Origin: an uncultured virus (IMG/VR IMGVR_UViG_3300022548_000001)
Taxonomy: Duplodnaviria > Heunggongvirae > Uroviricota > Caudoviricetes
Reading direction: 5' to 3' (one strand)
Virus record (IMG/VR): IMGVR_UViG_3300022548_000001
DNA: 64,000 bases
This document shows positions 1 through 64,000 of the stretch, one piece after another. Under the pieces are notes generated by a model. The model searched no databases. It saw nothing but the letters and a program-made list of their open reading frames with translations, and was not told where the DNA came from. The position numbers and the translations under genes are program-made. Each line of letters begins with the position of its first letter. Within the stretch, counting starts at the first letter, position 1.

Positions 1-346
1 ATATAATATATTGAAAAATATATATTTATATATATATATATAATATTAAATAGGGTTTTTTTACCTGTTTGTAGATGCGGCCGTATTTTTTTTTACTACG
101 AGTTTTTCAAAAAAATGCATATGGTGCATGAAAAATATGGGTGGATACCTTTTTTGAGGTGCGTAGCTGATGCCACTTAACTCAATTTAATCTTTATAAC
201 TTTGTAATTTACAATGTATTACGAATTTAGTTTTTGCAAATTTCAAGATTTTTTCAATTTTAACTTACGAAGATTCGGGTAATGTAGAAAAAATATTTGA
301 TTTTTTCTTTATTTTATAATATATTTTTTATAAAGGAGGTTTTAAT

Positions 347-1261
347 ATGCAGGCTCCGATATTTGAAAAAATAAAGCAACAGCAAAAACAGCATTCCCTT
401 TCAGATGAAGTCAACCATCAGCCTTCTTCAGATAAGCCGCAGCAACAAAACCAGCCTAAACCTTCAGAAACGCCTCAGAAAGAAAATTTCAAAGACCCTT
501 TCGCTATTCATGCCGAAAATATAGCGAAACGAGGAGCGGCTACCGATAGGATGGTTAAATCAGCTATTGATTTCAAAAACAATGAAATGATAAGTAAGAT
601 TAACGAGTCATTATCGAAAAAAGATTCAATAAAAGATGATATTAAAGAATTTGAAGAACAGGAAAAAATTACTGATGAAGAGCTTGAACTGGCTCAACAG
701 GTTATTTTCAAGGGGTACGCGGAGTATAATATTAAAATCCCAAATATTCCAAATCATACTTTTACTCTTTGCACTTCTTCAGCTGAAGATGTGAGCGTTA
801 TCGACGAAATTATTTATGAAATGGTAAAATCAAAAGAAAATGAAAAAGGGAATGTAGATTTACCGGCGCAGCATGTTGAAACAATGCGCGCGGCTCTTTT
901 TCTTGCTCTTGGGTTTAAAGGCGTTGATGGAAACGATTTTTGTGACGAGCCTGTTAATCAATTAATGACGATAAAAAGGGCCGTAATAAAAGTAAAAGAG
1001 CTCGAGTATACGGGTGAAATAAAAAAAGCGGGAGAATTGAATGAAAGTCTAAAAAAGGCTTTAAAATATAGGGCTATCAGATTAAGAAGATATCCAACCC
1101 CGGTTATCGATTTTCTTTCTTCAAAGAAGTATGAATTTGATAATAAAATGTATCTCATAATGATGTCGGACAAAATACTCCCAAAATCCTCGGGTCAGTC
1201 ACGGGATACGCAAGAGCTCTCTTTGTCTATCAAGGAAAACAATTCGAATACGGGTCAGTAA
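347..1261 (+). CDS. Putative tail assembly chaperone (lambda gpG-like position)
   Basis: 304-aa ORF with strong SD AAAGGAGGT, directly upstream of the tape-measure-like gene, with a slippery heptamer near its 3' end. Confidence 0.65.
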   Translation: MQAPIFEKIKQQQKQHSLSDEVNHQPSSDKPQQQNQPKPSETPQKENFKDPFAIHAENIAKRGAATDRMVKSAIDFKNNEMISKINESLSKKDSIKDDIKEFEEQEKITDEELELAQQVIFKGYAEYNIKIPNIPNHTFTLCTSSAEDVSVIDEIIYEMVKSKENEKGNVDLPAQHVETMRAALFLALGFKGVDGNDFCDEPVNQLMTIKRAVIKVKELEYTGEIKKAGELNESLKKALKYRAIRLRRYPTPVIDFLSSKKYEFDNKMYLIMMSDKILPKSSGQSRDTQELSLSIKENNSNTGQ

Positions 1262-1485
1262 AAGAGTCTATTGCTATCGCTATTTTACAAAGACAAAAAG
1301 CGAAAGAATATCTCCAGCCGCTTTTTGCCGTGGCTGACCCAACAAAAGCGGGAGAATTATTAAAACATTACAGGTCGACCGTTTTTCCTGAAGATAAGTT
1401 TGATGATTTAAAATATTACAAAATGGCGAAAAAAACATTTGAAAAAATGCGCTCTATAGACATTACGGCGTTTCCCGTGCAATAA
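1180..1485 (+). CDS. -1 frameshift extension of the tail chaperone (gpGT-like, about 379-aa fusion 347..1485)
   Basis: C CCA AAA heptamer at 1180-1186, correctly phased. The -1 frame is open from 1147 to TAA at 1483-1485 (ILGSVTGYARALFVYQG...ITAFPVQ) with no early start codon. Confidence 0.75.
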   Translation, partial: PKILGSVTGYARALFVYQGKQFEYGSVKESIAIAILQRQKAKEYLQPLFAVADPTKAGELLKHYRSTVFPEDKFDDLKYYKMAKKTFEKMRSIDITAFPVQ

Positions 1486-1505
1486 TACCGTCATAAATGT
1501 ATAAT

Positions 1506-1541
1506 AAAGGGTGGGTACATTTTTGCCCGCCCTTTGTTTTT
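1506..1541 (+). terminator. Intrinsic terminator-like hairpin
   Basis: AAAGGGTGGG...CCCGCCCTTT stem followed by GTTTTT. Confidence 0.6.
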
Positions 1542-1551
1542 ATATATATTA
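1539..1551 (+). promoter_or_regulatory. Candidate late promoter TTTATATATATTA (second copy 38999-39011)
   Basis: Identical 13-mer in two intergenic regions, each just upstream of a structural gene. Confidence 0.35.
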
Positions 1552-1562
1552 TTTATCATATT

Positions 1563-4500
1563 ATGATGGCTCCACCAACCCCTCCACCATATGGAACAGG
1601 TCCGGCAAATTTTGCCAATCCCAGTGGGAACGAAGGACCTTTTTCTCCTTTTGATAACACCATAAATTATCAAAATATGGCCCGTTATCAAATGGTGACT
1701 CAATATAATCAATACCAGCCGATCCCGTCGTTCAGTTATCCTCTTGCGCAGCAGAGAAAAATGCTTCTTGATTCTCGATATTCTTATGGGGATACTTATG
1801 GAATATATGATACTGCGGCGTATTATAATCGAAACGCCGCTCTTCAAAGAACGGCGTATTCAGCCGCAATAGGAAGCTCTGCGGCTAATTGGATGGCGTG
1901 GGGAGCCGCTTCAGCTGGAACGGCGGCCGCAGGAATTGGCGGAATAACAGGTTTTTTTGCCCCGCTTATATTAACCTCTCCTCTTTCTTCAATAATAACG
2001 AAAAGGGCTCAAGAAACACTTGATCGGCAAAAGTATATGCAATCAATAGCCCTTGATTTACAAATAAATCGTGAACGGCTTGGTATGAGGGGAATAACGT
2101 ATAATGAGGCCTCGTCGGCTGGTATGGTGATATCAAATTGGATGATGTCTGAAAAGGGGCGTTTTTTTAACCCCGAACAAATGTTAAGAATACAAAAAAT
2201 AGGGATAGCAAGTGGATTACTTACGGCTGGCGGAAGAAACGCGGGAACGATACAGCAATATGTTCAAAATGTAAAAGATTTAATTTCCGCCACCGAGGAT
2301 ATTGTAAAAACGCTTCAGACAACGGCTGATGGCGCGCTTTCATTAATGAAAGAATTAAACAATACGGGTTTTACGAGTCTTAATCAGATAAAACAACAAG
2401 TAAAAATGGCTAAAGCAATCGGCGGAATGACAGGTATTGGAACGCAAAATGCATTTCAACTTGGAGCGGCCGGCGCTCAGGCTGTACAAGGAACGCCTTG
2501 GAACGCGGCTGTTGGCGCGTCTATGTTTCAAATGGGAGGCGTCGCTGCAAGAGCCATTTCCGCATCGTCAGCGCAAGGGGCGTACGCTGTTGAAAGAGCT
2601 GGGGGTATCGCGCAAGCCGGAGCAATTATAGCTGGGACGCAGATGAATATTCTTCAATCCGCCATTGGAACAAGAATGGCCGCTTATATCATGAACCCAA
2701 ACGGGACATTAAACCAAAATAGATTGTCTGAATTGCTCGCCGGAAAGCCTACCGCTTATCAGGTTGTAAGCGGCGCCAATGCGACTGGATTTGCAATGGG
2801 ACAGGACCGTGTTAGGTTTGAAATGTTTAAGGGTGATTTATGGAATCAGCTTTCCGATACTGAAAGAATATCTTTGACGCGGCAGGCTTTTAGGCTCTGG
2901 GGGCAAGGAAGGTATGGGTCTTTAGAAAATAAAGCTTGGGTGTTTGCCGGACAATACACCAATGATCTGAATTCAAGAAGAATTTTTTATGAAAGTTTAA
3001 TTGGTCCAAGCGGAGCTGGTTTTTTAGCGGCGGAATCTTACTATAATCAATTAATGGAGGTGGAAAGAGCAAGAAGCGGTCCGATAGGGGCTCAATGGCC
3101 TAGATTACAAAGGTTTTGGAGAGAAGGCATTCGCAGACCTGTAGAACTCATGACGGATCAATTTATTGATTTTGCCGATATTCTTGGCCGTGGCGTATCC
3201 AAAGTAGCCGCAGGTATTGCGTGGGATCTTGGCCCTGGTTTAGTAAATATAGCCGCCACTAGCCTTGGTATAGACCCTTACGGAATTTATGAAAGGCGCA
3301 GGCCGTATACAAAAGACATGGAAACTACATATAAGCGTCTTTTAGGCCTTTCGACGACAGGGGATATATCAAGAGGAATTATGGCGATGAGAAGCCTTGG
3401 ATCTGAAGGTATTCCAAGAATTACTCCAATAAATATTAGAGGGTTTGGTGATGAAAGATGGGAATCGATAGTACGAAAAACGGATCCAAAAATTTTAAAT
3501 GATATTCTGGCGAGATTAACGACGTCTCTTGCCACCGGGACTGCAGCCTCTGAAATGGAAAGTATAGCGGTCAAGAGATTTCTTCAAACTGATTTAAGAG
3601 ATTGGGGGTATAGAAGAAGTCAAATGCCGGGATTGGCCGCCGGAATCGTCGAATCAATTACGGGAACGCTTCAATCGATGAGTAAAAAATATGAAAACGC
3701 GACGGGGGAATATAAAAATTGGTATCGAACGCTTTCCGTTGAAAAACAGAATGGTGTTGAAAGTCAATTAAATCAATTAAGAGTAATGATAAGTCGTAAT
3801 AATGGATTGTTTGAAACCCCTATTGAAAATCAAAAAACCGGCATGATGCTGGTTAAAGCCGGATCGGAAATCATGAACGTTCCGATAGCTGTTGGAAGAC
3901 TTGCGGTCGCCGAGAGCGATTACTATCGAAGAGTAAATTCTGTGAAAGGATTAAAAAGCGATTTAATTGATTATGCCGGTATTGAAAAAAGCATTCAAAC
4001 AAATATTACAAACGTAATAAGAAATTATATACCACAATATGTTTCGGAAAAAATAAGAGGAGCTGCCGGCGCCGGAAAGACGTCTCTTGCTTTATCATCT
4101 TTGAGCGCTATAAATGCAGAATACAATTTAAATACGAGTATAGAACAAAAAAGGAATGAATTTGAAGCCGCAAGTTTGGCGGTTAGGGCGGACAGAGCCC
4201 AAGGAATCATATCTAGAAGTAATATAAAAAATATGAGAAGGGCCGGTTGGAGATATAATATTGCAAGGATATCTAAATGGGTTTTGGGAAAATCTCCAAT
4301 CAAAGCGTTTGCCCAGGATGAGTTTGGCGTTGACATTTCTACGCCGGCCGGCGCTCTTGAATTGGCGAGTCAAATGGAAGAGGCGTATAGAATCGCCGAG
4401 GCCGGCGGCGCTTTAGGGGAAATGACGCCAAGACAAATGAATCTTACGAAGCTGGGGGATACAATGATGAGACCCCCAGGCGCCATGAAAGAAATTTCTA

Positions 4501-5069
4501 TTCGTCAATATTTTCAACAGAATTTCAATGAAAGAGCGCGCGCTGACGTTGAAATGGCGGTGACGGGTCTTATTAATCAAGCGCAGGTATTAGGGTTTAA
4601 AACCGATCGGGAGGCATGGATAAATCTTTTAAGTGATCCTGAGAATAAACAATATCTTTCAAAATTAATGCCGGCAATTAAAGAAATGACGGGACAAACG
4701 GAAGACGTAATATATAGTTGGCAAAAGTCCGGCGGCAAATTAATATCAAATATTTTAAATAAAATTGTCCCGGAAAAAGTATATTCGTCGTCTAAAATTA
4801 TTCAATTAATTAACGAAGAAAAGAAAAGATTGCTTGCTGATAAGAACGCGAAAATGAAGGAGGATGTCGCCGCTCTTGTCGGCGGAAACGTAAATATGTC
4901 AGGAGAAAAAGCCATAAAAATTCTTAATGACGCATTACAAAATGAAACGGCAAAAAATATTGCATTAATGACTGAAATGATGGTTTCAGGTATGAGCGGT
5001 AAAGGCGGCAACACCACATCCGTCGGATCGCCTATCATGAATTACTGGAATAACAGGTGGATTTTATAA
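1563..5069 (+). CDS. Tape-measure-like protein
   Basis: About 1170 aa, Ala/Gly/Gln-rich and helical, between the frameshifted chaperone and baseplate genes. Start moved to ATG 1563/1566 because 1497-1560 overlaps a terminator. Confidence 0.65.
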   Translation: MMAPPTPPPYGTGPANFANPSGNEGPFSPFDNTINYQNMARYQMVTQYNQYQPIPSFSYPLAQQRKMLLDSRYSYGDTYGIYDTAAYYNRNAALQRTAYSAAIGSSAANWMAWGAASAGTAAAGIGGITGFFAPLILTSPLSSIITKRAQETLDRQKYMQSIALDLQINRERLGMRGITYNEASSAGMVISNWMMSEKGRFFNPEQMLRIQKIGIASGLLTAGGRNAGTIQQYVQNVKDLISATEDIVKTLQTTADGALSLMKELNNTGFTSLNQIKQQVKMAKAIGGMTGIGTQNAFQLGAAGAQAVQGTPWNAAVGASMFQMGGVAARAISASSAQGAYAVERAGGIAQAGAIIAGTQMNILQSAIGTRMAAYIMNPNGTLNQNRLSELLAGKPTAYQVVSGANATGFAMGQDRVRFEMFKGDLWNQLSDTERISLTRQAFRLWGQGRYGSLENKAWVFAGQYTNDLNSRRIFYESLIGPSGAGFLAAESYYNQLMEVERARSGPIGAQWPRLQRFWREGIRRPVELMTDQFIDFADILGRGVSKVAAGIAWDLGPGLVNIAATSLGIDPYGIYERRRPYTKDMETTYKRLLGLSTTGDISRGIMAMRSLGSEGIPRITPINIRGFGDERWESIVRKTDPKILNDILARLTTSLATGTAASEMESIAVKRFLQTDLRDWGYRRSQMPGLAAGIVESITGTLQSMSKKYENATGEYKNWYRTLSVEKQNGVESQLNQLRVMISRNNGLFETPIENQKTGMMLVKAGSEIMNVPIAVGRLAVAESDYYRRVNSVKGLKSDLIDYAGIEKSIQTNITNVIRNYIPQYVSEKIRGAAGAGKTSLALSSLSAINAEYNLNTSIEQKRNEFEAASLAVRADRAQGIISRSNIKNMRRAGWRYNIARISKWVLGKSPIKAFAQDEFGVDISTPAGALELASQMEEAYRIAEAGGALGEMTPRQMNLTKLGDTMMRPPGAMKEISIRQYFQQNFNERARADVEMAVTGLINQAQVLGFKTDREAWINLLSDPENKQYLSKLMPAIKEMTGQTEDVIYSWQKSGGKLISNILNKIVPEKVYSSSKIIQLINEEKKRLLADKNAKMKEDVAALVGGNVNMSGEKAIKILNDALQNETAKNIALMTEMMVSGMSGKGGNTTSVGSPIMNYWNNRWIL

Positions 5070-5081
5070 TAGGTAAATTTT

Positions 5082-5894
5082 ATGAATAATTCAAATCCGT
5101 TCGTTTCTTCTCATCATTTTGACGATAATTTGAGGCCGTATACGACGTCGTCAATTGACCACCCTGATTGTCTTTCGACTATTGTTCTTTATACCGACGA
5201 ATTTACCGGATTTAGCTCTTATAATATGAATAAGCAAGGCGTTGCGTATGACGACCCAAAAAATATGACACTTGTACAGGGAATGAGCGTAGCAAGCTCT
5301 CCCGAAGCGGATCTTGGAAAATCGCTTCCACAAGGAATTCCAACGCTTGAAAAACAGGCGAAAAGCGGAAATATGTCTGGTGCCAAATTTTTTGCCATAT
5401 TTAATAATTTTTCTCTTATACAAGTCGAAGAGTCAAAAGACCAGATAGCAAAGCTTCATCAGAATTTTGGGGCGAATTGGAGCCTGTTCTTTTTCGGAGA
5501 ATCTCCGTCTATGTATACGTTTAGCGGAGTTTTTATTGATAGTTGGAATTATCCTTATTATCAAGAATTCATGGTTATGTATGATGTCGCTTTATCAGGA
5601 AGAAAATGTGTTGAAAATAAATATAAAATGAAAATTATTTATGATAATAAAATGATTGGCGGGTATCTTTTAAGAATAAGAATTCTTAATTCCGCGGCGA
5701 ATCCTGGCCAGAAAACATTTGTATTTAATGTTATTGGAAATTCTGAAGATTATATGCGGTATAATCTTACTTTAAAATCTGATAATCTCAGTGTTATGCA
5801 TCCTTCGGCCTTTAATGCGCTGAACAATGGACATCGGGTTCTTCGGCAATATCCGCATATGTTAACGAATCAAAATCTTGAACAGGCGGAATAA
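5082..5894 (+). CDS. Tail tube initiator/baseplate-associated protein (putative)
   Basis: 270 aa, follows the tape measure; FFFGESP..YTFSGVF pattern resembles tube-fold proteins; TAATG-coupled to the next gene. Confidence 0.4.
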   Translation: MNNSNPFVSSHHFDDNLRPYTTSSIDHPDCLSTIVLYTDEFTGFSSYNMNKQGVAYDDPKNMTLVQGMSVASSPEADLGKSLPQGIPTLEKQAKSGNMSGAKFFAIFNNFSLIQVEESKDQIAKLHQNFGANWSLFFFGESPSMYTFSGVFIDSWNYPYYQEFMVMYDVALSGRKCVENKYKMKIIYDNKMIGGYLLRIRILNSAANPGQKTFVFNVIGNSEDYMRYNLTLKSDNLSVMHPSAFNALNNGHRVLRQYPHMLTNQNLEQAE

Positions 5895-8578
5895 TGGCCA
5901 AAAAACAAGCGTATAATTATGAATTTAAGATGTTGCTTGAAGGGATCGCCATTCCTTTTAAGAGCGCTGAAATTGTTTGTACGCCGAACGGTGTTGAATT
6001 TAACGTTAACGTGCCCGTATGCGCGGAGTTATTTGATTTGAAGCCAAAAACAATGGTTCAAATTTTTTTCCGTGAATGGTACGCAAACAACGAAAAATGG
6101 AAAGATAATTCGACTCCGGCATGGCGATTAATGGCCGACGGATTTTTAAGCGCGTTTGTTGTTGGAGAAGATTCGACCGGCGGACGCTCAGTAGCTTTAA
6201 TATGCAGAGATTTCAGAATGGATATTCGAAAATCTCCGGCAGCTCTTGCATACGTTGATCAGGAAGAGATGGTTGGAGAGGTTAGAACTCAATATAGTAT
6301 TCACGGATTAATGCAGCAGATTGTGATTCCAGGTCTTGATGAAAATAAACCCGCGACCCCTGATACAAGAATTTACTCAAATGATCGTTTAATGGATCTT
6401 GGGGCTATGATAGCGCGGATTGCCGGAACATCATACGGTAATATAACGGAAAACGCGGCAAATGGCGGGAATCTTTTAGATAATTGGAAACTTTCCACAA
6501 ACGAAAAGACTGAAGCGGAAATGCAGGCCGAGAGAAGATCGGCTCACCCAAAAAATCCTCAAAAGAAATATGCAAATGGAGGATTGTTTCTTGATGCATT
6601 TATACGAGGATTATGGATGGAAGCTGTTGGCGGGACTACGGCGAATTCCTTTCTCAATAAAAGGTTAAGGGTTGATAAGCGAGTCCTGGTTCCTAGAAAT
6701 TATGCTGGATTTAATTTTTTTCAAAGAAATAATTTTGGCCTTGAGGTTGGAACCGTCGTTATGGGCAACGCCAGATTTTCCAGCCTTGAGGCGGCTATGA
6801 TGAATGTCGCTGGATTATTCTCTGTTCGGGTATATTCATGCAGCACTCCGTCTTTAATATCTCTTCAAAAAAATTCTCCAGGGCTTGAATATGTTCTTGA
6901 TGAAAAAGTGCGTGAATTTATGGTTGAAAAACACGCGGAAGAATTTGGCCAGCCGTTCATGCTGAATGAAACAATGCTTCTTCCCCCATTAGAATTTACT
7001 GCACCGCCGAATTGCAATTTATTTTTCCCCCCTATGTATGATAGGGTAAGCTGGCAATATGATATGGACAGCGATATTACGCGGGGCTATTTTCATTTAA
7101 TAAGTTCGTTGAACGTTCCGGGCGGCAGTGATTTTGGAGAAATTAATTTTCAAATTCCAAACGGCTTATTTAATATGTCCGCGGAAAAAAAGAATAAAAA
7201 ACCACCGTTAACACTTGAAGAAAGATATAAAGGGGTAAGTGTTTATCACGGCTCTGTCGAATATAATTTGGCCGCAGGAGACGTCGTAAGGAATTTTGGG
7301 CTCACTATAACCAATGATAAAGGAAAATTAGTGTTTGCTGATGCGGCGTCAAAAGCTAAAAAAAATGAAAAAGAAGCGCAATCTTCTTCCCCACCTGTCG
7401 GTGGAGGGGAGGACGTGCAATCTGACGCACAATCCGCAATTAATAAAGCAAAAGAAAAGGCCGCCGCTCAATTATCGAAAAAGAAACTGGAATCATTTGA
7501 AAACAATGTAGCGAATGCTTACAAACGCCACGCTGCTATAAAGTACCTTAATACAAAATTTGCCGGCAGAGTTGTTACCGTTGATATGGCGTTTAACCCG
7601 TTTGTTATGTGTGGATTTCCGGGTGCGATTATCAGCGCAAAGAATGAAATTGGAACGAATGTGACAAAAACCATTCTTGGAATGGTTCAGCAAGTGAGTC
7701 ATACTATTTATATAACTGGAGAATCGGCTGAAGCGGCCACAACCGTTATAATGAATAACGCTCGATTTTATGACGAGCCGACCGATCTTGATATGAATGG
7801 AATGCCGTTGTATATGAAAGCGACGAATCCGAAAGACGCCGATTTCTCATTATCAAATTATGAATTTACTAATCCTAACGGAGTTCCCTATTCGGTTCCA
7901 AATGCTCAGCCGGCCGCTCAAGTTATGCCGCAGGAAAATGAATATTTTGATTTGGGAGAAGAAGTGTCTAATCAAAAAGGATATGTATATGTAAAAGATT
8001 TTCTTACTTCAAGCGCCGAGGACGTTGGAAGAGGAAGAGACGAAAATATTTATGTCGATCGATCATATGAACCAAATAGAATCGCTAAATTTTATGATAA
8101 AGTATTTGGTCATAAAACCCCCCATTTTATGATAGGAAATTATATAAAAGAAGACGGTAAACCTGGAAATTTTGTTTATGACACAATGCATGAGGCTTTA
8201 TTAAATCTTGAAAAAAACAATCAATTAATGACTGATTATGAATACTGTATACAATTTGTACGAAGAAATATTTGTTCGGCGAACGCGTTTTATCATGCAA
8301 TACTTGGGCTTTCAAGCGGAGAAATTTCAAAACAATCAGGAATTCAATATGTTAATTATCCCGCAGGGCAATATGACGATGAAGAGCCGATAAAATATTA
8401 TGGCGTTCCAACGGAAAAAATTTCTTCAATACCCAAAAATATTGGATTAAGAGCCGGCGGATTTAGCAGTATACGAGAGTCGTCGCCGGTTACAGCCATC
8501 ATTAAAGAAAGGCGCGACGCTGTTGAAGCGTACTATCGTGCGTTGAAAAATAATGTTACAGGGGTGAAAGATGGATAA
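5894..8578 (+). CDS. Baseplate hub-like protein (putative)
   Basis: 894 aa. LICRD and V.MAFNPF...GFPG...GMVQQVSHTI segments resemble gp27/gpD-type hubs; gene order agrees. Confidence 0.45.
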   Translation: MAKKQAYNYEFKMLLEGIAIPFKSAEIVCTPNGVEFNVNVPVCAELFDLKPKTMVQIFFREWYANNEKWKDNSTPAWRLMADGFLSAFVVGEDSTGGRSVALICRDFRMDIRKSPAALAYVDQEEMVGEVRTQYSIHGLMQQIVIPGLDENKPATPDTRIYSNDRLMDLGAMIARIAGTSYGNITENAANGGNLLDNWKLSTNEKTEAEMQAERRSAHPKNPQKKYANGGLFLDAFIRGLWMEAVGGTTANSFLNKRLRVDKRVLVPRNYAGFNFFQRNNFGLEVGTVVMGNARFSSLEAAMMNVAGLFSVRVYSCSTPSLISLQKNSPGLEYVLDEKVREFMVEKHAEEFGQPFMLNETMLLPPLEFTAPPNCNLFFPPMYDRVSWQYDMDSDITRGYFHLISSLNVPGGSDFGEINFQIPNGLFNMSAEKKNKKPPLTLEERYKGVSVYHGSVEYNLAAGDVVRNFGLTITNDKGKLVFADAASKAKKNEKEAQSSSPPVGGGEDVQSDAQSAINKAKEKAAAQLSKKKLESFENNVANAYKRHAAIKYLNTKFAGRVVTVDMAFNPFVMCGFPGAIISAKNEIGTNVTKTILGMVQQVSHTIYITGESAEAATTVIMNNARFYDEPTDLDMNGMPLYMKATNPKDADFSLSNYEFTNPNGVPYSVPNAQPAAQVMPQENEYFDLGEEVSNQKGYVYVKDFLTSSAEDVGRGRDENIYVDRSYEPNRIAKFYDKVFGHKTPHFMIGNYIKEDGKPGNFVYDTMHEALLNLEKNNQLMTDYEYCIQFVRRNICSANAFYHAILGLSSGEISKQSGIQYVNYPAGQYDDEEPIKYYGVPTEKISSIPKNIGLRAGGFSSIRESSPVTAIIKERRDAVEAYYRALKNNVTGVKDG

Positions 8579-9263
8579 TGAATCGCAAAAAATACTTGAA
8601 TGGCAAAAAAGTAAAAATCCGGTTATTTTTACGGAATTGATGTCTAAATATCAGCCCATTGTCAATTCCGTCGTAAATAAATATAGGACGGTAGGAATTT
8701 CTCCGCCAGTTTTAAAATGTGAAGCCTCCGCTCAACTTGTCAAGGCGTTTAATACGTATAATCCAAAAATGGGTGCCGCACCGTCAACGTATATATGGAA
8801 TCAAATGCAAAAAGTTCAACGAGTCGCCACCGAAAGCCTTTCTTCAGGACATATACCGGAATATAGAAATTTAAAGAAATCCACTTTTTTAACCGTAAAA
8901 ACTAATCTTGAGAATCGTCTTGGATATGAACCGAGCGTGGACGATTTGGCGGATGAATTAAAATGGGATAGATCAGAAGTGGCGAGAATGAACGCTGAAC
9001 TTGGCGGCGAGGTTACCGCTTCTCAGGCTGAATTTGATTTCTATGGAAATGATATACAAAATAAAAGTAAAGATTACGCCCTTGCTGAATATTTATATCA
9101 TGAACTTAAAGGAAAAGAAAAAACGGTAATGGAGCATGTGTTTGGGTTTGGAGGAAAACCTATTTTAAATAATAAAGAAATAGCTAAAAAATTAAATACA
9201 AACGAAATGGCCGTAGTGAGAATGAGAAAGAAATTGGCCGAAAAAATAAAGGAATATCGATAA
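8571..9263 (+). CDS. Phage sigma-70 family factor (FliA/SigB-like architecture)
   Basis: Region 2 (LVKAFNTYNP..G...STY), region 3 (LGYEPSVDDLADEL) and region 4 HTH (NKEIAKKLNTNEMAVVRMRKK). Confidence 0.85.
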   Translation: MDNESQKILEWQKSKNPVIFTELMSKYQPIVNSVVNKYRTVGISPPVLKCEASAQLVKAFNTYNPKMGAAPSTYIWNQMQKVQRVATESLSSGHIPEYRNLKKSTFLTVKTNLENRLGYEPSVDDLADELKWDRSEVARMNAELGGEVTASQAEFDFYGNDIQNKSKDYALAEYLYHELKGKEKTVMEHVFGFGGKPILNNKEIAKKLNTNEMAVVRMRKKLAEKIKEYR

Positions 9264-11308
9264 TGGCGCCTCCAAAATCAGCATGTTCATTATTAGCGCA
9301 AGGCTATATCACTATAGGCAAAATACGAAAAGCTATAGCGGATATACGAGCCGCTCTTGTTAAAGCCCAAAGAATAAAAAACGCGCTTAAATTTGGAACT
9401 ATTCTTAGTGGTATAGCCGACGTCGTTGGCGCTGAATTTTTTTCCGTGATTCAGTCTGTCGTTTCCTCTGTTGTCGGTGCTATTATGCGCTCATATTCGG
9501 CTGTAGTGGCTTCGGTTGTCGAGGCCTTTCTTTCTCCATTGCTTTTTATTTTATCCATGGGCCCTGAGTCTGTTTTTGCTCTTGTGAATCTTCCTTTAAA
9601 GGAAGCCATAAGCGCAGGATCAAAAGAAAAATTATACATTAATAAGGCAAAACATAATATTGATATCGTTATTCGAATAATTTCGCGGTGGTCTATTGAA
9701 ATAGGCGGCGGTAAATACGCGGATAAAATGGCGAAGGCGATACCGTATATAGAGGCTGCCATTAAGCGGTGCGATACGATAATAGCAAAGCTGGATAAAG
9801 CCAACACTGATAAATCATTAGTAAACATTGACCCGTCGTTTGCAAGTTCTTTTTTTGATGTAAGTGCATACACTTCGTTAAGATCTAATATTCAAGCGGC
9901 CATTGATATTACGAAATCGGATTCTGTCGTCGCAAATTATGATCTTATTGAAAATCGAAGAAGAGAATATTCCGATAGAAAATATCTTGAATATTCGGCA
10001 AAGATAAAACAAAAATATAGAATATTAAAAAGGGAAATTTACAAAAAATACGCCAAGTCGCGGCATACTATGAAAGACGTCGCGGAATACACGACAATGG
10101 CTTATCATTTAAAAAGGCTTGAAGATATAGAATTAAAAAATGCTCGAGCAAGGGCCGATCGTGACGCAGCCATGAATAAAGAACTGTATAAAGACATTTT
10201 ATTGGACATTCGAGACCAATTAGCGCTTGAAGGGCGGCAATTAACCGAAAATCTTTATCTATTTATAAAAAATATAGGGACGGCGTATATTTATTATCGT
10301 AATTGCCAGGCTATGACGCACTCTGTCTATACGATTCGAAGTCTTATTAGCAAGCTTATTACTCAAATGATAAGAATTATGACAATGACGGGAAACGCTC
10401 TTGGGGAGTCGGCGTCATGGACGATAACATTAACGAAAAATCTTCTTGAGCAGGTTTTAGAGATATTTAATTCATCAATTTATAAATTTAATCACCCATC
10501 AGAGGGCGGAATATCGGCGACGGGGCTGTCGGCAAAACTCGCTGTTGGGCACGGACTTTTAAAAACGGCGGATTCTACGATCGCCGCGACTATCACCGAA
10601 AGTCTTATTAAATCAATAAACGCAGATGAGGAGTATTTGTATCAAAGCGATAATATTAACAAGCTCGCAATAGAAATCGCAAATATACCGGATTGGGATG
10701 GAAAATTAAACGTATGGGCGGTGAACCCAATCAATTCTCACGTTCCTCCGTATACGTCTTTAATTACTTCAGCGACCGCGGTTATTGCAACGATTGGCGC
10801 TATAGGAATGGTTTCAAATAGCCAGGCTTTATCGACTATTCAGGCTCGTATTATTGAATTAAATAGGGAATTTAGAAAATTATCAATTCATAATGGAAAA
10901 GTTATGAGCGCTCTTGGGTCATATACGATGACGCCGAATCCTTATGTTGAAAATATTCGTGATATTTTGTCTAAACATACTAATATTACCAATTGGCTGA
11001 CCACGTTTAGCGTCGTTTCCGCGCTTATCGCGATGGGTCTTGAGGAAGACTTTCTTCGCGACGGATTAGGAAAAGATGATATACCAAACCTTGATAATTG
11101 TATATTATCGTATAAAGAATTATTTCCTGAAGACGAGGTCGTTGAGGCGATTATATTTCAATCTACATTAAAGCCGGCGCCGGCGATGCTTGACGATTTT
11201 ACGTCAAAATATGAACAGAATGACATGAATGTAGAGGCGAATCGTAGAAAAAATAAAAATATTTCAATAGTTTTTAATCAATCAGAGCTGGCTGGTAATT
11301 CTGCATGA
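9263..11308 (+). CDS. Hypothetical helical protein in the tail/baseplate cluster
   Basis: 681-aa ORF, TAATG-coupled, with hydrophobic and basic helical stretches. Confidence 0.5.
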   Translation: MAPPKSACSLLAQGYITIGKIRKAIADIRAALVKAQRIKNALKFGTILSGIADVVGAEFFSVIQSVVSSVVGAIMRSYSAVVASVVEAFLSPLLFILSMGPESVFALVNLPLKEAISAGSKEKLYINKAKHNIDIVIRIISRWSIEIGGGKYADKMAKAIPYIEAAIKRCDTIIAKLDKANTDKSLVNIDPSFASSFFDVSAYTSLRSNIQAAIDITKSDSVVANYDLIENRRREYSDRKYLEYSAKIKQKYRILKREIYKKYAKSRHTMKDVAEYTTMAYHLKRLEDIELKNARARADRDAAMNKELYKDILLDIRDQLALEGRQLTENLYLFIKNIGTAYIYYRNCQAMTHSVYTIRSLISKLITQMIRIMTMTGNALGESASWTITLTKNLLEQVLEIFNSSIYKFNHPSEGGISATGLSAKLAVGHGLLKTADSTIAATITESLIKSINADEEYLYQSDNINKLAIEIANIPDWDGKLNVWAVNPINSHVPPYTSLITSATAVIATIGAIGMVSNSQALSTIQARIIELNREFRKLSIHNGKVMSALGSYTMTPNPYVENIRDILSKHTNITNWLTTFSVVSALIAMGLEEDFLRDGLGKDDIPNLDNCILSYKELFPEDEVVEAIIFQSTLKPAPAMLDDFTSKYEQNDMNVEANRRKNKNISIVFNQSELAGNSA

Positions 11309-11327
11309 TAAAAATTATTTTCAATAT

Positions 11328-11774
11328 ATGGCTGACATCGATTTTATAACTGATTTAACCGGCGGGGATTTTAAAATATCCTTTACGAATAATCCGCAAA
11401 AAATAAGCGGAAACAGGGCGTTATTAAATCGTTTTGAAATAGTCTTTTTAACTAAAGCCAAGGCATACGTTCTTGATGATGGCGCAATTTATAATGATAA
11501 TTTTGGCGGCAATGGGGACGCTATTATTGTAAATTCCGGCTCTACACATGATATAAACGGTATTATAGCAAATATCATTGTATGTATAGAAAAAACGGTT
11601 AAATCAATGCAGTCTGATCAGGATTTTGTTCCTGATACTGAAAAAATTAGTGGCGCTAAACTATTGAATATATATATTCAAAGTGATATAATATATGCGA
11701 CAATTGAGGTTATTCCGGTTGAAATTGAGTCGTATGAAAGTCTTATTACAAACCTGCCGGTTATCAAGAGGTAA
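11328..11774 (+). CDS. Baseplate wedge protein, gp25/gpW-like (putative)
   Basis: 148 aa directly before the baseplate J-like gene; ISG...L..RF...FLT..FGG pattern. Confidence 0.55.
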   Translation: MADIDFITDLTGGDFKISFTNNPQKISGNRALLNRFEIVFLTKAKAYVLDDGAIYNDNFGGNGDAIIVNSGSTHDINGIIANIIVCIEKTVKSMQSDQDFVPDTEKISGAKLLNIYIQSDIIYATIEVIPVEIESYESLITNLPVIKR

Positions 11775-11780
11775 AGTCTG

Positions 11781-14756
11781 ATGATTAATTTTTATCAATT
11801 TTTAAGAAAAAAATTTTCCGAATATTCAGAATCAAGCGGCCAACAAGGCACTGCAATTGACGATATAGCGATTAAGCCGACGGGTCTTATTCTTGCCGAT
11901 TTTAGTAATGCGCTTGTTCGTACAAGACGTATTAATAATATTAATGAGTGGAAGAATATGACCGACGAAGAGCTTGACGCGTTCGGGGCTAAATTTTTCA
12001 AGCCGCGTATTATTGGGGCGTTTGCAAGCGGCTTTGTCAGAATATGGTTTGATTATAAATTTGATTTTGAAATATCTGAAAATTTTAGGGCGATTTCGGG
12101 CTCATCATTGAAATACCGTGCAATCCAGCCCGGATATATAAGCAAAAATTCATTTAGAAAAGCGTCTGACGGATTTGGGGCTTATTACGTTGACGTTCCA
12201 ATTATAGCCGAGTCTGAAGGAAGTTCATATAATCTTGAACCAGGGCGTATTACGTTCATTTCAGGGGTTGATTTTCAATATAAAACTGTTACCAATCCTG
12301 AAAAAATTCAAAATGGGTTAAATCGAGAAACTAACGAACAATATTATAAAAGGCTTCGATATTCAATAAATGACGGAAGCATGATGAATATTCGGAGTAT
12401 GTATTCAAGGCTTCCTGAGTTTTTTCCGTCAATTATATCAATGTATGTCGCAAATCCTGGAAACAAATATATGACTCGCGATCTTGTTTCCGGAGAAGAT
12501 TTATCCAGCCAGTCAAAAACCGCGTCATACCTTGGGAAAACCCAAGGAAATACTATGGTAAAACACGTGGCCTTTTATGGATCATTTCCCCCGGAAGCAT
12601 GGAGCAAATACGCCGATTATCTTGCCGGGCAATCAATTCCTTCCGCTTTTGATCGTCCATTGACTATTGAGGCGAGCGATAATACCCAAATGGATCCGGC
12701 GTATCATGGGTATCCTCTTGATCAAGAGGCTACGAATGAAATGTATGCAGGCTTATTTTTTAATGATTATAGCGGATATATGCAATATTCAACGCAAAAT
12801 TTGTTTGATATTTATGAAGAAAAAATAGGACTTGATCCGGTTATTGTTCCAAACACCAGCTGGATGTATGGGTCCCATTTAAGAAATAGCGGTGAATTTG
12901 GAGATTTTGTTGATGGAGTCGGCCCCATTGACGTTATGTCATTTCAAAATAATATTATTAAACTTGCCGGGGGATGTCAAGAAGCCATTTCTGTGTCAAA
13001 AAATATTAAAAAACGCATTAATGTAAAAATGACTGGATCATTTACGTGGCCGGAGACCGCCGAGTCTTTTAATAGTAATCTTCAATTTATGATTGGGGGC
13101 AAAAACGATTTTGTTGTTGATGCTTTCAGTGGAATCGGATTCGGTATTCGTCTGACCGGCGAATACGTTGAAGGGTCTTCTGATAAAAACGCAATTATAT
13201 ATATAGCTCATTCTGAAAGATATGGATCGGCCCAGGTTTTTGCTGCAAGCGAAGATATTATACCTGGATCAGGGGTTCCGTCTCCTGGGCAACATATATC
13301 TGTCGGTGATATGAGCGCGCTCGCCGAAACATCGTTTAATATTAAGCCGGGGGAACCATATTCGTTTGAATTTATTCTATACGACGATCTTAGGGTGACT
13401 TTGTATATCGAAAAAGAAAACCCCATTGGAAGCGAACCTGACAATGAGAAATTTTTCCGCTTTTCCTTATCTTCACAGCCCCTGAAATTATTTAAACAGG
13501 AGCTTTTAAATCCTTTTAGCTCCCATTATGGCACAATGATGAAGGTTACTCTTGAAACAAAATCAAAATCGCCCGCCGATATATGGGAGGTAGCCGATCT
13601 CAACGTATTTGACGTTGATGCTCATAAAAGCAATATGCTTTTTGCGATTGACGTCGGTAAAATGGAAGACCCCCTGACAATTTATATGAGGGCTTTTGGG
13701 CGAGGAGCTGTTCAAGGGCTGGCGTATGAAGGGTATGAAGCATATATTTGGGATAAAGAAGCGCATTCACCGGCCTCAAGTGCTCATTCTGAGCTCACAA
13801 ATGGCGGGTGGTCGCCGCTTGATGGTATATCAAACTCCGACGGTTCCAAACAGCTTACAACCGGACTGTTAAGTCATACCATTCAGAATTCAGATCGATA
13901 TATTGTTAATAGTCGATATGGAAAAATGATTTTTATATTGGTTCAAACGACAGGATCTTCAAAGGCTTCTATAAAATATGGCGGCGACTTTTCTGATGAT
14001 ATTGTTTCTACGCTTAAAGTTGATTATATCAAGGTTGTCAGCCGAGCCTCTCAATTGTATCACGCGAACAATAAAGCCGACATTTATGTGGTAACATATC
14101 AAAATTCTGAACAGCCGGAAGTCGTCACTTCTGTTCTTACAAAAACAAGTTTTGACTCGTTTTTTGAAATGAATGCTTATAATGGCTGTAAAATGCCTGT
14201 TGTGGAAATTATTGCTATTTTTTCTGGGGGCGCCGCGGAAGAAGTGAGCGCGATAGCGCCAACCGAATATTCCATTATTTTAAGCGGTGATGAATTACAT
14301 TCATCGTCTAAAGAAACGGTATTAATCGCTCTGAGAGACTCGTCAATTAATACAATTACGGTTCAATATCGTGCTTTCCCTATTATAAGCCAAATTCAAG
14401 AATTTTTTGACGGAACTGATTATGGAAAAATTTTTGGGGATATTCTTATTAAACATAAAATTCCAGTTAATATTTCTTTCTCGTTGTCTTGCACCAGCGA
14501 ATTGAATACCGAGCAAATCATTGATGAAATTAGAAAATATTTTGATAAAAACGACGGTCGAGTTTTTTCCGTAAACGAAATGGTCAGATATATTTATGAT
14601 AACGGAATCGCCACATCCGTAAAAGAACCTGTTGTCGTTTCATATTCAAAATATAATGATGAATGGCAAATTGAGTCCGGTGAATTTACTGATTTGTTAA
14701 CAATCAAAGAAATCGAGTTTTTTAGAATTCAAGATTTGACGGTGCAAAAATTGTAA
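11781..14756 (+). CDS. Baseplate J-like (gp6/gp47-like) wedge protein with a large insertion
   Basis: N-terminal ELD..G...R..G..ASG.V, VP.IAE..G..YN...G.I and N...I.NG.NRET.EQY..RL motifs. Confidence 0.8.
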   Translation: MINFYQFLRKKFSEYSESSGQQGTAIDDIAIKPTGLILADFSNALVRTRRINNINEWKNMTDEELDAFGAKFFKPRIIGAFASGFVRIWFDYKFDFEISENFRAISGSSLKYRAIQPGYISKNSFRKASDGFGAYYVDVPIIAESEGSSYNLEPGRITFISGVDFQYKTVTNPEKIQNGLNRETNEQYYKRLRYSINDGSMMNIRSMYSRLPEFFPSIISMYVANPGNKYMTRDLVSGEDLSSQSKTASYLGKTQGNTMVKHVAFYGSFPPEAWSKYADYLAGQSIPSAFDRPLTIEASDNTQMDPAYHGYPLDQEATNEMYAGLFFNDYSGYMQYSTQNLFDIYEEKIGLDPVIVPNTSWMYGSHLRNSGEFGDFVDGVGPIDVMSFQNNIIKLAGGCQEAISVSKNIKKRINVKMTGSFTWPETAESFNSNLQFMIGGKNDFVVDAFSGIGFGIRLTGEYVEGSSDKNAIIYIAHSERYGSAQVFAASEDIIPGSGVPSPGQHISVGDMSALAETSFNIKPGEPYSFEFILYDDLRVTLYIEKENPIGSEPDNEKFFRFSLSSQPLKLFKQELLNPFSSHYGTMMKVTLETKSKSPADIWEVADLNVFDVDAHKSNMLFAIDVGKMEDPLTIYMRAFGRGAVQGLAYEGYEAYIWDKEAHSPASSAHSELTNGGWSPLDGISNSDGSKQLTTGLLSHTIQNSDRYIVNSRYGKMIFILVQTTGSSKASIKYGGDFSDDIVSTLKVDYIKVVSRASQLYHANNKADIYVVTYQNSEQPEVVTSVLTKTSFDSFFEMNAYNGCKMPVVEIIAIFSGGAAEEVSAIAPTEYSIILSGDELHSSSKETVLIALRDSSINTITVQYRAFPIISQIQEFFDGTDYGKIFGDILIKHKIPVNISFSLSCTSELNTEQIIDEIRKYFDKNDGRVFSVNEMVRYIYDNGIATSVKEPVVVSYSKYNDEWQIESGEFTDLLTIKEIEFFRIQDLTVQKL

Positions 14757-14881
14757 ATGTCTAGTGGATAAATTATTGGCTTATGACTTTATGTATCTTT
14801 GAAATGTCGCGCTTAAAGAAAGGAGATGCGAAAATTTTTCCAACGATTAAAATTGTTGGTTTCTTTTTCGTGTAAAATCGC

Positions 14882-15508
14882 ATGAGCACTGGAATTTACG
14901 ACAATTTTTCAGGCGGAACATACGATCCGTGGTGGAATGACGCATTTAAATCCTGGCCTCTTCAACAATATCCGCCAGGATCTGGAAATTATGTTTCTGT
15001 CGCAGGCGGAGATTTGACGGCAGCCCTTATGCCTAGTGGCGCATCAATTTCTGGAGATTTTGTTCTTGAATCGACATTTCAACTTGGCCCAATAGATTCG
15101 CCGCCGGCACAAAACGAATCGGTTCATTTATTTTTATATAAATCATCAGACAATACCATATTATGTAATATAAATTGGCATAATAGTTATGTTCGTTGGT
15201 ATTGGGGCAATAGTGATAAAGATATTCGTTTGGAGCTGTGGTCTGCATATAAAGAAATAAAAGTTAAACTTGTTCGTATTGGCCCGACTATTACCGCGTA
15301 TTGGTGGAATTCTGTAACATCATCATGGGAGGCTATGTCTAATCCTATTACATATGCAGATCCTGTTTATATTATTGTAAATGGCGCTGATTATAATGGA
15401 TTTAGTGCGTTTAATTTTGAAGCGGATTCCGGATTTCCATATTCTAGCGGCTTAAAAAGATCTCAATTGTATGGGCAATTTATGTTTCAAATCGTAGGAC
15501 AATTATAA
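14882..15508 (+). CDS. Beta-sandwich (LamG/concanavalin-like) virion protein; paralog of the domain in 18863-19687
   Basis: Shares ISG..V.E, W...K.IK.K..RI...Y and FEA..G.PYS motifs with the downstream ORF. Confidence 0.45.
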   Translation: MSTGIYDNFSGGTYDPWWNDAFKSWPLQQYPPGSGNYVSVAGGDLTAALMPSGASISGDFVLESTFQLGPIDSPPAQNESVHLFLYKSSDNTILCNINWHNSYVRWYWGNSDKDIRLELWSAYKEIKVKLVRIGPTITAYWWNSVTSSWEAMSNPITYADPVYIIVNGADYNGFSAFNFEADSGFPYSSGLKRSQLYGQFMFQIVGQL

Positions 15509-15520
15509 AGGCGGGGTTTT

Positions 15521-16270
15521 ATGTACGAAGGCATTCAGAATACGGACAAATGGTTTCCAGTTATTCTTGTTGATTCAAATAATAACGGGGTAACGGGGAA
15601 AACTGTGAGTAATATCACGGTTACGTATCATTTTGAGGCAAGCGAAAGCAGAACGACATATTCTCCAAGCGCGTCGGACTGGAAAGAGGCCGGCGACGGA
15701 GAATATTGGCTTCGGATTGGCGAGTCGGAATTTACGCAGACAGGGAAATATCAACTTTCAATCGCAAGCTCCGGATGCCAAACCCATAGAATCCCTATTG
15801 AGGTAAAACAATATTCATTTGACGATAATGGTATAAAAATTAATTTTATTTATGATAGAATCGGAACGCCGATTGATTTTGGAAGCGGTGCAAATCTTTC
15901 AAACAATATGGTTGATATATATACATTATCGTCTACAGTCAATTCAAAAATTGGTTTCCCAATCGATCTTGGAGACGGATCGACTCTCGCCGATAATTTT
16001 ACTTCCATAGCCGGGAAAACCTCTGGTGCTTCGTCGTTTAATCGAACGTCTGATTCTCTTGAGGCGATATCCGACATGGAATCAGGCAATCTGAGCGCCG
16101 CAACCCTGAAAGATATTCTATTTAACCGAGAGGTAACCGGTCGACACGCAAATGGGAAGCCATCAGTTATAATCGCCGGGACCGGATCAAATCAAGTTCA
16201 AATTCATACAACTCTTGATACGGCGCCGGGAATGGAAGAATATATCAATAAAGAAGAAATAGTTTCATAA
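15521..16270 (+). CDS. Virion structural protein (Ig-like N-terminus, short internal repeat)
   Basis: 249 aa; IG.PID.G.G..L..N...I repeated twice. Confidence 0.45.
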   Translation: MYEGIQNTDKWFPVILVDSNNNGVTGKTVSNITVTYHFEASESRTTYSPSASDWKEAGDGEYWLRIGESEFTQTGKYQLSIASSGCQTHRIPIEVKQYSFDDNGIKINFIYDRIGTPIDFGSGANLSNNMVDIYTLSSTVNSKIGFPIDLGDGSTLADNFTSIAGKTSGASSFNRTSDSLEAISDMESGNLSAATLKDILFNREVTGRHANGKPSVIIAGTGSNQVQIHTTLDTAPGMEEYINKEEIVS

Positions 16271-16271
16271 T

Positions 16272-17804
16272 ATGTATCAATCAGGTTATCTTGAATCTGA
16301 TCTATGGCTTGAAGGGTTTATAGATCCACATGTGTGGTATATTAAGCTCGGTCCGCCGGATATTCAATCCGGCTCATACGATCAATCGTCTTTAACGATT
16401 ACCGCGCATGGTGATAATTTTTATCTCTATCCAGGGGTTAATGGCAAATTATATTATCGAAAACATGAAGACTCATGGGTTGAAATTCCGATTATTATTG
16501 TATGGAATAACGCGCAAATAATAGGGAAGATTTTTTCAAATCTTGAGATTGGATATTATGATTTAAAAGTAATTAGAGACGATTTGCAGGAAGACGTTCT
16601 TCTTAACGCTTTTTTAGTCGCTCCGCCTGGGCCGAGCGTTTATTATGTAGACGCCGAAGCGGTATCAGGCGGCGACGGTACGGAATCAAGCCCATGGAAT
16701 ATATTACAATTAAAATCATATTTTAAGAGCGACCCTGGGTATTTTCCAATAAATGGAGATATTATAAACGTTAAGGGTAATATCGCGGCTGAAACATTAA
16801 ATCCATATACTTTTTTGGTTTCCAACGTTGGTAATATAACAATAATCATTCAGGCGTGGAATAAAACAATACATGGAATGTTTACGGTGACAATGCCAAA
16901 AAGCGGGGTTAATCTTTTTCAAATCGCGCCAGAATCTTTTAATGTAACACTTGATATTCGTGATCTTGTTATATTGCCGCAATGGATATCCGGACCTGGC
17001 GCCTCTCCTCTTTCAATTATCAAATCTCTTGGCGGTTCAACAGGAATACATCATATCATTCTTCGTAATTGTATGATTTTAAGCGATTATGACGTATATA
17101 TGTCATCCGGTCCGGAAAATGTTAAAATTGATATATACGGATCTAATATATCGCTTAAAGACGCAAAATTATATATTAATGCGTTTTCAAATTCATTAAA
17201 TATTTATGATTCCGTCGTTAATTTGCAGGGGTCGGCGTCAATTCATGATAATGGAAGTCATTTAAATTGGAACCATTGCGAATTTAATAAAAATTCCTCT
17301 TTTATTCCTGGCGTTAAAAATGAATGTACTTTTGAAAATATCAAATTAAATGAGATGCCGACGTCGATATGGCCTGAATATTTTAATGAAAATGATTTTA
17401 ATTATTGGATATATAATATATCAAACGCAGGAAACGGGACGGCATTTTGGCTGGCGAATAATATTTCTCTTGATATTCGAGGCGGTATTCGGCGCGGCAT
17501 AGGAGCGTTCAGGTTTGACGCTTATAATTATTATGTTGATGGAGAAAAAACGGTTTCCGGGGATGGGTCTGAATCAAATCCATTTACGTTTAATCAATTT
17601 AGAAATTATTTTTGTGATTCTCTTGGCGATCCATGCAATGTATCGCCAACAGGATACGACACGTTTTATATGAAAAATATTTTTACACCAATTGATAATT
17701 TTTTTATAAAGATACATAAAAATATCGGCGGATATGTTATTATTAAATGCCACAATATAGGAACCAATAAAGCGTGGCTTATTGAAACAAAAGAATGTTT
17801 GTGA
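16272..17804 (+). CDS. Structural protein with one complete and one truncated beta-helix-like domain
   Basis: YYVD....GDG.ES.P motif occurs twice; the first domain ends RGIGAFRF and the second is cut by the stop. Confidence 0.55.
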   Translation: MYQSGYLESDLWLEGFIDPHVWYIKLGPPDIQSGSYDQSSLTITAHGDNFYLYPGVNGKLYYRKHEDSWVEIPIIIVWNNAQIIGKIFSNLEIGYYDLKVIRDDLQEDVLLNAFLVAPPGPSVYYVDAEAVSGGDGTESSPWNILQLKSYFKSDPGYFPINGDIINVKGNIAAETLNPYTFLVSNVGNITIIIQAWNKTIHGMFTVTMPKSGVNLFQIAPESFNVTLDIRDLVILPQWISGPGASPLSIIKSLGGSTGIHHIILRNCMILSDYDVYMSSGPENVKIDIYGSNISLKDAKLYINAFSNSLNIYDSVVNLQGSASIHDNGSHLNWNHCEFNKNSSFIPGVKNECTFENIKLNEMPTSIWPEYFNENDFNYWIYNISNAGNGTAFWLANNISLDIRGGIRRGIGAFRFDAYNYYVDGEKTVSGDGSESNPFTFNQFRNYFCDSLGDPCNVSPTGYDTFYMKNIFTPIDNFFIKIHKNIGGYVIIKCHNIGTNKAWLIETKECL

Positions 17805-17818
17805 ATGGATAATTGAAT

Positions 17819-18664
17819 ATGCCATACACATCGTGGGTAAGAAAAACATCATCGGCGGAATTTCAACCAAGAAGATTGGCGAGAGCTGTTTCACACAAAG
17901 GTTATTTATATTTAACCGGCGGGCGGGCTAATGAAGACGCCTTTAGCTATAGTGACGTATGGAGAAGTTCCAATGGAGTGTCGTGGACGCTTCTTACAAA
18001 CAATCCCGGTTGGTCCGCGCGAGCCGCCCACGGCATTGTTTCATTAGGTGATTATTTATATCTTTTTGGGGGAACTGAAACGTCATTAGTATGGAAAAAT
18101 GATTGCTGGAAAAGTAAAGATGGTATTACATGGATTCCAACGAATTTGTCCTGTCCGTGGGGAGGAAGGCATGAGTTTGGGTATGCCGTATTAAATGGTA
18201 GAATTTATATATATGGAGGGTTTGTTAATTATGAAAGATCAAATGATGTGTGGAGCAGTTCTGATGGAATATCATGGATAAATCATGGAAACGCTTCATG
18301 GTCTCCAAGAAGAGAAATGGGGAGCTGTTCTTTTGATAACAGAATATGGTGTATCGGCGGAGACGTATCATTTATGACATTCATTAATGACGTATGGTAT
18401 TCATATAACGGATCTGTATGGCATCAAGCTACGTCAAGCGCAGAATGGGGAGCACGCAGAGAACATGCAGCATTTTCATTTGATAATAAATTATGGATTG
18501 TTGCCGGGACAGGCTATGATGGAATAAAAAATGATACATGGAATTCTATAGATGGAATTACATGGAATCAATATATAACCGATCCAACATACTCTGCAAG
18601 ATATGATGCAGCCGTCGCGTTACATAATAATGCCGTATATGTAATTGGAGGGAGTACGGAATAA
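17819..18664 (+). CDS. Kelch-repeat beta-propeller protein
   Basis: Six R..H/..ly..GG...NDVW.S.dG..W repeats; ATG at 17819 preferred to TTG at 17813. Confidence 0.85.
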   Translation: MPYTSWVRKTSSAEFQPRRLARAVSHKGYLYLTGGRANEDAFSYSDVWRSSNGVSWTLLTNNPGWSARAAHGIVSLGDYLYLFGGTETSLVWKNDCWKSKDGITWIPTNLSCPWGGRHEFGYAVLNGRIYIYGGFVNYERSNDVWSSSDGISWINHGNASWSPRREMGSCSFDNRIWCIGGDVSFMTFINDVWYSYNGSVWHQATSSAEWGARREHAAFSFDNKLWIVAGTGYDGIKNDTWNSIDGITWNQYITDPTYSARYDAAVALHNNAVYVIGGSTE

Positions 18665-18861
18665 TGGCTTATCTTAATGACGTATGGTCTATAGCGCTTG
18701 ATGTAACGGAAAGCCCTTCTCCGCCGCCGCCAGAGCAGAAAAAATTTGTTATTATTCAAATAGGCAGTGAAGCGTATTTAAAAAAAATAATTATCAAAGA
18801 TTTTATTTTAACACAAAATACAAATGCTCTTGATAATATTATAACCGTTGAAAGAGTGTAA
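18664..18861 (+). CDS. Small structural peptide (Kelch-like strand, Pro/Ser linker, beta-helix slice)
   Basis: 65 aa, TAATG-coupled; MAYLNDVWS..SPSPPPP..IIQIG...IIIKDFIL. Confidence 0.6.
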   Translation: MAYLNDVWSIALDVTESPSPPPPEQKKFVIIQIGSEAYLKKIIIKDFILTQNTNALDNIITVERV

Positions 18862-18862
18862 A

Positions 18863-19687
18863 ATGAGCCTCGCGACATGGATTAAAAATTATTTCTATCT
18901 TGGCGAGCCTATAGATCCAGAATGGGCAAACCAGTCATATCTTGGTCTTTATACTTCGTCAGATTTGGTAACGGTATTATCGTTGATTTCTTCAGATCAA
19001 AAAAACGTACTGTTAAGTAATATCTCTGGAAATATGGTAATTGAATTTGAAATGAAGATATTAGATTTATTGCCGTCAGGAAATGATCCCAAATTACAAC
19101 TTATTCAAAATTCTTCGGTATTAATCGAGGTATGGTGGGCAAATGGAGCGTTGAACGTTGGAAGAAGCGGAAATTCGACATTGGTAACAAATACGTTTTT
19201 TGATTGGGCGCCACTTAAATCAATAAAATTTAAAATTGAAAGAATAAATGATAGTTTTAAAGTTTATTATTATAATTCAGGATGGATAGATACTGGGCAT
19301 TCTGAAATAAACTCTGGGGATGTGCATATAATATCAATTAATGGCGATCCGGCCGCTCATGGCTATACATATTTTGATTTTGAGGCTAATGGCGGCCTTC
19401 CATATTCCGCATCAGCGTCTGCGTCAATGTCTTCATCATATAGCGAATCAGCAAGCCCGTCTCCGCCTTTTGGGTTTGGAGTGATAAATATAGAAATAAA
19501 AAACGCTATGATATATTGCAAATCGGCGCATATAGATTTTTCTCCGCCCGATTCTGATATTACGCTTGTTGGCATGGGATTAACAATAAAAACTCCAGGA
19601 GTATTTCGTACATATTCAGATCCATTGGATACCGTATCCAGACTTGATGATTCGGTGGTAAAGGCGTCACAGCTTTCCGATGTGTAG
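18863..19687 (+). CDS. Beta-sandwich domain, Ser/Pro linker and beta-helix slice
   Basis: Paralogous to 14882-15508; ATG at 18863 just after the upstream TAA. Confidence 0.55.
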   Translation: MSLATWIKNYFYLGEPIDPEWANQSYLGLYTSSDLVTVLSLISSDQKNVLLSNISGNMVIEFEMKILDLLPSGNDPKLQLIQNSSVLIEVWWANGALNVGRSGNSTLVTNTFFDWAPLKSIKFKIERINDSFKVYYYNSGWIDTGHSEINSGDVHIISINGDPAAHGYTYFDFEANGGLPYSASASASMSSSYSESASPSPPFGFGVINIEIKNAMIYCKSAHIDFSPPDSDITLVGMGLTIKTPGVFRTYSDPLDTVSRLDDSVVKASQLSDV

Positions 19688-19693
19688 GTTATT

Positions 19694-22306
19694 ATGTCTT
19701 TTATTTGGAATCATGTAGAAACAAACAGGCCGCAAAGCGATTTAACAGTTGTTACCGCTCACAATTGTACATTTGAATCAGAATCGTCAACCAGCCTTCT
19801 TCCTTCCACATTTGACGCTGTTAATTTTCAAGAATCCAACTTTACTTATTATCTTTTTGGATTTTTAAATTTAGGATCAGGAAGCGCGGTATGGGCGGCG
19901 AATGATTATAATTATGGAATATCAGGAACTTTAAGGGCCGGGATAGGATTCTTTTATTTTTATGAGGCTTACCCTCCGTTCACTTCAGATTTTTCAATTG
20001 TTGGGGAAGAAAAATGTTTTGAAAGTGATTTTGAAAAGATCAACTTTTGGGACTATATAAGTACTTTTTGGAATTTTCTTGACGACTCTTCGCGTGATAT
20101 GGTTGAAAATCTATGGTTTGGCATGGTAATAGCCGGCGGGTCTTTAACCAAAAAAGGTCTGAGATTTTTGACGGCGATGAACCCGCAAGCGCCAAATATT
20201 TGCGTATTTGAGGATTACTTTGATTTACAAGTCAGTCCAATGCTTTCTCGCCCGGTTTATCTTGATCCTTCAGAAGAATCGCCAAAAACAATTATTAATC
20301 CTATCGGCACCGTTCTTATTGAGCCGGAATATGATGGGTTTACTCCGATATATCACGATCTAATAGAAATTACCGGAAATGATTATCAAAAAATTCGACA
20401 TCTTGGAAAACGTTTAAGCCCATCATCGCGCATAATTGGCGAATGTTACGTTGTCATTCAACCGAAAGACGCGTCTATTGAAAAGAAATATTTTCTTGTT
20501 ACAAATTTCCTTTCTTCAGAAGAAGCGTACGATAGGCCGGCGTCCGCTATTATAAAACAAGAAGGGAAGGGTTCTCTTAAGCTCATTGGCGTTGATACAA
20601 CCGACATATCTCAATATCGAGTAACAATACAGGACACGGGTTTGACAAGTATTACATGGACGTCGAACGCTTTATATATAACTGTTAACGGTTCAAGCCC
20701 GAACCAAATTCAAGATATTATAAACGCTCTTCCTGGAACGGGTATTCCATGGGCTCATATTATTGACATATCAGCTCCAAATTTAAAAGACGCCCCGTTA
20801 ATTAATAATGTCGATTTTGAGGATTTATATAATTATGTTAACGCCCAAACCGGCGTTGGACGTTATTACCCCGACTCAGGAAAGGTCTGGAAATGGTATG
20901 ACGGCTGGAATGATTCAAACGGAACGATTGGAAACCCTTCTCAAGGCGAATATACCGAAAGCAAATCAAAATTTAAATATATGATAGAGGTGTCTGGCGG
21001 GCTTGCATATCTTAAATCTGGAGCGTTTTCAATTTATTTGACTACAGGCAAGTCTTATGATATAGGAAAAGAAATTATTGATATTCCCTATTTGACGGCT
21101 GGAATAGAAAACGAAGAGATATATTTTAAAAAAGATATTGATTATATTTTTAATAAACAAGTTCTTGAATTTTTTGTCGATATATTTGCGGAAAAAGGCG
21201 TTAAAGATAATACGATTCTGTATTGTAAAAAAACTCCAATTATTGAACAGTACCTTTTTGAACAACACGGCGGCCTTGTTAATATTAACGACTGGACTCA
21301 ATATAATTATAAAAATATTTCAGGAAAGGCGGCGATTAATACTCTCTTAAGTGCCATGATGAATATCAGCTCGCTTAAGGAATATGAAAAAGCCCTTAAT
21401 ATTTATTATGGGCTTCCTGTGTCTCCTGCAAAATGCAGGGTTGTTGGATTATTTGAATCGTATGGATATAAAATTATTGAAATATCGTCTCACACGATTA
21501 CTGTAGAAATTAAACCAAGGGAAGAATTGCATCCATTCATTCAAAATAATTGCGTTATGATTAATGATGATGGAAAATCTTACATTGTCAGCGGGGTATT
21601 TTCAAATCGGTCCCTTGGAAAGTTTAATGTAGTCGATCCTGACGGATTGAAAATTGGAGACAGGTTATATGTTAAATTAAATAATAAATTTAAACTTGAA
21701 AATGTCGTACATACTGGACCATATATTGATGTTTGGATTCGTGAAGGGTATAAGCCTATTAAACATGTTATTGATACCGTTCATAATATGTATGGAACAT
21801 GGCCGGAGCTTTTAATTCATGGAACGGATAAATGTGGAACCAATTTCGACGGATTATATCATGCTGTTGATGCGTATCATCCGGAAGGAATGGCTGGTGG
21901 TATTGTAAGAATTAAAATTTATAAACCATCAGATGGCGAAGAGCCGATGTATAACGATTATATTGAATCCACAATAGAAGGGATTAACGCCGGATTCGCT
22001 CATATATGCTGGCCTACGCATAAATTTTTATATTTATATATAATAGAAGAAAAACGGCTTTATAGAGCTTATATGGACGCCCCAATAGATACTATATATG
22101 ACAGCGGCGACGCCCTTGAACAATATCAAATAATTTGTAGAAACGTATCTATTATGAATAATAATTTATTTAAAAATTGGTGGCAATATCGCAATTTTAG
22201 AAAGTCGCCGGGAATCAATTCATTATCTAATATTATTGAAATGGTTTTTGCCGATCCTTCCGGAGAATTTGGGCAATATTTTCCTTCCGGATTGTATCGT
22301 GATTAG
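19694..22306 (+). CDS. Large baseplate/tail structural protein
   Basis: 870 aa. The N-terminus is the end of a beta-helix-like domain (LRAGIGFFYF); FW.YI..FW..L and LNIYYGLP segments suggest a wedge-type subunit. Confidence 0.45.
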   Translation: MSFIWNHVETNRPQSDLTVVTAHNCTFESESSTSLLPSTFDAVNFQESNFTYYLFGFLNLGSGSAVWAANDYNYGISGTLRAGIGFFYFYEAYPPFTSDFSIVGEEKCFESDFEKINFWDYISTFWNFLDDSSRDMVENLWFGMVIAGGSLTKKGLRFLTAMNPQAPNICVFEDYFDLQVSPMLSRPVYLDPSEESPKTIINPIGTVLIEPEYDGFTPIYHDLIEITGNDYQKIRHLGKRLSPSSRIIGECYVVIQPKDASIEKKYFLVTNFLSSEEAYDRPASAIIKQEGKGSLKLIGVDTTDISQYRVTIQDTGLTSITWTSNALYITVNGSSPNQIQDIINALPGTGIPWAHIIDISAPNLKDAPLINNVDFEDLYNYVNAQTGVGRYYPDSGKVWKWYDGWNDSNGTIGNPSQGEYTESKSKFKYMIEVSGGLAYLKSGAFSIYLTTGKSYDIGKEIIDIPYLTAGIENEEIYFKKDIDYIFNKQVLEFFVDIFAEKGVKDNTILYCKKTPIIEQYLFEQHGGLVNINDWTQYNYKNISGKAAINTLLSAMMNISSLKEYEKALNIYYGLPVSPAKCRVVGLFESYGYKIIEISSHTITVEIKPREELHPFIQNNCVMINDDGKSYIVSGVFSNRSLGKFNVVDPDGLKIGDRLYVKLNNKFKLENVVHTGPYIDVWIREGYKPIKHVIDTVHNMYGTWPELLIHGTDKCGTNFDGLYHAVDAYHPEGMAGGIVRIKIYKPSDGEEPMYNDYIESTIEGINAGFAHICWPTHKFLYLYIIEEKRLYRAYMDAPIDTIYDSGDALEQYQIICRNVSIMNNNLFKNWWQYRNFRKSPGINSLSNIIEMVFADPSGEFGQYFPSGLYRD

Positions 22307-22367
22307 TTATATTATATAATGATACGGTATATGATTAACATTGTTGGCCCTCTTCTCGCGTAAAATT

Positions 22368-22760
22368 ATGAGAATTGATAACAATACAATAGGCGAAATG
22401 TTTGCCGTCCTGAGGAATAAAATAATATCCACAGGAAGCCCGCCTAAGATTATTCGTTTTTTTGACGCTGCAGATAATATTTTATGCGAAATTCCATTCC
22501 ATGACATTGTGGAAGACACTTTTGCTCCAGGAAATTTCTATTTTCAAGATCCTTATGGAAATAGGGTTATTCGAAATATTATAATACAAACAGGGACGGT
22601 TGCCAATTTTAAAATATATGACAGTTCTTTTAATTTTGTCATTTTAGGTACAGTCAGCGTTTTTAATGGCGGCGGCGACATCGTTTTTAATACTATTGAA
22701 TGGGAAAAAGATCAAGTCGCCATTATTTCATCTTTAAAAATAAATTTCTATTCGGAGTAA
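22368..22760 (+). CDS. Small virion structural protein
   Basis: 130 aa from ATG 22368; TGTVANFKI...GTV...GGGDI pattern. Confidence 0.5.
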   Translation: MRIDNNTIGEMFAVLRNKIISTGSPPKIIRFFDAADNILCEIPFHDIVEDTFAPGNFYFQDPYGNRVIRNIIIQTGTVANFKIYDSSFNFVILGTVSVFNGGGDIVFNTIEWEKDQVAIISSLKINFYSE

Positions 22761-22763
22761 CAT

Positions 22764-24815
22764 ATGAAAGCGTTAGTTAAAAAAGGAATTGCTGATTATT
22801 CAATTCTTGGTCATAAAATATCAAATGATTATAATAATCCAAGTAATTCTCTTGAACATATTCATTTTATATGGGCGACAAATGGAAAATTTGATATTGC
22901 AAACATGAGTCGAGTTTTAGTTGATAGATCGTCAATACCAGGAATGACAAATGGAGATATTATTTGTAAAAGATTGAATATAGGAAGTGGATATACATGG
23001 ATTTCCAATGGTATTTATTCACAAGGAGGATTGCAGGCATCAGGCCCAATATTTACTTCTGGAGATATTTATTCAGAGGTTGGAAGAATATATGTTAATC
23101 ATGGATATATTAGCGCTATTGGTTCAGGGCAGTATTCCACTGGAAGTCTAAATGGAGCTTCATTGAATTGTACTGGTCCTGCAAATATGAAACAAGTTTT
23201 AGTTGATAGGGTGCCGCCAATACCAGGAACAATTGATGGAGATATTATCTGTAGAAGATTAAATGTAGGAAATAGTACGCCGTGGATTTCCAATGGTATT
23301 TATTCACAGGGCGGGTTGGGAACGGATGGGTCAATAATTACTTCCAACGGATATATCAGCGCTATTGGCCCAGGACAGTATTCTACTGGAAGCCTAAATG
23401 GAGCTTCATTGAATTGTACTGGCCCTGCAAATATGAAACAAGTTTTAGTTGATAGATCGTCAATACCAGGAATGACAAATGGAGATATTATTTGTAAAAG
23501 ATTGAATATAGGAAGTGGATATACATGGATTTCCAATGGTATTTATTCACAAGGAGGATTGCAGGCATCAGGCCCAATATTTACTTCTGGAGATATTTAT
23601 TCAGAGGTTGGAAGAATATATGTTAATCATGGATATATTAGCGCTATTGGTTCAGGGCAGTATTCCATCGGGAGTCTAAACGGAGATTCATTGAATTGCA
23701 TTGGTTCTGCAAACATGGGTCGGGTTTTAGTTAACAGGTCGCCAATAGAAGAGATGACTAACGGAGATATTATTTGTAAAAGATTGAATGTGGGGAGCGG
23801 CTCGACATTGATTTCCAATGGTATTTATTCACAGGGCGGGTTGGGAACGGATGGGTCAATAATTACTTTCAACGGATATATCAGTGCTATTGGGCCAGGA
23901 AATTATCCTCCTGGAAGCTTGCACGGGTCTTTATTGAATTGTGCTGGCGATGCAAGTATGAAAAAAATTTCAGTTTATAGATCGCCAATACCAGGGCTGA
24001 CAGATGGAGATATTATTTGTAAAAGATTAAATGTTGGGAGCGGCTCGACATTGATTTCCAATGGTATTTATTCACAGGGCGGGTTGGGAACGGATGGGTC
24101 AATAATTACTTCCAACGGATATATCAGTGCTATTGGGCCAGGAAATTATCCTCCTGGAAGCTTAAATTGTTCCAGTATATATTGCACTCGCACCGCTGAA
24201 GTTGGATCTAATATGAATAATGATAATGATATTGCTTTAGATTGTGGAGCTAATTTTGTTTATAGTGACATATCACATGCTGTAGATAAGCCTAGGAATT
24301 TAAAGCAGGCAGCATTATATTATGAAACAAGCATACCATCTAATAATACTTCTAGTAATAATTTCAAAAGTATTGTAAAAAGAATTTTACCAGACAGATT
24401 TACTGGAAATGGAATGAAAATATATGAAATATTTATTGAATTATTTAATACTGATCCCATAACTGGTAGTCAGATTTATGAAATACCTTTAAACGATTTA
24501 AAAATTGATACGAATAATGCATACTCTATACATTGTGATTTACATGGAAAATCTTATGTTAATAACAGCACTATAGAAGTAATAGTAAGATTTCTAAGCC
24601 TTGTTTTAAATAGGGATTTTCCATCAAACCATATGTATGCATCAGAAGGCTCATGGACAGGAAATGAATTATTTTCTACTTTTGCAGGTTCAGGACTTAA
24701 TTTTGGAATAGTAAACAAAAAATTTGTTATTACTTCAACGCCGTCGCCGCCAAATCATATTAATAGTAATGGCAAATTAACTGTTCATGGGAAAATTGTA
24801 ATTCATTATTTCTAA
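22764..24815 (+). CDS. Tail-fibre-like protein with five 81-94 aa tandem repeats
   Basis: GDIICkRLN.G...ISNGIYSQGGL...GYISAIG.G.Y..GSL repeated five times, followed by a unique C-terminal domain. Confidence 0.65.
   Translation: MKALVKKGIADYSILGHKISNDYNNPSNSLEHIHFIWATNGKFDIANMSRVLVDRSSIPGMTNGDIICKRLNIGSGYTWISNGIYSQGGLQASGPIFTSGDIYSEVGRIYVNHGYISAIGSGQYSTGSLNGASLNCTGPANMKQVLVDRVPPIPGTIDGDIICRRLNVGNSTPWISNGIYSQGGLGTDGSIITSNGYISAIGPGQYSTGSLNGASLNCTGPANMKQVLVDRSSIPGMTNGDIICKRLNIGSGYTWISNGIYSQGGLQASGPIFTSGDIYSEVGRIYVNHGYISAIGSGQYSIGSLNGDSLNCIGSANMGRVLVNRSPIEEMTNGDIICKRLNVGSGSTLISNGIYSQGGLGTDGSIITFNGYISAIGPGNYPPGSLHGSLLNCAGDASMKKISVYRSPIPGLTDGDIICKRLNVGSGSTLISNGIYSQGGLGTDGSIITSNGYISAIGPGNYPPGSLNCSSIYCTRTAEVGSNMNNDNDIALDCGANFVYSDISHAVDKPRNLKQAALYYETSIPSNNTSSNNFKSIVKRILPDRFTGNGMKIYEIFIELFNTDPITGSQIYEIPLNDLKIDTNNAYSIHCDLHGKSYVNNSTIEVIVRFLSLVLNRDFPSNHMYASEGSWTGNELFSTFAGSGLNFGIVNKKFVITSTPSPPNHINSNGKLTVHGKIVIHYF
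22913..23667 (+). repeat. 227-bp exact direct repeat (22913-23139 and 23441-23667)
   Basis: Base-by-base identity, offset 528 bp. Confidence 0.9.
23763..24163 (+). repeat. 158-bp near-identical direct repeat (23763-23920 and 24006-24163)
   Basis: Three mismatches seen, offset 243 bp. Confidence 0.85.
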
Positions 24816-24828
24816 AAGGCTAAAAAAT

Positions 24829-25437
24829 ATGAAAGACCCCCAAATAATCAGCATATCAGGAGAAAATAAAGACGCCGTTCTTGCTATTTGGGACGATTAT
24901 GTCGTTGATAATAACCCTGACGATAGCCAGCGCCCAATGAGCAAAACAGTTTCAAATATCTCTATTTTTATAGATCTCTGGGACTTAACTGCAAATGCGG
25001 CGATTACACTGCATGTCGGCGGTCCTGATATGATTCTTGTTTTTGATCCAGGGTCAAAATTCTGGCGCATACCATGTTCAAAAGGAACGACGCTTGGAAA
25101 TGCTCTTACGGATCGTCATAAATATGTGGCTCGAATTTCTGACGCGGCAGGGCATAGTGAATATGGCGATCCGCTTGGCGCCGGTCATATGAGAGAGTTT
25201 TATCTTGAAGAATTTGCCGTTGATAATAATAGTTTCGAGCAAATGCTTGCCCGTCTTCCGTATGAGGTGAAAATCGGCGCTCCACAATCTTATATTATAT
25301 GGTATGATAGCGACGCAAATATTGGAAATCTTTCTCATGCTCTTTTTAAAGCCCCGGTATATGAGGGCGGTATAGGCACGACAAGCGCAACAGACGCTTC
25401 GAGGGTTACTCATCGAGGCGCTATTATACCATATTAA
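24829..25437 (+). CDS. Hypothetical structural protein
   Basis: 202-aa ORF within the structural operon. Confidence 0.55.
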   Translation: MKDPQIISISGENKDAVLAIWDDYVVDNNPDDSQRPMSKTVSNISIFIDLWDLTANAAITLHVGGPDMILVFDPGSKFWRIPCSKGTTLGNALTDRHKYVARISDAAGHSEYGDPLGAGHMREFYLEEFAVDNNSFEQMLARLPYEVKIGAPQSYIIWYDSDANIGNLSHALFKAPVYEGGIGTTSATDASRVTHRGAIIPY

Positions 25438-25449
25438 CGGCGGATTAAA

Positions 25450-28400
25450 ATGTTTTTAGGACAGATACACAGCCCTGCAAATCCAATGCAGGGTTCTGCG
25501 TTTTCAACGTATGGATTAAAACCTTCTGAAAATGAAGTCGTATTTTCAGTTGGCGATCAGTGCGGTGACGATTCATACATAACAAAGGATTCGTCCGGAA
25601 ACCTTCCGACGTTTACTATTGAATCTGGAATTTTAACGTTTTCTTATCCACAAACGCATTCATATATCGGGGTTGGCGATATTATATTTTGGTCTGGCGG
25701 GAGCGTATATATTTCAAAAAAGCTTTCTACGAGGCGATGGAGGGTTAAAAACGCCGACGGAAGCGCTCCTAATAATATTTCTACCGCGGTTGTGGTTCAG
25801 AAAATTGATAAGGCATATAATACTATTCTTAATGCGCTTTCAGATATTCCTGTTCGGATAGGCAATAAAAACCTCGTTTCTCGGTATATAAGCGTCGGAA
25901 TCGCATGTTATAAAAAAACTTCATATAATAGCGGCGAAATAAGTATTACCGGGTGGACTACATCGGCGACAAATTATATAAGAATATTTGCCCCTCGAAA
26001 TGTTTCAAATGAATGTAATAAAGCGCAAATTTTTACAATAACATCAAATGCCGCTTCAGCGCTTATTACTTGTTCCAATGATTATATAATTATAGACGCG
26101 CTTCGTCTTGAAGAGAGCGGGGCGTGTAATATTGGCATTGACGTCGCCGGCATTGGAATAATTTCAAATTGTCGTATTCATGGGTTTCAAACGCATGGCA
26201 TTCGCGTTACAGAATCGGTAGATAATGTAATTCTTTCTAAAAATATTTTGTATAATGGAAATTCAATAGGAATTGAGGCGTCAAATTCTTCCAAAGTTAT
26301 ACATAATACCGTTTATGGATATCCGACTGGATATAATTTTACCGGATCCGGAGCGAATTGTTTTAATTGTATAGCGGCGAATAATACGCCAACGCAAGGA
26401 TTTGTCAATATTCCTTCTATTTTTGATTATTGCGCCAGTGATGACGCGACCGCCGTCGGAACACATTCAGTTCCAAACGCCAATATAAAATTTATAGATC
26501 CGGCAAATGGGGATTTTAGACTTACTAACGCAAATAATGAAAATATTATACGAAACGGCTTAGATTTAAGATCTTATCAATTTTATAATGTAATCGTCGA
26601 TGAAAGTAATAATCTGATTGACAATACAGTCTCGATGGGCGCTATCCATTTTGTTCCAACAGTTCCATTCGCCATCGGAAATACCGCGATCGATTTAAAA
26701 ACCGGCTCTCCGAATTTTACTATTCATAATGGTATTATAGAATTCGATATTGCTCAAATAAACGAATTACTGTCGGCCGGATGCGTTGTAAACCCAGGAA
26801 TCAATAATATTATCCTTCTTGAGCGTATTGACAATACTCATTGGAGGACGACTCTTCATACAGGATTGGCGCCATCTAATCAGGGAACGACCGCGGTCAT
26901 TTCGATTAAATTCGCCGAAAATAATTTTAAGAATTTTTGTATTGCTCATAATGCCGATAATTTGCCGAATCTTGATATTAAAGTAAATGTTCTTATTGTA
27001 AATCCAACGAATTCCAACGGGTCGTCTCTTAATATTATAACTGATCAGACAAGAACGATTAATATATACGCTCCATATCTTGAATCTGATTGTAATTCTC
27101 GAAGACGGCATAGCGGCGTATGGAGCGCTCATATTCCACGGATTGAAAATATAGAGATTAATACTGATTATGCGTGTATTGCCGGATTACAAATAGGCGG
27201 AAATATTGAATTGTCCGGTATTTCATATAATAGTGACATTGGAACGGTTATTATTGAAGAGAATATAATCAAAGAATCGTTAAAAGGAATTTATCTTAAT
27301 CGTCTTGGAAAATCCAGAGTATTTAATAATGTTATTTATGATTGTGACGAATACGGAATCGCATTTATGGATTCCTCAGGGACGACCGACCCATTTGATT
27401 CTTTTTTAGCTAATAACACCGTCTATTGCTGCGGGGGCGGCATATCAATAGATTATATAAAGCCAATCAGGCTTCTTAATAATATTCTTATTAATAATCA
27501 ATACGATCTTTTATGCGACGCTCCAAAGGCGGATTGGATTACGACCGAATCAAACTGGACGTCGGATTCTTCAGCGTTAAAATTGGAAAGTTTTCATAAC
27601 AACGAGCCGTTTAAAACGGTTCTATTCGCAGGAAGGCGTAATTTTCATATTCCGCTTGCTCAACACTTATTAATGATAACGGGATACCAGGCATCTTCTG
27701 ATCATATATATCAACCGACGCTTGATATTGATTCGATAGCGAGGCCTGAAAATAAACGATGGGATCTTGGTGCGGATCAATATTCTCTTCCGGATAAAAA
27801 ATGCGCAATATTTTCAGTCGGTGCAAATGCTTTGGATTTGCAGAATACTCCAGGAATTTCCGTTCATATTGTTGATAGTATTGCGAAATTTGCGCAACCG
27901 CTTGATTCTTCGATAGGCATAGGCGACAAAGTGACATTACAGGATGCGTCAGTGTATTATTTGGCCGAAAAAGGAAATTCTGAAACATGGAGGGTCGTCG
28001 ATAATACCGGCAGTAACGTTTCGGATCATAGCGGAACTCTTGATACGATAAAAAGAGTCGCGAATACTCTTGCGGACGCCGTATCGCTGCCTCATGGAAA
28101 AGTCTCGGAAAATTTCGGCGGATCAGATCTTGTCGCCAAATCGGCTGATATAAAAATAGAATGTTATCAGGACGGGATCGCACACGACGACGCCCCAGTG
28201 TTTATTTCCGGGTGGACGACAAGTTCGTTATACAGAATGACAATCGAATCGCCGTATAATATTTCAACCCAATGCGGTAGAAGACAAAGACACGTCGGCG
28301 TGTGGAATAATAATTATTATCATCTTAATGTGCCTGACAACGCCTTAACTATTGATAATAATAATATTGATATTGATGGTTTACAAATTGACGCAAATGA

Positions 28401-31400
28401 ACATATCGGGTGTAATTTTATTTCTGCAAATAATTGCTCAATTAAGCGTTGTATTATAAAAAATGTAAGCATAGGCGTTGAGCAAAATTCGGCGACATTT
28501 GATATTTATGTTCAAGCAAATATTATTTATTATTCAACGATTATTGGCATTCATCTTTTAAGCGGATACGCAAATAATAATACGGTTATCGGAACGTCCG
28601 GTTATTCATATTCTACCGGATTGGCCTCCAGCGCCAATATGGTTAATAATATTGCAAACGGAACTGCAAATGGATATACTGGATCCGCCGTTCTTTATTC
28701 ATGTATTAGCCAGGATTCTTCCGCCGGAACAGCGAATGGATGTAAATCAAATGTCGATCTTGATTTTCTTGGCCCTACAGATTTTCATCTGGCAAGAGAC
28801 GATTTTGAAGCCCTCAATTATGGAATCAATAACGCTTATAATCCTGATTATGACATTGATTCCGAAGAAATAGTCGAATATAGTATCGGCGCCGATTGTA
28901 GAAATGACGAACCCATATCGGTTTATTTTTCACAAGGGCAAACCGCATCTTCATTTGCCCCGCCATCGACATTTGTCACCATTAAGGGTAATGTTGCGAC
29001 ATTCTCAAAAAATTTAAGTGATAAAAAAATAATGAAAGGCAACAAGCTTGTTTATAACGGAACGATGATCGCATATTTATTAGAAAAGCTTTCAGAAAAT
29101 TCATGGTTGGTTGTTGATAAAATAGGCGGCGTGCCAACAGCCGCATCGTCTGCACCTGTAAATTCAATCACGCATCCTTTTAATAATCTTAATAAAATTT
29201 TTGATATTAATGACGCAAAAAGTATCGCGCAATTCTATGGAAATTCTACAAATAAGTTTATAAGCCTTGCAAAAGCCCGTCTTCAAATTAATATAGTAGT
29301 CAGCGGGGAATCTTCTAATTTCACGGATTCTGTGACAATTGCTCATTATGAAACTAATCAATATGGATATTTTAGATTATACGCTCCATATCTGAAAACT
29401 GAATGTAATTTCCGGCAAAAGCATGCGGGAATTGACACGTACCCGTCAAATGACACTCATGCATGTATTCGATACGCCGGTTCATCAATTGGAAACGGAG
29501 TTGTTGATATAAACTGTGATTATACCGTAATTGACGGTCTTATTATTACAGGCACACCCGGGATTAGTTGTGTGTATGCACGAGCCGCGCATTGCAAAAT
29601 AATAAATAATATTATATATAACGGAAAGTATGGAATAATAAGTTTGCCAAATAATTTGCGTAATATAATAGTTAATAATATTGTTTTTAATATTATACAG
29701 TCAGGCATTCTTTCGTCAAATTATGATTTTATTTATAATAACACGGTATATGGCGCGAAGATCTGCATAAACATGCCGTCGTTTAATTCCATATGTAGAA
29801 ATAATATTGCACAATCGGCGAGCGAAAATTGTTTTGAGGTCGCCGGTGGAATCCCGGCCGCCAACGCAGATTATTGCATCGCAAGTGACAATACGCTTCC
29901 TAATAATGGAACAAATCTTCTTAATCAAATTGTTCATTTTATTAATCCTTCCGGTCGGAATTTTAATCTTAAAAAAACTGATCCGCGAGGAACAGGCATA
30001 AATCTCGGCGGGGATTTGCATTATTCATTTCTTACGGACGCAATAGAAAACGTCCGAGGTAGATTTTGGGACTGCGGAGCTCTTGAATATCAACCGGAAA
30101 ATGTGGCGTATTTTTCAGTCGGGACAGAGTCTGAATACCAAAATAACTCAGGAAATTTAAAAATTAACATTGACTCCAATTCGATTGGCACTTTTAGCGA
30201 GCCACAAATAAATAATAAAATAGCCTCAGGAGACGCCGTTGTTGGATTAAATGGAGTAGTTATCTGTTATCTTGCGGAAAAAATAAATACGAAACAATGG
30301 AAAGTAAAAGGCGCCAACGGAAAAAATATCGCCTCATCCTATAATACCAGTGTTGTTAAAATTAGGCGTGCGTTTACAACGCTGAGCTCTTTAGTTTCTC
30401 AAATAGATACGCCGTCATATCTCGGGTCAAAAAATTTGGTAACTACCGAGGTTCAATTAAATATAGTCATATCAAATGACGCATGGAGCACGCAGGAAGA
30501 AGGCGGGGTTTTTTCCGGATATACAACAGATAACGATTATTGTATTAAATTGTTCTCTCCATATGATACAACAAAGCATTGCAATGAAAGTATGCGCCAT
30601 AAAGGCACATATAAGTCGGGTGCTCGTATTATATCAAAAAGTTCTTATGTTATTAAATTTAATAATGTTGATTTTGCGGAGATTTCCGGGATTGTGATGG
30701 AAAGCACCGGCGTTTTGGGGCAAGCGGTCATTCTTAATAATTCATTTAATTTTTTAGTTGAGGCGAATATTATTCGAAATTGTGCCGGCGGCGCCATCAT
30801 TCATTCAGGTGTTGGTGCCTCAAAGAAAATTAATAATATTGTTAACAATATTCTTTATAATTGTTATTTAAAAGGCATTGATATTGACGGCGGCAATGAT
30901 AATCAAACATGGGTCATGAACAATACTGTCGTAAAATGCGGAAACGGGATTCATCATATTAAAGGCAGTACTGGGGGCTCAAAACTGTATGCGTATAATA
31001 ATATTTGTCAAGAAAGCTTTTTTAAAGATTTTTCCGAAGATAACCCGTCAAATAGTGGAAAATTTATTCTTTATTATAATATTTCTAGCGATACTAGTCT
31101 CAATAATTTTAACAATAATATTAATAAAACAACATTAACGTTCGTGGACAAGAACGATGAAAATTTCTTTCTTGACGGGTCTCTTGACTTTGTCGCTATT
31201 GATTCCGCGCTTAACATGGGTGGTATTTCTCCATATTATTTCAATACGGACGCCAGAAATGTCGAACGTGATAATCAGCTTTGGGATAGAGGGGCGATTG
31301 AAAGAAATGATATTATGGGTCATGGCGACATGAGGCTTGGCCCGTTAATTATGAAAAATCAAAATGGTATTATAAGCAATATATTTCCAACAATCGTCTT

Positions 31401-32799
31401 ATATTTGCGCCTTCCGGGGGATGAGTACGATTTTGCCCCCGCGTATGTACAATTTAATGATATCGCGTCTCTTAACGCTTATCTTGCGACAAATGTTATT
31501 GATAATATTATTATTTATGTTGAAAGTAAAAAAGACGGAAGCGCTTCTTTTACCGGAACTTTTGAATTACAAAATCGCGGCAATAGGACGGTAAAAATAC
31601 AAACAGATCCTTTAGAAATGGAAAACGGGCCGGCAAAAATAATTTATAATTCTGTAGACGGGATTGTTGACGAATCAAGCGTAAACGGCGGCGTTACTTT
31701 TGAAAATATAAAAATATTCAGCGACGCGTCATATACGGCTCCTTATTTGATTAACGTCGGTTCGCAAATTAAAAATCTTACTTTTATTAATTGTATTATT
31801 CAGGTTAATAAAAACTCATTGATTAATACGCCATTATGCCATATCAAATTAATAAATACAATTTGTATATATTTAAATAAAGATAATATTAATTATATCT
31901 ATATAGCCTTAAATAATTCAATAACGTCTCATATTATTTATAATTCAATTTTTCTTGTTGAAAAAACATATAATATTAATATGCGGGTTACGTCAGAAAA
32001 TTTTGATAATTATGTATACAATTGTTTAACATTTAATCTTATCTCGTATTATAATCTTAATATTGAAGCGCCCGGCCGTAAAATTTTGTGTATTGAAAAT
32101 AAAAATCCTAATTTCACCGAATTAGAATATGAATGGGATACGCTTACTCCGGAACAAATTCTTGAATCAAAATTCAATCCTATTTTAGAAAGCCCTTTAA
32201 TAAACGCGGGAAACGACAATATAATATTAATGTATAATATTGACACGGATATTCTTGGAAATGATAGAATTTTTGGGTTTTACGGTGTAGATATAGGTCC
32301 GTATGAAACAAAAATTCATATCATGGACATCGTTTCATCCGACATTCGATCCATTGAACAAATCAAAATTTATATTGATAGAATAAAAAAGACGTTAATT
32401 TCAACGGATAATAATATCGTTTACAATTCATTATATGAAATATTCCAATATCGCCAGGAAGAATTGGAAGAATTTTTAAGAGAAGAAAAAATTGCGATAG
32501 AATTGAAAACAACTAATAAAAAATATGTGCCGCGAAGCGACAAGACTCATCAGCTTATCGCGGAATTTGAGGCGTATTTTGATAGTAAAACAAACAGTAT
32601 TATTGTTTCAAAAACCGGCGGAGAACCGGATAAAATGCTTGGTAAAATATTAATGGATGATTCGTATATTCTTCATTTTGACGAGCTTAAACACAAACTA
32701 TATTTGTACTTGAATGAATTGTCTACATTTGGTACTTCTGGAGTTAATAATCCTGTAAGAAACGTTAGGTTCGGCGGCAATCCAATATTTGACGGGTAA
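25450..32799 (+). CDS. Giant right-handed beta-helix (pectin-lyase-like) repeat protein, five ~380-aa modules
   Basis: 2449 aa. Modules start with FSVG-like motifs near 25540, 26665, 27808, 28924 and 30109, contain I.NN.IY...GI / NNTV ladders, and end D.GA.E/Q. Confidence 0.75.
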   Translation: MFLGQIHSPANPMQGSAFSTYGLKPSENEVVFSVGDQCGDDSYITKDSSGNLPTFTIESGILTFSYPQTHSYIGVGDIIFWSGGSVYISKKLSTRRWRVKNADGSAPNNISTAVVVQKIDKAYNTILNALSDIPVRIGNKNLVSRYISVGIACYKKTSYNSGEISITGWTTSATNYIRIFAPRNVSNECNKAQIFTITSNAASALITCSNDYIIIDALRLEESGACNIGIDVAGIGIISNCRIHGFQTHGIRVTESVDNVILSKNILYNGNSIGIEASNSSKVIHNTVYGYPTGYNFTGSGANCFNCIAANNTPTQGFVNIPSIFDYCASDDATAVGTHSVPNANIKFIDPANGDFRLTNANNENIIRNGLDLRSYQFYNVIVDESNNLIDNTVSMGAIHFVPTVPFAIGNTAIDLKTGSPNFTIHNGIIEFDIAQINELLSAGCVVNPGINNIILLERIDNTHWRTTLHTGLAPSNQGTTAVISIKFAENNFKNFCIAHNADNLPNLDIKVNVLIVNPTNSNGSSLNIITDQTRTINIYAPYLESDCNSRRRHSGVWSAHIPRIENIEINTDYACIAGLQIGGNIELSGISYNSDIGTVIIEENIIKESLKGIYLNRLGKSRVFNNVIYDCDEYGIAFMDSSGTTDPFDSFLANNTVYCCGGGISIDYIKPIRLLNNILINNQYDLLCDAPKADWITTESNWTSDSSALKLESFHNNEPFKTVLFAGRRNFHIPLAQHLLMITGYQASSDHIYQPTLDIDSIARPENKRWDLGADQYSLPDKKCAIFSVGANALDLQNTPGISVHIVDSIAKFAQPLDSSIGIGDKVTLQDASVYYLAEKGNSETWRVVDNTGSNVSDHSGTLDTIKRVANTLADAVSLPHGKVSENFGGSDLVAKSADIKIECYQDGIAHDDAPVFISGWTTSSLYRMTIESPYNISTQCGRRQRHVGVWNNNYYHLNVPDNALTIDNNNIDIDGLQIDANEHIGCNFISANNCSIKRCIIKNVSIGVEQNSATFDIYVQANIIYYSTIIGIHLLSGYANNNTVIGTSGYSYSTGLASSANMVNNIANGTANGYTGSAVLYSCISQDSSAGTANGCKSNVDLDFLGPTDFHLARDDFEALNYGINNAYNPDYDIDSEEIVEYSIGADCRNDEPISVYFSQGQTASSFAPPSTFVTIKGNVATFSKNLSDKKIMKGNKLVYNGTMIAYLLEKLSENSWLVVDKIGGVPTAASSAPVNSITHPFNNLNKIFDINDAKSIAQFYGNSTNKFISLAKARLQINIVVSGESSNFTDSVTIAHYETNQYGYFRLYAPYLKTECNFRQKHAGIDTYPSNDTHACIRYAGSSIGNGVVDINCDYTVIDGLIITGTPGISCVYARAAHCKIINNIIYNGKYGIISLPNNLRNIIVNNIVFNIIQSGILSSNYDFIYNNTVYGAKICINMPSFNSICRNNIAQSASENCFEVAGGIPAANADYCIASDNTLPNNGTNLLNQIVHFINPSGRNFNLKKTDPRGTGINLGGDLHYSFLTDAIENVRGRFWDCGALEYQPENVAYFSVGTESEYQNNSGNLKINIDSNSIGTFSEPQINNKIASGDAVVGLNGVVICYLAEKINTKQWKVKGANGKNIASSYNTSVVKIRRAFTTLSSLVSQIDTPSYLGSKNLVTTEVQLNIVISNDAWSTQEEGGVFSGYTTDNDYCIKLFSPYDTTKHCNESMRHKGTYKSGARIISKSSYVIKFNNVDFAEISGIVMESTGVLGQAVILNNSFNFLVEANIIRNCAGGAIIHSGVGASKKINNIVNNILYNCYLKGIDIDGGNDNQTWVMNNTVVKCGNGIHHIKGSTGGSKLYAYNNICQESFFKDFSEDNPSNSGKFILYYNISSDTSLNNFNNNINKTTLTFVDKNDENFFLDGSLDFVAIDSALNMGGISPYYFNTDARNVERDNQLWDRGAIERNDIMGHGDMRLGPLIMKNQNGIISNIFPTIVLYLRLPGDEYDFAPAYVQFNDIASLNAYLATNVIDNIIIYVESKKDGSASFTGTFELQNRGNRTVKIQTDPLEMENGPAKIIYNSVDGIVDESSVNGGVTFENIKIFSDASYTAPYLINVGSQIKNLTFINCIIQVNKNSLINTPLCHIKLINTICIYLNKDNINYIYIALNNSITSHIIYNSIFLVEKTYNINMRVTSENFDNYVYNCLTFNLISYYNLNIEAPGRKILCIENKNPNFTELEYEWDTLTPEQILESKFNPILESPLINAGNDNIILMYNIDTDILGNDRIFGFYGVDIGPYETKIHIMDIVSSDIRSIEQIKIYIDRIKKTLISTDNNIVYNSLYEIFQYRQEELEEFLREEKIAIELKTTNKKYVPRSDKTHQLIAEFEAYFDSKTNSIIVSKTGGEPDKMLGKILMDDSYILHFDELKHKLYLYLNELSTFGTSGVNNPVRNVRFGGNPIFDG

Positions 32800-32805
32800 A
32801 AGATC

Positions 32806-35800
32806 ATGAAAGGTATAAATCCTATAAAAGAAACATATCATCATTCGGTCATACGTGAGTTTTCTGAAACATCACGATTTATGATGTCGGGAGTTTCACG
32901 CGGGTTTGTAAAAAATAGATACGCGTGGTTCGCCGATTTCATGAATAAATTTCAACATAATACTTCTTTTAACCCTCATATCGCGTATCTTTCGTTTTTT
33001 AGTGATCGAGAAATAGCAATCAGTGAGCTTGCCAATGTTAAAAAGCTTACTGATATTTATCCGTGCATACTTAATATTAAAGATTCAATTCTTTCACAGA
33101 ATAGTCATGAGCTTTCGACAAAACAATATGCGAATATAGCTCAAAAATATTCAGGCTTTGATGTTGTGGAGCTTATTAATGAGTCTAATACTATTAAATA
33201 TGACGGAAATACGACAAAAACAATTTCAAAGAATTATTCATATTATTATGCTCCGGTAATTTTTGAAACTGGATATAAAGTTAATAAAGGGGCTTTATCA
33301 ATCAATAATCCATTTTATCAACCTGATCATGACCTTTTTATATGGTCGACAAAGGTTCAAAATGGTCGTTTTGGAAGATATTTATCAACTCTTACTATTC
33401 GCGATTATGGGTTTGATCTTACGACGCCAAGCGATTATGACGGAGACCATATAACAGAGGAGCGCATTGTTTCTGATATAGGGCTTAATGCAATAAATAG
33501 AATTGTCAGTTATAAAGTTCTTCCCATCGATTCATTATGGTCTTTTTTTGATAAAAATAATGAATGTGTTCATTATCCATTCCAGCTTTCTGAAGGTATG
33601 GAAAGATCATATAGAAATTTTATCGGCATACCAATTATATGCGAAAATAAAGAAAATAATCTTATTGTAATTAATAGGCCGGGCGATACGATACTTTTTC
33701 CGCAAATAATGCAAAATAATGTAATAGAACGACAAAAAATTATTTCAAATAGTCCTTATCCTTTGACCGGACGAATGGCTTTTCATTCAAACGGGCTTTC
33801 TCTTGAAGAAAGCGATCAGTCCGTTCTTGTATATACTATTTCCGCGTATTGTGTTTATAACGCCGGCGAGGATGGGTATCAGGTCGGGCAGGCAATGATA
33901 AGCGATCCTTCGGTTATTATCCCCGGCATAGATATAAATACCGAAAGAAATAGAAGAAATTCGGCGCTTGTGACAACCGATCCATATATGAAAGTGGTGC
34001 CGTTAAATAGAGGAGAAATTGTAGAATTTAAATTCGTAAAATATGACGGATCTCATCTTAATCCTCATTCGTTTGAGCCTAAAATGATTTTAAAACTTAA
34101 AGCGTCTCGTTCATTTATACGAGCGCTTGATGTTGAGCTCGCTAAAAACGAGGTAAATGACGATATTATTCATACGATATACATAAAGAACCCTTCAACA
34201 TCGATAACCGTCACGGGCTCGAACAATCAATATGCAAAGCTCGGCGGAAATTTAACATATTATCTCCGCCAAGAATACGCGCTTGACGACAGAGTCGGTG
34301 GAATAACAGGGGTAGGTAATTATTTTTCTTTTCAGATTAACGCGCCTGAGAATCTTGGTTATTCAAATGGAAAAGCAAAAATATGCGGAATGGGTCATTA
34401 TGTAAAAACGCTTTTTAATGGAACGTGTGAAGAATACGCCGTATTATATTGCACTAATTATGTTCCAGACGACGCGATTATTATAAATGTATCATCTACA
34501 AATATGACATATCATAGAAAAGAAATTTTTAGACCAATGTTAAAAGTTCCCGGCATTGGAGGGTATGTAAAAATAATTAGTCGTTCAAGAAATATTGACG
34601 CAAAAATATTGCATGATGGAGATGAGGAAGTGGCGTATGATGTTGAATTTCCATTTTCACCAGGATCATACCTTTCACGGCTTCATTTTTCAAGTTCATA
34701 TATAAAGACTCAGGTATTTATAAAATCCATTTATCTTAAAGCCGGAAGCCGCGCAATTGATTTGAACGGAAGATATGATGAATATAATGAAAGACATGTC
34801 TTGATAGGCGACGATGCCTTTTCGAGAATAGATATGTTTATGGGGTACCACAGTGATATTGAAACTTACCCTGAATCAGACGGCGGAGGATGTGTTAATC
34901 CGGCGGTTAATCCAAAAATGAGCATTACATATCCACGCAATTTAATATATTATCTTATTAATCCAAGTTTTCTATGGCTTACTAAACCCGCCGCCTTTAA
35001 TGACGATGGCCTTGGGACATTTCAATTTACTTTTGATAATGTGCAAAATTCTGGAACATATTTAAAATTTCCCGCAGATATAAAAATGGTCATTCATGCG
35101 GATAATCGAATGTGGAGATTCGATAATAATAAATTTAGTTCATATATAAATCGAGAATGCCCGTCATATGTATTTGAAATAGACGCAACCGAATTATCAA
35201 ACGAATTTGGAAGAAATCAACATTTTTATGGCGGCATACCAGAATTAAAACGATGGCTGTTCGCAAATGTTATTGCAAGTTGTAAAACAGCCTTATCTTT
35301 GAAGATAGAATCGGATCAATCAAATACCGACGAAACAATTGACGTCGACAGCGCAAACTCATTATCCGATATGATTATAGAAATATGGGATAATGCATAT
35401 ACTCTCGGCAATCTTTCTACGCGTGCGATGTGGAGGCCAATTACTCCTACGTTGTTTGATACGTTAAAATACCGATCAAGGCCTTTGCTTGAAGGATTGC
35501 ATTGTGAAGGGTTTAAAACCCCTGTGTATGAGCCGGCTGGGCTTTACAAGGTATTACTTGGAAAGTTTAATTCAAACACGTTCGACGCGGGGTTATCTCA
35601 ATCAGAATTAAACGCCGTTATCAATAAATCAAATCTTGCGTTATATGATTCAAAACTTGGAAAAACGTTTCATATTGCTTATATAACTGAAGAAATCAGC
35701 GATCCAAATAATTCTAAAATTATTGTTTATCTTATAATGGACGCTTCGGACGAGCTTTCACAAGACGAGTCGCTTTTAAATCCGGCAAAATGGGTCGGCC

Positions 35801-36207
35801 CAATAGGAATATTTACTCCGTATTCAAAGATAAGCAAAAATACTGATTTTTCGTTTAATAGCTCAAAAATTTATAATTCAAATCTTATAACTAGATATAT
35901 AGATTTTGGCGATAAAAAAAGCGCAACTTCAGACTTTAAAAGATATGTTCATAATGGTAAAATTTATATACGAGTACGCCCGCTTAAAGGAAGAATGCAC
36001 CCTGTCTCTTATACACAAGACGGGGTTGATGTTATGCAATGGGTTGGGCCGTATGTCACAGGGCTGGTTAATGATGATACTAATTTTCCGTGGTATGACC
36101 CATTTTCTCAAGCGCAATATTATAATGGGTTTGATTGGTCTCGAATAGATTTAATAGAGCATGTCCGTAGAATTAAATTTAATTATTTTACTTTGCAGTC
36201 AAAATAA
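32806..36207 (+). CDS. Large hypothetical structural protein
   Basis: 1133-aa beta-rich ORF in the structural operon. Confidence 0.55.
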   Translation: MKGINPIKETYHHSVIREFSETSRFMMSGVSRGFVKNRYAWFADFMNKFQHNTSFNPHIAYLSFFSDREIAISELANVKKLTDIYPCILNIKDSILSQNSHELSTKQYANIAQKYSGFDVVELINESNTIKYDGNTTKTISKNYSYYYAPVIFETGYKVNKGALSINNPFYQPDHDLFIWSTKVQNGRFGRYLSTLTIRDYGFDLTTPSDYDGDHITEERIVSDIGLNAINRIVSYKVLPIDSLWSFFDKNNECVHYPFQLSEGMERSYRNFIGIPIICENKENNLIVINRPGDTILFPQIMQNNVIERQKIISNSPYPLTGRMAFHSNGLSLEESDQSVLVYTISAYCVYNAGEDGYQVGQAMISDPSVIIPGIDINTERNRRNSALVTTDPYMKVVPLNRGEIVEFKFVKYDGSHLNPHSFEPKMILKLKASRSFIRALDVELAKNEVNDDIIHTIYIKNPSTSITVTGSNNQYAKLGGNLTYYLRQEYALDDRVGGITGVGNYFSFQINAPENLGYSNGKAKICGMGHYVKTLFNGTCEEYAVLYCTNYVPDDAIIINVSSTNMTYHRKEIFRPMLKVPGIGGYVKIISRSRNIDAKILHDGDEEVAYDVEFPFSPGSYLSRLHFSSSYIKTQVFIKSIYLKAGSRAIDLNGRYDEYNERHVLIGDDAFSRIDMFMGYHSDIETYPESDGGGCVNPAVNPKMSITYPRNLIYYLINPSFLWLTKPAAFNDDGLGTFQFTFDNVQNSGTYLKFPADIKMVIHADNRMWRFDNNKFSSYINRECPSYVFEIDATELSNEFGRNQHFYGGIPELKRWLFANVIASCKTALSLKIESDQSNTDETIDVDSANSLSDMIIEIWDNAYTLGNLSTRAMWRPITPTLFDTLKYRSRPLLEGLHCEGFKTPVYEPAGLYKVLLGKFNSNTFDAGLSQSELNAVINKSNLALYDSKLGKTFHIAYITEEISDPNNSKIIVYLIMDASDELSQDESLLNPAKWVGPIGIFTPYSKISKNTDFSFNSSKIYNSNLITRYIDFGDKKSATSDFKRYVHNGKIYIRVRPLKGRMHPVSYTQDGVDVMQWVGPYVTGLVNDDTNFPWYDPFSQAQYYNGFDWSRIDLIEHVRRIKFNYFTLQSK

Positions 36208-36236
36208 TTTATATTTTATACGAGGCAAGTATTGCA

Positions 36237-37343
36237 ATGATTTCAAATCTTAGGGCTCGTCCAATACAAGGATATGTTACAGATAGCGCCGGAAACGTTC
36301 TCCGTAACGCTAATATTGTTATTTATAGAAATACGCCTTCTGGCCTCTTGCCTGTCGATTCGACTTCCTCCAATGATGAAGGATATTTTATAAGCAATCC
36401 ACTCCCAAATGGTGTATATGATATATTTGAATCGGGCATACGAACCGCTAGAATTATTCATAATCCAGATCAAAATTCAATTCAATGTTTTAAAGCGTCT
36501 AAAGACAATTATTATGAAAGTGACATTATACCATTTTCTTCATTAGTAAATCCAAACAACCCCAAATTAAATAATTTCAAATATTTTATTCAAATAGAAC
36601 CCGAAGAGATGAGCGTAGATATTCTTGGAAACATGTTTCCATTATATGATTTTGATCTTTCAAATCTTGCCTCTAATAGCGGCGAGATTTATGATTTAAT
36701 CAAATTTCTTAATATTAGAACACACTCGAGAATAACTATTTCACGATTTGACGTTGAATACTTTCTTCCATTAACCGCGGCACAAACGTCATATAGAAGG
36801 ATTAAATGGGCCGGGGTTCCTGGAATACGATATAAACCTGATTCAAAAATAGTTTTGCCGTTGGATTATTTTTCTATTGTCGCGAATAATCCATTTATTA
36901 TTTCAAATAATGGATCTGATTTTAACGGAGTAAAAATTGAAAACGTTTCAGGAAGCGGAATAGGGCATGACAACCAAATTATCACTATAAAAGGTAATTC
37001 AAACTTGTCCGCCTATATAAGTATTTATAATAATGTTGGTATTGGGGACATTCTTAAATTAACAATGAACGCGGCTCCAGGATCATTATTTTGGTATGGA
37101 ATTGTCGTTCAAAAAGTCTCGTATAATATTATTCTTGAAAAATGGAAAAGCTCGAGATTTCTTTCAAATTATTCACCTATAATTGGAAATAATGTATTTT
37201 CTATTAAAGCGTATCATGGAATGTTTCAGGGAATGACTTCAATGTCATCAACTGTCAGCGAGTGTTTTAACGTTGTTGAAAATAATTATCAACAAGTGTT
37301 GGGGACTGAATTATATAATTATTGCGGGAGGTATACGTCATAA
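36237..37343 (+). CDS. Structural protein with N-terminal carboxypeptidase-regulatory-like (prealbumin-fold) domain
   Basis: IQGYVTDSAG..L..A.I...T.SNDEGYF...LPNGVYDI motif. Confidence 0.55.
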   Translation: MISNLRARPIQGYVTDSAGNVLRNANIVIYRNTPSGLLPVDSTSSNDEGYFISNPLPNGVYDIFESGIRTARIIHNPDQNSIQCFKASKDNYYESDIIPFSSLVNPNNPKLNNFKYFIQIEPEEMSVDILGNMFPLYDFDLSNLASNSGEIYDLIKFLNIRTHSRITISRFDVEYFLPLTAAQTSYRRIKWAGVPGIRYKPDSKIVLPLDYFSIVANNPFIISNNGSDFNGVKIENVSGSGIGHDNQIITIKGNSNLSAYISIYNNVGIGDILKLTMNAAPGSLFWYGIVVQKVSYNIILEKWKSSRFLSNYSPIIGNNVFSIKAYHGMFQGMTSMSSTVSECFNVVENNYQQVLGTELYNYCGRYTS

Positions 37344-37729
37344 TGGATATCTCAAATGTGACTTATGAACAAAAAATGTCGGCGGCGGTTGCGTATCTTT
37401 CAAAAAATATTGAATTTGCTCCGCCGGAACTGCATGAATCTATAAACAAATTGAATAGAGTTAATAATGATGGAATGGAGATTGTTCGAAAAATTCAAGA
37501 AATGCAAAATCAAATGAAGCAGCTTGAAAATTCTCTGAGCGAACATATAGGGGCTGCAAAAATTTTATTTGAAATAATTGGAGAACGCATTCCAAAAGAT
37601 AAAATAGATGAATATGCAAGTAAATTTGATGTAAAACAATTCCAAGCTGAAATTAAATCAAATCAGAATCAAATTGATATTGCCGGGGCAACGGCAAAAC
37701 AAATGGAGCAAATGAATGCGAAGGGTTAG
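37343..37729 (+). CDS. Coiled-coil hypothetical protein
   Basis: ATG 37343 overlaps the upstream TAA; heptad-like IQEMQNQMKQLENSL. Confidence 0.55.
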   Translation: MDISNVTYEQKMSAAVAYLSKNIEFAPPELHESINKLNRVNNDGMEIVRKIQEMQNQMKQLENSLSEHIGAAKILFEIIGERIPKDKIDEYASKFDVKQFQAEIKSNQNQIDIAGATAKQMEQMNAKG

Positions 37730-38300
37730 CATTCTAACCGGCATAAAACAGCGTTTAAATGAAATATTAGGCACTGCAGAAACCGGAAATGGAAATTTAA
37801 CAGCATGGTCGATTCAATCGGCCATGCTGAGCAATTTTAATCGCGTATTAAAGGCCATAAATTGCAATTCGATTTATGGCAGAAGACTTTCAGGGGTTTT
37901 TGTATCTAATCCGGATAATGAACATATAAACATCGAAGCCGGATATGCGGTGACTGGATCTGGAAATTTTATATCTTTTCCCGGCGTCTCATTTTATTCG
38001 GTAATGGTGCCGGAGGGTACGACAAGATATTTATGTCTTTTATATTCTATCAGGCAAATGAATGATGGCGCGGATGGGGCTAAAAAAACCGGCATTATTA
38101 ATGCGCCAGGAGAGCATCAAATTGTTTTTGATGAAATTGGCGCGTGCGGCGTTTCAATGTCTGAAATTACTTCAATGATATCTCTTGAAACGAGCGTGCC
38201 AAATGTAAATTCTAATAAAGCAATGATAGCAGTATTAACTAAAACTAACGGGGTATTATCAGTAACAAATTTAAACGCGGTATTTACGCCGCTTCCATAA
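37716..38300 (+). CDS. Hypothetical structural protein
   Basis: 194 aa; INIEAGYAVTGSG motif resembles baseplate/fibre-anchor proteins. Confidence 0.45.
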   Translation: MRRVSILTGIKQRLNEILGTAETGNGNLTAWSIQSAMLSNFNRVLKAINCNSIYGRRLSGVFVSNPDNEHINIEAGYAVTGSGNFISFPGVSFYSVMVPEGTTRYLCLLYSIRQMNDGADGAKKTGIINAPGEHQIVFDEIGACGVSMSEITSMISLETSVPNVNSNKAMIAVLTKTNGVLSVTNLNAVFTPLP

Positions 38301-38313
38301 AGGATTTGTAAAA

Positions 38314-38979
38314 ATGTATTATGTTTTACGGAATCGCTATCCAATTGAAACAAGCCGCCAAGTTAAAACTGCTTGCGAATATTTTGCTAAAAACCTTTCA
38401 AAATTTTCTCCAAATGACAGGGTGACTGCGGCTTGTAATATTGAAAAGAGGGCTTCAGAGCTGCATGTTCCAATCTCTGAAGCGTGGGTTGTTAATTATT
38501 CAAGAGTGATGAAGCCAAACGCCGGCTATTCCCCTGACTTTAAACGATCTATGGAAATGAGAAAGCAGGCGTGCGCGACCCATAAGATTCAAGTACAGAT
38601 TGGTGACAAAAAAGTGGAAGCGGCAGTTTTAATTGATGAACTTGTTAAAAAAGCGGATGAAATGCATCCTATTGAAACGCTTAAAGCCGTTGAAGAATTT
38701 GATAAGATGGCCAATCTTGCTTTTCATTATGATACTCTTATTCCTGATCCTTATATGACTGTTTACGGTAGTTATAGAAACGCCGAATGGGACGCGGTGA
38801 AGATCGCAGGGTCAAAGACAAATTACGACCTTATACGGGCCTCAAGAAGCCCTAAAACTATTGAAAAGATAGCGTCGGTGTTTGGAAAAGGATTTGCTGC
38901 AGGATTTACTAAAGACCCGTTGAAAGCCGCAGAAGGGCTTAAAGAACAGGAAAAGGCTGCGCTGGGCACGATAATATAA
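38314..38979 (+). CDS. Hypothetical head-associated protein
   Basis: 221 aa with several K-x-A motifs, upstream of the portal. Confidence 0.45.
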   Translation: MYYVLRNRYPIETSRQVKTACEYFAKNLSKFSPNDRVTAACNIEKRASELHVPISEAWVVNYSRVMKPNAGYSPDFKRSMEMRKQACATHKIQVQIGDKKVEAAVLIDELVKKADEMHPIETLKAVEEFDKMANLAFHYDTLIPDPYMTVYGSYRNAEWDAVKIAGSKTNYDLIRASRSPKTIEKIASVFGKGFAAGFTKDPLKAAEGLKEQEKAALGTII

Positions 38980-39034
38980 AATGTAAAAATTTTTAAAATT
39001 TATATATATTAAAACTTAATAAAAGGAGAAGTAT

Positions 39035-39430
39035 ATGAATAAGCAGGATGTTCTTGAAAAGATCTGTCAAACGTATTTTAGCGATGAGATGGAAAAAATT
39101 GCTGATGATAATTCAATGCTCAATACGGCGCTTGGTTTGGCTGGGGCTGGCGGTGCGGCGTATGGCGCTCATCAATTGTATAATGTTTTGCGTGAAAAAA
39201 GGCTGAGGCAGATAAGAGCCGCAAACGCAAGGAAGGCGTTAAAATTGCTTGGCCTTCTTGGGGCTGGAAGCGCGGCGGCTGGCGCTGCCGCGATTGGGAT
39301 AAAAAATCCTGAAATGGCAAAGAAAATAATAGGGGACGCAAAACATTATTCTACTATTTTAAAGGAAAGAATGACACCGTCATATACGTCTAAAACGATA
39401 GCAGCTATACGAAAATTTAGAAAAATGTAA
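39035..39430 (+). CDS. Small Ala/Gly-rich basic protein (possible internal head protein)
   Basis: SD AAAGGAG; FSDEMEKIA motif followed by GLAGAGGAAYG-type segments. Confidence 0.5.
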   Translation: MNKQDVLEKICQTYFSDEMEKIADDNSMLNTALGLAGAGGAAYGAHQLYNVLREKRLRQIRAANARKALKLLGLLGAGSAAAGAAAIGIKNPEMAKKIIGDAKHYSTILKERMTPSYTSKTIAAIRKFRKM

Positions 39431-39492
39431 TTGTTAATAGCTGCACAGGCCTTATCAACGCAAAATAATTAATTATTAACGGGCGTCTTAGC

Positions 39493-39526
39493 GACCGCTT
39501 CCGCGGCTAAATCCGCGGGAGCGGTC
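39493..39526 (+). terminator. GC-rich hairpin
   Basis: GACCGCTTCCGCGG-CTAAAT-CCGCGGGAGCGGTC in an intergenic gap; weak T tail. Confidence 0.4.
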
Positions 39527-39561
39527 ATATTTAAAAAAAGGAAAAATTAGAAATAATTAGT

Positions 39562-40311
39562 ATGCCCTCCAAGCTTTCAGAACGCCTAATGAACGCCTAT
39601 ATGGGCGGCACCCCGGAAGACATTGAGGCCGTTAAGGCTGAAATTGAAGCTGAACAGAAAGCTCGATTGGCACCCAAAAAAGAAAATATTATCGAGTTAA
39701 ATACCGTTCTAAATGATGAATACGCCTCTCCAATAGTGGTCTATGATTTTCTTAATAAATCCCTTGGAGAAGATTGGTGGGAATGGGAAATTGAAACAAT
39801 TGATAAAATGTTATGGATTAAATATAGTACGGTTCTTACTGATACGAATCGTGATAGGGTTCTTGCAATCAGGCATTTATGCAGAAGCGACGGCGCCTTT
39901 TCAGATTGGTTTGAATTTAATCAACTTTGCTTATCTTTTTGCGGCGCAATCGCCGATTTTGACGCTATTCGAGAGCCAAGCCCTGGAATGGTGATTGCTA
40001 CGGTAAAAGCAATGAATTATATGCGTCCTGACCGGGAATCATTTTTTGGCGAAGAAGTCTTAAAATATATTTGTTGTTTATTAAGAGATCATGGTATTTT
40101 TATTCCACCGCCTTCAATAATGTTTTTGATTATTAAATATATGAAAGAGATGATATCCGATAAAATGAAAGCGAAGTGGATTGACATTTTAAAACGATAT
40201 AATGAAATTATCAATGAACAGGATTCTGACGTAAAAGAAAATGAAATTGATATTCAAGCAAAACGCCTTGTGAACGCCGAGGCTGCCGCTGTTGTTTATT
40301 TAAAAGAATAA
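39562..40311 (+). CDS. Hypothetical protein upstream of the portal
   Basis: 249-aa ORF with a GEDWWEWEIET motif. Confidence 0.55.
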   Translation: MPSKLSERLMNAYMGGTPEDIEAVKAEIEAEQKARLAPKKENIIELNTVLNDEYASPIVVYDFLNKSLGEDWWEWEIETIDKMLWIKYSTVLTDTNRDRVLAIRHLCRSDGAFSDWFEFNQLCLSFCGAIADFDAIREPSPGMVIATVKAMNYMRPDRESFFGEEVLKYICCLLRDHGIFIPPPSIMFLIIKYMKEMISDKMKAKWIDILKRYNEIINEQDSDVKENEIDIQAKRLVNAEAAAVVYLKE

Positions 40312-40344
40312 ATAATGGATTGCATTTAATAAGAAAGAAAAATT

Positions 40345-42411
40345 ATGGCGGATCTTTCAGGGCAAGGATTGACAACCCCGTCTACAGGAAGCGTCGACAA
40401 TAACATGTCGGTGACGTTTACACGAGGGTCTATCAAGTACGATAACCCGTTTCTTGATATGACGTCGACGTTTTTGCCTAAGACAATAAAAAGTCTTTTA
40501 ACGTTTATTGCGTCATTTCTTCTTGGCGACAGCCTTACTTCCCAATGTATTAATAAACTTTCAGAATATCCAATTACTGATATTATTTATGGAGATGAAG
40601 ATAATCCTTCAAATATTAAAAATGATAAAACTATTAAAAAATGGAAAAAAATATTTGAAAATATTTTGAAATTGACCAGGGTATTAAAACAAGTAGGAAT
40701 GGATTATTATGCTTATGGAAATTCTATTATTTCCATTCATTTCCCGTTCAAAAGAATGTTAACATGCCCAAAATGTAAAAATAAACATTCTGTAGAAGGG
40801 TTAAACGCCTCATTTAAAAATTTTAAATTTTATGCCAAATGCATTACTAAGGGGTGCGGGTATGAAGGAGAAATGGAGGCCGAAGACATTCCAACGAAAG
40901 AAATATCTAAGACAAATATAGTTATTTGGGATTTACTTTTTATTGATATCAAATATAATCCAATTACTGGAGAACATTTTTATTATTATACCATACCCCC
41001 TGACGTCGTATCAGCAGTACGATCGGGGGATATGGATATTATTAATTCCCTTCGCCTTGAAATCATTGACGCTGTTAATAAACGTAAACAGCTTAAATTG
41101 ATGCCTGATAACGTATATCATCTAAAGCGCCCTGGCCCTCAATATATGCTTCCATCTCAGCGCGGATGGGGAATACCAGCCGTTATGCCTGTTCTTAAAG
41201 ACCTGTTTCACGTTAAAATTCTTAAAAAAGGCAATGAAATGATTGCCTTTGATCATATTGTTCCGCTTCGAATATTGTTTCCTATGGCGAGCGGAGACGT
41301 TAGTCCGCATGCTATTATGAATCTTTCCGGGTGGAGAGCGAAAATAGAATCTGAAATTAGAAAATGGAAATCTGATCCGAATTATATTTCTATTGTTCCC
41401 CTTCCTATTGGGATGCAAAATTTTGCGGGAGACGCAAAATTACTTTTAATATCACAAGAAATAAAACTTGTTGAGGACGATATTATAACCGGAATAGGAA
41501 TGATACCGGAAATTATACGTGGCGGAGCGAGCTGGTCAGGGAGTAATGTGTCGCTGAGGGTTGTTGAAAATACTTTTATTAATCATCGAAACAATATATC
41601 TGAAATGATTGATTGGATTAAAGAGAAAATATCTTTATATTTTAATATTCCCACTATCGACATAAAAATGGCTGATTTTAAAATGGCGGATGATTTGCAG
41701 AAAAAAGAAATGATGCTTAGAGACGCGACCGGCGATCCAGCAACTTCCCTCATTTCAAGAACAACCATGCAAAAAGAGTTAGGCATTGATCCTGAACGTG
41801 AATTTAAATTAAAAGAAGCTGAGCTTAAAAAGATAATCGAAATGAAAGTTAGGGCTGCCGAAGGAGAGGCTGAAGCGGCAGGGTCTGCAATGGTTATTAA
41901 TGCTATGTTTGAGGCCGACGCCCAGCTTGCTTCCCAGAGCAAGCAGGATCAGAATAATCGTGAATATCAAATGTCCAGAGACATGGCTATGCAAAACGCT
42001 CAACAACAGAACGCTCAAGGGGTCGAGCAAGATGCTAGAAAATTAGAAAAAGAAACTGGATACAAAATGGGAACAGTATCAATACCTAATCTAATAATGA
42101 TTTTGACGTCTCGATTCGCCCGCCTTGCGGAAATGGACCCGACAGAATTCAAAATTCGGATGCTTGCAATGAAGAACAGCACCCCGTCTTTGTATCAAGA
42201 AATATATCAAAACTTGAAAGAGATGAATGTTATTGTTGCTGATACAACGCCTGATATAAAAATGGTGCAAAAATATACCCCTGGACAGATCCCCTCTGCC
42301 TCTCAAGGCGATATTTATGGGGACCAGCCCCCTGGAGAAGCAGAAGTTGGTCTTGATATAGCGGCGATCCCAGAACAAAAACCGCCGAGATCAGAGAACG
42401 CGCAAATATAG
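40345..42411 (+). CDS. Phage portal protein with an inserted Cys4 zinc-ribbon
   Basis: GMDYY.YGN.I, VYHLKR....RGWGIP..P.L and IITGIG..PE..GG.S.S...V.LR motifs typical of portals; CPKC...C..KGC insertion. Confidence 0.75.
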   Translation: MADLSGQGLTTPSTGSVDNNMSVTFTRGSIKYDNPFLDMTSTFLPKTIKSLLTFIASFLLGDSLTSQCINKLSEYPITDIIYGDEDNPSNIKNDKTIKKWKKIFENILKLTRVLKQVGMDYYAYGNSIISIHFPFKRMLTCPKCKNKHSVEGLNASFKNFKFYAKCITKGCGYEGEMEAEDIPTKEISKTNIVIWDLLFIDIKYNPITGEHFYYYTIPPDVVSAVRSGDMDIINSLRLEIIDAVNKRKQLKLMPDNVYHLKRPGPQYMLPSQRGWGIPAVMPVLKDLFHVKILKKGNEMIAFDHIVPLRILFPMASGDVSPHAIMNLSGWRAKIESEIRKWKSDPNYISIVPLPIGMQNFAGDAKLLLISQEIKLVEDDIITGIGMIPEIIRGGASWSGSNVSLRVVENTFINHRNNISEMIDWIKEKISLYFNIPTIDIKMADFKMADDLQKKEMMLRDATGDPATSLISRTTMQKELGIDPEREFKLKEAELKKIIEMKVRAAEGEAEAAGSAMVINAMFEADAQLASQSKQDQNNREYQMSRDMAMQNAQQQNAQGVEQDARKLEKETGYKMGTVSIPNLIMILTSRFARLAEMDPTEFKIRMLAMKNSTPSLYQEIYQNLKEMNVIVADTTPDIKMVQKYTPGQIPSASQGDIYGDQPPGEAEVGLDIAAIPEQKPPRSENAQI

Positions 42412-42430
42412 ACCTGTCTTTCTCATAGCT

Positions 42431-42459
42431 AAAAAAAAGCGACTTTTCAAAGTCGCTTT
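42431..42459. terminator. Bidirectional terminator at the convergence of the two gene blocks
   Basis: AAAGCGACTTT-TC-AAAGTCGCTTT with an A-run on the left. Confidence 0.7.
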
Positions 42460-42910
42460 AAAAGTGATTATAGCTATCATACGGATCATTGAAAAAATGT
42501 TGAAGATCCATTTTTGCAAGCGTTTTAATTTTTTCTTCAGGTTCAAATAATAACCTCATTTGTTCTAATTTTTCCTCGGGAACATTATGAATTGATTTAT
42601 ATTCGCCCAAACATGTAATTATATCAATATTAATTTTATATTTTTGCGAAATAACAAAATACGGAGCGCATTCGGCTAAACGAATAAAAGTATTGGATAT
42701 TATTACATTATTTCCGTTTTTAATAAAATATTCACATCTTAATGCGCAAAATCTATGGGCTAATGTTAGATCTTTAGGATTAAATTTATATACACCATTG
42801 CTGATAAACCATTCATCAGATTCAATGTGTATAAAATTATTATTTTTTACATAATTTTTTGCGTATGTAGATTTTCCAGATCCCGGCAACCCCCTCACAA
42901 GTATTATCAT
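42458..42910 (-). CDS. P-loop nucleotide/polynucleotide kinase (AAA_33-like)
   Basis: IILVRGLPGSGKST Walker A, ESD.WF, VIISNTF, SIHNVP. Confidence 0.85.
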   Translation of the reverse strand: MIILVRGLPGSGKSTYAKNYVKNNNFIHIESDEWFISNGVYKFNPKDLTLAHRFCALRCEYFIKNGNNVIISNTFIRLAECAPYFVISQKYKINIDIITCLGEYKSIHNVPEEKLEQMRLLFEPEEKIKTLAKMDLQHFFNDPYDSYNHF

Positions 42911-42933
42911 ACACCCCTCCCATTGAAATAACT

Positions 42934-42971
42934 AAAAAAAATAACGATGGCGTGGAAAATCCACGCCACCG
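42934..42971 (-). terminator. Intrinsic terminator after the GC-rich gene
   Basis: Minus strand CGGTGGCGTGGA-TTT-TCCACGCCATCG followed by TTATTTTTTTT. Confidence 0.7.
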
Positions 42972-43047
42972 ACGACTTTGGCTGGCCAGGCCGGCAGCAT
43001 GGCTCCAGCGGGTGGTTCGCTACGCCACCCCTCTCCGCCGGATACCG

Positions 43048-43389
43048 TCACTCCACCACGGTATACTCGGAGAATTCAAAGGTAGCTTTCGCTACCTCCT
43101 CATCCGAGTATTCGTGGCGATCGGTGAGCCGCGGCAGGCCGCGGACACCGATCACGATGACGGAGTCGCCCCGACCGAGCTTTACTCTCGGCGGGGTCTC
43201 CGGCACCGGCACACTGATTCCATAACGCGATTTTATCGCGTTAATGGTTGCAGTGTGTGACGGATTGCAGCATGAGCTGCAATCCCCGGCGGATATTCGC
43301 CTCACGTCTTCGACGTTGAGGGTTTTGCGTCTTATGACGCAATCCCCATCAAACATCGAATCCGCTATCGCGAATCCGATGAACTTCAT
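43048..43389 (-). CDS. DUF1874/STIV B116-like protein (AcrIII-1 ring nuclease family, putative)
   Basis: 113 aa from ATG 43389; SHTATI..I...G, RVKL..GD.VIV, RL...EE and terminal F motifs follow the family pattern as I recall it. Confidence 0.6.
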   Translation of the reverse strand: MKFIGFAIADSMFDGDCVIRRKTLNVEDVRRISAGDCSSCCNPSHTATINAIKSRYGISVPVPETPPRVKLGRGDSVIVIGVRGLPRLTDRHEYSDEEVAKATFEFSEYTVVE

Positions 43390-43392
43390 ACT

Positions 43393-43540
43393 ATATTTAT
43401 TCCATATTTTTTTAATTTCTAACGGATAAAAAAAATCGCATTTTGCTTCATTTATATAGCGCCGGCTTGGCGCTTTTTTGTACACATCTCTGTGTACAAT
43501 ATATTTATTTCATATTTTTTTAATTTCTAACAGATAAAAA
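43393..43540 (-). repeat. 40-bp direct repeat (43393-43432 and 43501-43540), probable promoter duplication
   Basis: 38/40 identical; the core AAAAT(A/C)TG(G/A)AATAAATAT also occurs at 45166-45183. Confidence 0.8.
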
Positions 43541-43550
43541 AGCCGACAAA

Positions 43551-43742
43551 CTATTTTGCCGGCTTTCTTTTAGGTTTAGAAATAATTTTTCGTCGACATG
43601 GAACATATTCATCGGTATATAATCTTCCAATATGGATACCGTCTTCAAATTTTTTCCATGTCTTTCCGTTTAAACCAAGAAATTCATCGCCAATTTGAAT
43701 ATGATCTATATTTTTTTTTAATAAACGATATTTTTTCTTCAT
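43551..43742 (-). CDS. Small basic hypothetical protein
   Basis: 63 aa, SD AGGAGG. Confidence 0.6.
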   Translation of the reverse strand: MKKKYRLLKKNIDHIQIGDEFLGLNGKTWKKFEDGIHIGRLYTDEYVPCRRKIISKPKRKPAK

Positions 43743-43754
43743 AATTTCCTCCTA

Positions 43755-44114
43755 TTATAAATTTTTAATATCATATGCTTTTGGGTTTAAACTAATTATT
43801 TTTATTCTTTTTTTATGAGCTATTTTAAGACACTTTTTACATGGATGTATTGGTATTAATTTGCCTTTTTTGTTAATCCTGCAGATTATTATGGTTCGTA
43901 CTGATGGGTGCCTGCTGATTAATATTTGCTCGGCATGAATTCCGCCGCCGTGCTTCATGAATCTGTGTTGATTGCAAGCATATGATATTATTTCTTCGCG
44001 TTTATTTATAGCAACGGCGGCGATTTTGTATCTACAATCGCTTTGCATGGCCTTTTTAATAAGCACTTTTTTTAGATAATCAAATTTTATATTAGACCAC
44101 TTAACGTATTTCAT
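43755..44114 (-). CDS. Zn-dependent cytidine/dCMP deaminase-fold protein
   Basis: HAE...PCxxC motif (IHAEQ, HPCKKC). Confidence 0.75.
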   Translation of the reverse strand: MKYVKWSNIKFDYLKKVLIKKAMQSDCRYKIAAVAINKREEIISYACNQHRFMKHGGGIHAEQILISRHPSVRTIIICRINKKGKLIPIHPCKKCLKIAHKKRIKIISLNPKAYDIKNL

Positions 44115-44129
44115 AAAAATTTTATTTTA

Positions 44130-44420
44130 TTAATCTTCCCTGAAATGCGTTGAATGTTCAATTGTTTTTATTTTAATTTGAAGATTGCGAAGTTTTTTAA
44201 TTGATTTTTCTAACGACTCTATCTTTTTATTTCTCATTTCTTCCGCCATTTTTATAGCCTCTTCTTTTGTCAAAAACCAATAAGGCTTATGATAATGAGA
44301 AGTATACGCGCCATAGGCTTTAATCATATTACCAATAATTTCAGCTTTTACTTCAATAATTCCTTCAGTAAGTGCGTATTTTGTTATGTAACATGTAGTT
44401 AGATTATTTTCATTATGCAT
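44130..44420 (-). CDS. Phage hypothetical protein
   Basis: 96 aa, YITKYALTEGI start and C-terminal coiled coil. Confidence 0.6.
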   Translation of the reverse strand: MHNENNLTTCYITKYALTEGIIEVKAEIIGNMIKAYGAYTSHYHKPYWFLTKEEAIKMAEEMRNKKIESLEKSIKKLRNLQIKIKTIEHSTHFRED

Positions 44421-44517
44421 ATATACGTGTTCCTTTCTAACAAAAAGATGCGCTGGAATTTTATCTCTTTCAATTTCTTTCTCAACTAAAAGATTGAAAA
44501 ACGAAATGTTTTGCGCA

Positions 44518-44590
44518 TGCTCACGAAGCCGTTGGCTGAAGCCTGAGCATTTTATAATGCGTCAGGCGTAAGCCAGAGGCGGAGTGAGCA
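44518..44590. other. Long imperfect hairpin with GA-rich internal loops
   Basis: TGCTCAC-GAA-GCC-GT-TGGCT-GAA-GCCTGA-GCAT-loop-ATGC-G-TCAGGC-GTA-AGCCA-GA-GGC-GGA-GTGAGCA. Confidence 0.65.
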
Positions 44591-44667
44591 GGAGTAAACA
44601 CATTTGTTTATACTTATCAAGTGCAGCTCTCGCTGAAACAGCAAGAAAAATCTTGAGAAAAAAAATA

Positions 44668-44946
44668 TTAATCAAAATTTGAGGCTATAGAAAATGCAAT
44701 AAATATCCAAGCCACATAATTGATTAACCATGGCGCAAAAGATTGAGAAATCCAAATCCCAATATCGCTTTCCGTTAGATATGAAATTGGAGCTGTTGAC
44801 GCAATAGCAACCCATTTCATCACATAATAGGATATGAGAGACAGCGATATGCCGATTAAAAGCCCCGCAAATCCAAAAGTTAACGCCAAAATCCCGCCAA
44901 CAGCTAAAGAACAAATAAAATTGATAATAAAACCAAACACTTTCAT
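44668..44946 (-). CDS. Small membrane protein (about 3 TM segments)
   Basis: 92 aa, very hydrophobic, SD AAAGGAGGAG. Confidence 0.65.
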   Translation of the reverse strand: MKVFGFIINFICSLAVGGILALTFGFAGLLIGISLSLISYYVMKWVAIASTAPISYLTESDIGIWISQSFAPWLINYVAWIFIAFSIASNFD

Positions 44947-44977
44947 AACTCCTCCTTTGCGGTTAAAATTAAAAAAA

Positions 44978-45162
44978 GAGAGCTATGGGATTCGAACCCA
45001 CTTTCTTGGCGCTCGCGTTACGCCTTGAAAGCGCCCTCCTTCATACTCTATCAGGATGTGATATTATCACATATAAGGTTTGAACTCATCACCTGCTTTG
45101 TATACGCAACGCTACATATACAGGCAGGGGCCTCCCGAGTATGAATTTACTGCGCAGCTCTC
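44978..45162 (-). ncRNA. 185-nt tRNA-mimic structured RNA of unknown class
   Basis: 7-bp terminal stem GAGAGCT/AGCTCTC stacked on the T-arm GTGGG-TTCGAAT-CCCAT; internal stems TTCATACTC/GAGTATGAA and GGCGCT/AGCGCC; followed by T7. Confidence 0.7.
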
Positions 45163-45224
45163 ATAATATTTATTCCAGATTTTCAAATATTATAACAAAA
45201 ATGTGACGGCTTTCTTTTTATAAT

Positions 45225-45261
45225 AAAAAAAGCGGCTAAATTGATTTTTCAACCAAGCCGC
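45225..45261 (-). terminator. Terminator downstream of tmRNA
   Basis: GCGGCT...AGCCGC stem followed by a T-run on the minus strand. Confidence 0.65.
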
Positions 45262-45272
45262 GTTTTATAAAT

Positions 45273-45679
45273 TGGTGGACCTGAGGGGAATCGAACCCCT
45301 GTCCTGAAATAAGAAATTCAAAAACGATATCACATGCTTTTATCGGGCTCACAGTAGAACGCCAGTATGTAGCCCGCCCCCTTTTCTGGCGCTTGGATAA
45401 TTTATTTAAGGCGCTCTAGTATCCACCTAATAACGCCCGATCCGAATGAATAAGGAAACGCCACCATCGGAGTCATGACATTTCCTTTGCGGCTTTTATT
45501 AAGCCGCGTTGAAAACCGGCTGCAGATTCGTCAATGCAGCGAACTGCATTGCAAAACGAGCGCCGATTTCAGCGCCTTTTTTATTGGCACTTATTATTTG
45601 ATCGATTTTTAACGAGGCCATCGATCAACCTCGGCATGCGTTTTCAAACCCCTCATATCAGTCGAAACCTGTCAGGCCC
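45273..45679 (-). ncRNA. ssrA: tmRNA
   Basis: 5' GGGCCTGACAGGTTTCGAC and 3' AGGGGTTCGATTCCCCTCAGGTCCACCA, with a G3:U alanine identity pair. Tag ORF 45588-45499 follows AATAAGT and ends NAA-TAA-TAA within a hairpin. Confidence 0.95.
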
Positions 45680-45695
45680 AAATACACTATTTAAC

Positions 45696-45920
45696 TTAAA
45701 TTTCTTTATTTTTAGTGATGATAGGAATTGGCCCTTTCACTTCCCAAAATATCATTTTTTTGTATTCTTTTGCAAGTGTTTTTCCGTATTCTTTATCCAT
45801 TTTTTGTTCATATTCTTTTTTTAAGTCTTTCATTTTTGCATAGGCAAATTCTTTAGATCCCAAAACGATACATTTCACTTTTTCACATCTACAAACGGCA
45901 AACGCTTTAGATTTAGACAT
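45696..45920 (-). CDS. Hypothetical protein
   Basis: 74 aa, SD AAAGGA. Confidence 0.55.
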   Translation of the reverse strand: MSKSKAFAVCRCEKVKCIVLGSKEFAYAKMKDLKKEYEQKMDKEYGKTLAKEYKKMIFWEVKGPIPIITKNKEI

Positions 45921-46043
45921 AATTGTTCCTTTTCAAAAATTATGCCGTCTAATAGATAAAATTTGATTCCCCCCAACGGGGGGAAAATTTTTTATCCAAA
46001 TTTTATAAATGTATTTTCTTATAACGGACGGCCGCGCCAATTG

Positions 46044-46103
46044 CTAACGAATTTGGGAATTTTTTTCTATACCGCACTGTTTGCCCCCTTGAAAGATATA
46101 CAT
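46044..46103 (-). CDS. Possible 19-aa peptide MYIFQGGKQCGIEKNSQIR
   Basis: AAAGGAG SD well spaced before the ATG; very short, so uncertain. Confidence 0.2.
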   Translation of the reverse strand: MYIFQGGKQCGIEKNSQIR

Positions 46104-46122
46104 AAGACTCCTTTCTATATAA

Positions 46123-46147
46123 GGCGGCGAAGAAAATCCTCGCCGCC
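46123..46147 (-). terminator. Hairpin closing the Ubl operon
   Basis: GGCGGCGA...TCGCCGCC stem 20 nt after the Ubl stop; weak T tail. Confidence 0.55.
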
Positions 46148-46167
46148 AATTTTACATGACAAAATAA

Positions 46168-46635
46168 TTAATTGCCTTTTATCTTCATGGCGCAAATCAC
46201 GCGAACAGTCCCACCCTCGCTGGATGGCGGAGGGATAATATCAGTCGACTGCTTCGTTACGCCATTAATTTGATATTGAAACGTCTCTTTCCCGTCTGGG
46301 CCGATAAATCGTCCGCGGTTAATAGAATTCATCATATCAAAGCATTGAGCTATTGTCGTCCCCTCTTCTACGGAGACGCTAATTACTTCGCCCTGTCCAA
46401 GGCGAATAAACTCTACAACATAAGGAATATTCCCTTTGACCTTGTTTCCAATAAAAACCCTGTCCCCGTCATTCAGGCGGGTATCAGGGCTAATTGCGTT
46501 GCTTGCGTTAATTGTTATTGTATTTGGCACAAATACTTCTCCCGCCTGATTAAGGAGGTTCTGAAGGGTCGGATTGTCGCTAATATCAAACGAACGAACC
46601 TCTGACCCAACCTTGATCAATTGAACGATAACCAT
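46168..46635 (-). CDS. Tandem (di-) ubiquitin-like beta-grasp protein
   Basis: Two homologous units (V.LI..G.....TL..LL..AG...ING...L.DGD.V) ending NKVKGN and MKIKGN; next to E1 and JAB genes. Confidence 0.8.
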   Translation of the reverse strand: MVIVQLIKVGSEVRSFDISDNPTLQNLLNQAGEVFVPNTITINASNAISPDTRLNDGDRVFIGNKVKGNIPYVVEFIRLGQGEVISVSVEEGTTIAQCFDMMNSINRGRFIGPDGKETFQYQINGVTKQSTDIIPPPSSEGGTVRVICAMKIKGN

Positions 46636-46660
46636 ATTTACTCCTTTTTGTTAAAATTTG

Positions 46661-47419
46661 TTAAAAAATAATTGGTTCACAGTTTGTTCCGAATTGTCGC
46701 AACATCATTGCCTCGGGGTATAATGTGAAATGAACTTCATTCCACATTTTCATTGGCCCGTCATTTCTTAATGTATCAGAGCCATAATGACAATTAAAAT
46801 GCTGAACAATACGGCCAACTGCCATTGACGCAATAAAAGTTACAGTGGAAATGATAGAGGCACTCGCGCCGCATCGAGACGTTTGCGCCTCTTCATCCTT
46901 ATACAAAGTTTTTTTCCATTCTTGCACATGAACGTAGTCGTTTGGATTGAACGCATAGATCCGACCATCTCTGAGTCCCATCCGGGTTTCTATTACAAGA
47001 TCTGTTGAAAAACTGTATTGCAGACAGTTCTCAAAGATTTCTTTTCTACTAGCCATCGTATCCGTGAGCAGAAAGATATATGTAGCTGCCACGTCGCTTC
47101 TTTGATTAGTCACCAGTTCGTTTCTGGCTTCTATTTCAAAGCCAAATTTTCTGATGATCATCTTTTTTAAGGCTTCGACTTTTGGCATGCCAACATGTTC
47201 TGGCTCATAAATTTGATTGGCTAGATTGTGAGATTCAACAATATCATTGTCGAATACTTTGAGAGTTCCACAGTCTTGTTTTGAATTGCCCCACCCCAAT
47301 TGAGCAAGATACCAAGCGACATGAGAGCCTGTCGCCCCAGCCCCAATCACAGTAACAGATTTTTTTCCGATCTGTCTCGGGTCAAGCAGATCGAGTTGCC
47401 TTAAATAGTCTATAGCCAT
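46661..47419 (-). CDS. ThiF/E1-like adenylating enzyme
   Basis: VTVIGAGATGS, FDNDIVESHNLANQ, G.PKVEAL, TD.M.SR; candidate catalytic Cys in TSRCGAS; no CxxC pairs. Confidence 0.9.
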   Translation of the reverse strand: MAIDYLRQLDLLDPRQIGKKSVTVIGAGATGSHVAWYLAQLGWGNSKQDCGTLKVFDNDIVESHNLANQIYEPEHVGMPKVEALKKMIIRKFGFEIEARNELVTNQRSDVAATYIFLLTDTMASRKEIFENCLQYSFSTDLVIETRMGLRDGRIYAFNPNDYVHVQEWKKTLYKDEEAQTSRCGASASIISTVTFIASMAVGRIVQHFNCHYGSDTLRNDGPMKMWNEVHFTLYPEAMMLRQFGTNCEPIIF

Positions 47420-47434
47420 TTAATCCTCCTCTGG

Positions 47435-48337
47435 TCAGGCGTTTAATATTTCTGACTTTGTCGATAAAGGCTGGATTTGGTTAATATTTTTTTTTTTATT
47501 TTTTTTTCTTATGCATTCATCATCATCGTCGTCGTCATCATCATCAAATAATCCATTATATATATCATATTTTGGGTGATTAAATATATTGTATTGAAAT
47601 TCTGGGCAATATTGAGAAAAATTTCTTATACCACCTTGAGATGATTCTTTTACATTGGATTGTGGGAGCTGTTTTTCTTTTAATTTTAAAACTTTCTTTT
47701 CAATTTCTTTATATTCATCGTCTTTTAAATTGATTAGAGGAGAAGCGGCATCTTTTATTAACAATACCTTTTCTCTTTTTGAGATTGATTCTGTGTTCAT
47801 TATAGAAGCAATATTTGATAAAATTGAATTATAATCAAGCGCAATAGACCACTTGATATTGTCAAATTTTATTTGACGTTGATAATCAAAAAACGACACC
47901 GACATTTCATTTTCTTTATTTGCAATCGCCCGAATAAAGTACGAGCCACATTTATTCATTTTTTCAATAGCTTGAACATTATCCTGATTAGATGGCATCG
48001 TACTCATTGTATGATGAGAATGCCCCCAAAACCTAACTTTTGAAATATCTTGAGCACGATTCTCATTAATAAGTTGTTGAGCGATTTCAATTTCCCCTTC
48101 CGGAGATATTTCACACGTTGAGGATGACACTAAGCAGTGTTTTGGATAGAAAATTTCCGTAATGACATACGCATTGTCAATTTCATTTACTATTCCAAGA
48201 AATCCTATTTCTTCGTGATGACAATTAACCATCGCCAATATCCATTTTAAAGCCGTTGGGGTAAATTCTATTGATGGAGGCGTCTCCTTTTTAGTTGTAA
48301 TAAAACTATATTCACATTTTCTTTGATCTGGTTTCAT
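47435..48337 (-). CDS. JAB/MPN+ metallopeptidase (DUB-like)
   Basis: EIGFLG glutamate and WGHSHHTMSTMPSNQD (HxH-x7-S-x2-D) motif. Confidence 0.9.
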   Translation of the reverse strand: MKPDQRKCEYSFITTKKETPPSIEFTPTALKWILAMVNCHHEEIGFLGIVNEIDNAYVITEIFYPKHCLVSSSTCEISPEGEIEIAQQLINENRAQDISKVRFWGHSHHTMSTMPSNQDNVQAIEKMNKCGSYFIRAIANKENEMSVSFFDYQRQIKFDNIKWSIALDYNSILSNIASIMNTESISKREKVLLIKDAASPLINLKDDEYKEIEKKVLKLKEKQLPQSNVKESSQGGIRNFSQYCPEFQYNIFNHPKYDIYNGLFDDDDDDDDDECIRKKNKKKNINQIQPLSTKSEILNA

Positions 48338-49395
48338 ACTTCCTCAACTTTCTTTTCAATATAATTATCAGCTTTAGGAAATAAACAAATTTTTTCTCCC
48401 CACCGATCCTCTTCATTTGGGTGCTTAATGAATCGGATTAATGTATCAAACAAAAGCGATAAGTTTTTTGAGGTAATAGCCTCAAAAACATGATCAATAT
48501 ATTCACCAAGACAAATATTAAATTCATTATTTGAAATAAATGCGTGACCGCATACCCAATTTTCCGGAGCTCTATCAAGATTTCTTATGGTAAGCATTTT
48601 AATAAAATTATTATCAGGAGGCATGATATTATACAAATATTTAAGATCAATAATTATTTGAAGCCTCCCGACAATTCTTCTTCCATATTTTGGCTGATCT
48701 TCAGTTATTATTTCTTTTGTCTGTATTGCAAGTTTTTCCGGTTCATTTTTAACGAACCCAATTGAGTCGACAATTGGGCATTTCTTTTCAAGATATTCAA
48801 TATCTTCAAATATTTTTTTCACAATTTCTTGTTTATCAATGACTTTCATCAAATCATTGATTTGACGTTTTAATGTGACTATTGTCCCGTATATCCTATG
48901 AAGTTCTCGAATTTTTGAGTTATAGAGTGAAAAGGCTGAAGCTTCATCGTGTTTGACAAAGTTTGCCGCAATTGAAATGATATGATCTTTTGTAACAGCC
49001 GTGGTTGGATAAGCGCTCATGGGATTATTAGATATACAATCATCATTATCAACCTCGCCATCAATTTCATCCTCTATGTCGTAATCAGCCTCATTATCGT
49101 TCTCATCATCAAAATTTTCATTTTCATTATAATCATTAGACGGCGCTTCTATATGTTGAACGGTCTGGCCTGGTTGATATTTGGTGACATAAATAATTTG
49201 ACCGTCAACATTGAATTGAAAATTATTTGATTGGAGAAAATTAATTACGTCATTTATTGGTTTATGTGTATAAATAATAAAGTAAGAAGAGGCATAATAA
49301 TAATCATCCGCTATAGAAAATATTACATGCGGAGCATTGTAAATAGTTATTCCACTTTCTTGTGTAAAAACAATTGAAACCATTTTATCCTCCAA
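48334..49395 (-). CDS. Acidic linker, coiled coil and C-terminal E2 (UBC-fold)-like domain
   Basis: G.LQI.I...IRN...GHAF....NICLG...L...L..F...N.ED.WG...FP, paralogous to the upstream gene. Confidence 0.6.
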   Translation of the reverse strand: MEDKMVSIVFTQESGITIYNAPHVIFSIADDYYYASSYFIIYTHKPINDVINFLQSNNFQFNVDGQIIYVTKYQPGQTVQHIEAPSNDYNENENFDDENDNEADYDIEDEIDGEVDNDDCISNNPMSAYPTTAVTKDHIISIAANFVKHDEASAFSLYNSKIRELHRIYGTIVTLKRQINDLMKVIDKQEIVKKIFEDIEYLEKKCPIVDSIGFVKNEPEKLAIQTKEIITEDQPKYGRRIVGRLQIIIDLKYLYNIMPPDNNFIKMLTIRNLDRAPENWVCGHAFISNNEFNICLGEYIDHVFEAITSKNLSLLFDTLIRFIKHPNEEDRWGEKICLFPKADNYIEKKVEEV

Positions 49396-51232
49396 TATGA
49401 ATCGGTATATCTAATTTATTGTCAAATTTTTCTTCTTCTTCTGTTTTTTCCTTGCATATTGTTGCACATTCGTCAATAACATTGTCATTTTTTGCCTTTT
49501 CTTCGCTTACCACGGGCCATCTATTTAAATATGCGCCCGCCGGATCATCGAGATTTACATTTTCAAGAAATAATATAATCATGGTTATTATTTGAAAAAA
49601 ATCTCTTCTTTTATAAGCATCAATCATCATGCCGATCATATTGCCATGGCATATATGTCCATCATCGAAAACATGCGGGGCCTGCATGAGCTCATTAAAG
49701 GCATGAATTTGATGTTTTGTATTATATATCCTAATAGTATTATTAGAGTCATATCTGTCGTTAAACATACCAATGACAATATGGAATGTTCCAATATCAT
49801 GCCATGTTCCATACGTCTCATGTTTAACGTAGATATTCTTTGTATATACATGAATATGTTTGTCTATTATTTTTACGGCGAGAACTTTTGGTATTTTTTG
49901 TAATTCATCAAAGATTTTCTCGCATTTTTCGCGCTCTTCTTGTTCCGCCCTTTTCTCGTCAAAAGAGACGATCATTTCTTCAACTCTTTGAGCCATTCTT
50001 CCATATTCTAGAGCGTTATTCAACGCTTCCGTATATTTTTCTTTTATTTCTGCATATTCTTTTTTTAGTAAATTAATAAGAGATTTCGAACTCGACACTC
50101 CAGCCTCTACAAAAAGATTCTTGTCATTTTTTGTCGTGTCTTGGAAATATTTAACATCTCTTTTGACCATTTCTTCATATGAGAGGCTTCCCATAAACCT
50201 ATCGGCCAATTCTTTTATAATAACTTCTAAAAATTCTCCTTGCAATTGATCCATCTTGTCAATCATAAAATATATGTTATTTTTACTCTGAAGCGCCCAT
50301 ATTATTCCTGTTTTAAAATCACGATATATATAATCAAATTCTGAAAAAGCCGCCCCCATTGGATGAGCATGTTTATTAAAAGAGGAGTTTTCATAGTGCA
50401 GCTGTCTTAGCCCTCTAAAATTAAAACCGAATAACGTATGGAACATTTCAGGCCCCTGCACAAATCTTGACAAAGCAGGGTATACAAAAAGAATAATTGT
50501 TTGATTATCAATTTTAAATTTTTCTAATTTTTCTTTAATTGCATTTACGGAATTATAAAGTCCTTTATTAATACAAATAATATTTTTCTTTATTTTTAAC
50601 GCGAGATATTTTAATAAATTTTCCTCGAACACGATGCAATTGCTCTGAAAAAAATATTCTCCAGCCTTATCTATAGCAATACCAAATTCCGTTAATTCGT
50701 CTTTAATTTGTTTATATGTTGAACATTCTTCAGCCAAAACATGTTGAGTTTCAACTTCAATAGGCTGACTTTCAACTTCAACAGGCTGGGTTTCAGATTC
50801 AACGGTGGACCGAGCCTCAATCTCAACAGATTGCGTTTCCGAGGCTTCCCCCAATAAAGCATTTTTGAATTGATGAATAAAATTTTGTTGATTAAATTCT
50901 GGGTACGGAAACCTTTCCTCTCTCATTATTAAATATTTTGGAGATTCTTTTACCGATCCCGGCGTTATACAATCAAATAAAAGTTTATTTATCCAAAATG
51001 GATGAAGAAGCGTTTGCGTACCAGAAATAGACGTCGGCACCACTTCTACACAATCATATCCATGAGCCGCCGCAATCGATTCAATCGATCTTTTTACTTT
51101 TTCAAATGTTTCTATATCAACTATAGCAAGCTCTCCATCGCTTATAGTTGATAATGAATATGTGTCATAATCTTTTATTACCCCGGTCTCGACAAGTATA
51201 TTAGCTAAAAATTTTTCTATAAACGCGTGCAT
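49385..51232 (-). CDS. Large coiled-coil protein with C-terminal E2 (UBC-fold)-like domain
   Basis: IGTFHIVI...IYN...APHVFDDGHICHGN...FL..VN.DD.AG...WP; ATG 51232 follows AAAGGAGGAGGT. Confidence 0.7.
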   Translation of the reverse strand: MHAFIEKFLANILVETGVIKDYDTYSLSTISDGELAIVDIETFEKVKRSIESIAAAHGYDCVEVVPTSISGTQTLLHPFWINKLLFDCITPGSVKESPKYLIMREERFPYPEFNQQNFIHQFKNALLGEASETQSVEIEARSTVESETQPVEVESQPIEVETQHVLAEECSTYKQIKDELTEFGIAIDKAGEYFFQSNCIVFEENLLKYLALKIKKNIICINKGLYNSVNAIKEKLEKFKIDNQTIILFVYPALSRFVQGPEMFHTLFGFNFRGLRQLHYENSSFNKHAHPMGAAFSEFDYIYRDFKTGIIWALQSKNNIYFMIDKMDQLQGEFLEVIIKELADRFMGSLSYEEMVKRDVKYFQDTTKNDKNLFVEAGVSSSKSLINLLKKEYAEIKEKYTEALNNALEYGRMAQRVEEMIVSFDEKRAEQEEREKCEKIFDELQKIPKVLAVKIIDKHIHVYTKNIYVKHETYGTWHDIGTFHIVIGMFNDRYDSNNTIRIYNTKHQIHAFNELMQAPHVFDDGHICHGNMIGMMIDAYKRRDFFQIITMIILFLENVNLDDPAGAYLNRWPVVSEEKAKNDNVIDECATICKEKTEEEEKFDNKLDIPIHIGG

Positions 51233-51373
51233 ACCTCCTCCTTTCATTCTCATTTAAGAGGTAATTGTCTCTATAATTATAATTACATAAAGAAAAAAGA
51301 AATAACACTTGAGCGCGCTTATGCGGTGTTAAAATCAATATCGGCGCGTATTTAAAGAGTGGGTGAATTTTGC

Positions 51374-51664
51374 TCAATTCATATTGAGCATCTTTTTTAA
51401 TTCAACCCATTGGCCCCATGTGTGGCACACATAAACTTTTGCCCCGCAATATATAAGATTTTTATGAACTTCAGCCTGTATGGGGCTTACCTTGTTTTTT
51501 TTAGATTTTGTTTCAACAAAGACGGGGCCTGTGGATGGTGTAGAAAAGAAAATATCGGGAACCCCATTAACGCTCGCCTTTTCTATTTTAAAGGCGATAC
51601 AATTTTTCCCTTTTGAATCAAGGTCCCGTAATATTTTGCTCTGAAGAATTTTTTCTTCCGCCAT
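51374..51664 (-). CDS. VRR-NUC (PD-(D/E)XK) nuclease
   Basis: E..LQ..I, GVPD, FVETK, SPIQ...H. Confidence 0.85.
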   Translation of the reverse strand: MAEEKILQSKILRDLDSKGKNCIAFKIEKASVNGVPDIFFSTPSTGPVFVETKSKKNKVSPIQAEVHKNLIYCGAKVYVCHTWGQWVELKKMLNMN

Positions 51665-51932
51665 TATTATCTTTAATTATTTTATAAACATATGACAAAG
51701 AAATGCCGACAATAGACGCGATTTTGCAACATTTAACGTCTTTTTTATAAAGCTCTAATACTTTTTTATTCCGCGATTGTATATGCTGCCTTGACGATGG
51801 AATATTAAATTTTTTTCTAATATAATAAACAGATTGTCTTGTTACCCCAAATTGTTTTGCGACCTCGCAATCATTATAATTTTTAAAAATTAATAGCAAC
51901 TGCTCGCGGCTCATAGAAGATAAAGACGACAT
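51618..51932 (-). CDS. Double HTH DNA-binding protein
   Basis: EVAKQFGVTRQSVYYIRKK and KIASIVGISLSYVYKII. Confidence 0.75.
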   Translation of the reverse strand: MSSLSSMSREQLLLIFKNYNDCEVAKQFGVTRQSVYYIRKKFNIPSSRQHIQSRNKKVLELYKKDVKCCKIASIVGISLSYVYKIIKDNNGGRKNSSEQNITGP

Positions 51933-51944
51933 ATAACCTCTGAC

Positions 51945-51988
51945 AAAAAAAATACTGCATAATTTTAAAATTATGCAGTATTTTTTTT
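51945..51988. terminator. Perfect 44-bp palindrome (bidirectional terminator or operator)
   Basis: AAAAAAAATACTGCATAATTTT/AAAATTATGCAGTATTTTTTTT. Confidence 0.7.
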
Positions 51989-51998
51989 TATTTAAATG

Positions 51999-52283
51999 TT
52001 AAATGTTCGGATCACGCCTCCATTCTTTGCGATGCGGGGCGCGATATTCGCGCTCTCTGGCAACACTTACTTTGATGGCACGTCCTTCATAAATTGTATT
52101 ATTAAGGGCCTCTATCGCTTTATCAGAATTTTCCATTTCAACAAATCCAAACCCTCGAGAGCGCCCCGTTTGTTTATCTTTAATTATAAAAGCAGAAGTT
52201 ACAGGCGCTATTTTGGAAAAAAGATTTTTAAGATCTTCATCCGTTGATTTAAACGGAATATTACTAACAAACAGCTTTCCCAT
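51999..52283 (-). CDS. Single-RRM RNA-binding protein
   Basis: RNP2 KLFVSNI and RNP1 RGFGFVEM, Arg-rich tail. Confidence 0.95.
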   Translation of the reverse strand: MGKLFVSNIPFKSTDEDLKNLFSKIAPVTSAFIIKDKQTGRSRGFGFVEMENSDKAIEALNNTIYEGRAIKVSVAREREYRAPHRKEWRRDPNI

Positions 52284-52299
52284 ATTTTTACAACCCCTT

Positions 52300-54126
52300 T
52301 TAAATGTTACATTTTACATTATCATTGTTATTTTTAAGACTAACTATTTCATTTTTAAATACAATCGCAAGTTCTGATAATTTAATCGCTAAATTCATTT
52401 TATTCATTAAAGATTCTAAAATAATTTCATCAATTGATTTTTTTACTATTAAATCTATCGCGGTTACTTTTTCAGTCTGCCCCTGTCTATGCTGCCTTCC
52501 AAGGGCTTGGTCCCTTAATATATATGAATATGAATTATTAAAAAATATTTGATAATTACTGAATTGAATATTTTGACCAACCCCCATTTTAGACGTCATA
52601 GCGACCATTATTTTCTTTTTAGGATCTTTAAATTTTTGCACAATATCATAAGCGTCTTGGTTATTGAAACATGTTAAAATATAATTTTCCCCAAACGCTT
52701 TGCATAATCTTTCGTATATAAGCTCTATTGCCTTTATATACGTTGTCCATATGATTATTTTTTTATCTTGAGGAATACATGATATTGCGGTCATTAAAAG
52801 ATCAAGTTTTGGATTATGCGGCAAAATTATTGTATTGCTTTCATTTATTTCGGCGCCTTGTTCGTTTATTTTTATTTTTGTATTAATATAGAATCCACAG
52901 CATATTTGCCGAAGTTTGGTTAATAAAACAAGCGCGTTTTTCGCCGACACGCTATCTTTACAACTCATGTCGCATTTTTTCTTTTTATCACATTTTGAAC
53001 ACATGTCTTCAATAATTGCGACAAAATTATTTTTTAATTCATTATATAATTTTAATTGGCTTTCTTCCATTTCACAATACATTTTTTCTTGAATAAGCGG
53101 GGGAAGGTCAAGACAATCCTCTTTTTTAAACATTATAGATATTTTTCCAGTAATACGCGCCACTTCATCAACAGATCCTGGGCTTGGAAGCCATATATGC
53201 CCTTCCGGGTCGACAGAATACATGAATCTTTTTCTAAACTCTACCCATCCGGCGAACGGGACGGTGTCGGGCCCAAGAAACCTGAACGGCATAAAAAACG
53301 ATATTAAATTATTTGCGTGCAATGTTGCCGTAATAATATACTTGTATTTTACATAATCAAATAATTTAATAATAGTTTTTGTTTGTCGCGATCTTGGATC
53401 GCCTATTCTATGTGATTCATCAAGAATGACCATATCAAAATAGTTTGGCGGAAGAAATTCAGCCATTCTGAAGATTGACTCATAATTATAAATATAGACG
53501 TCATAATCTAAATTTTTCTTGTGAAATTTATATTTTTTATTTATAATGGCGTCCGCTTGTTTTGTATTATTTAAAACAATCCCTTTTAAATGTGGAACTT
53601 GTTTTTTCATTTCTTCGAGTACATTTTCTTTAAGAGGCGCAAGAGTAATAATAAGCGCTTTTTTAACTTGACCTCTTTGAATTCTTTTGTCGATAGCCCA
53701 TAAATACGCCGCCGTCTTACATGTTCCAGGATCGGCAAGTATGGCTGCCGCATCAGTATAAGCTATTGCATTAAACATTATTTTTTGATGTTCGAGCGGG
53801 GCATATATGCCTTTACATTCATAATCAAAACATGGATTATTTCCATATTGTTTTTTTATTTTATCAATAGCAGCTTCTCTATCAATTTTATTTTTATGAA
53901 CTTGTTTAATAAGATTATAAATTCCTTTTTCAAATTGGAATTGATTTTTAGATTCAGGGCCCGCAAATAATGACAATTTTGTTATCGCCTTAAAATGAAC
54001 AAGGATTGCCGGCTCTTTGAAAATTTTATCGCCGTCCATAACCCCTTGCAAAAGCTCGAGAGTATTTTTGTCATTACATTCGATTTTAAGGCGATATTTA
54101 TCATAAAATGATACTTTTATAACCAA
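52300..54126 (-). CDS. SNF2-family helicase
   Basis: HQ, DPGTCKT, ILDESH, TAT, KLRQIC, NPKL, GVGQN and QALGRQHRQGQ motifs. Confidence 0.9.
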   Translation of the reverse strand: MVIKVSFYDKYRLKIECNDKNTLELLQGVMDGDKIFKEPAILVHFKAITKLSLFAGPESKNQFQFEKGIYNLIKQVHKNKIDREAAIDKIKKQYGNNPCFDYECKGIYAPLEHQKIMFNAIAYTDAAAILADPGTCKTAAYLWAIDKRIQRGQVKKALIITLAPLKENVLEEMKKQVPHLKGIVLNNTKQADAIINKKYKFHKKNLDYDVYIYNYESIFRMAEFLPPNYFDMVILDESHRIGDPRSRQTKTIIKLFDYVKYKYIITATLHANNLISFFMPFRFLGPDTVPFAGWVEFRKRFMYSVDPEGHIWLPSPGSVDEVARITGKISIMFKKEDCLDLPPLIQEKMYCEMEESQLKLYNELKNNFVAIIEDMCSKCDKKKKCDMSCKDSVSAKNALVLLTKLRQICCGFYINTKIKINEQGAEINESNTIILPHNPKLDLLMTAISCIPQDKKIIIWTTYIKAIELIYERLCKAFGENYILTCFNNQDAYDIVQKFKDPKKKIMVAMTSKMGVGQNIQFSNYQIFFNNSYSYILRDQALGRQHRQGQTEKVTAIDLIVKKSIDEIILESLMNKMNLAIKLSELAIVFKNEIVSLKNNNDNVKCNI

Positions 54127-54611
54127 TTGAAATACCCCGTTTTTATGTTACAATTTTCTACAATACACGTAAATTGAAGCGTTCGAGAATTAGTGCTCCA
54201 TTTTTTTATTTCTATTGTGTATCGAAATTCAAATCCGCCAGGCGTATTTTTGCTTGGCTCTTTAATAACTCCGCCTCTTTTTTTTGCGTTTGCTATGAGA
54301 GTAAAAATAAAACATTTTAAATTCGATGGAATTGATAATGACCTTAATGGGTTTTTTGTATCAATAAAATCTTGATATATAATATCATTTTCTATCGCCA
54401 ATATCTCAAGACGTTCGGATATTTGCTTAAAAGCATGAGCGCTAATTTCAATTGCATGGCTCCCATCGCCTTCGCTGGAAGTCAAAAATTTTATTTTTTC
54501 CTCCATTGATCGTTCCAGCTCTCCGATTTTCATTACGTATTCTGCGTGCTCTGATCGCTCTTTTACGAATTCCAGATATAGATTGTCCAGTTCTTGATTT
54601 ACTTCTTTCAT
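54117..54611 (-). CDS. Hypothetical protein
   Basis: 164 aa, ISAHAFKQ motif, GAGG SD. Confidence 0.55.
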   Translation of the reverse strand: MKEVNQELDNLYLEFVKERSEHAEYVMKIGELERSMEEKIKFLTSSEGDGSHAIEISAHAFKQISERLEILAIENDIIYQDFIDTKNPLRSLSIPSNLKCFIFTLIANAKKRGGVIKEPSKNTPGGFEFRYTIEIKKWSTNSRTLQFTCIVENCNIKTGYFNWL

Positions 54612-55314
54612 TACCGCGCCTCGCTTTTCTGAAATAAATCATAAAAACATCATTGACAAATAAGCCTTTTTTATAATTAAAATTTTCCATTTCTTTGCCT
54701 ACTAAACCATAAATGTTGGTTAATGGCCTTGAAATAAATCCAAATTCGGCTTTTGACATTTTATAAACCTTTTCATTAATGTCTAAATCCGAACTTTTTA
54801 ATACTTGAAGTATAATTTCTTTATTATCTATAGAATTTTGTGTTGTTGGGGCGGTTGATATATATAAATCTTTTCTTAAAGACGGTGGAAATTTATTTCT
54901 AATATAAGCAAAAGAAATATGAATTTTTCCATCCTTTAAAATTTTTGGATTATAAGTTATTGAGCGTGGAATATGAACCATTTTTCTTAATTTAGAAAAA
55001 TTTCCATTAATAAGTTTTAATCTGCATATTTCCCCAATGGATGGGTAACAATCTTCATATTCTTGAACGTCGGCCCCTTTATAATCAAAAAGAAATGACG
55101 GGCATCTAAATCTAAATAATTCATTATTTCTATCAACCGTAATTGATATCCATGATTTGCCAAGAACAAGAGTATTGTACGGCGGCTCAATAATTTTTAG
55201 AACAATACCGTGTTCAATATCATAACATGGAATAATTTTAATATATTTGGTATTATGTAAAATTATTTTTTCAAAAACCGTTCCTTTGACGGTAATCATA
55301 TTTGAGATTTTCAT
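54448..55314 (-). CDS. Hypothetical protein
   Basis: ATG 55314 after GGAG; the 3' end overlaps the next gene by 164 nt. Confidence 0.5.
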   Translation of the reverse strand: MKISNMITVKGTVFEKIILHNTKYIKIIPCYDIEHGIVLKIIEPPYNTLVLGKSWISITVDRNNELFRFRCPSFLFDYKGADVQEYEDCYPSIGEICRLKLINGNFSKLRKMVHIPRSITYNPKILKDGKIHISFAYIRNKFPPSLRKDLYISTAPTTQNSIDNKEIILQVLKSSDLDINEKVYKMSKAEFGFISRPLTNIYGLVGKEMENFNYKKGLFVNDVFMIYFRKARRGNERSKSRTGQSISGIRKRAIRARRIRNENRRAGTINGGKNKIFDFQRRRWEPCN

Positions 55315-55324
55315 ACATATCTCC

Positions 55325-55359
55325 AAAAAAGATGGCTGAGGGTTTATCCCCCAGCCATC
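55325..55359 (-). terminator. Intrinsic terminator
   Basis: GATGGCTGGGGG-ATAAA-CCCTCAGCCATC-TTTTTT. Confidence 0.75.
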
Positions 55360-55451
55360 ATGTTATTTAAAAGATCGCATAAGACAGTTGCTGCTGATAA
55401 TACGCACCTCTCGACCCAATGGCAAACCACTCTCATAAAAAACCAACTCAT
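55344..55451 (-). CDS. 35-aa peptide MSWFFMRVVCHWVERCVLSAATVLCDLLNNMMAGG
   Basis: Strong SD GGGAGGT; stop codon lies in the terminator loop. Confidence 0.4.
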   Translation of the reverse strand: MSWFFMRVVCHWVERCVLSAATVLCDLLNNMMAGG

Positions 55452-55493
55452 ATAACCTCCCGATAAAGACCTCGGGTAGATCCATACAGGCGG

Positions 55494-57596
55494 TTATGAG
55501 TTGAGAAAGTTTTTCGATTTGGCCTCTTCTGGAGTAAATGCGTCAAATTCTGTTTTTGTTGTTTGTTCGGAAATGCTTGATATTTCTTCTTCTGTCAATT
55601 TTAAATTCTTAAATTCAATAAATTTTTCTACTTGTGATGTGGGAAAACTCATAAACGAAAGTATTTCTTCAATAGGCGCGCCCTTTCTTAGAAAAAGCTG
55701 CACCGTTTTTATCGGATTAAATGATAACGTATTTTTTGTGTAAAAATCAAGAATTGCATTGCCATCAATTTTTATCGAAGTCTCACAATTCTTGACAAAT
55801 GCTTTACAAAGTTTTGTAAGTCTTTGATTTTCCGATTTATTCGCCTCAATTCTTTTCCATGCATTAACACAATCATCAATGCTGTCGATTATAAAATTAA
55901 ACGGGTCCCCAATATCATTAATAAACGCCTTGTTAAAAAGCGGACATTTTCCATCACCACCGATATGGCATGAATGACAATATTCGTTTCGTATCGGAGC
56001 GAATGCGCCGTCGGTTTTTAACATTTCTTTTTCAATTTCTTGTATTGAATCGAGAATCCATCTTAAAGCTTTATCGGCATATCCATCAATAGCGTCGTTT
56101 TTAAGTTCTAATCTGATTTTTTTACCAAAACGAATATATTCCACTTCGGCTATTATTGTATCATAACTATTCCTTGGAATAAATTTATATATCATAAGAA
56201 CGTATATAGCCAACTGCATATCTTCAGCCAGCTCTTTTTCACTCATTATTTTTCTTGATGTTTTGTAATCCTTAATAATAATTGTTCTTTTATAATAAAA
56301 AATCATATCAATTATACCACGAAAGAACGCGTTATGAGCGTAAAAATCAGAAAGAATATTCCAATTTTTATCAAAAGCAAAACGCTTCTCGGTAAGAACA
56401 ATATCTCCAGGAAGAATGGAAAAATTCGACGTACGATAAAATTTTTCGGCAAGACGCCGTATATCAATAATTATTTCAGGATCTGTTACTTTATATTGGT
56501 TGATTAAATTTTGAATGATATTTTCATATTCCTCAAGGCTTGGCATTGCTGGTATATCATATGTTACATTAGCCTCTTTAAGAACATTATCCATAGTAAC
56601 AATGAATTTATAAAATCCCTTTGCTTCAGGAAAATATTTATTAATTTTTTCTTGATTTTCAAATAAATATCTGCCTACATCATGAAAAGTTATGTTATCC
56701 TTATTATAATACGCCTTAACATTATTTATATTATCCTCAGAAAATTGACATTTTGATATTTTAACAAATTCGGCAAATTTATTTGCGAATAATTCTCTAA
56801 AACACCATTTCCCAGACTTTTCCGCTATAGCATGAACGACGGTCCCTACAATAAGATAATCTTCATCAGGCTGTTTAATGCCTTTAATATATTGCATGAA
56901 CCATTTAAACGGGCATTGCTTGAATAAATTTATTCTTGAATAAGAATACGTTTGTGTGGCGATCATTTTTTGATCAGAATCGCTCAGTATAACTCCGGTC
57001 TGCGCTTGATTGTTGATCGTTTCAATCTCTTGATTAATATTATTTGAAAAAATCGGCATTTCTAATTTAAGTTGATTTTTCTTTGTTTCAAAATTTTTCA
57101 ATTTTAAATATAGTTCTATTGTTTTATCAACATCGTATTCTGACCGGTGAGCCTTTAAATAATCAAATTCTATTCCAACCCTGCCGCAAGCCGTTTTAAG
57201 CTTATTTGATCTTCCTGGGAATCGAGACCTGGACATTACAAGGGTGTCTTCTATTATTTTAGGCTTTATTTTAATAAATTTAATATCAAAATCTATTATA
57301 TTATGGCCAATAACAGTCCTATCTCCTATAAATTCGGCTATTTTTTCTCGGACGCCGTCTTCCAAATAATTTGGGCATTCTTTTACCATTTCCATGGTAA
57401 TGCCGTTTACATCACTGGCTTCTTTTGAAATAAATCCTGATTTCGGCTTGCATAAAAATGTTAAACACTGACCAGTGGCGCCTGAAAGATTAAATTCTTT
57501 AGCCGTTATTTCAAGAATTTCGTCTTTTTCAGGATCAAGCCCTGTTGTTTCAACGTCAATACATACATGAGTATATATTACTTTAACCATTTCCAT
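55494..57596 (-). CDS. DnaQ-like 3'-5' exonuclease fused to an AddB/Cas4-like PD-(D/E)XK nuclease
   Basis: IDVETTG, GHNI.DFD, AHRSEYD (DEDDh); SYSRI..F.QCP, RGIID, DYKT, QL.IY, C..C....CP. Confidence 0.9.
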   Translation of the reverse strand: MEMVKVIYTHVCIDVETTGLDPEKDEILEITAKEFNLSGATGQCLTFLCKPKSGFISKEASDVNGITMEMVKECPNYLEDGVREKIAEFIGDRTVIGHNIIDFDIKFIKIKPKIIEDTLVMSRSRFPGRSNKLKTACGRVGIEFDYLKAHRSEYDVDKTIELYLKLKNFETKKNQLKLEMPIFSNNINQEIETINNQAQTGVILSDSDQKMIATQTYSYSRINLFKQCPFKWFMQYIKGIKQPDEDYLIVGTVVHAIAEKSGKWCFRELFANKFAEFVKISKCQFSEDNINNVKAYYNKDNITFHDVGRYLFENQEKINKYFPEAKGFYKFIVTMDNVLKEANVTYDIPAMPSLEEYENIIQNLINQYKVTDPEIIIDIRRLAEKFYRTSNFSILPGDIVLTEKRFAFDKNWNILSDFYAHNAFFRGIIDMIFYYKRTIIIKDYKTSRKIMSEKELAEDMQLAIYVLMIYKFIPRNSYDTIIAEVEYIRFGKKIRLELKNDAIDGYADKALRWILDSIQEIEKEMLKTDGAFAPIRNEYCHSCHIGGDGKCPLFNKAFINDIGDPFNFIIDSIDDCVNAWKRIEANKSENQRLTKLCKAFVKNCETSIKIDGNAILDFYTKNTLSFNPIKTVQLFLRKGAPIEEILSFMSFPTSQVEKFIEFKNLKLTEEEISSISEQTTKTEFDAFTPEEAKSKNFLNS

Positions 57597-57960
57597 TTTC
57601 CTCCATTTGGCTTATGACCGATTGAATCTTTTTATAAAGAGCGATAATGGCTTCTTTATCTTCAATTGATGTACCGGGGGAATCAAGAATTTTATGAATC
57701 CCAGACATGATAAAAACCATTTCTGATTTATTGAAAACACATTCAACTTTTGTAATTTCTTGTCTAATTGACACCCCATACTCTTTTTCGATTCCATCTT
57801 CCAATTCTTTCACCCTGTCCCATGCTTCTTTTTCTTTTTGTTTGCATTCTTGAAGATTTAACTTAATTAAATTTATATTTTTTAAATTATGTTTAAAGTT
57901 AATAACAATAACGCATATCGCGATAATAATCGTTATAATATATGTAATTAGAAAAGTCAT
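57583..57960 (-). CDS. Membrane-anchored coiled-coil protein
   Basis: N-terminal hydrophobic helix followed by a coiled coil. Confidence 0.55.
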   Translation of the reverse strand: MTFLITYIITIIIAICVIVINFKHNLKNINLIKLNLQECKQKEKEAWDRVKELEDGIEKEYGVSIRQEITKVECVFNKSEMVFIMSGIHKILDSPGTSIEDKEAIIALYKKIQSVISQMEENGNG

Positions 57961-58163
57961 GTTTTTTCCTCCGAATATATGAATTTGAATAACCGAAGCG
58001 CTTCTTGAAATTCTTCAATTTTTAGAATGCCTCGGCGATTTAATAATAGATCTTTTTTTTTCTTTGGAGATAAATTCTCTGGAATTCCTATACAATACAA
58101 AATATCATGCAATCTCTCGTATGATTTAACCCAAGGGTCAATAATCATCATCGCTTTCTCCAA
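57957..58163 (-). CDS. Hypothetical protein
   Basis: 68-aa ORF with an ATGA overlap with the next gene. Confidence 0.45.
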   Translation of the reverse strand: MEKAMMIIDPWVKSYERLHDILYCIGIPENLSPKKKKDLLLNRRGILKIEEFQEALRLFKFIYSEEKT

Positions 58164-58183
58164 CTAAAAATTGATACAATAAT

Positions 58184-58255
58184 ACATTGCCGTTTTTCGT
58201 TCATCTGGCCAAGTCACCGCTGACTCTTGGCCAGGATGAACGAAAACGGTAATGT
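58184..58255. other. Long imperfect inverted repeat
   Basis: ACATTGCCGTTTTTCGTTCATCTGGCCAAGTCA-CCGC-TGACTCTTGGCCAGGATGAACGAAAACGGTAATGT. Confidence 0.75.
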
Positions 58256-58347
58256 GTGTTAGGCGTCAAATTATTTATTATATCGGAGAAGCTCCGGTTT
58301 GCCTTTTTTTAGGCAACTTGGAAAAAGCATTATTATTTATTATTATT

Positions 58348-59412
58348 TTAAACAGTGCCCTCTTCCATTAATTTTGATGACGCCTCAATTTTTGATTCTG
58401 AAATATCACCGGCGTCCGCTCCAAAATTAATGGCAATATCTTTTTGATCAGACATATCCAATGGAATTGAATCTTCTATATCCAATGGAATTGGGTCTTT
58501 ATCAAATTCAGGAGCTGAAATAAGGGACGCGGCCGACTGCTCAAGCAGTGACATAGTCCCTTCAACCCCCGCAAGCATTGCTCTCTGTTTTTTCTGTTCA
58601 AGGCCCCTCTTTATTGGCTCCATGACCATTGTGTTAAAATCTGCGGACGGGAAAAGGTCAGTAACGAACACCTCCCTTCCTCCTGATTTTATTTTTCGGT
58701 GAACCAAAAATAGTTTGGCTCCAAAAAAGCCGTCGAAAGGAATTTCTTTTCCCGCTTCTATTTGTCGTATAATATGCGCCGCTTTAAGAAGAGTCCATAA
58801 ATCCTTAAGAGCGGATTCTATGCTAATAATAGTATTTATACTTCTTGTTTCAAAGCGGTACGGCATTGTTGATAAGTCACAAGTTGGAAATATTTTCATC
58901 AATCCGATTGGCTTGCATTTTCCGGCTATATAATCGGGGCATGATTCGAAAATACAATACTCTTTGTTATCAAATTTGCGATTAACCCATATTCTTTCGT
59001 TGTCAGCCCCAAAAGTAAGATATTTTGCCGGAGTTCCAAGGCCATGGCTTTTACACAACAGCCCTTCAGTTGATGAAAACATTGATAAAGAGCTTTCCCA
59101 GATATCTTCTGGGGAATGATGAAGACATATAAATTCAAGAAGCCTTGGTGATTTACTCCCTTTATTTTGAGCCTCAAGCGCTTCTTGAACGCTTTGATTT
59201 TGAACCCATTTTTTTATAATTACTTCTTTTTTACTTGCTCCAATTTTTTGGTTTTCAACAACCTCTTTTAACATTCGAAAAAATCCGCACGGAACCGGAT
59301 GATTTTCCATATTCGGCGGTTCTTTAGGGCCATATCCAGTCGAAATTTTCCCTCGATATCTGGTTATATGATTTAATAAATTATTTTCATCATGAGTTAT
59401 TCCGCGAATCAT
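58348..59412 (-). CDS. Gp3-like (recombination directionality factor-like) Cys-containing protein
   Basis: GKI..G, LLC..G, C...CP.Y...CKP.G and YRF.T.S.N pattern. Confidence 0.6.
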   Translation of the reverse strand: MIRGITHDENNLLNHITRYRGKISTGYGPKEPPNMENHPVPCGFFRMLKEVVENQKIGASKKEVIIKKWVQNQSVQEALEAQNKGSKSPRLLEFICLHHSPEDIWESSLSMFSSTEGLLCKSHGLGTPAKYLTFGADNERIWVNRKFDNKEYCIFESCPDYIAGKCKPIGLMKIFPTCDLSTMPYRFETRSINTIISIESALKDLWTLLKAAHIIRQIEAGKEIPFDGFFGAKLFLVHRKIKSGGREVFVTDLFPSADFNTMVMEPIKRGLEQKKQRAMLAGVEGTMSLLEQSAASLISAPEFDKDPIPLDIEDSIPLDMSDQKDIAINFGADAGDISESKIEASSKLMEEGTV

Positions 59413-59431
59413 TTTTTATTCCTTTCTAATT

Positions 59432-60172
59432 TTAAAAAGGCAGCTCGTCTTGTTGAGACAATTCAGGCTCAATATTATCGTTTTTTCCATCAATTTCTGA
59501 TATTACATTAAAATTCATATTTTCATTTTGTGCGGGTCTTGCAGCGCTTCCAAACCCTATCTGTGAGACGTCATCTGAAGATGAATTTGAAACGCTCTTA
59601 TCACCTTCCTGAATTTTCCGAAGCGTCACCAATTTAAGCGACGGCTTATTATTATATTCATGATCCTCAAACACACAAAATACTCTTTGTTTTAAAGAAT
59701 GATCTTTTACCAAGATAAATTTTCCATTCTCTTCTTTCCATTCAGCGGTAAATTTTTGAACAATTGCTTCAGGGCTAATCTTAAAATTATCATCGCCAAG
59801 AAGAGCGCATATTCTTGGTTTTGACATTCTAAACATATTTTCGATTTCATTATACGTCGCTTTAGGCCCCGGCCATACAGGAATATTAACTGTTATATAG
59901 TCGCCGACGGATACAAGGCTCGTTCCTTCAACGACTCTTAAAATTGCCACAAGATTTATTCCGCCCTTTGAAGACACTGCAAGTTGCGGGCTTGCGATAA
60001 TTTTATTGTTTTTATTTCTAAAACAGAAAGTCGACACTTCCATAATATAACTTCCCGATATATCAAGAACTTTTGATCGAGAAGTATCCGTGCTTGGTGC
60101 GGATTCAAACGCCGCTATTGCATTATTGTTATTGTTGAATTTTGAAATGTCAAAAGATCCTACGTTACTCAT
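59432..60172 (-). CDS. Putative single-stranded DNA-binding protein
   Basis: Acidic C-terminal tail QQDELPF, SD AGGAGGT, replication-gene context. Confidence 0.55.
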   Translation of the reverse strand: MSNVGSFDISKFNNNNNAIAAFESAPSTDTSRSKVLDISGSYIMEVSTFCFRNKNNKIIASPQLAVSSKGGINLVAILRVVEGTSLVSVGDYITVNIPVWPGPKATYNEIENMFRMSKPRICALLGDDNFKISPEAIVQKFTAEWKEENGKFILVKDHSLKQRVFCVFEDHEYNNKPSLKLVTLRKIQEGDKSVSNSSSDDVSQIGFGSAARPAQNENMNFNVISEIDGKNDNIEPELSQQDELPF

Positions 60173-60254
60173 TATACCTCCTAGAAAAGTGAATGGTTAT
60201 AATATGTACCTTTGAAAATAATACGCCCTTATTTTAATTTAAGAACGTATTTTT

Positions 60255-61163
60255 TTAATTTTTTATCACATACGGCTTGCTGACAATTTCCGACATATCT
60301 GGGCCTTTCCAAAATGGCTTAATCCATATTAATTTGTGGCTTGCCAATTTTTCTCCACAAGCCTGATTCCTCCAATGTCCTCGTACAATAAATCGAACAT
60401 GCAAAGTTTTTCCGCTTGATTTATATAAAGGTTTATACGATTTTGGAGGTTTTAAATAAATGTATTCATTTCTTTTGTATTCTTTGCCGGATATTTTTAA
60501 TTTTCTACTTCCGCGGATTTCCGTTTCAGATGGTATTCTGGTTGGATCATTAATATACAAAATAGTATTAAAAAACATATTTACCATATTTTTCGCGTCT
60601 TCAGGATCAAGATTAAGTATCGTTTTTCCTGGTTTGCTTGTATCAACCGATTCTTGAATAGACGCGTCCTTCTTCATATATAGCATTAATCTTTCAAACG
60701 CAATACCTTCCAATGACGGACAAAACGCGTCAAGGGAATGATCCCAATTACATTGAACATTTGAATTTCCTTCGCAATCCAGCGCTATAATATTTTTATC
60801 ATTATTAAATAACGCCGAATTAAGATATAAAATTTCCGTTACCGGCCTTGATGTGTTAAATATTTTTGTTTGAAATAGCGGCGCCTCCCCTTCTATTAAA
60901 AAAGATTCAAAAGGATATTGAAAGTCGCATGGTCTTAATTCAAAAGAAATATCAGTATTAACAAAAGCTTCAATAAGATTTTTTGATAATATAAAAGTTT
61001 TTGACCCGTTTTCTTTCCATTTTTTAATTTTTGAATTTAAAGTTAAAGCGTAATATGCGGCTTCTTTTATAAGACCTTGCTTATCTGGCTCGACCTTGTC
61101 AATATTTTTTAATGATTCATTTATTATTTGCTTTAACTGCTCCATTCTTTTGAATAAATTCAT
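60255..61163 (-). CDS. Phage hypothetical protein (VRGHWR family)
   Basis: C-terminal VRGHWRNQ..G......WI.PFWKG motif. Confidence 0.6.
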   Translation of the reverse strand: MNLFKRMEQLKQIINESLKNIDKVEPDKQGLIKEAAYYALTLNSKIKKWKENGSKTFILSKNLIEAFVNTDISFELRPCDFQYPFESFLIEGEAPLFQTKIFNTSRPVTEILYLNSALFNNDKNIIALDCEGNSNVQCNWDHSLDAFCPSLEGIAFERLMLYMKKDASIQESVDTSKPGKTILNLDPEDAKNMVNMFFNTILYINDPTRIPSETEIRGSRKLKISGKEYKRNEYIYLKPPKSYKPLYKSSGKTLHVRFIVRGHWRNQACGEKLASHKLIWIKPFWKGPDMSEIVSKPYVIKN

Positions 61164-61192
61164 AATAATTTTCCTTTTTCCATTTTTCCAAT

Positions 61193-61747
61193 TTATAAAA
61201 CTATACTCTCATATTGAGATAAAAATTTTTTAATATCTATCATTTCTTGTTTTTCCTGAAAATCAAAATCAAGATCAATAACTTTGATAGGGTCCCAGCT
61301 TCTTTCGCCGTTTAATGGGTTAGGCCTGCATCCATATTCTACCCTATAAGGAAATAATTCAAATGGAACTATTTCCGGCTCAAACATTGCAAATTGTTTT
61401 TGAAGCTCAGGCGGCAAATTCCTATTAAAAACTTTTGACAATTGTTCGTCAGTAATTTTTAATCTATTAATCATGTATTGTTCTATAAATTCCCCATTCC
61501 TTCTTGCGTCAGGCCGAAATACGGAATGAAGAATAAGAAATACAAACAATTCTTTATTGTTCATAAACCCGTCAAGAATTTTTACCATATTATTTGATAC
61601 TTGATCAAGCAGGACAAGAAGACATTTAAAATTATTTAACTCATTTTTGGTATTATCACACCAACCAATTTTGACAAAGTAATTGAAGGCGCGATTAAAT
61701 TCCAAATATGGATTTCTTTTTTTATTAATCGCATTTCCGCTTTGCAT
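61193..61747 (-). CDS. Hypothetical protein
   Basis: ATG 61747 chosen to reduce the overlap with the helicase gene. Confidence 0.5.
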   Translation of the reverse strand: MQSGNAINKKRNPYLEFNRAFNYFVKIGWCDNTKNELNNFKCLLVLLDQVSNNMVKILDGFMNNKELFVFLILHSVFRPDARRNGEFIEQYMINRLKITDEQLSKVFNRNLPPELQKQFAMFEPEIVPFELFPYRVEYGCRPNPLNGERSWDPIKVIDLDFDFQEKQEMIDIKKFLSQYESIVL

Positions 61748-64000
61748 ATCGCTCACTAAGCGACTCAAATCTTTTGATCTTTTTGTCCATTTGAGAAGTG
61801 AGTTCATCTGGTGTAACATCGAGATAATCTGATCCTTCATATCCAGAATCTCTCTTTTCTATCAACCATTTTGAAAACATCTCCGTTTTTCTAAACATTC
61901 TATTTGACGTTCTTTCAAAACAATTTCTATGACAAAGAAGGTTAATTAATTTATAACACACATCGGACGCGTATTTATACGAACAAGACCTTTCATTGTC
62001 ATTTTTAGCGCTGACAATAAAAGCCCTGTTTGATATAACGGCGTCTATGTAGTCAAAGAAAACTTGCCTAAATGTACTTTCAGTGAATTCATCTTCTTTA
62101 ATAAGTTGATCATATCCAATATATTTAATAATCCCCTCCATAAATCTCATATCACCAAGCTTTTCGGCTTGATACTTGGCTTCTGAATATCTATCAAGGG
62201 CGATATTTGGATGGCAATATAATCTCATGAGGGTTGTGCATATAAAATCAACATGTTCCTTTGTAACATATATTTTATTCCAATCATTATTCGGCGGGAT
62301 TGAATACAACATTGTCGCTATTGAAACCGACATTCTTAAAACCTTAGCCCTGATTTCAATATTAACAAGCTGACTTGAAGGATGAAATTTATTGAGAAGC
62401 ACCCCCGATTTTTCCGTAATATACTCCTCAAGACCCGGCTCAAGAATTATATCGTCCGGCTTTCTTGAATAACACCATTTAATAAGATTTTGACATTGAA
62501 ACTCGGTAAATTCCGTTGAAATTTGATCATATACGGATTGAAATTCTTTATAATCAACGTCGCTTTGTTTCACAATATACGCTATATCAAAACGTGAAAG
62601 TATCTCGTCTTTGTTAAAGCATAAATCTTTAAGCATTAAAAATGGTTGTGTATGTTCCTTTTTTGTTTTGTCGGTTCCCCGCTGGTTTGATAGCATTATT
62701 TTCCTTGTTCTGGCAGGGACTTTCCCAGATTTTGCCATTTGAACGTCGGCGACTCCGCTAGACCTGCAAGGAGTAAGACTATCAAAGCCTTCATAATTAA
62801 TCTGACTAAGCTCGTCAATTATAATTATTCCACCGTCATTTGCCGGTATTTTTCCCCATGAAATCGATTGTGTATTCTTAAAAGTCGTTATTCCACCGAG
62901 AAGTCCGGTTCTGCTGACCGCCCCAGAACCGGATATGAACTCTCCTATCTTGTAATGATTATGAAGAAATCGTGATACAACAGTTTTTCCACAGCGGGTT
63001 TCGCCGGCGATTAAGGCTTCAACATATCCTCGTGATATCGCAGGAAGCAAAGTTGTATTATGTATTTCCGCGGCAGAGAAGAAAGCAAGATCATTAATAA
63101 GAAACAGGTCGTCTCTTCCGGTTAACCCTGCGGCGTTTCCGAAAATTTTATACCGTCTCTTTAAATGACTTTCAATGCTTTCCCCGGGCTTTCTTCTGAA
63201 CACCAGAAGAATATTGTGTATTTCTTCATTCATTACAAAATTCTCGATGGAAGTGGCTATAGGCTCGGCCTTATGAGCAAATAAGACGGCATATTGACCA
63301 TTCCAAGAATTTGTTCTGACAGCCTCGAATCGATAAGATTTATTTGCATATATGTCTTGCTCGCCAAGCATGTACGCTTCCACTGTAATTGATGACGTGG
63401 CCGGGTCTCCATATTCAGCGACGTCTTTAGCGAGCCTGACATGAAGAATCTTTTCATATTCAAGGTCTATAATTTTTAATCTATTACAATGAGAATTCGC
63501 AAGAATTAAGTCCTTAATATGATTTCTTTTTTGAGTTTCTGTCACTTGAATAAGTCCAAGTATATCGTGTTCCGATATTCTAATATGATTTCTATCAGTG
63601 ACTCCTTCGTCCGTTCTTTCAAAATATAAAGTTATACCAGACTCTGTTTTATCAAATTCCGGGTATGATGGAAGAGAGCAATTTTTGCATTTTCCAGATT
63701 TATTTGCGGCGCCGCCCGCACCCATTTCTTGGCATATAACACAAAATTTCTTTGGATATTGATATGCAGTCGAATCAAAATCAGAGACTGACGATATAAG
63801 TTCGAGAATTATTGAACCATCGGAAGAATAATTTTTTGCCATTCTTGATTCTTGAAGCGTAACTTTTCTTTTTTCTTTCCGCGTTCTGCCTTCATTCTCG
63901 GTATAAACGTCAGTATCGTCCACCAATTTATTGAAAAGATAAATGGCGTGTTCATTAAAACCATTTTTTTGAAGAAAATCGGTAAAATCTTTTTCCGCTC
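61725..64000 (-). CDS. Primase-MCM-type helicase fusion (5' truncated by the window edge)
   Basis: AGETRCGKT, S..GL.GG, WG.IP.NDGGIIIIDEL, LSRFD and a Cys4 zinc finger. The frame is open to the edge and reads EKDFTDFL (TOPRIM-end-like). Confidence 0.8.
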   Translation of the reverse strand, partial: AEKDFTDFLQKNGFNEHAIYLFNKLVDDTDVYTENEGRTRKEKRKVTLQESRMAKNYSSDGSIILELISSVSDFDSTAYQYPKKFCVICQEMGAGGAANKSGKCKNCSLPSYPEFDKTESGITLYFERTDEGVTDRNHIRISEHDILGLIQVTETQKRNHIKDLILANSHCNRLKIIDLEYEKILHVRLAKDVAEYGDPATSSITVEAYMLGEQDIYANKSYRFEAVRTNSWNGQYAVLFAHKAEPIATSIENFVMNEEIHNILLVFRRKPGESIESHLKRRYKIFGNAAGLTGRDDLFLINDLAFFSAAEIHNTTLLPAISRGYVEALIAGETRCGKTVVSRFLHNHYKIGEFISGSGAVSRTGLLGGITTFKNTQSISWGKIPANDGGIIIIDELSQINYEGFDSLTPCRSSGVADVQMAKSGKVPARTRKIMLSNQRGTDKTKKEHTQPFLMLKDLCFNKDEILSRFDIAYIVKQSDVDYKEFQSVYDQISTEFTEFQCQNLIKWCYSRKPDDIILEPGLEEYITEKSGVLLNKFHPSSQLVNIEIRAKVLRMSVSIATMLYSIPPNNDWNKIYVTKEHVDFICTTLMRLYCHPNIALDRYSEAKYQAEKLGDMRFMEGIIKYIGYDQLIKEDEFTESTFRQVFFDYIDAVISNRAFIVSAKNDNERSCSYKYASDVCYKLINLLCHRNCFERTSNRMFRKTEMFSKWLIEKRDSGYEGSDYLDVTPDELTSQMDKKIKRFESLSERYAKRKCD

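Follow-up and report, generated by a model that had tools for sequence, protein, structure and literature searches.

A second β-helix of a phage fibre protein encoded across four collinear open reading frames

The fibre genes of an uncultured hot-spring phage (IMGVR_UViG_3300022548_000001) raise the question of why recognizable parts of one β-helix lie on separate neighboring open reading frames (ORFs), and whether these parts could still form a domain together. The window, by which we mean the whole 64,000-nucleotide stretch analyzed, is a baseplate and fibre module. The second β-helix of its fibre protein is encoded across four collinear ORFs, designated A, S, L and B (Table 1). A sequence-only reading of this DNA had placed four slices of the helix, in order, in the C-terminal part of A, the C-terminus of S, the C-terminus of L and the N-terminus of B. 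The translated ORFs bore out this order, and each motif quoted for the β-helix copies and slices was found at its given place.

Table 1. Coordinates of the fibre ORFs, their domains and the slices of the second β-helix
Feature	Position (nt)	Strand	Residues	Description
ORF A	16272-17804	+	510 aa	Ig-like domain, intact helix copy 1, slice 1
Ig-like N-terminal domain of A		+	~24-117	AF2 model, VIA-align
β-helix copy 1 of A, intact	16623-17522	+	~118-417	AF2 model, VIA-align
Slice 1 of copy 2, in A	17523-17792	+	418-507	3 residues and TGA beyond slice
ORF K	17819-18664	+	281 aa from ATG 17819	Kelch β-propeller add-on; ORF listing starts at TTG 17813
ORF S	18664-18861	+	65 aa	Kelch-blade strand, Ser/Pro linker, slice 2
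Strand with NDVW motif, in S		+	1-14	Kelch blade
Linker of S		+	15-25	Ser/Pro
Slice 2, in S	18739-18858	+	26-65	BLASTP to P0016
ORF L	18863-19687	+	274 aa	Add-on domain, Ser-rich linker, slice 3; stop TAG
Add-on of L		+	1-~183	Jelly-roll/ConA-like, weak structural lead
Linker of L		+	~184-204	Ser-rich
Slice 3, in L	19475-19684	+	~205-274	BLASTP to P0016
ORF B	19694-22306	+	870 aa	Slice 4, then fibre body
Slice 4, in B	19694-19990	+	1-~99	z 23.4 against copy 1; P0023 match
Free-standing paralogue of L add-on	14882-15508	+	208 aa	Without linker, without slice

The four slices and the predicted fold

The AF2 model of the whole ORF A had a pLDDT of 77.5. In VIA-align comparisons, residues 26-117 superimposed on 1qhp_A (Z 9.9), and copy 1 (residues 118-417) superimposed on the right-handed β-helices 5gkd_A (Z 14.0, rmsd 3.5, 200 residues aligned), 5olq_A (Z 13.3) and 1ru4_A (Z 13.2). 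Judged from the model, copy 1 is predicted to adopt the right-handed parallel β-helix fold. When the full-length model of A was searched with Foldseek, no match passed E 0.001, the best being 1.2e-3 or weaker.

The sequence-only reading had taken the slices for a second copy of this domain, and likeness to the intact copy was clear for slices 1 and 4 but not for slices 2 and 3. In Smith-Waterman alignments evaluated against 300 shuffles, slices 4 and 1 reached z values of 23.4 and 6.5. The value for slice 3 was weak though the alignment was collinear (z 2.5), and that for slice 2 was not significant (z 0.4), its top local alignment lying off the proposed position. Within the window alone, therefore, two of the four slices are similar to copy 1 beyond chance. 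The middle slices are established because relatives with a contiguous domain match both of them. By BLASTP, S 27-65 corresponds to residues 511-549 of P0016 (51% identity, E 2e-11) and L 210-273 to residues 557-619 of the same protein (53% identity, E 1e-14), in which residues 415-504 align with A 418-507. B 4-63 matched residues 631-690 of P0023 (55% identity, E 2e-17), where slice 4 is contiguous with slice 3.

When fused, as in the relative locus L003, slices 1-3 are predicted with high confidence to form one compact β-helix. The AF2 model of the fused slices had a pLDDT of 93.3 and a pTM of 0.89, and matched 1ru4_A (Z 13.2, rmsd 3.5, 182 of 217 residues aligned) and 7v6m_A (Z 12.9). Model residues 1 to 212 aligned with the N-terminal ~200 residues of solved β-helices, and the breaks of the window fall at two loops of this model, one spanning residues 89-96 and the other 135-140. 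In copy 1, the part corresponding to slice 4 was modeled poorly (pLDDT 35-56), so slice 4 may be either integral to the helix or a separate cap.

Right-handed parallel β-helices are found in pectate lyases and phage tailspikes (1ru4, 5olq, 5gkd, CBA120 TSP3/TSP4), and the models point to a likeness to these, with Z of 12-14 for copy 1 and 11-13 for the fused slices 1-3. Unlike the known β-helices, the present proteins matched no sequence family. A, S, L and B had no Pfam match at E up to 0.1, whether to β-helix and pectate-lyase families or to any other, no PHROG match and no sequence relative in the PDB. ORF B also had no match among GenBank phages by tblastn. No solved β-helix is known to be divided along its axis into several separately encoded chains, and the literature searched offered none.

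Fused and divided forms in relatives

Relatives in IMG/VR came from alignment-based scans; single-protein scans with A or B gave none. The slice HMMs were built including the window's own pieces and were used solely to annotate other proteins. Fused homologues in related phages, whose existence had been suggested as a check on the sequence-only reading, were indeed present. P0016 (locus L003) carries slices 1-3 within a single ORF, and P0023 carries slices 1-4 fused behind an A part. A single polypeptide of P0023 runs from the Ig-like domain through both helices to a long B body, and P0016 is partly so arranged. On sequence comparison, the window holds a split gene whose collinear fragments are contiguous in relatives.

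Between the fused form and the four-piece form of the window lie several intermediate arrangements. Counting the window, eight of the eleven A-family proteins stop with slice 1, two with slice 2 and one with slice 3. Relatives at 46-55% identity are broken at these three points as well, and the ends of the pieces are constant to one or two residues across lineages. Extra domains, wherever they occur, come before a slice and are joined to it by a Ser/Pro/Glu-rich linker. In L001, a GLUG-like domain (labeled by eye) and an SES linker precede slices 2 and 3 in a single ORF. One ORF of L012 joins an L-type add-on to slice 2 through an SES linker, and a second add-on with a linker comes next. P0047 has a propeller-like domain (again labeled by eye), a linker and slice 3, and an N-terminal domain and linker precede slice 4 in P0010, P0011 and L002. 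Small stand-alone proteins of slices 1-2 or 1-3 also occur (P0036, P0043, P0038 and P0046). The proposal of an evolved gene fission is well supported by these fused, two-piece and three-piece versions and by the recurring break positions. In the A-family tree, two of nine inner forks were supported and seven were not. A supported clade (99/98) joined four forms ending in slice 1 with the form ending in slice 3, which suggests more than one change of state in the family. Because the tree is mostly unsupported, fissions and fusions are not placed in sequence here.

Seven relatives of B that we read (P0002-P0008, 54-68% identity) start 2-6 residues before the W-x-x-VETNRP motif. Elsewhere, division extends beyond the helix. 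In L004 the break sits after slice 4. In L009, four ORFs share out the counterparts of B residues 113-277, 428-471, 476-760 and 764-865, and an N-terminal add-on with a Ser- or Thr-rich linker is present on two of these ORFs. The pattern of break, add-on and linker cuts the B body as well in more distant relatives. A fibre body in pieces could function only through assembly of those pieces.

Add-on domains, junctions and rival explanations

As described in the sequence-only reading, the middle slices sit behind linkers, which are Ser/Pro-rich in S and Ser-rich in L. The add-on of L had structural neighbors in the Atlas at TM 0.57-0.65, so that the label "lectin-like" for this module is a structural lead only. 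It shares 42% identity over 185 aa with the add-on in L012, whose copy carries slice 2. The free-standing paralogue upstream matched L at 29% identity over 146 aa (BLASTP, E 3e-9).

ORF K matched Kelch_1 in five stretches (E 8.4e-26) and Kelch_KLHDC2_KLHL20_DRC7 (E 1.6e-24) in Pfam, with Kelch_6 and Kelch_4 also exceeding the cut-off. Reading the repeats by eye, we found five full blades and the first half of a sixth. The frame of K stops after ..VYVIGGSTE, and the NDVW strand of the same blade lies in ORF S in another frame. The propeller is therefore not complete within one polypeptide, blade 6 being cut between strands. The add-on ORF of L012 has a slice 2 to which that of S is 57% identical, and S ends (..TVERV) at the same place as P0019, P0021 and L012. 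K and S correspond to two frames of a single ORF type of relatives (add-on, linker, slice). Tethering of the Kelch domain is doubtful, because Kelch and slice 2 lie in different frames here. A pattern scan of IMG/VR with K gave no match, and in this limited search no fusion of Kelch, linker and slice turned up among the relatives examined; ORF S had no match (E up to 0.01) among the longer of 5.8 billion proteins, which counts as weak evidence.

The break between K and S might be an inactivating mutation that left a dead or untethered Kelch domain, or it might be a fifth working split, in which the strand in S completes blade 6; we regard the odds as even. Loss is favored by L012, L001 and P0030, in which add-on, linker and slice 2 form a single ORF, and by the position of the break between strands of a blade. 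Against it, the stop and start overlap exactly (GAATAATGG), and an ordinary junction between genes, at 5894, has the identical sequence. The contigs of two sequencing runs (X1 and X2) bridge the K|S junction without differences, and those of a third (X3) cover it via overlapping short contigs only. The N-terminus of K also has a strand-like TSWVRK, which on our reading could close the propeller, so that complementation of the blade is conceivable.

A broader alternative is that the slices are merely historical, add-on genes having been inserted and a host fragment left over on each, with no helix rebuilt and the add-ons acting elsewhere or as soluble proteins. The stand-alone proteins of slices 1-2 or 1-3 fit this possibility, as they indicate that the unit can occur outside a fibre. 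We nevertheless consider it unlikely. The pN of the slices was 0.21-0.38 against a saturated pS of 0.64-0.85. For comparison, pN was 0.26-0.27 for the body of B and 0.29 for the N-terminal part of A, so that the slices are as constrained as the remaining fibre. The ends of the pieces are also fixed within one or two residues across lineages. Moreover, eight of the eleven A proteins would stop partway through a helix, and the fibre body of L009 would be four useless parts.

Less probable still is translational recoding, by which read-through or frameshifting would yield one polyprotein with the add-ons as loop insertions. Every junction has a stop closely trailed by an ATG, as noted from the sequence alone, the distance being 0-14 nt. 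A ends with TGA at 17802-17804 and the first ATG of the Kelch ORF is at 17819; the TAA of K (18662-18664) and the start codon of S overlap as TAATG; the stop of S is the TAA at 18859-18861, and L begins with ATG at 18863; L ends with TAG at 19685-19687 and B begins at 19694 in an unchanged frame. Recoding could be entertained at this last junction, as L and B share a frame with TAG and two codons between them, and the layout GTG TAG GTx xAT ATG is also found in L001. However, the other three junctions shift frame in differing directions, in L003 the frame changes between A' and B', and no slippery heptamer was seen at the junctions by reading. TAG is an ordinary stop, which also terminates B and two other genes, and TAATG is a normal gene junction in this genome, with other cases at 5894 and 9263.

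Reassignment of TAG was rejected on stop use (35 TAA, 6 TGA and 4 TAG). A gene interrupted by introns was likewise rejected. Between 15000 and 23000, Rfam models gave no group I or II intron even at E up to 1, only a single chance-level sRNA match within B, and the inserts are in frame with the downstream slice. Terminator-like sites were not enriched (7 against a shuffle mean of 6.3), and none lay in the gaps between these genes.

Decay of a dying gene by frameshift or nonsense changes, or misassembly, is scarcely credible. In its favor, the K|S break lies inside a Kelch blade and was seen only in this lineage. Against it, short-read contigs from three studies (X1, X2 and X3) had no other letters and no indels over 17600-19800, the breaks after slices 1, 2 and 3 are shared with relatives of 46-55% identity, each downstream piece has its own ATG just past a stop, and pN was far below pS. 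Synonymous sites being saturated, dN/dS was computable in 6 of 15 comparisons, at 0.10-0.38. Indel errors and dN/dS near 1 had been named beforehand as what would overturn the reading, and neither appeared in these contigs and comparisons. Summed word depth of the contigs over the junction region reached thousands. X1 and X2 may be the source of the window DNA, and X3 is from a separate study; run X4, which covers 17772-18181 only, was left out.

A putative assembly in trans and known systems

Assembly in trans is the best reading of these observations. We consider it probable that helix 2, split in four proteins, is re-formed without covalent links and displays cargo on the new N-termini. The fibre, of a tail or baseplate, would have a shaft with two tandem right-handed β-helices, and its ancestral-type form may have been a single-chain fibre as in P0023. 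In the lineage of the window, helix 2 is cut at inter-strand loops into four pieces, each encoded as a protein of its own. The pieces would restore it non-covalently by stacking of rungs, thereby linking B to A. At each new N-terminus, which would face outward, a flexible Ser/Pro-rich linker would bear an additional domain that probably binds glycans. In the window, the jelly-roll add-on of L would be such cargo, and so, with less certainty, would the Kelch propeller. We infer that the pieces are present in the virion and that the add-ons serve in binding. The helix might then act as a junction box with plug-in sockets, at which the phage adds or swaps binding modules.

More tentatively, and with slightly less than even confidence, we propose a reusable way for adsorption structures to grow, whereby a cassette of stop, start, binding domain and linker enters a fibre loop, the fragments complement each other, and the sockets are few, fixed and interchangeable. 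The cassette would land in frame and bring a Ser/Thr/Pro-rich linker, and complementation could proceed through β-helix rungs or other fibre parts. The sockets may be interchangeable in that one family of add-ons is attached to slice 3 in the window but to slice 2 in L012. Such a process could give several binding domains per fibre and a range from fully fused fibres to four or more pieces.

If the pieces assemble, they would constitute a natural split-protein docking system derived from a single β-helix. This could explain how host-binding modules are added or swapped without disturbing the fibre, and would imply that a β-helix withstands several breaks along its axis. For annotation, it would mean that a short ORF or an unusual C-terminal tail within a fibre module might be part of one domain and not a pseudogene. 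With relatives graded from fused to two, three and four pieces, the steps of gene fission could be compared directly.

We found no description of a fibre β-helix encoded in pieces in the literature, chiefly that outside subscription journals, and drew on other split or modular systems for comparison. Fractured genes with split inteins reportedly consist of collinear gene fragments with an ORF between them. The piece ends here, unlike those of split-intein genes, are linkers and ordinary β-strands, and A, S, L and B had no Pfam match to intein or Hint domains at the breaks. According to a report on NrdA of Aeromonas phage Aeh1, that protein is split by an inserted mobE, and its fragments assemble without RNA or protein splicing (PMC3045599). 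The likeness lies in a gene that is contiguous in relatives and cut into collinear ORFs by an inserted gene. The insert in Aeh1 is the homing endonuclease mobE, unfused to the fragments, and short new tails drive assembly. In contrast, the inserted ORF here is fused via a linker to the downstream fragment, a small domain is cut up to three times, and the product is a virion fibre, not an enzyme. No homing endonuclease was recognized between the pieces, K being a Kelch protein and S and L having no Pfam or PHROG nuclease match.

The branched receptor-binding complexes of Ackermannviridae, of which we take TSP1-4 of CBA120 to be an example, offer a second comparison. In a paper on them, proteins are hung on one another, with several specificities and exchangeable modules, and docking is described for dedicated N-terminal domains of whole tailspikes (PMC11414711). 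Sequence profiles in Pfam and PHROG gave no match to docking domains of this type in our proteins. Here the putative docking element is instead a C-terminal slice of a shared β-helix with N-terminal cargo, and single-chain versions exist in relatives. In S and L the conserved shared element lies at the C-terminus, and in B at the N-terminus, a layout unlike that of the tailspikes.

Division of one beta-helix domain among four ORFs

Five consecutive ORFs, A, K (the Kelch ORF), S, L and B (the fibre body), form the split region. The sequence-only reading had held that A contains an intact beta-helix (copy 1) and the start of a second, helix 2, whose remaining slices follow in order in S, L and B (slices 1 to 4 in A, S, L and B, respectively). 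The motifs quoted in its favor were all found in the sequence. Compared with copy 1, slices 4 (z 23.4) and 1 (z 6.5) were clearly similar and slice 3 weakly so (z 2.5), while slice 2 showed no similarity (z 0.4). The claim of a split domain was thus half proven from the window alone.

Positions, junctions and family matches of the split-fibre ORFs and the baseplate gene
Feature	Position	Strand	Junction with next ORF, or match
Baseplate gene	11781-14756		Baseplate_J Pfam E 2.6e-6; PHROG baseplate wedge subunit E 9.8e-21
A	16272-17804	+	TGA, ATG 14 nt downstream
K	ATG 17819, end 18664	+	TAATG stop-start overlap
S	18664-18861	+	TAA, single A, ATG
L	ATG 18863, end 19687	+	TAG, six bases, ATG; in frame
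B	19694-22306	+

At the sequence level, the relatives proved that one beta-helix domain is split over the window ORFs, and the fused homologs expected in related phages do exist. Eight of the eleven A-family members, including the window, end 2-6 residues past the ..IETK end of slice 1, two (P0019 and P0021) extend through slice 2, and one (P0016, from locus L003) takes in slices 2 and 3 without intervening sequence. A search with P0016 against 1.84 billion representatives gave 41 hits, among them P0023, in which an A-type N-terminus is followed by slices 1, 2, 3 and 4, all contiguous; the record breaks off within slice 4, probably because the contig ends there. BLASTP mapped the window pieces in order onto these contiguous proteins (S 27-65 to P0016 511-549, E 2e-11; L 210-273 to P0016 557-619, E 1e-14; B 4-63 to P0023 631-690, E 2e-17). 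The B family comprised ten relatives at 41-68% identity. The seven that were read (P0002-P0008, 54-68%) start 2-6 residues ahead of a W-x-x-VETNRP motif, implying that the B N-terminus at slice 4 is old and conserved.

The AF2 model of A (11-row alignment, pLDDT 77.5) showed an Ig-like sandwich followed by a long series of short strands. Right-handed parallel beta-helices superimposed well on residues 118-417: 5gkd_A (Z 14.0), 5olq_A (Z 13.3), 1ru4_A (Z 13.2) and CBA120 TSP4 (Z 12.0). Foldseek on this model was weakly suggestive by itself, and the slice-4-like end of copy 1 was poorly modeled (pLDDT 35-56). For slices 1-3 of L003, which are fused in nature, AF2 gave a very confident model (28-row alignment, pLDDT 93.3, pTM 0.89), which matched over its entire length the N-terminal ~200 residues of the fold (1ru4_A, Z 13.2, residues 40-244 of 400). 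This fits with slice 4 supplying further rungs or a cap. The window breaks map to loops at residues 89-96 and 135-140 of the L003 model, between strands of one compact domain.

Inserted domains, linkers and the Kelch ORF

Whatever lay between the pieces was always built alike: after a new start came a foreign domain, then a linker rich in Ser, Pro, Glu or Thr, and then the next slice. At locus L001, the A counterpart stops after slice 1 and is followed by a 618-aa ORF with putative GLUG-like repeats (our label), an SES linker and slices 2+3, and then by the B counterpart. A putative GLUG-like domain also accompanies slices 2+3 in P0030, a propeller-like domain (labeled by eye) precedes a linker and slice 3 in P0047, and in P0010, P0011 and L002 slice 4 and the B body come after an N-terminal domain and a long SES linker. 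At L012, where the A counterpart again stops after slice 1, the next ORF joins an add-on of the kind found in L to an SES linker and slice 2; a second such add-on has a long linker and runs off the contig. These genes are a tandem paralogous pair (L012:2651-4656, 45% mutual identity), each with an SES-repeat linker. The slice-2 add-on of L012 and the slice-3 add-on of the window share 42% identity over 185 aa (E 4e-39), implying that cargo and socket are freely combined. In L006-L008, small stand-alone proteins of slices 1-3 lie immediately ahead of B.

This grammar of break, add-on and linker extends beyond the helix. In L004 the break falls after slice 4. In L009 the B body is spread over four ORFs collinear with window B (residues 113-277, E 4e-32; 428-471, E 7e-4, weak alone; 476-760, E 2e-55; 764-865, E 4e-26), two of which have, at their start, an add-on domain joined to a linker rich in Ser or Thr. 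One cassette combines a LamG-like domain (labeled by eye) and a Ser-rich linker of ~400 aa; in the other, a Thr-rich linker follows a beta-helix-like domain. This region (L009:9874-15457) also has an unrelated ORF of 171 aa among the four, and the layout of L010 is identical.

K is a Kelch propeller (Pfam E 8.4e-26) whose frame stops mid-blade, in the blade read as the sixth. S opens with the next Kelch strand (NDVW) and continues into the linker and slice 2; in relatives the equivalent of K and S is a single ORF. At the break, stop and start overlap exactly in GAATAATGG, and the covering runs show no sequence differences there. The break might be a functional split, the fifth, with S completing the blade and thereby holding K, or a mutation that freed or killed the Kelch; we consider the two about equally likely.

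Proposed assembly and its alternatives

We infer that helix 2 is assembled from separate pieces. The pieces in A, S, L and B would be separate products, probably of coupled translation, and the helix would be rebuilt through rung stacking, which would link B to A and also display the N-terminal add-ons on flexible linkers. TAATG overlaps occur at three gene junctions, at 18664 and, between ordinary genes, at 5894 and 9263; those at 5894 and 18664 share the identical 9-mer GAATAATGG. This suggests that coupled translation is the rule in the structural block.

Recoding, which would instead yield one single chain, is unlikely because the frame relations differ from junction to junction and from relative to relative. 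Stop codon use in the window was normal, no intron RNA was found around the split ORFs, and terminator-like sites were not commoner than in shuffles, with 0 in the gaps between split-helix ORFs. Gene decay was rejected, since slice pN against L001, L003 and L012 (0.21-0.38) is the same as pN in the B body and in the N-terminus of A, at a distance where synonymous sites are saturated (pS 0.64-0.85). Assembly error was rejected on contigs, not raw reads, which had 0 other letters and 0 indels over 17600-19800 in three studies, two of which may be the source of the window DNA, the third being run X3 (contig word depths summing to thousands). Long contig pieces bridged junctions 17804, 18861 and 19687; junction 18664 was bridged in runs X1 and X2, and its coverage in X3 came solely from short contigs that overlap.

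Among known cases, the nearest are NrdA of phage Aeh1, a split protein whose gene is cut by a homing endonuclease and whose pieces assemble via new tails (PMC3045599), and, in Ackermannviridae, branched complexes in which whole tailspikes dock by N-terminal domains (PMC11414711). In contrast to both, up to three cuts fall here within one small domain, the inserted ORF runs on into the fragment downstream of it, searches of the window inserts turned up no nuclease family, and the pay-off is apparently the display of extra putative binding domains. Our literature search found no account of a fibre beta-helix encoded in pieces. We rated the split helix as belonging with gene fission and trans assembly, and with modular receptor-binding complexes, both known kinds.

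Genomic setting

The window is an uncultured-phage block of large structural genes, tightly packed and all on one strand. The split-helix ORFs lie a short way downstream of the baseplate gene, a position usual for tail fibres in myovirus gene order. The majority of the remaining window products had no match in Pfam or PHROG. Near-identical DNA came only from hot-spring metagenomes. L001 and L002 are genome-collection contigs with the phage module, and their titles present them as MAGs, one from a Thermoplasmatales archaeon and one from a Chitinophagales bacterium. The 168-kb contig of the two looks like phage DNA binned into a cell genome, so the MAG label does not fix the host.

Within the structural block, a 230-aa product (8571-9263) matched a PHROG RNA polymerase sigma factor (E 7.7e-18), and L009 has a sigma-like ORF at the equivalent gene position. 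The 683-aa product of 22764-24815 consists of about six tandem repeats of ~95 aa (..DGDIICKRLN.G.G...ISNGIYSQGGL..), its family matches being limited to two weak PHROG ones. The gene ahead of A (15521-16270; L001:4866-6575; L012:1-1137) has conserved ends and a middle of highly variable length, with Gly-rich or IGxPxDLGxG-type repeats; its products are 249 aa in the window, 569 aa in L001 and over 379 aa in L012.

Follow-up and report, generated by a model that had tools for sequence, protein, structure and literature searches.

Does a phage gene that encodes two ubiquitin-like (Ubl) domains head to tail specify two modifiers or one? Bacterial ubiquitin-like conjugation (Bil, Bub and the CBASS proteins Cap2 and Cap3) is so far known as host defence against phages, and the question arises here from a 64,000-nucleotide stretch of viral DNA, which we call the window. 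A first-pass annotation of the bare sequence had placed a polyubiquitin-like precursor at positions 46168..46635, both halves of which would end in K-x-K-G-N and be released by a neighbouring JAB peptidase. These coordinates are correct; the gene lies on the minus strand, and the plus-strand frame is broken by a stop codon. The tails also read as described, GNKVKGN forming residues 63-69 and AMKIKGN residues 149-155 directly before TAA, and each half of the translation closes with a single Gly followed by Asn and has no Gly-Gly terminus. Judged by sequence, the tail is one in which Gly is present but has a conserved Asn after it. Six-frame translation of the window gives 219 open segments of 60 residues or more (33,678 residues in all), and K.KGN occurs in them twice, both times in this di-Ubl; composition-preserving shuffles of the protein contained two K.KGN in 2 of 200,000 cases and a C-terminal KGN in 77 of 200,000. 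The gene most likely encodes a heterotypic polyubiquitin-like precursor; it closes a conjugation-type operon carried by the phage (Table 1).

Table 1. Features of the di-Ubl operon in the window.
Feature	Coordinates	Strand	Description and basis
G+C-rich hairpin with T runs on both strands	45966..45988	.	Consensus scan only; lies some 180 nt beyond the Ubl stop
Di-Ubl precursor gene	46168..46635	-	155 aa plus stop codon; ORF and translation
Terminal K153-G154-N155, proposed second processing/activation site	46171..46179	-	Abuts the stop; homologue conservation
Ubl domain 2 (residues 70-155)	46171..46428	-	Larger β-grasp, ends KIKGN; AlphaFold2 elements in residues 72-150
Internal K67-G68-N69, proposed first processing site	46429..46437	-	Homologue conservation; pLDDT <50 at residues 65-69
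Ubl domain 1 (residues 1-69)	46429..46635	-	SAMP2/ThiS-like β-grasp, ends KVKGN; AlphaFold2 strands and helix in residues 3-62
E1-like adenylating enzyme	46661..47419	-	252 aa, single ThiF domain; Pfam ThiF E 3e-22, residues 15-243
JAB/JAMM metallopeptidase	47435..48337	-	300 aa; E...HxH...S..D motif; acidic and basic low-complexity C-terminal tail
Short E2-like protein	48334..49395	-	353 aa; AlphaFold2 model and Foldseek; collection entry begins at Met5 (349 aa)
Long E2-like protein	49385..51253	-	622 aa; C-terminal E2-like domain; BLASTP to the 353-aa paralog E 0.003

The AlphaFold2 model of the di-Ubl consists of two β-grasp units and a linker (residues 65-69), with a mean pLDDT of 83.5 for the best model and 46-63 for the other four. 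Disorder is predicted for the KVKGN linker, and the pTM of 0.52 indicates no fixed interdomain packing. Linear di-ubiquitin, ISG15 and FAT10 are the best Foldseek matches in the PDB (E 1e-7 to 1e-5). The two domains share 27% identity in a global alignment and find each other by BLASTP with an E value of 0.019. The profile of the di-Ubl family matches SAMP2 chains (E 4e-4 to 2e-3), placing KGN on KGG, as well as MoaD and ThiS chains. No family in Pfam, PHROG, PADLOC or NCBIfam accommodates the di-Ubl, and a tblastn search of 50,697 GenBank phage records returned no match. A related protein is named 'sulfur carrier protein ThiS' in one source, and the ESM Atlas gave leads below 0.9 alone, viral clusters of 72-79 residues, some with SAMP2/ThiS.

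The operon comprises five separate genes in the order long E2-like, short E2-like, JAB/JAMM peptidase, ThiF-type E1 and di-Ubl; the hairpin in Table 1 is a possible terminator. In the E1, the homologues of which measure 228-261 residues, the GxGxxGS motif, D120, R125 and C183 are invariant in seven of seven homologues; its profile matches Uba1, UBA5, MccB, ThiF and MoeB in the PDB and aligns over the full length with ThiF and MoeB only. The adjacent JAB/JAMM peptidase, on which the annotation had relied, matches Pfam Prok-JAB weakly and below the cut-off (E 3e-3), and its catalytic residues E43, H106, H108, S116 and D119 are invariant in nine of nine aligned homologues, which bears out the assignment. 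The presence of two E2-like paralogs is likewise upheld, by the BLASTP link between them, by structural matches to E2/UBC proteins and by shared invariant columns. When the short protein was compared with the PDB by Foldseek, 50 of the 50 matches listed were E2/UBC proteins, all weak (E between 5e-3 and 3e-2; TM by target near 0.5), for an AlphaFold2 model of pLDDT 69 built from a shallow five-sequence alignment. His284 and Cys295 of the short protein are invariant, and a 12-sequence alignment of E2-like domains has invariant H...C.G, D.AG and WP columns that are common to the 622-residue protein; within the (A/H)PH...C.G motif, His and Cys are kept in all 12 sequences, the Cys lying downstream of the conserved His. 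Neither protein matches Pfam UQ_con or Prok-E2, and on the modelled fold we regard both as putative E2/UBC-type, that is, E2-like. For the C terminus of the 622-residue protein, an ESM Atlas lead below 0.9 is an 'E2 variant' cluster.

The full-length alignment of the E1 to ThiF and MoeB only would also suit a reading without any protein-protein conjugation, in which the tails would act as sulfur carriers like ThiS and MoaD, or would receive on Asn a nucleotide adduct like that made by MccB. The ThiS label of one relative points in the same direction, as does the terminal Asn, which is reminiscent of MccA of microcin C. However, the E2-like proteins with their invariant His and Cys, together with the JAB, accompany E1 and Ubl wherever a locus is complete, and the larger neighbouring ORFs scanned with Pfam include no sulfurtransferase and no thiamin or molybdopterin genes. 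MccA and MccB do share with the phage system an E1-superfamily adenylating enzyme and a substrate with a conserved C-terminal Asn, but MccA is a 7-residue peptide, the substrates of MccB being short peptides and not β-grasp domains, the product is a phosphoramidate-linked nucleotide and the pathway runs without E2 or JAB. We consider a function outside protein conjugation highly improbable.

If both tails matter, their motifs should be retained in relatives, as the first-pass annotation had anticipated for the internal one. A profile search recovered 66 relatives of the di-Ubl, and 57 of the 67 sequences (query plus 66 hits) carry two or three units with an exact KGN at their end. Among the 48 two-domain members, with a mean column identity of 32%, K153, N155, N69, G68 and G154 are the top-ranked columns by conservation. 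The internal KGN is indeed kept: the exact motif is present in 42 of the 48 homologues, K in 44, and G and N in 47 each, while at the terminus K is found in 48, G in 46 and N in 47. Among close loci, the codons of the internal KGN vary synonymously. The residues after the last Asn are unconserved; there are none in 9 of the 48 members, one in 23 and at most 18, with 25 in the relative P0043. Immediately after Asn, the terminus has E, K, D or R, and the junction has L, V, I, Q or T. Since unconserved tails extend beyond the last KGN in 39 of the 48, maturation would be needed in most members.

The two tails also change together. The three variable residues before K-G-N give 44 matches between junction and terminus, compared with 23.5 ± 3.8 in shuffles, and none of 20,000 shuffles reaches 44, with the qualification that the sequences share kinship, so that independent co-variation events are fewer than these counts suggest. 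Departures from the motif are paired: KAN/KAN in P0023, KGS/KGS in P0061 and in the viral contigs L025 and L026, and NWKGN/NWKGN in P0084. Because the tails co-vary though the domains are heterologous, one shared reader of both is indicated, and the idea that the internal and terminal sites belong together gains support. In the di-Ubl of the window the two KGN are encoded differently, by AAAGGGAAT and AAAGGCAAT, with different flanks; such differing codons and flanks appear to lend no support to gene conversion as the source of the co-variation.

The number of units in relatives ranges from one to three, with KGN at the end of each, and near-identical tandem copies occur. P0060 has identical units 2 and 3, the pair in P0081 shares 97% identity, and the units of P0025, P0088 and P0078 are 55-75% identical. 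This architecture agrees with the polyubiquitin-like nature first proposed. The alternative is a two-domain modifier in the manner of ISG15 or FAT10 that remains uncut; its C-terminal KGN alone would be matured and activated, and the internal KGN would be a hinge or docking element derived from duplication. Modifiers of two domains that work uncut include ISG15, FAT10 and the Type I Bil Ubls, and the first two are among the top structural matches of the di-Ubl. The domain 1 to domain 2 architecture is stable in 48 diverged members, and this fixed order would also fit a single two-domain modifier. Bub Ubls with three domains reportedly assemble and function as whole units. Yet a relic would not be expected to supply some of the five most conserved columns in a family of 32% mean identity, or to change with the terminal motif, and neither the variable unit number and near-identical copies nor the predicted disorder of the linker and its lack of fixed packing favours an uncut protein. 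Moreover, in L096 and L054, two of the four single-KGN loci, the sole KGN lies inside the protein, with over 100 KGN-free residues after it; using that tail would therefore require cleavage. An uncut modifier thus seems unlikely to us.

The E2/E2/JAB/E1/Ubl cassette is conserved in a clade of large uncultured phages, where it adjoins replication genes and a portal gene, and the order E2-JAB-E1-Ubl is kept in phage contigs as well as in L096 and L054. Two KGN units go with two E2-like genes in five phage lineages and one KGN with one E2-like gene in four bacterial loci, these latter operons belonging to genome bins of the candidate phyla radiation (CPR) and other bacteria. The notion of one modifier per E2 paralog would rest on this one contrast between phage and bacterial loci, which is effectively a single evolutionary comparison.

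Further members were sought at the DNA level. A degenerate pattern returned 20 loci from metagenome contigs, 7 of them true and all close relatives; the other 13 are chance matches inside unrelated proteins. A looser pattern gave at least 121 stretches in genome contigs, and the family HMM (hmmsearch, E ≤ 0.01) matched ORFs in at least 11 loci, with 120 loci examined among the matches listed; at least 7 have a real Ubl, L117 and L138 being identical. Four of the loci (L037, L040/L041 and L094) encode an unrelated repeat protein of about 200 residues from Bacilli genome bins. Scans of viral contigs with the single proteins P0081, P0025, P0072 and P0023 found no relative. Within 5 kb on either side of a related ThiF-like gene, the family HMM detected no KGN Ubl in the cultured phages Xanthomonas PhiXhv-15, crAss001 and Flavobacterium FpV4, which may carry other systems. 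Two candidates for a natural 'mature' form ending in Gly were dropped, P0072 being a frameshifted copy of an L079-type di-Ubl and P0087 stemming from a contig of just 1,030 nt; P0062 proved to be the 158-residue P0100 called in truncated form.

We propose a mechanism in which the two K-G-N motifs, at the junction and at the C terminus, would be equivalent recognition sites. The JAB/JAMM peptidase of the operon would cleave both and yield two different Ubls, the SAMP2-like domain 1 and the larger domain 2; the E1 would then adenylate the C termini exposed by cleavage, and the Ubls would move on to the conserved Cys in the E2-like proteins and be conjugated to targets. The steps that we infer are the cleavage itself, the enzyme behind it, the position of the cut, the charging of E1 and E2 and the attachment to targets. 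Processing of both KGN sites, irrespective of the exact bond, we regard as fairly probable, and the enzyme that cuts at both is probably the JAB of the operon. Cleavage by a JAB both near a C terminus and at an internal Gly, as the annotation had envisaged, has published precedent: BilC cleaves BilA at G97|A98, one residue from the C-terminal end, and BubCD cleaves the BubAB fusion after the conserved internal G229. Because characterised JAB enzymes cut after Gly, G|N is favoured, and by analogy with these maturases it is most likely the position of the cut; Asn would then be a conserved P1' cap, which, as the annotation suggested, might hold the system inactive before processing. The statement in full, namely that the JAB cuts both sites at G|N and that two Ubls are released for E1/E2 conjugation, is put forward tentatively, with somewhat less than even confidence.

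A mere cap is not an account of the strict conservation of Asn; to our knowledge JAB isopeptidases have no requirement for a particular P1' residue, and the SAMP2 alignment would put Asn where the reactive Gly sits. The strict Asn, the tails that vary between 0 and 25 residues and the match to the KGG of SAMP2 would suit about as well a cut after Asn, in which the same precursor would be cleaved at KGN|x, the mature forms would end in K-G-N-COOH and the E1 would activate Asn rather than Gly. The conserved block stops exactly at Asn in 47 of 48 members at both sites, with unconserved sequence beyond it, and the conserved motif of Ubl families normally stops at the mature terminus. The HMM alignment sets K-G-N on the K-G-G end of SAMP2 (IKGG), N69 matches the second Gly of the KVSGG-R end in the P0083 family, and in P0081 cleavage behind Asn would make the two products identical, provided that the initiator Met is removed. 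The window protein and eight other representatives end at Asn and would on a cut at KGN|x need no C-terminal maturation. MccB is an E1-like enzyme working on the C-terminal Asn of MccA. However, the published JAB cleavages considered (BilA and BubAB) all fall after Gly. The phage E1 is not specifically MccB-like: it is without the extra N-terminal region of MccB, homology starting at profile residue 12 compared with residues 106-109 of the MccB chains, and its match to MccB does not surpass those to Uba1, UBA5 or ThiF. An activated C-terminal Asn is also prone to succinimide cyclisation, which would compete with thioester transfer, and Asn is replaceable by Ser in the KGS/KGS lineage. We rate a cut after Asn as rather unlikely. 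Its wider form, drawn by analogy with MccB and MccA, would be a family with Asn as the reactive end, in which the JAB cuts after Asn, the E1 adenylates Ubl-K-G-N-COOH and two modifiers have two dedicated E2-like enzymes; this we hold to be unlikely. Should it apply, transfer might even proceed via, or be gated by, a C-terminal succinimide.

With cleavage of both sites by the operon JAB at G|N as the preferred reading, the phage system can be set beside known ones. Like eukaryotic polyubiquitin, it has head-to-tail β-grasp units with a common terminal motif and no spacer, a last unit that often bears a short unconserved cap, and a variable number of units, some of them recent duplicates. In contrast to polyubiquitin, its units are heterotypic (27% identical), K-G-N replaces R-G-G, and the presumed maturase, on a predicted cleavage, is a JAB metalloprotease of its own operon. 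The SAMP2/UbaA/HvJAMM1 system resembles the phage one in the SAMP2-like domain 1 with IKGG aligned to KGN (E values as above), and in both a JAMM protease accompanies a small E1 of the ThiF/MoeB type with a single domain. We know of no E2 in archaeal sampylation, and SAMP2 is produced with a free GG end, whereas the phage has two conserved E2-like proteins, a G-N end and tandem-fused units.

Bil operons (BilABCD; Chambers et al., Hor et al.) likewise combine Ubl, E2, JAB and E1, with a Ubl often made of two β-grasp domains, and the JAB matures a Ubl with a single Gly plus one residue, as at the BilA site of E. aridi. They differ in that BilD is a tandem IAD-AAD-CYS E1 whereas the phage enzyme is a 252-residue single ThiF domain, that the phage operon has two E2-like paralogs bearing long N-terminal extensions, and that the terminal motif closes its internal Ubl domain as well; the operon is encoded by a phage and not in a defence island. 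The phage Ubl and E2 proteins match nothing in PADLOC, Pfam or NCBIfam, and the JAB matches Prok-JAB below threshold, in libraries that perhaps are without Bil models. The Bub/6E 'polyUbl' systems (Iyer et al. 2006; Ye et al. 2024; Gong et al. 2024) have one to three tandem β-grasp domains per protein and a precursor cleaved by a JAB at a conserved internal Gly. Unlike the phage genes, which are all separate, Bub has Ubl-E2 or E2-E1 and JAB-E1 fusions, a DUF6527 serine protease and oxyester chemistry with Ser and no catalytic E2 Cys; the phage E2-like domains have an invariant Cys, and a Pfam scan of eight window proteins gave no DUF6527 match.

A complete E2/E2/JAB/E1/Ubl cassette, of the kind of system known from host defence, thus sits here in phages instead, with a Ubl and E2 proteins that match no curated family. 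If both KGN sites are cut, the di-Ubl would be, as far as the literature searched shows, the first true polyubiquitin-style precursor from a prokaryote or virus, and a heterotypic one, with a single gene supplying two different tags. An invariant Asn behind a lone Gly poses the question of whether Gly or Asn is the reactive end, and the answer bears on the evolution of E1 and JAB specificity. The targets of the phage system, which might be proteins of host defence, the phage's own virion or proteins of replication, could reveal a new strategy of counter-defence or assembly.

Both halves of the 155-residue di-ubiquitin-like protein (di-Ubl) end in K-x-K-G-N, as the first-pass annotation had read them: domain 1 (residues 1–69) closes with GNKVKGN at residues 63–69, and domain 2 (residues 70–155) with AMKIKGN followed by a TAA stop codon. 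The plus-strand frame across the same coordinates is interrupted by a stop. Among open segments ≥60 residues long in the six frames of the window (33,678 residues), K.KGN occurs twice, both times in di-Ubl, and only 2 of 200,000 composition-preserving shuffles of the protein contained it twice. As predicted by AlphaFold2 from an alignment of 24 close homologues, di-Ubl forms two β-grasp units, with strands and a helix in residues 3–62 and 72–150, linked by residues 65–69, the sole segment with a pLDDT below 50 (best model pLDDT 83.5, the other four 46–63; pTM 0.52). The top PDB matches of the model in Foldseek are linear di-ubiquitin, ISG15 and FAT10 (E 1e-7 to 1e-5). The likeness between the two domains is distant (BLASTP E 0.019; 27% identity in global alignment). 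An antisense ORF over the gene, which lacks homology evidence, is probably spurious.

A word-indexed search returned 23 other proteins, 22 of them of 154–157 residues at 63–74% identity and one a fragment, while a profile search of 1.84 billion representatives yielded 66 proteins at E ≤1e-3, 44 of these at ≤1e-10. With the query counted, 57 of 67 sequences carry two or three exact KGN motifs. Conservation was assessed in the 48 two-domain members; the 19 sequences excluded were 12 three-unit or homotypic proteins, five fragments or single-domain proteins, one with a 25-residue tail and one unrelated 815-residue protein. At 32% mean column identity, the best-conserved columns are K153 (48/48), N155, N69 and G68 (47/48 each) and G154 (46/48). 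The internal KGN, expected to persist in homologues if it is a processing site, is exact in 42 of the 48, and the terminal one in 45. Past the final Asn follow unconserved residues only: none in nine proteins, one in 23, two to five in 15 and 18 in one; P0043, a relative outside the alignment, has 25. At both sites, close loci encode K, G and N by different synonymous codons, and therefore the constraint acts on the protein. Relatives consist of one, two or three units of 67–86 residues, each KGN-ended and directly abutting the next. Identity between units is complete in P0060 (units 2 and 3), 97% in P0081 (its two units) and 55–75% in P0025, P0078 and P0088; thus, duplications keep to the KGN boundary. 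Two short homologues apparently ending at Gly were set aside, one being a frameshift artefact and the other lying on a 1-kb contig. Loci from Bacilli bins (L094 8140–10845 (-), L037 and L040/L041) matched the DNA pattern and, only weakly, the Ubl profile, and look unrelated; they encode 800–950-residue proteins with three ~200-residue repeats, each with DGD..LVEKDAKGN.

The two sites also vary together. In the three variable residues before K-G-N, junction and terminus match 44 times within proteins against an expected 23.5 ± 3.8, a number reached in none of 20,000 shuffles redistributing termini among proteins; because the sequences are related, independent events are fewer than these counts. 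Departures from KGN are paired in P0023 (KAN/KAN), in P0061 and two viral contigs (KGS/KGS) and in P0084 (NWKGN/NWKGN), and unpaired in four proteins (P0040, P0053, P0064 and P0077). In the simplest reading of these sequences, one partner, the peptidase and/or the E1, would read both tails of otherwise heterologous domains.

We propose that di-Ubl is probably a precursor cut at both KGN sites, releasing two different Ubls. The JAB of the operon would be the obvious cutting enzyme; the E1 would then adenylate the released tails, which, once activated, would be handed to cysteines of the E2-like proteins. The first-pass annotation had the JAB cut twice between Gly and Asn, a position that we adopt tentatively, short of even confidence. 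It is favoured because Ala is the sole substitution seen at the KGN Gly. In known bacterial systems, BilC cleaves BilA between G97 and A98, one residue before its end, and the BubAB fusion is cleaved after G229 by the JAB domain of BubCD; that all these published JAB cuts follow Gly, and that E1-like enzymes except MccB are reported to act on a C-terminal Gly, counts for the same bond. A cut after the Asn is less likely, even though this residue is conserved equally with the Gly and followed by variable or absent residues, a degree of conservation that a cap or P1′ role alone would not require. The family profile also places K-G-N on the K-G-G end of the archaeal Ubl SAMP2, N69 matches the second Gly of KVSGG-R, the ending found in a single-domain sister family, and MccB is a published example of an E1-like enzyme able to activate a C-terminal Asn. 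Special Asn chemistry is, however, at odds with a healthy lineage carrying Ser at this position and with an operon E1 that is not specifically MccB-like. That di-Ubl undergoes no internal cut at all is unlikely.

The enzymes of the proposed two-site processing pathway adjoin di-Ubl, whose gene is the last of a tightly packed minus-strand operon (overlaps or gaps of 11, 4, 15 and 25 nt); a hairpin with T runs, a consensus match only, lies ~180 nt past its stop. The neighbouring JAB/JAMM peptidase and the E2 paralogues named earlier both hold up. In the former, E43, H106, H108, S116 and D119 are invariant in nine of nine homologues, with a Pfam Prok-JAB score of only E 3e-3. Its C-terminus (residues ~265–300) has a run of nine Asp and then a Lys-rich stretch, and the C-terminal halves of its homologues vary in length and sequence. 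The two E2-like proteins have a common C-terminal domain (BLASTP E 0.003) with weak E2/UBC matches: all 50 listed Foldseek matches of the shorter protein's model (5-sequence alignment, pLDDT 69) are E2/UBC, at E 5e-3 to 3e-2 and TM by target ~0.5. A 12-sequence alignment of this domain conserves a His, a Cys 5–12 residues later ((A/H)PH...C.G), D.AG and WP. The E1 scores E 3e-22 against Pfam ThiF, and its nucleotide-binding motifs are retained unchanged, together with Cys183, in seven of seven homologues; its likeness to Uba1, UBA6, UBA5, MccB, PaaA, ThiF and MoeB in the PDB is about equal, with full-length alignment only to ThiF and MoeB.

Features of the di-Ubl operon and its surroundings
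Feature	Position	Strand	Size	Basis
Long E2-like protein	49385-51253	-	622 aa	C-terminal domain common with 353-aa protein
Short E2-like protein	48334-49395	-	353 aa	AlphaFold2 model, Foldseek
JAB/JAMM peptidase	47435-48337	-	300 aa	Catalytic motif, weak Pfam match
E1	46661-47419	-	252 aa	Single ThiF domain, Pfam
di-Ubl	46168-46635	-	155 aa	Translation
Antisense ORF	46270-46605	+	111 aa	
tmRNA, full-length	45273-45679	-		Rfam RF00023, 136.5 bits, E 2e-54
G+C island	43000-43499			
ORF in G+C island	43048-43485	-	145 aa	

The five-gene order is conserved in L001/L013 (one contig), L020, L021, L025/L026 and L079 (contig from a Chitinophagales genome bin), and partly in L011 and L012. Gene lengths and scores in L020 are identical to the window's; L025/L026, of the KGS lineage, encode a di-Ubl only ~29% identical beside the same SNF2, HTH, VRR-NUC and portal genes. 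Scanning species-representative genomes with a more permissive pattern gave, among the matches listed, one-unit systems. The order is E2-like, JAB, E1, Ubl in L096 (Saccharibacteria bin) and, after a 493-residue protein, in L054 (Buchananbacteria bin, next to uvrB and uvrA); Ubl, DUF3846, E1, JAB, E2-like in L068 (Dehalococcoidales bin); L064 (Thermoanaerobaculia bin) has E2-like and Ubl. The Ubls end in KGN-stop in L068 and L064 and in KGN-C in L117/L138; in L096 and L054 the sole KGN is internal, and the >100 residues after it contain no second one. The 493-residue protein of L054 (12232–13713 (-)), whose gene lies upstream of that for the E2-like protein, reproduces the N-terminal region of the latter but has no E2 domain; it may be an adaptor or decayed paralogue. 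In L068, the DUF3846 protein (8577–9065 (-); Pfam E 7e-7) separates the KGN Ubl from the E1. An HMM built from the same sequences, and informative for the absence of extra copies, finds two E2-like domains per complete two-KGN locus and one per one-KGN locus. These counts fit the suggested pairing of one E2 with each modifier, but the comparison comes down to one phage clade and four scattered bacterial loci. ThiF-like E1 genes 25–32% identical to the window's occur in the cultured phages crAss001 (L003, gp75-gp78; host Bacteroides), FpV4 (L004; Flavobacterium) and PhiXhv-15 (L002; Xanthomonas), in crAss001 adjoining a gene annotated as metalloprotease. No KGN Ubl was found within 5 kb of these genes, and the three phages may hold a different E1-based system.

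Judged from its genes, the operon would work like a Bil-type Ubl/E2/JAB/E1 pathway with a polyubiquitin-style precursor. Bil is, however, defined by a tandem IAD-AAD-CYS E1, an architecture that the window E1 lacks, and the Bub traits (fusions, a DUF6527 protease, looked for in eight window proteins, and a Cys-less E2) are all absent. Domain 1 resembles SAMP2 by sequence; sampylation is not known to involve an E2. Tandem 'polyUbl' proteins of bacterial 6E operons were reported in 2006 and compared there to polyubiquitin; we found no statement of cleavage between their units. Bub three-domain Ubls are described as assembling whole. In the main text of openly accessible articles, we found no E1/E2/JAB system that is encoded by a phage and has a precursor of this kind.

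The window is phage DNA, as seen from large structural genes, an SNF2 helicase, a VRR-NUC nuclease and a portal sharing 31% identity with its counterparts in Vibrio phage D69 and Salmonella phage Arash. Its G+C content is 36%, with an island of 52% against 29–32% in the two adjacent 500-nt bins; the island covers one minus-strand ORF and overlapping plus-strand ORFs of odd composition, and an Rfam gathering search found no RNA family in it. A tmRNA (ARAGORN tag peptide ANKKGAEIGARFAMQFAALTNLQPVFNAA) lies ~490 nt downstream of the di-Ubl gene on the same strand, placing a phage tmRNA beside a phage protein-tagging operon. The operon itself is located with replication and nuclease genes near the portal gene. 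Since it is kept across phages whose di-Ubls are only ~29% identical, it likely serves a core function and is not recently acquired cargo; its targets, we speculate, could be host defence or proteolysis factors, or phage proteins.
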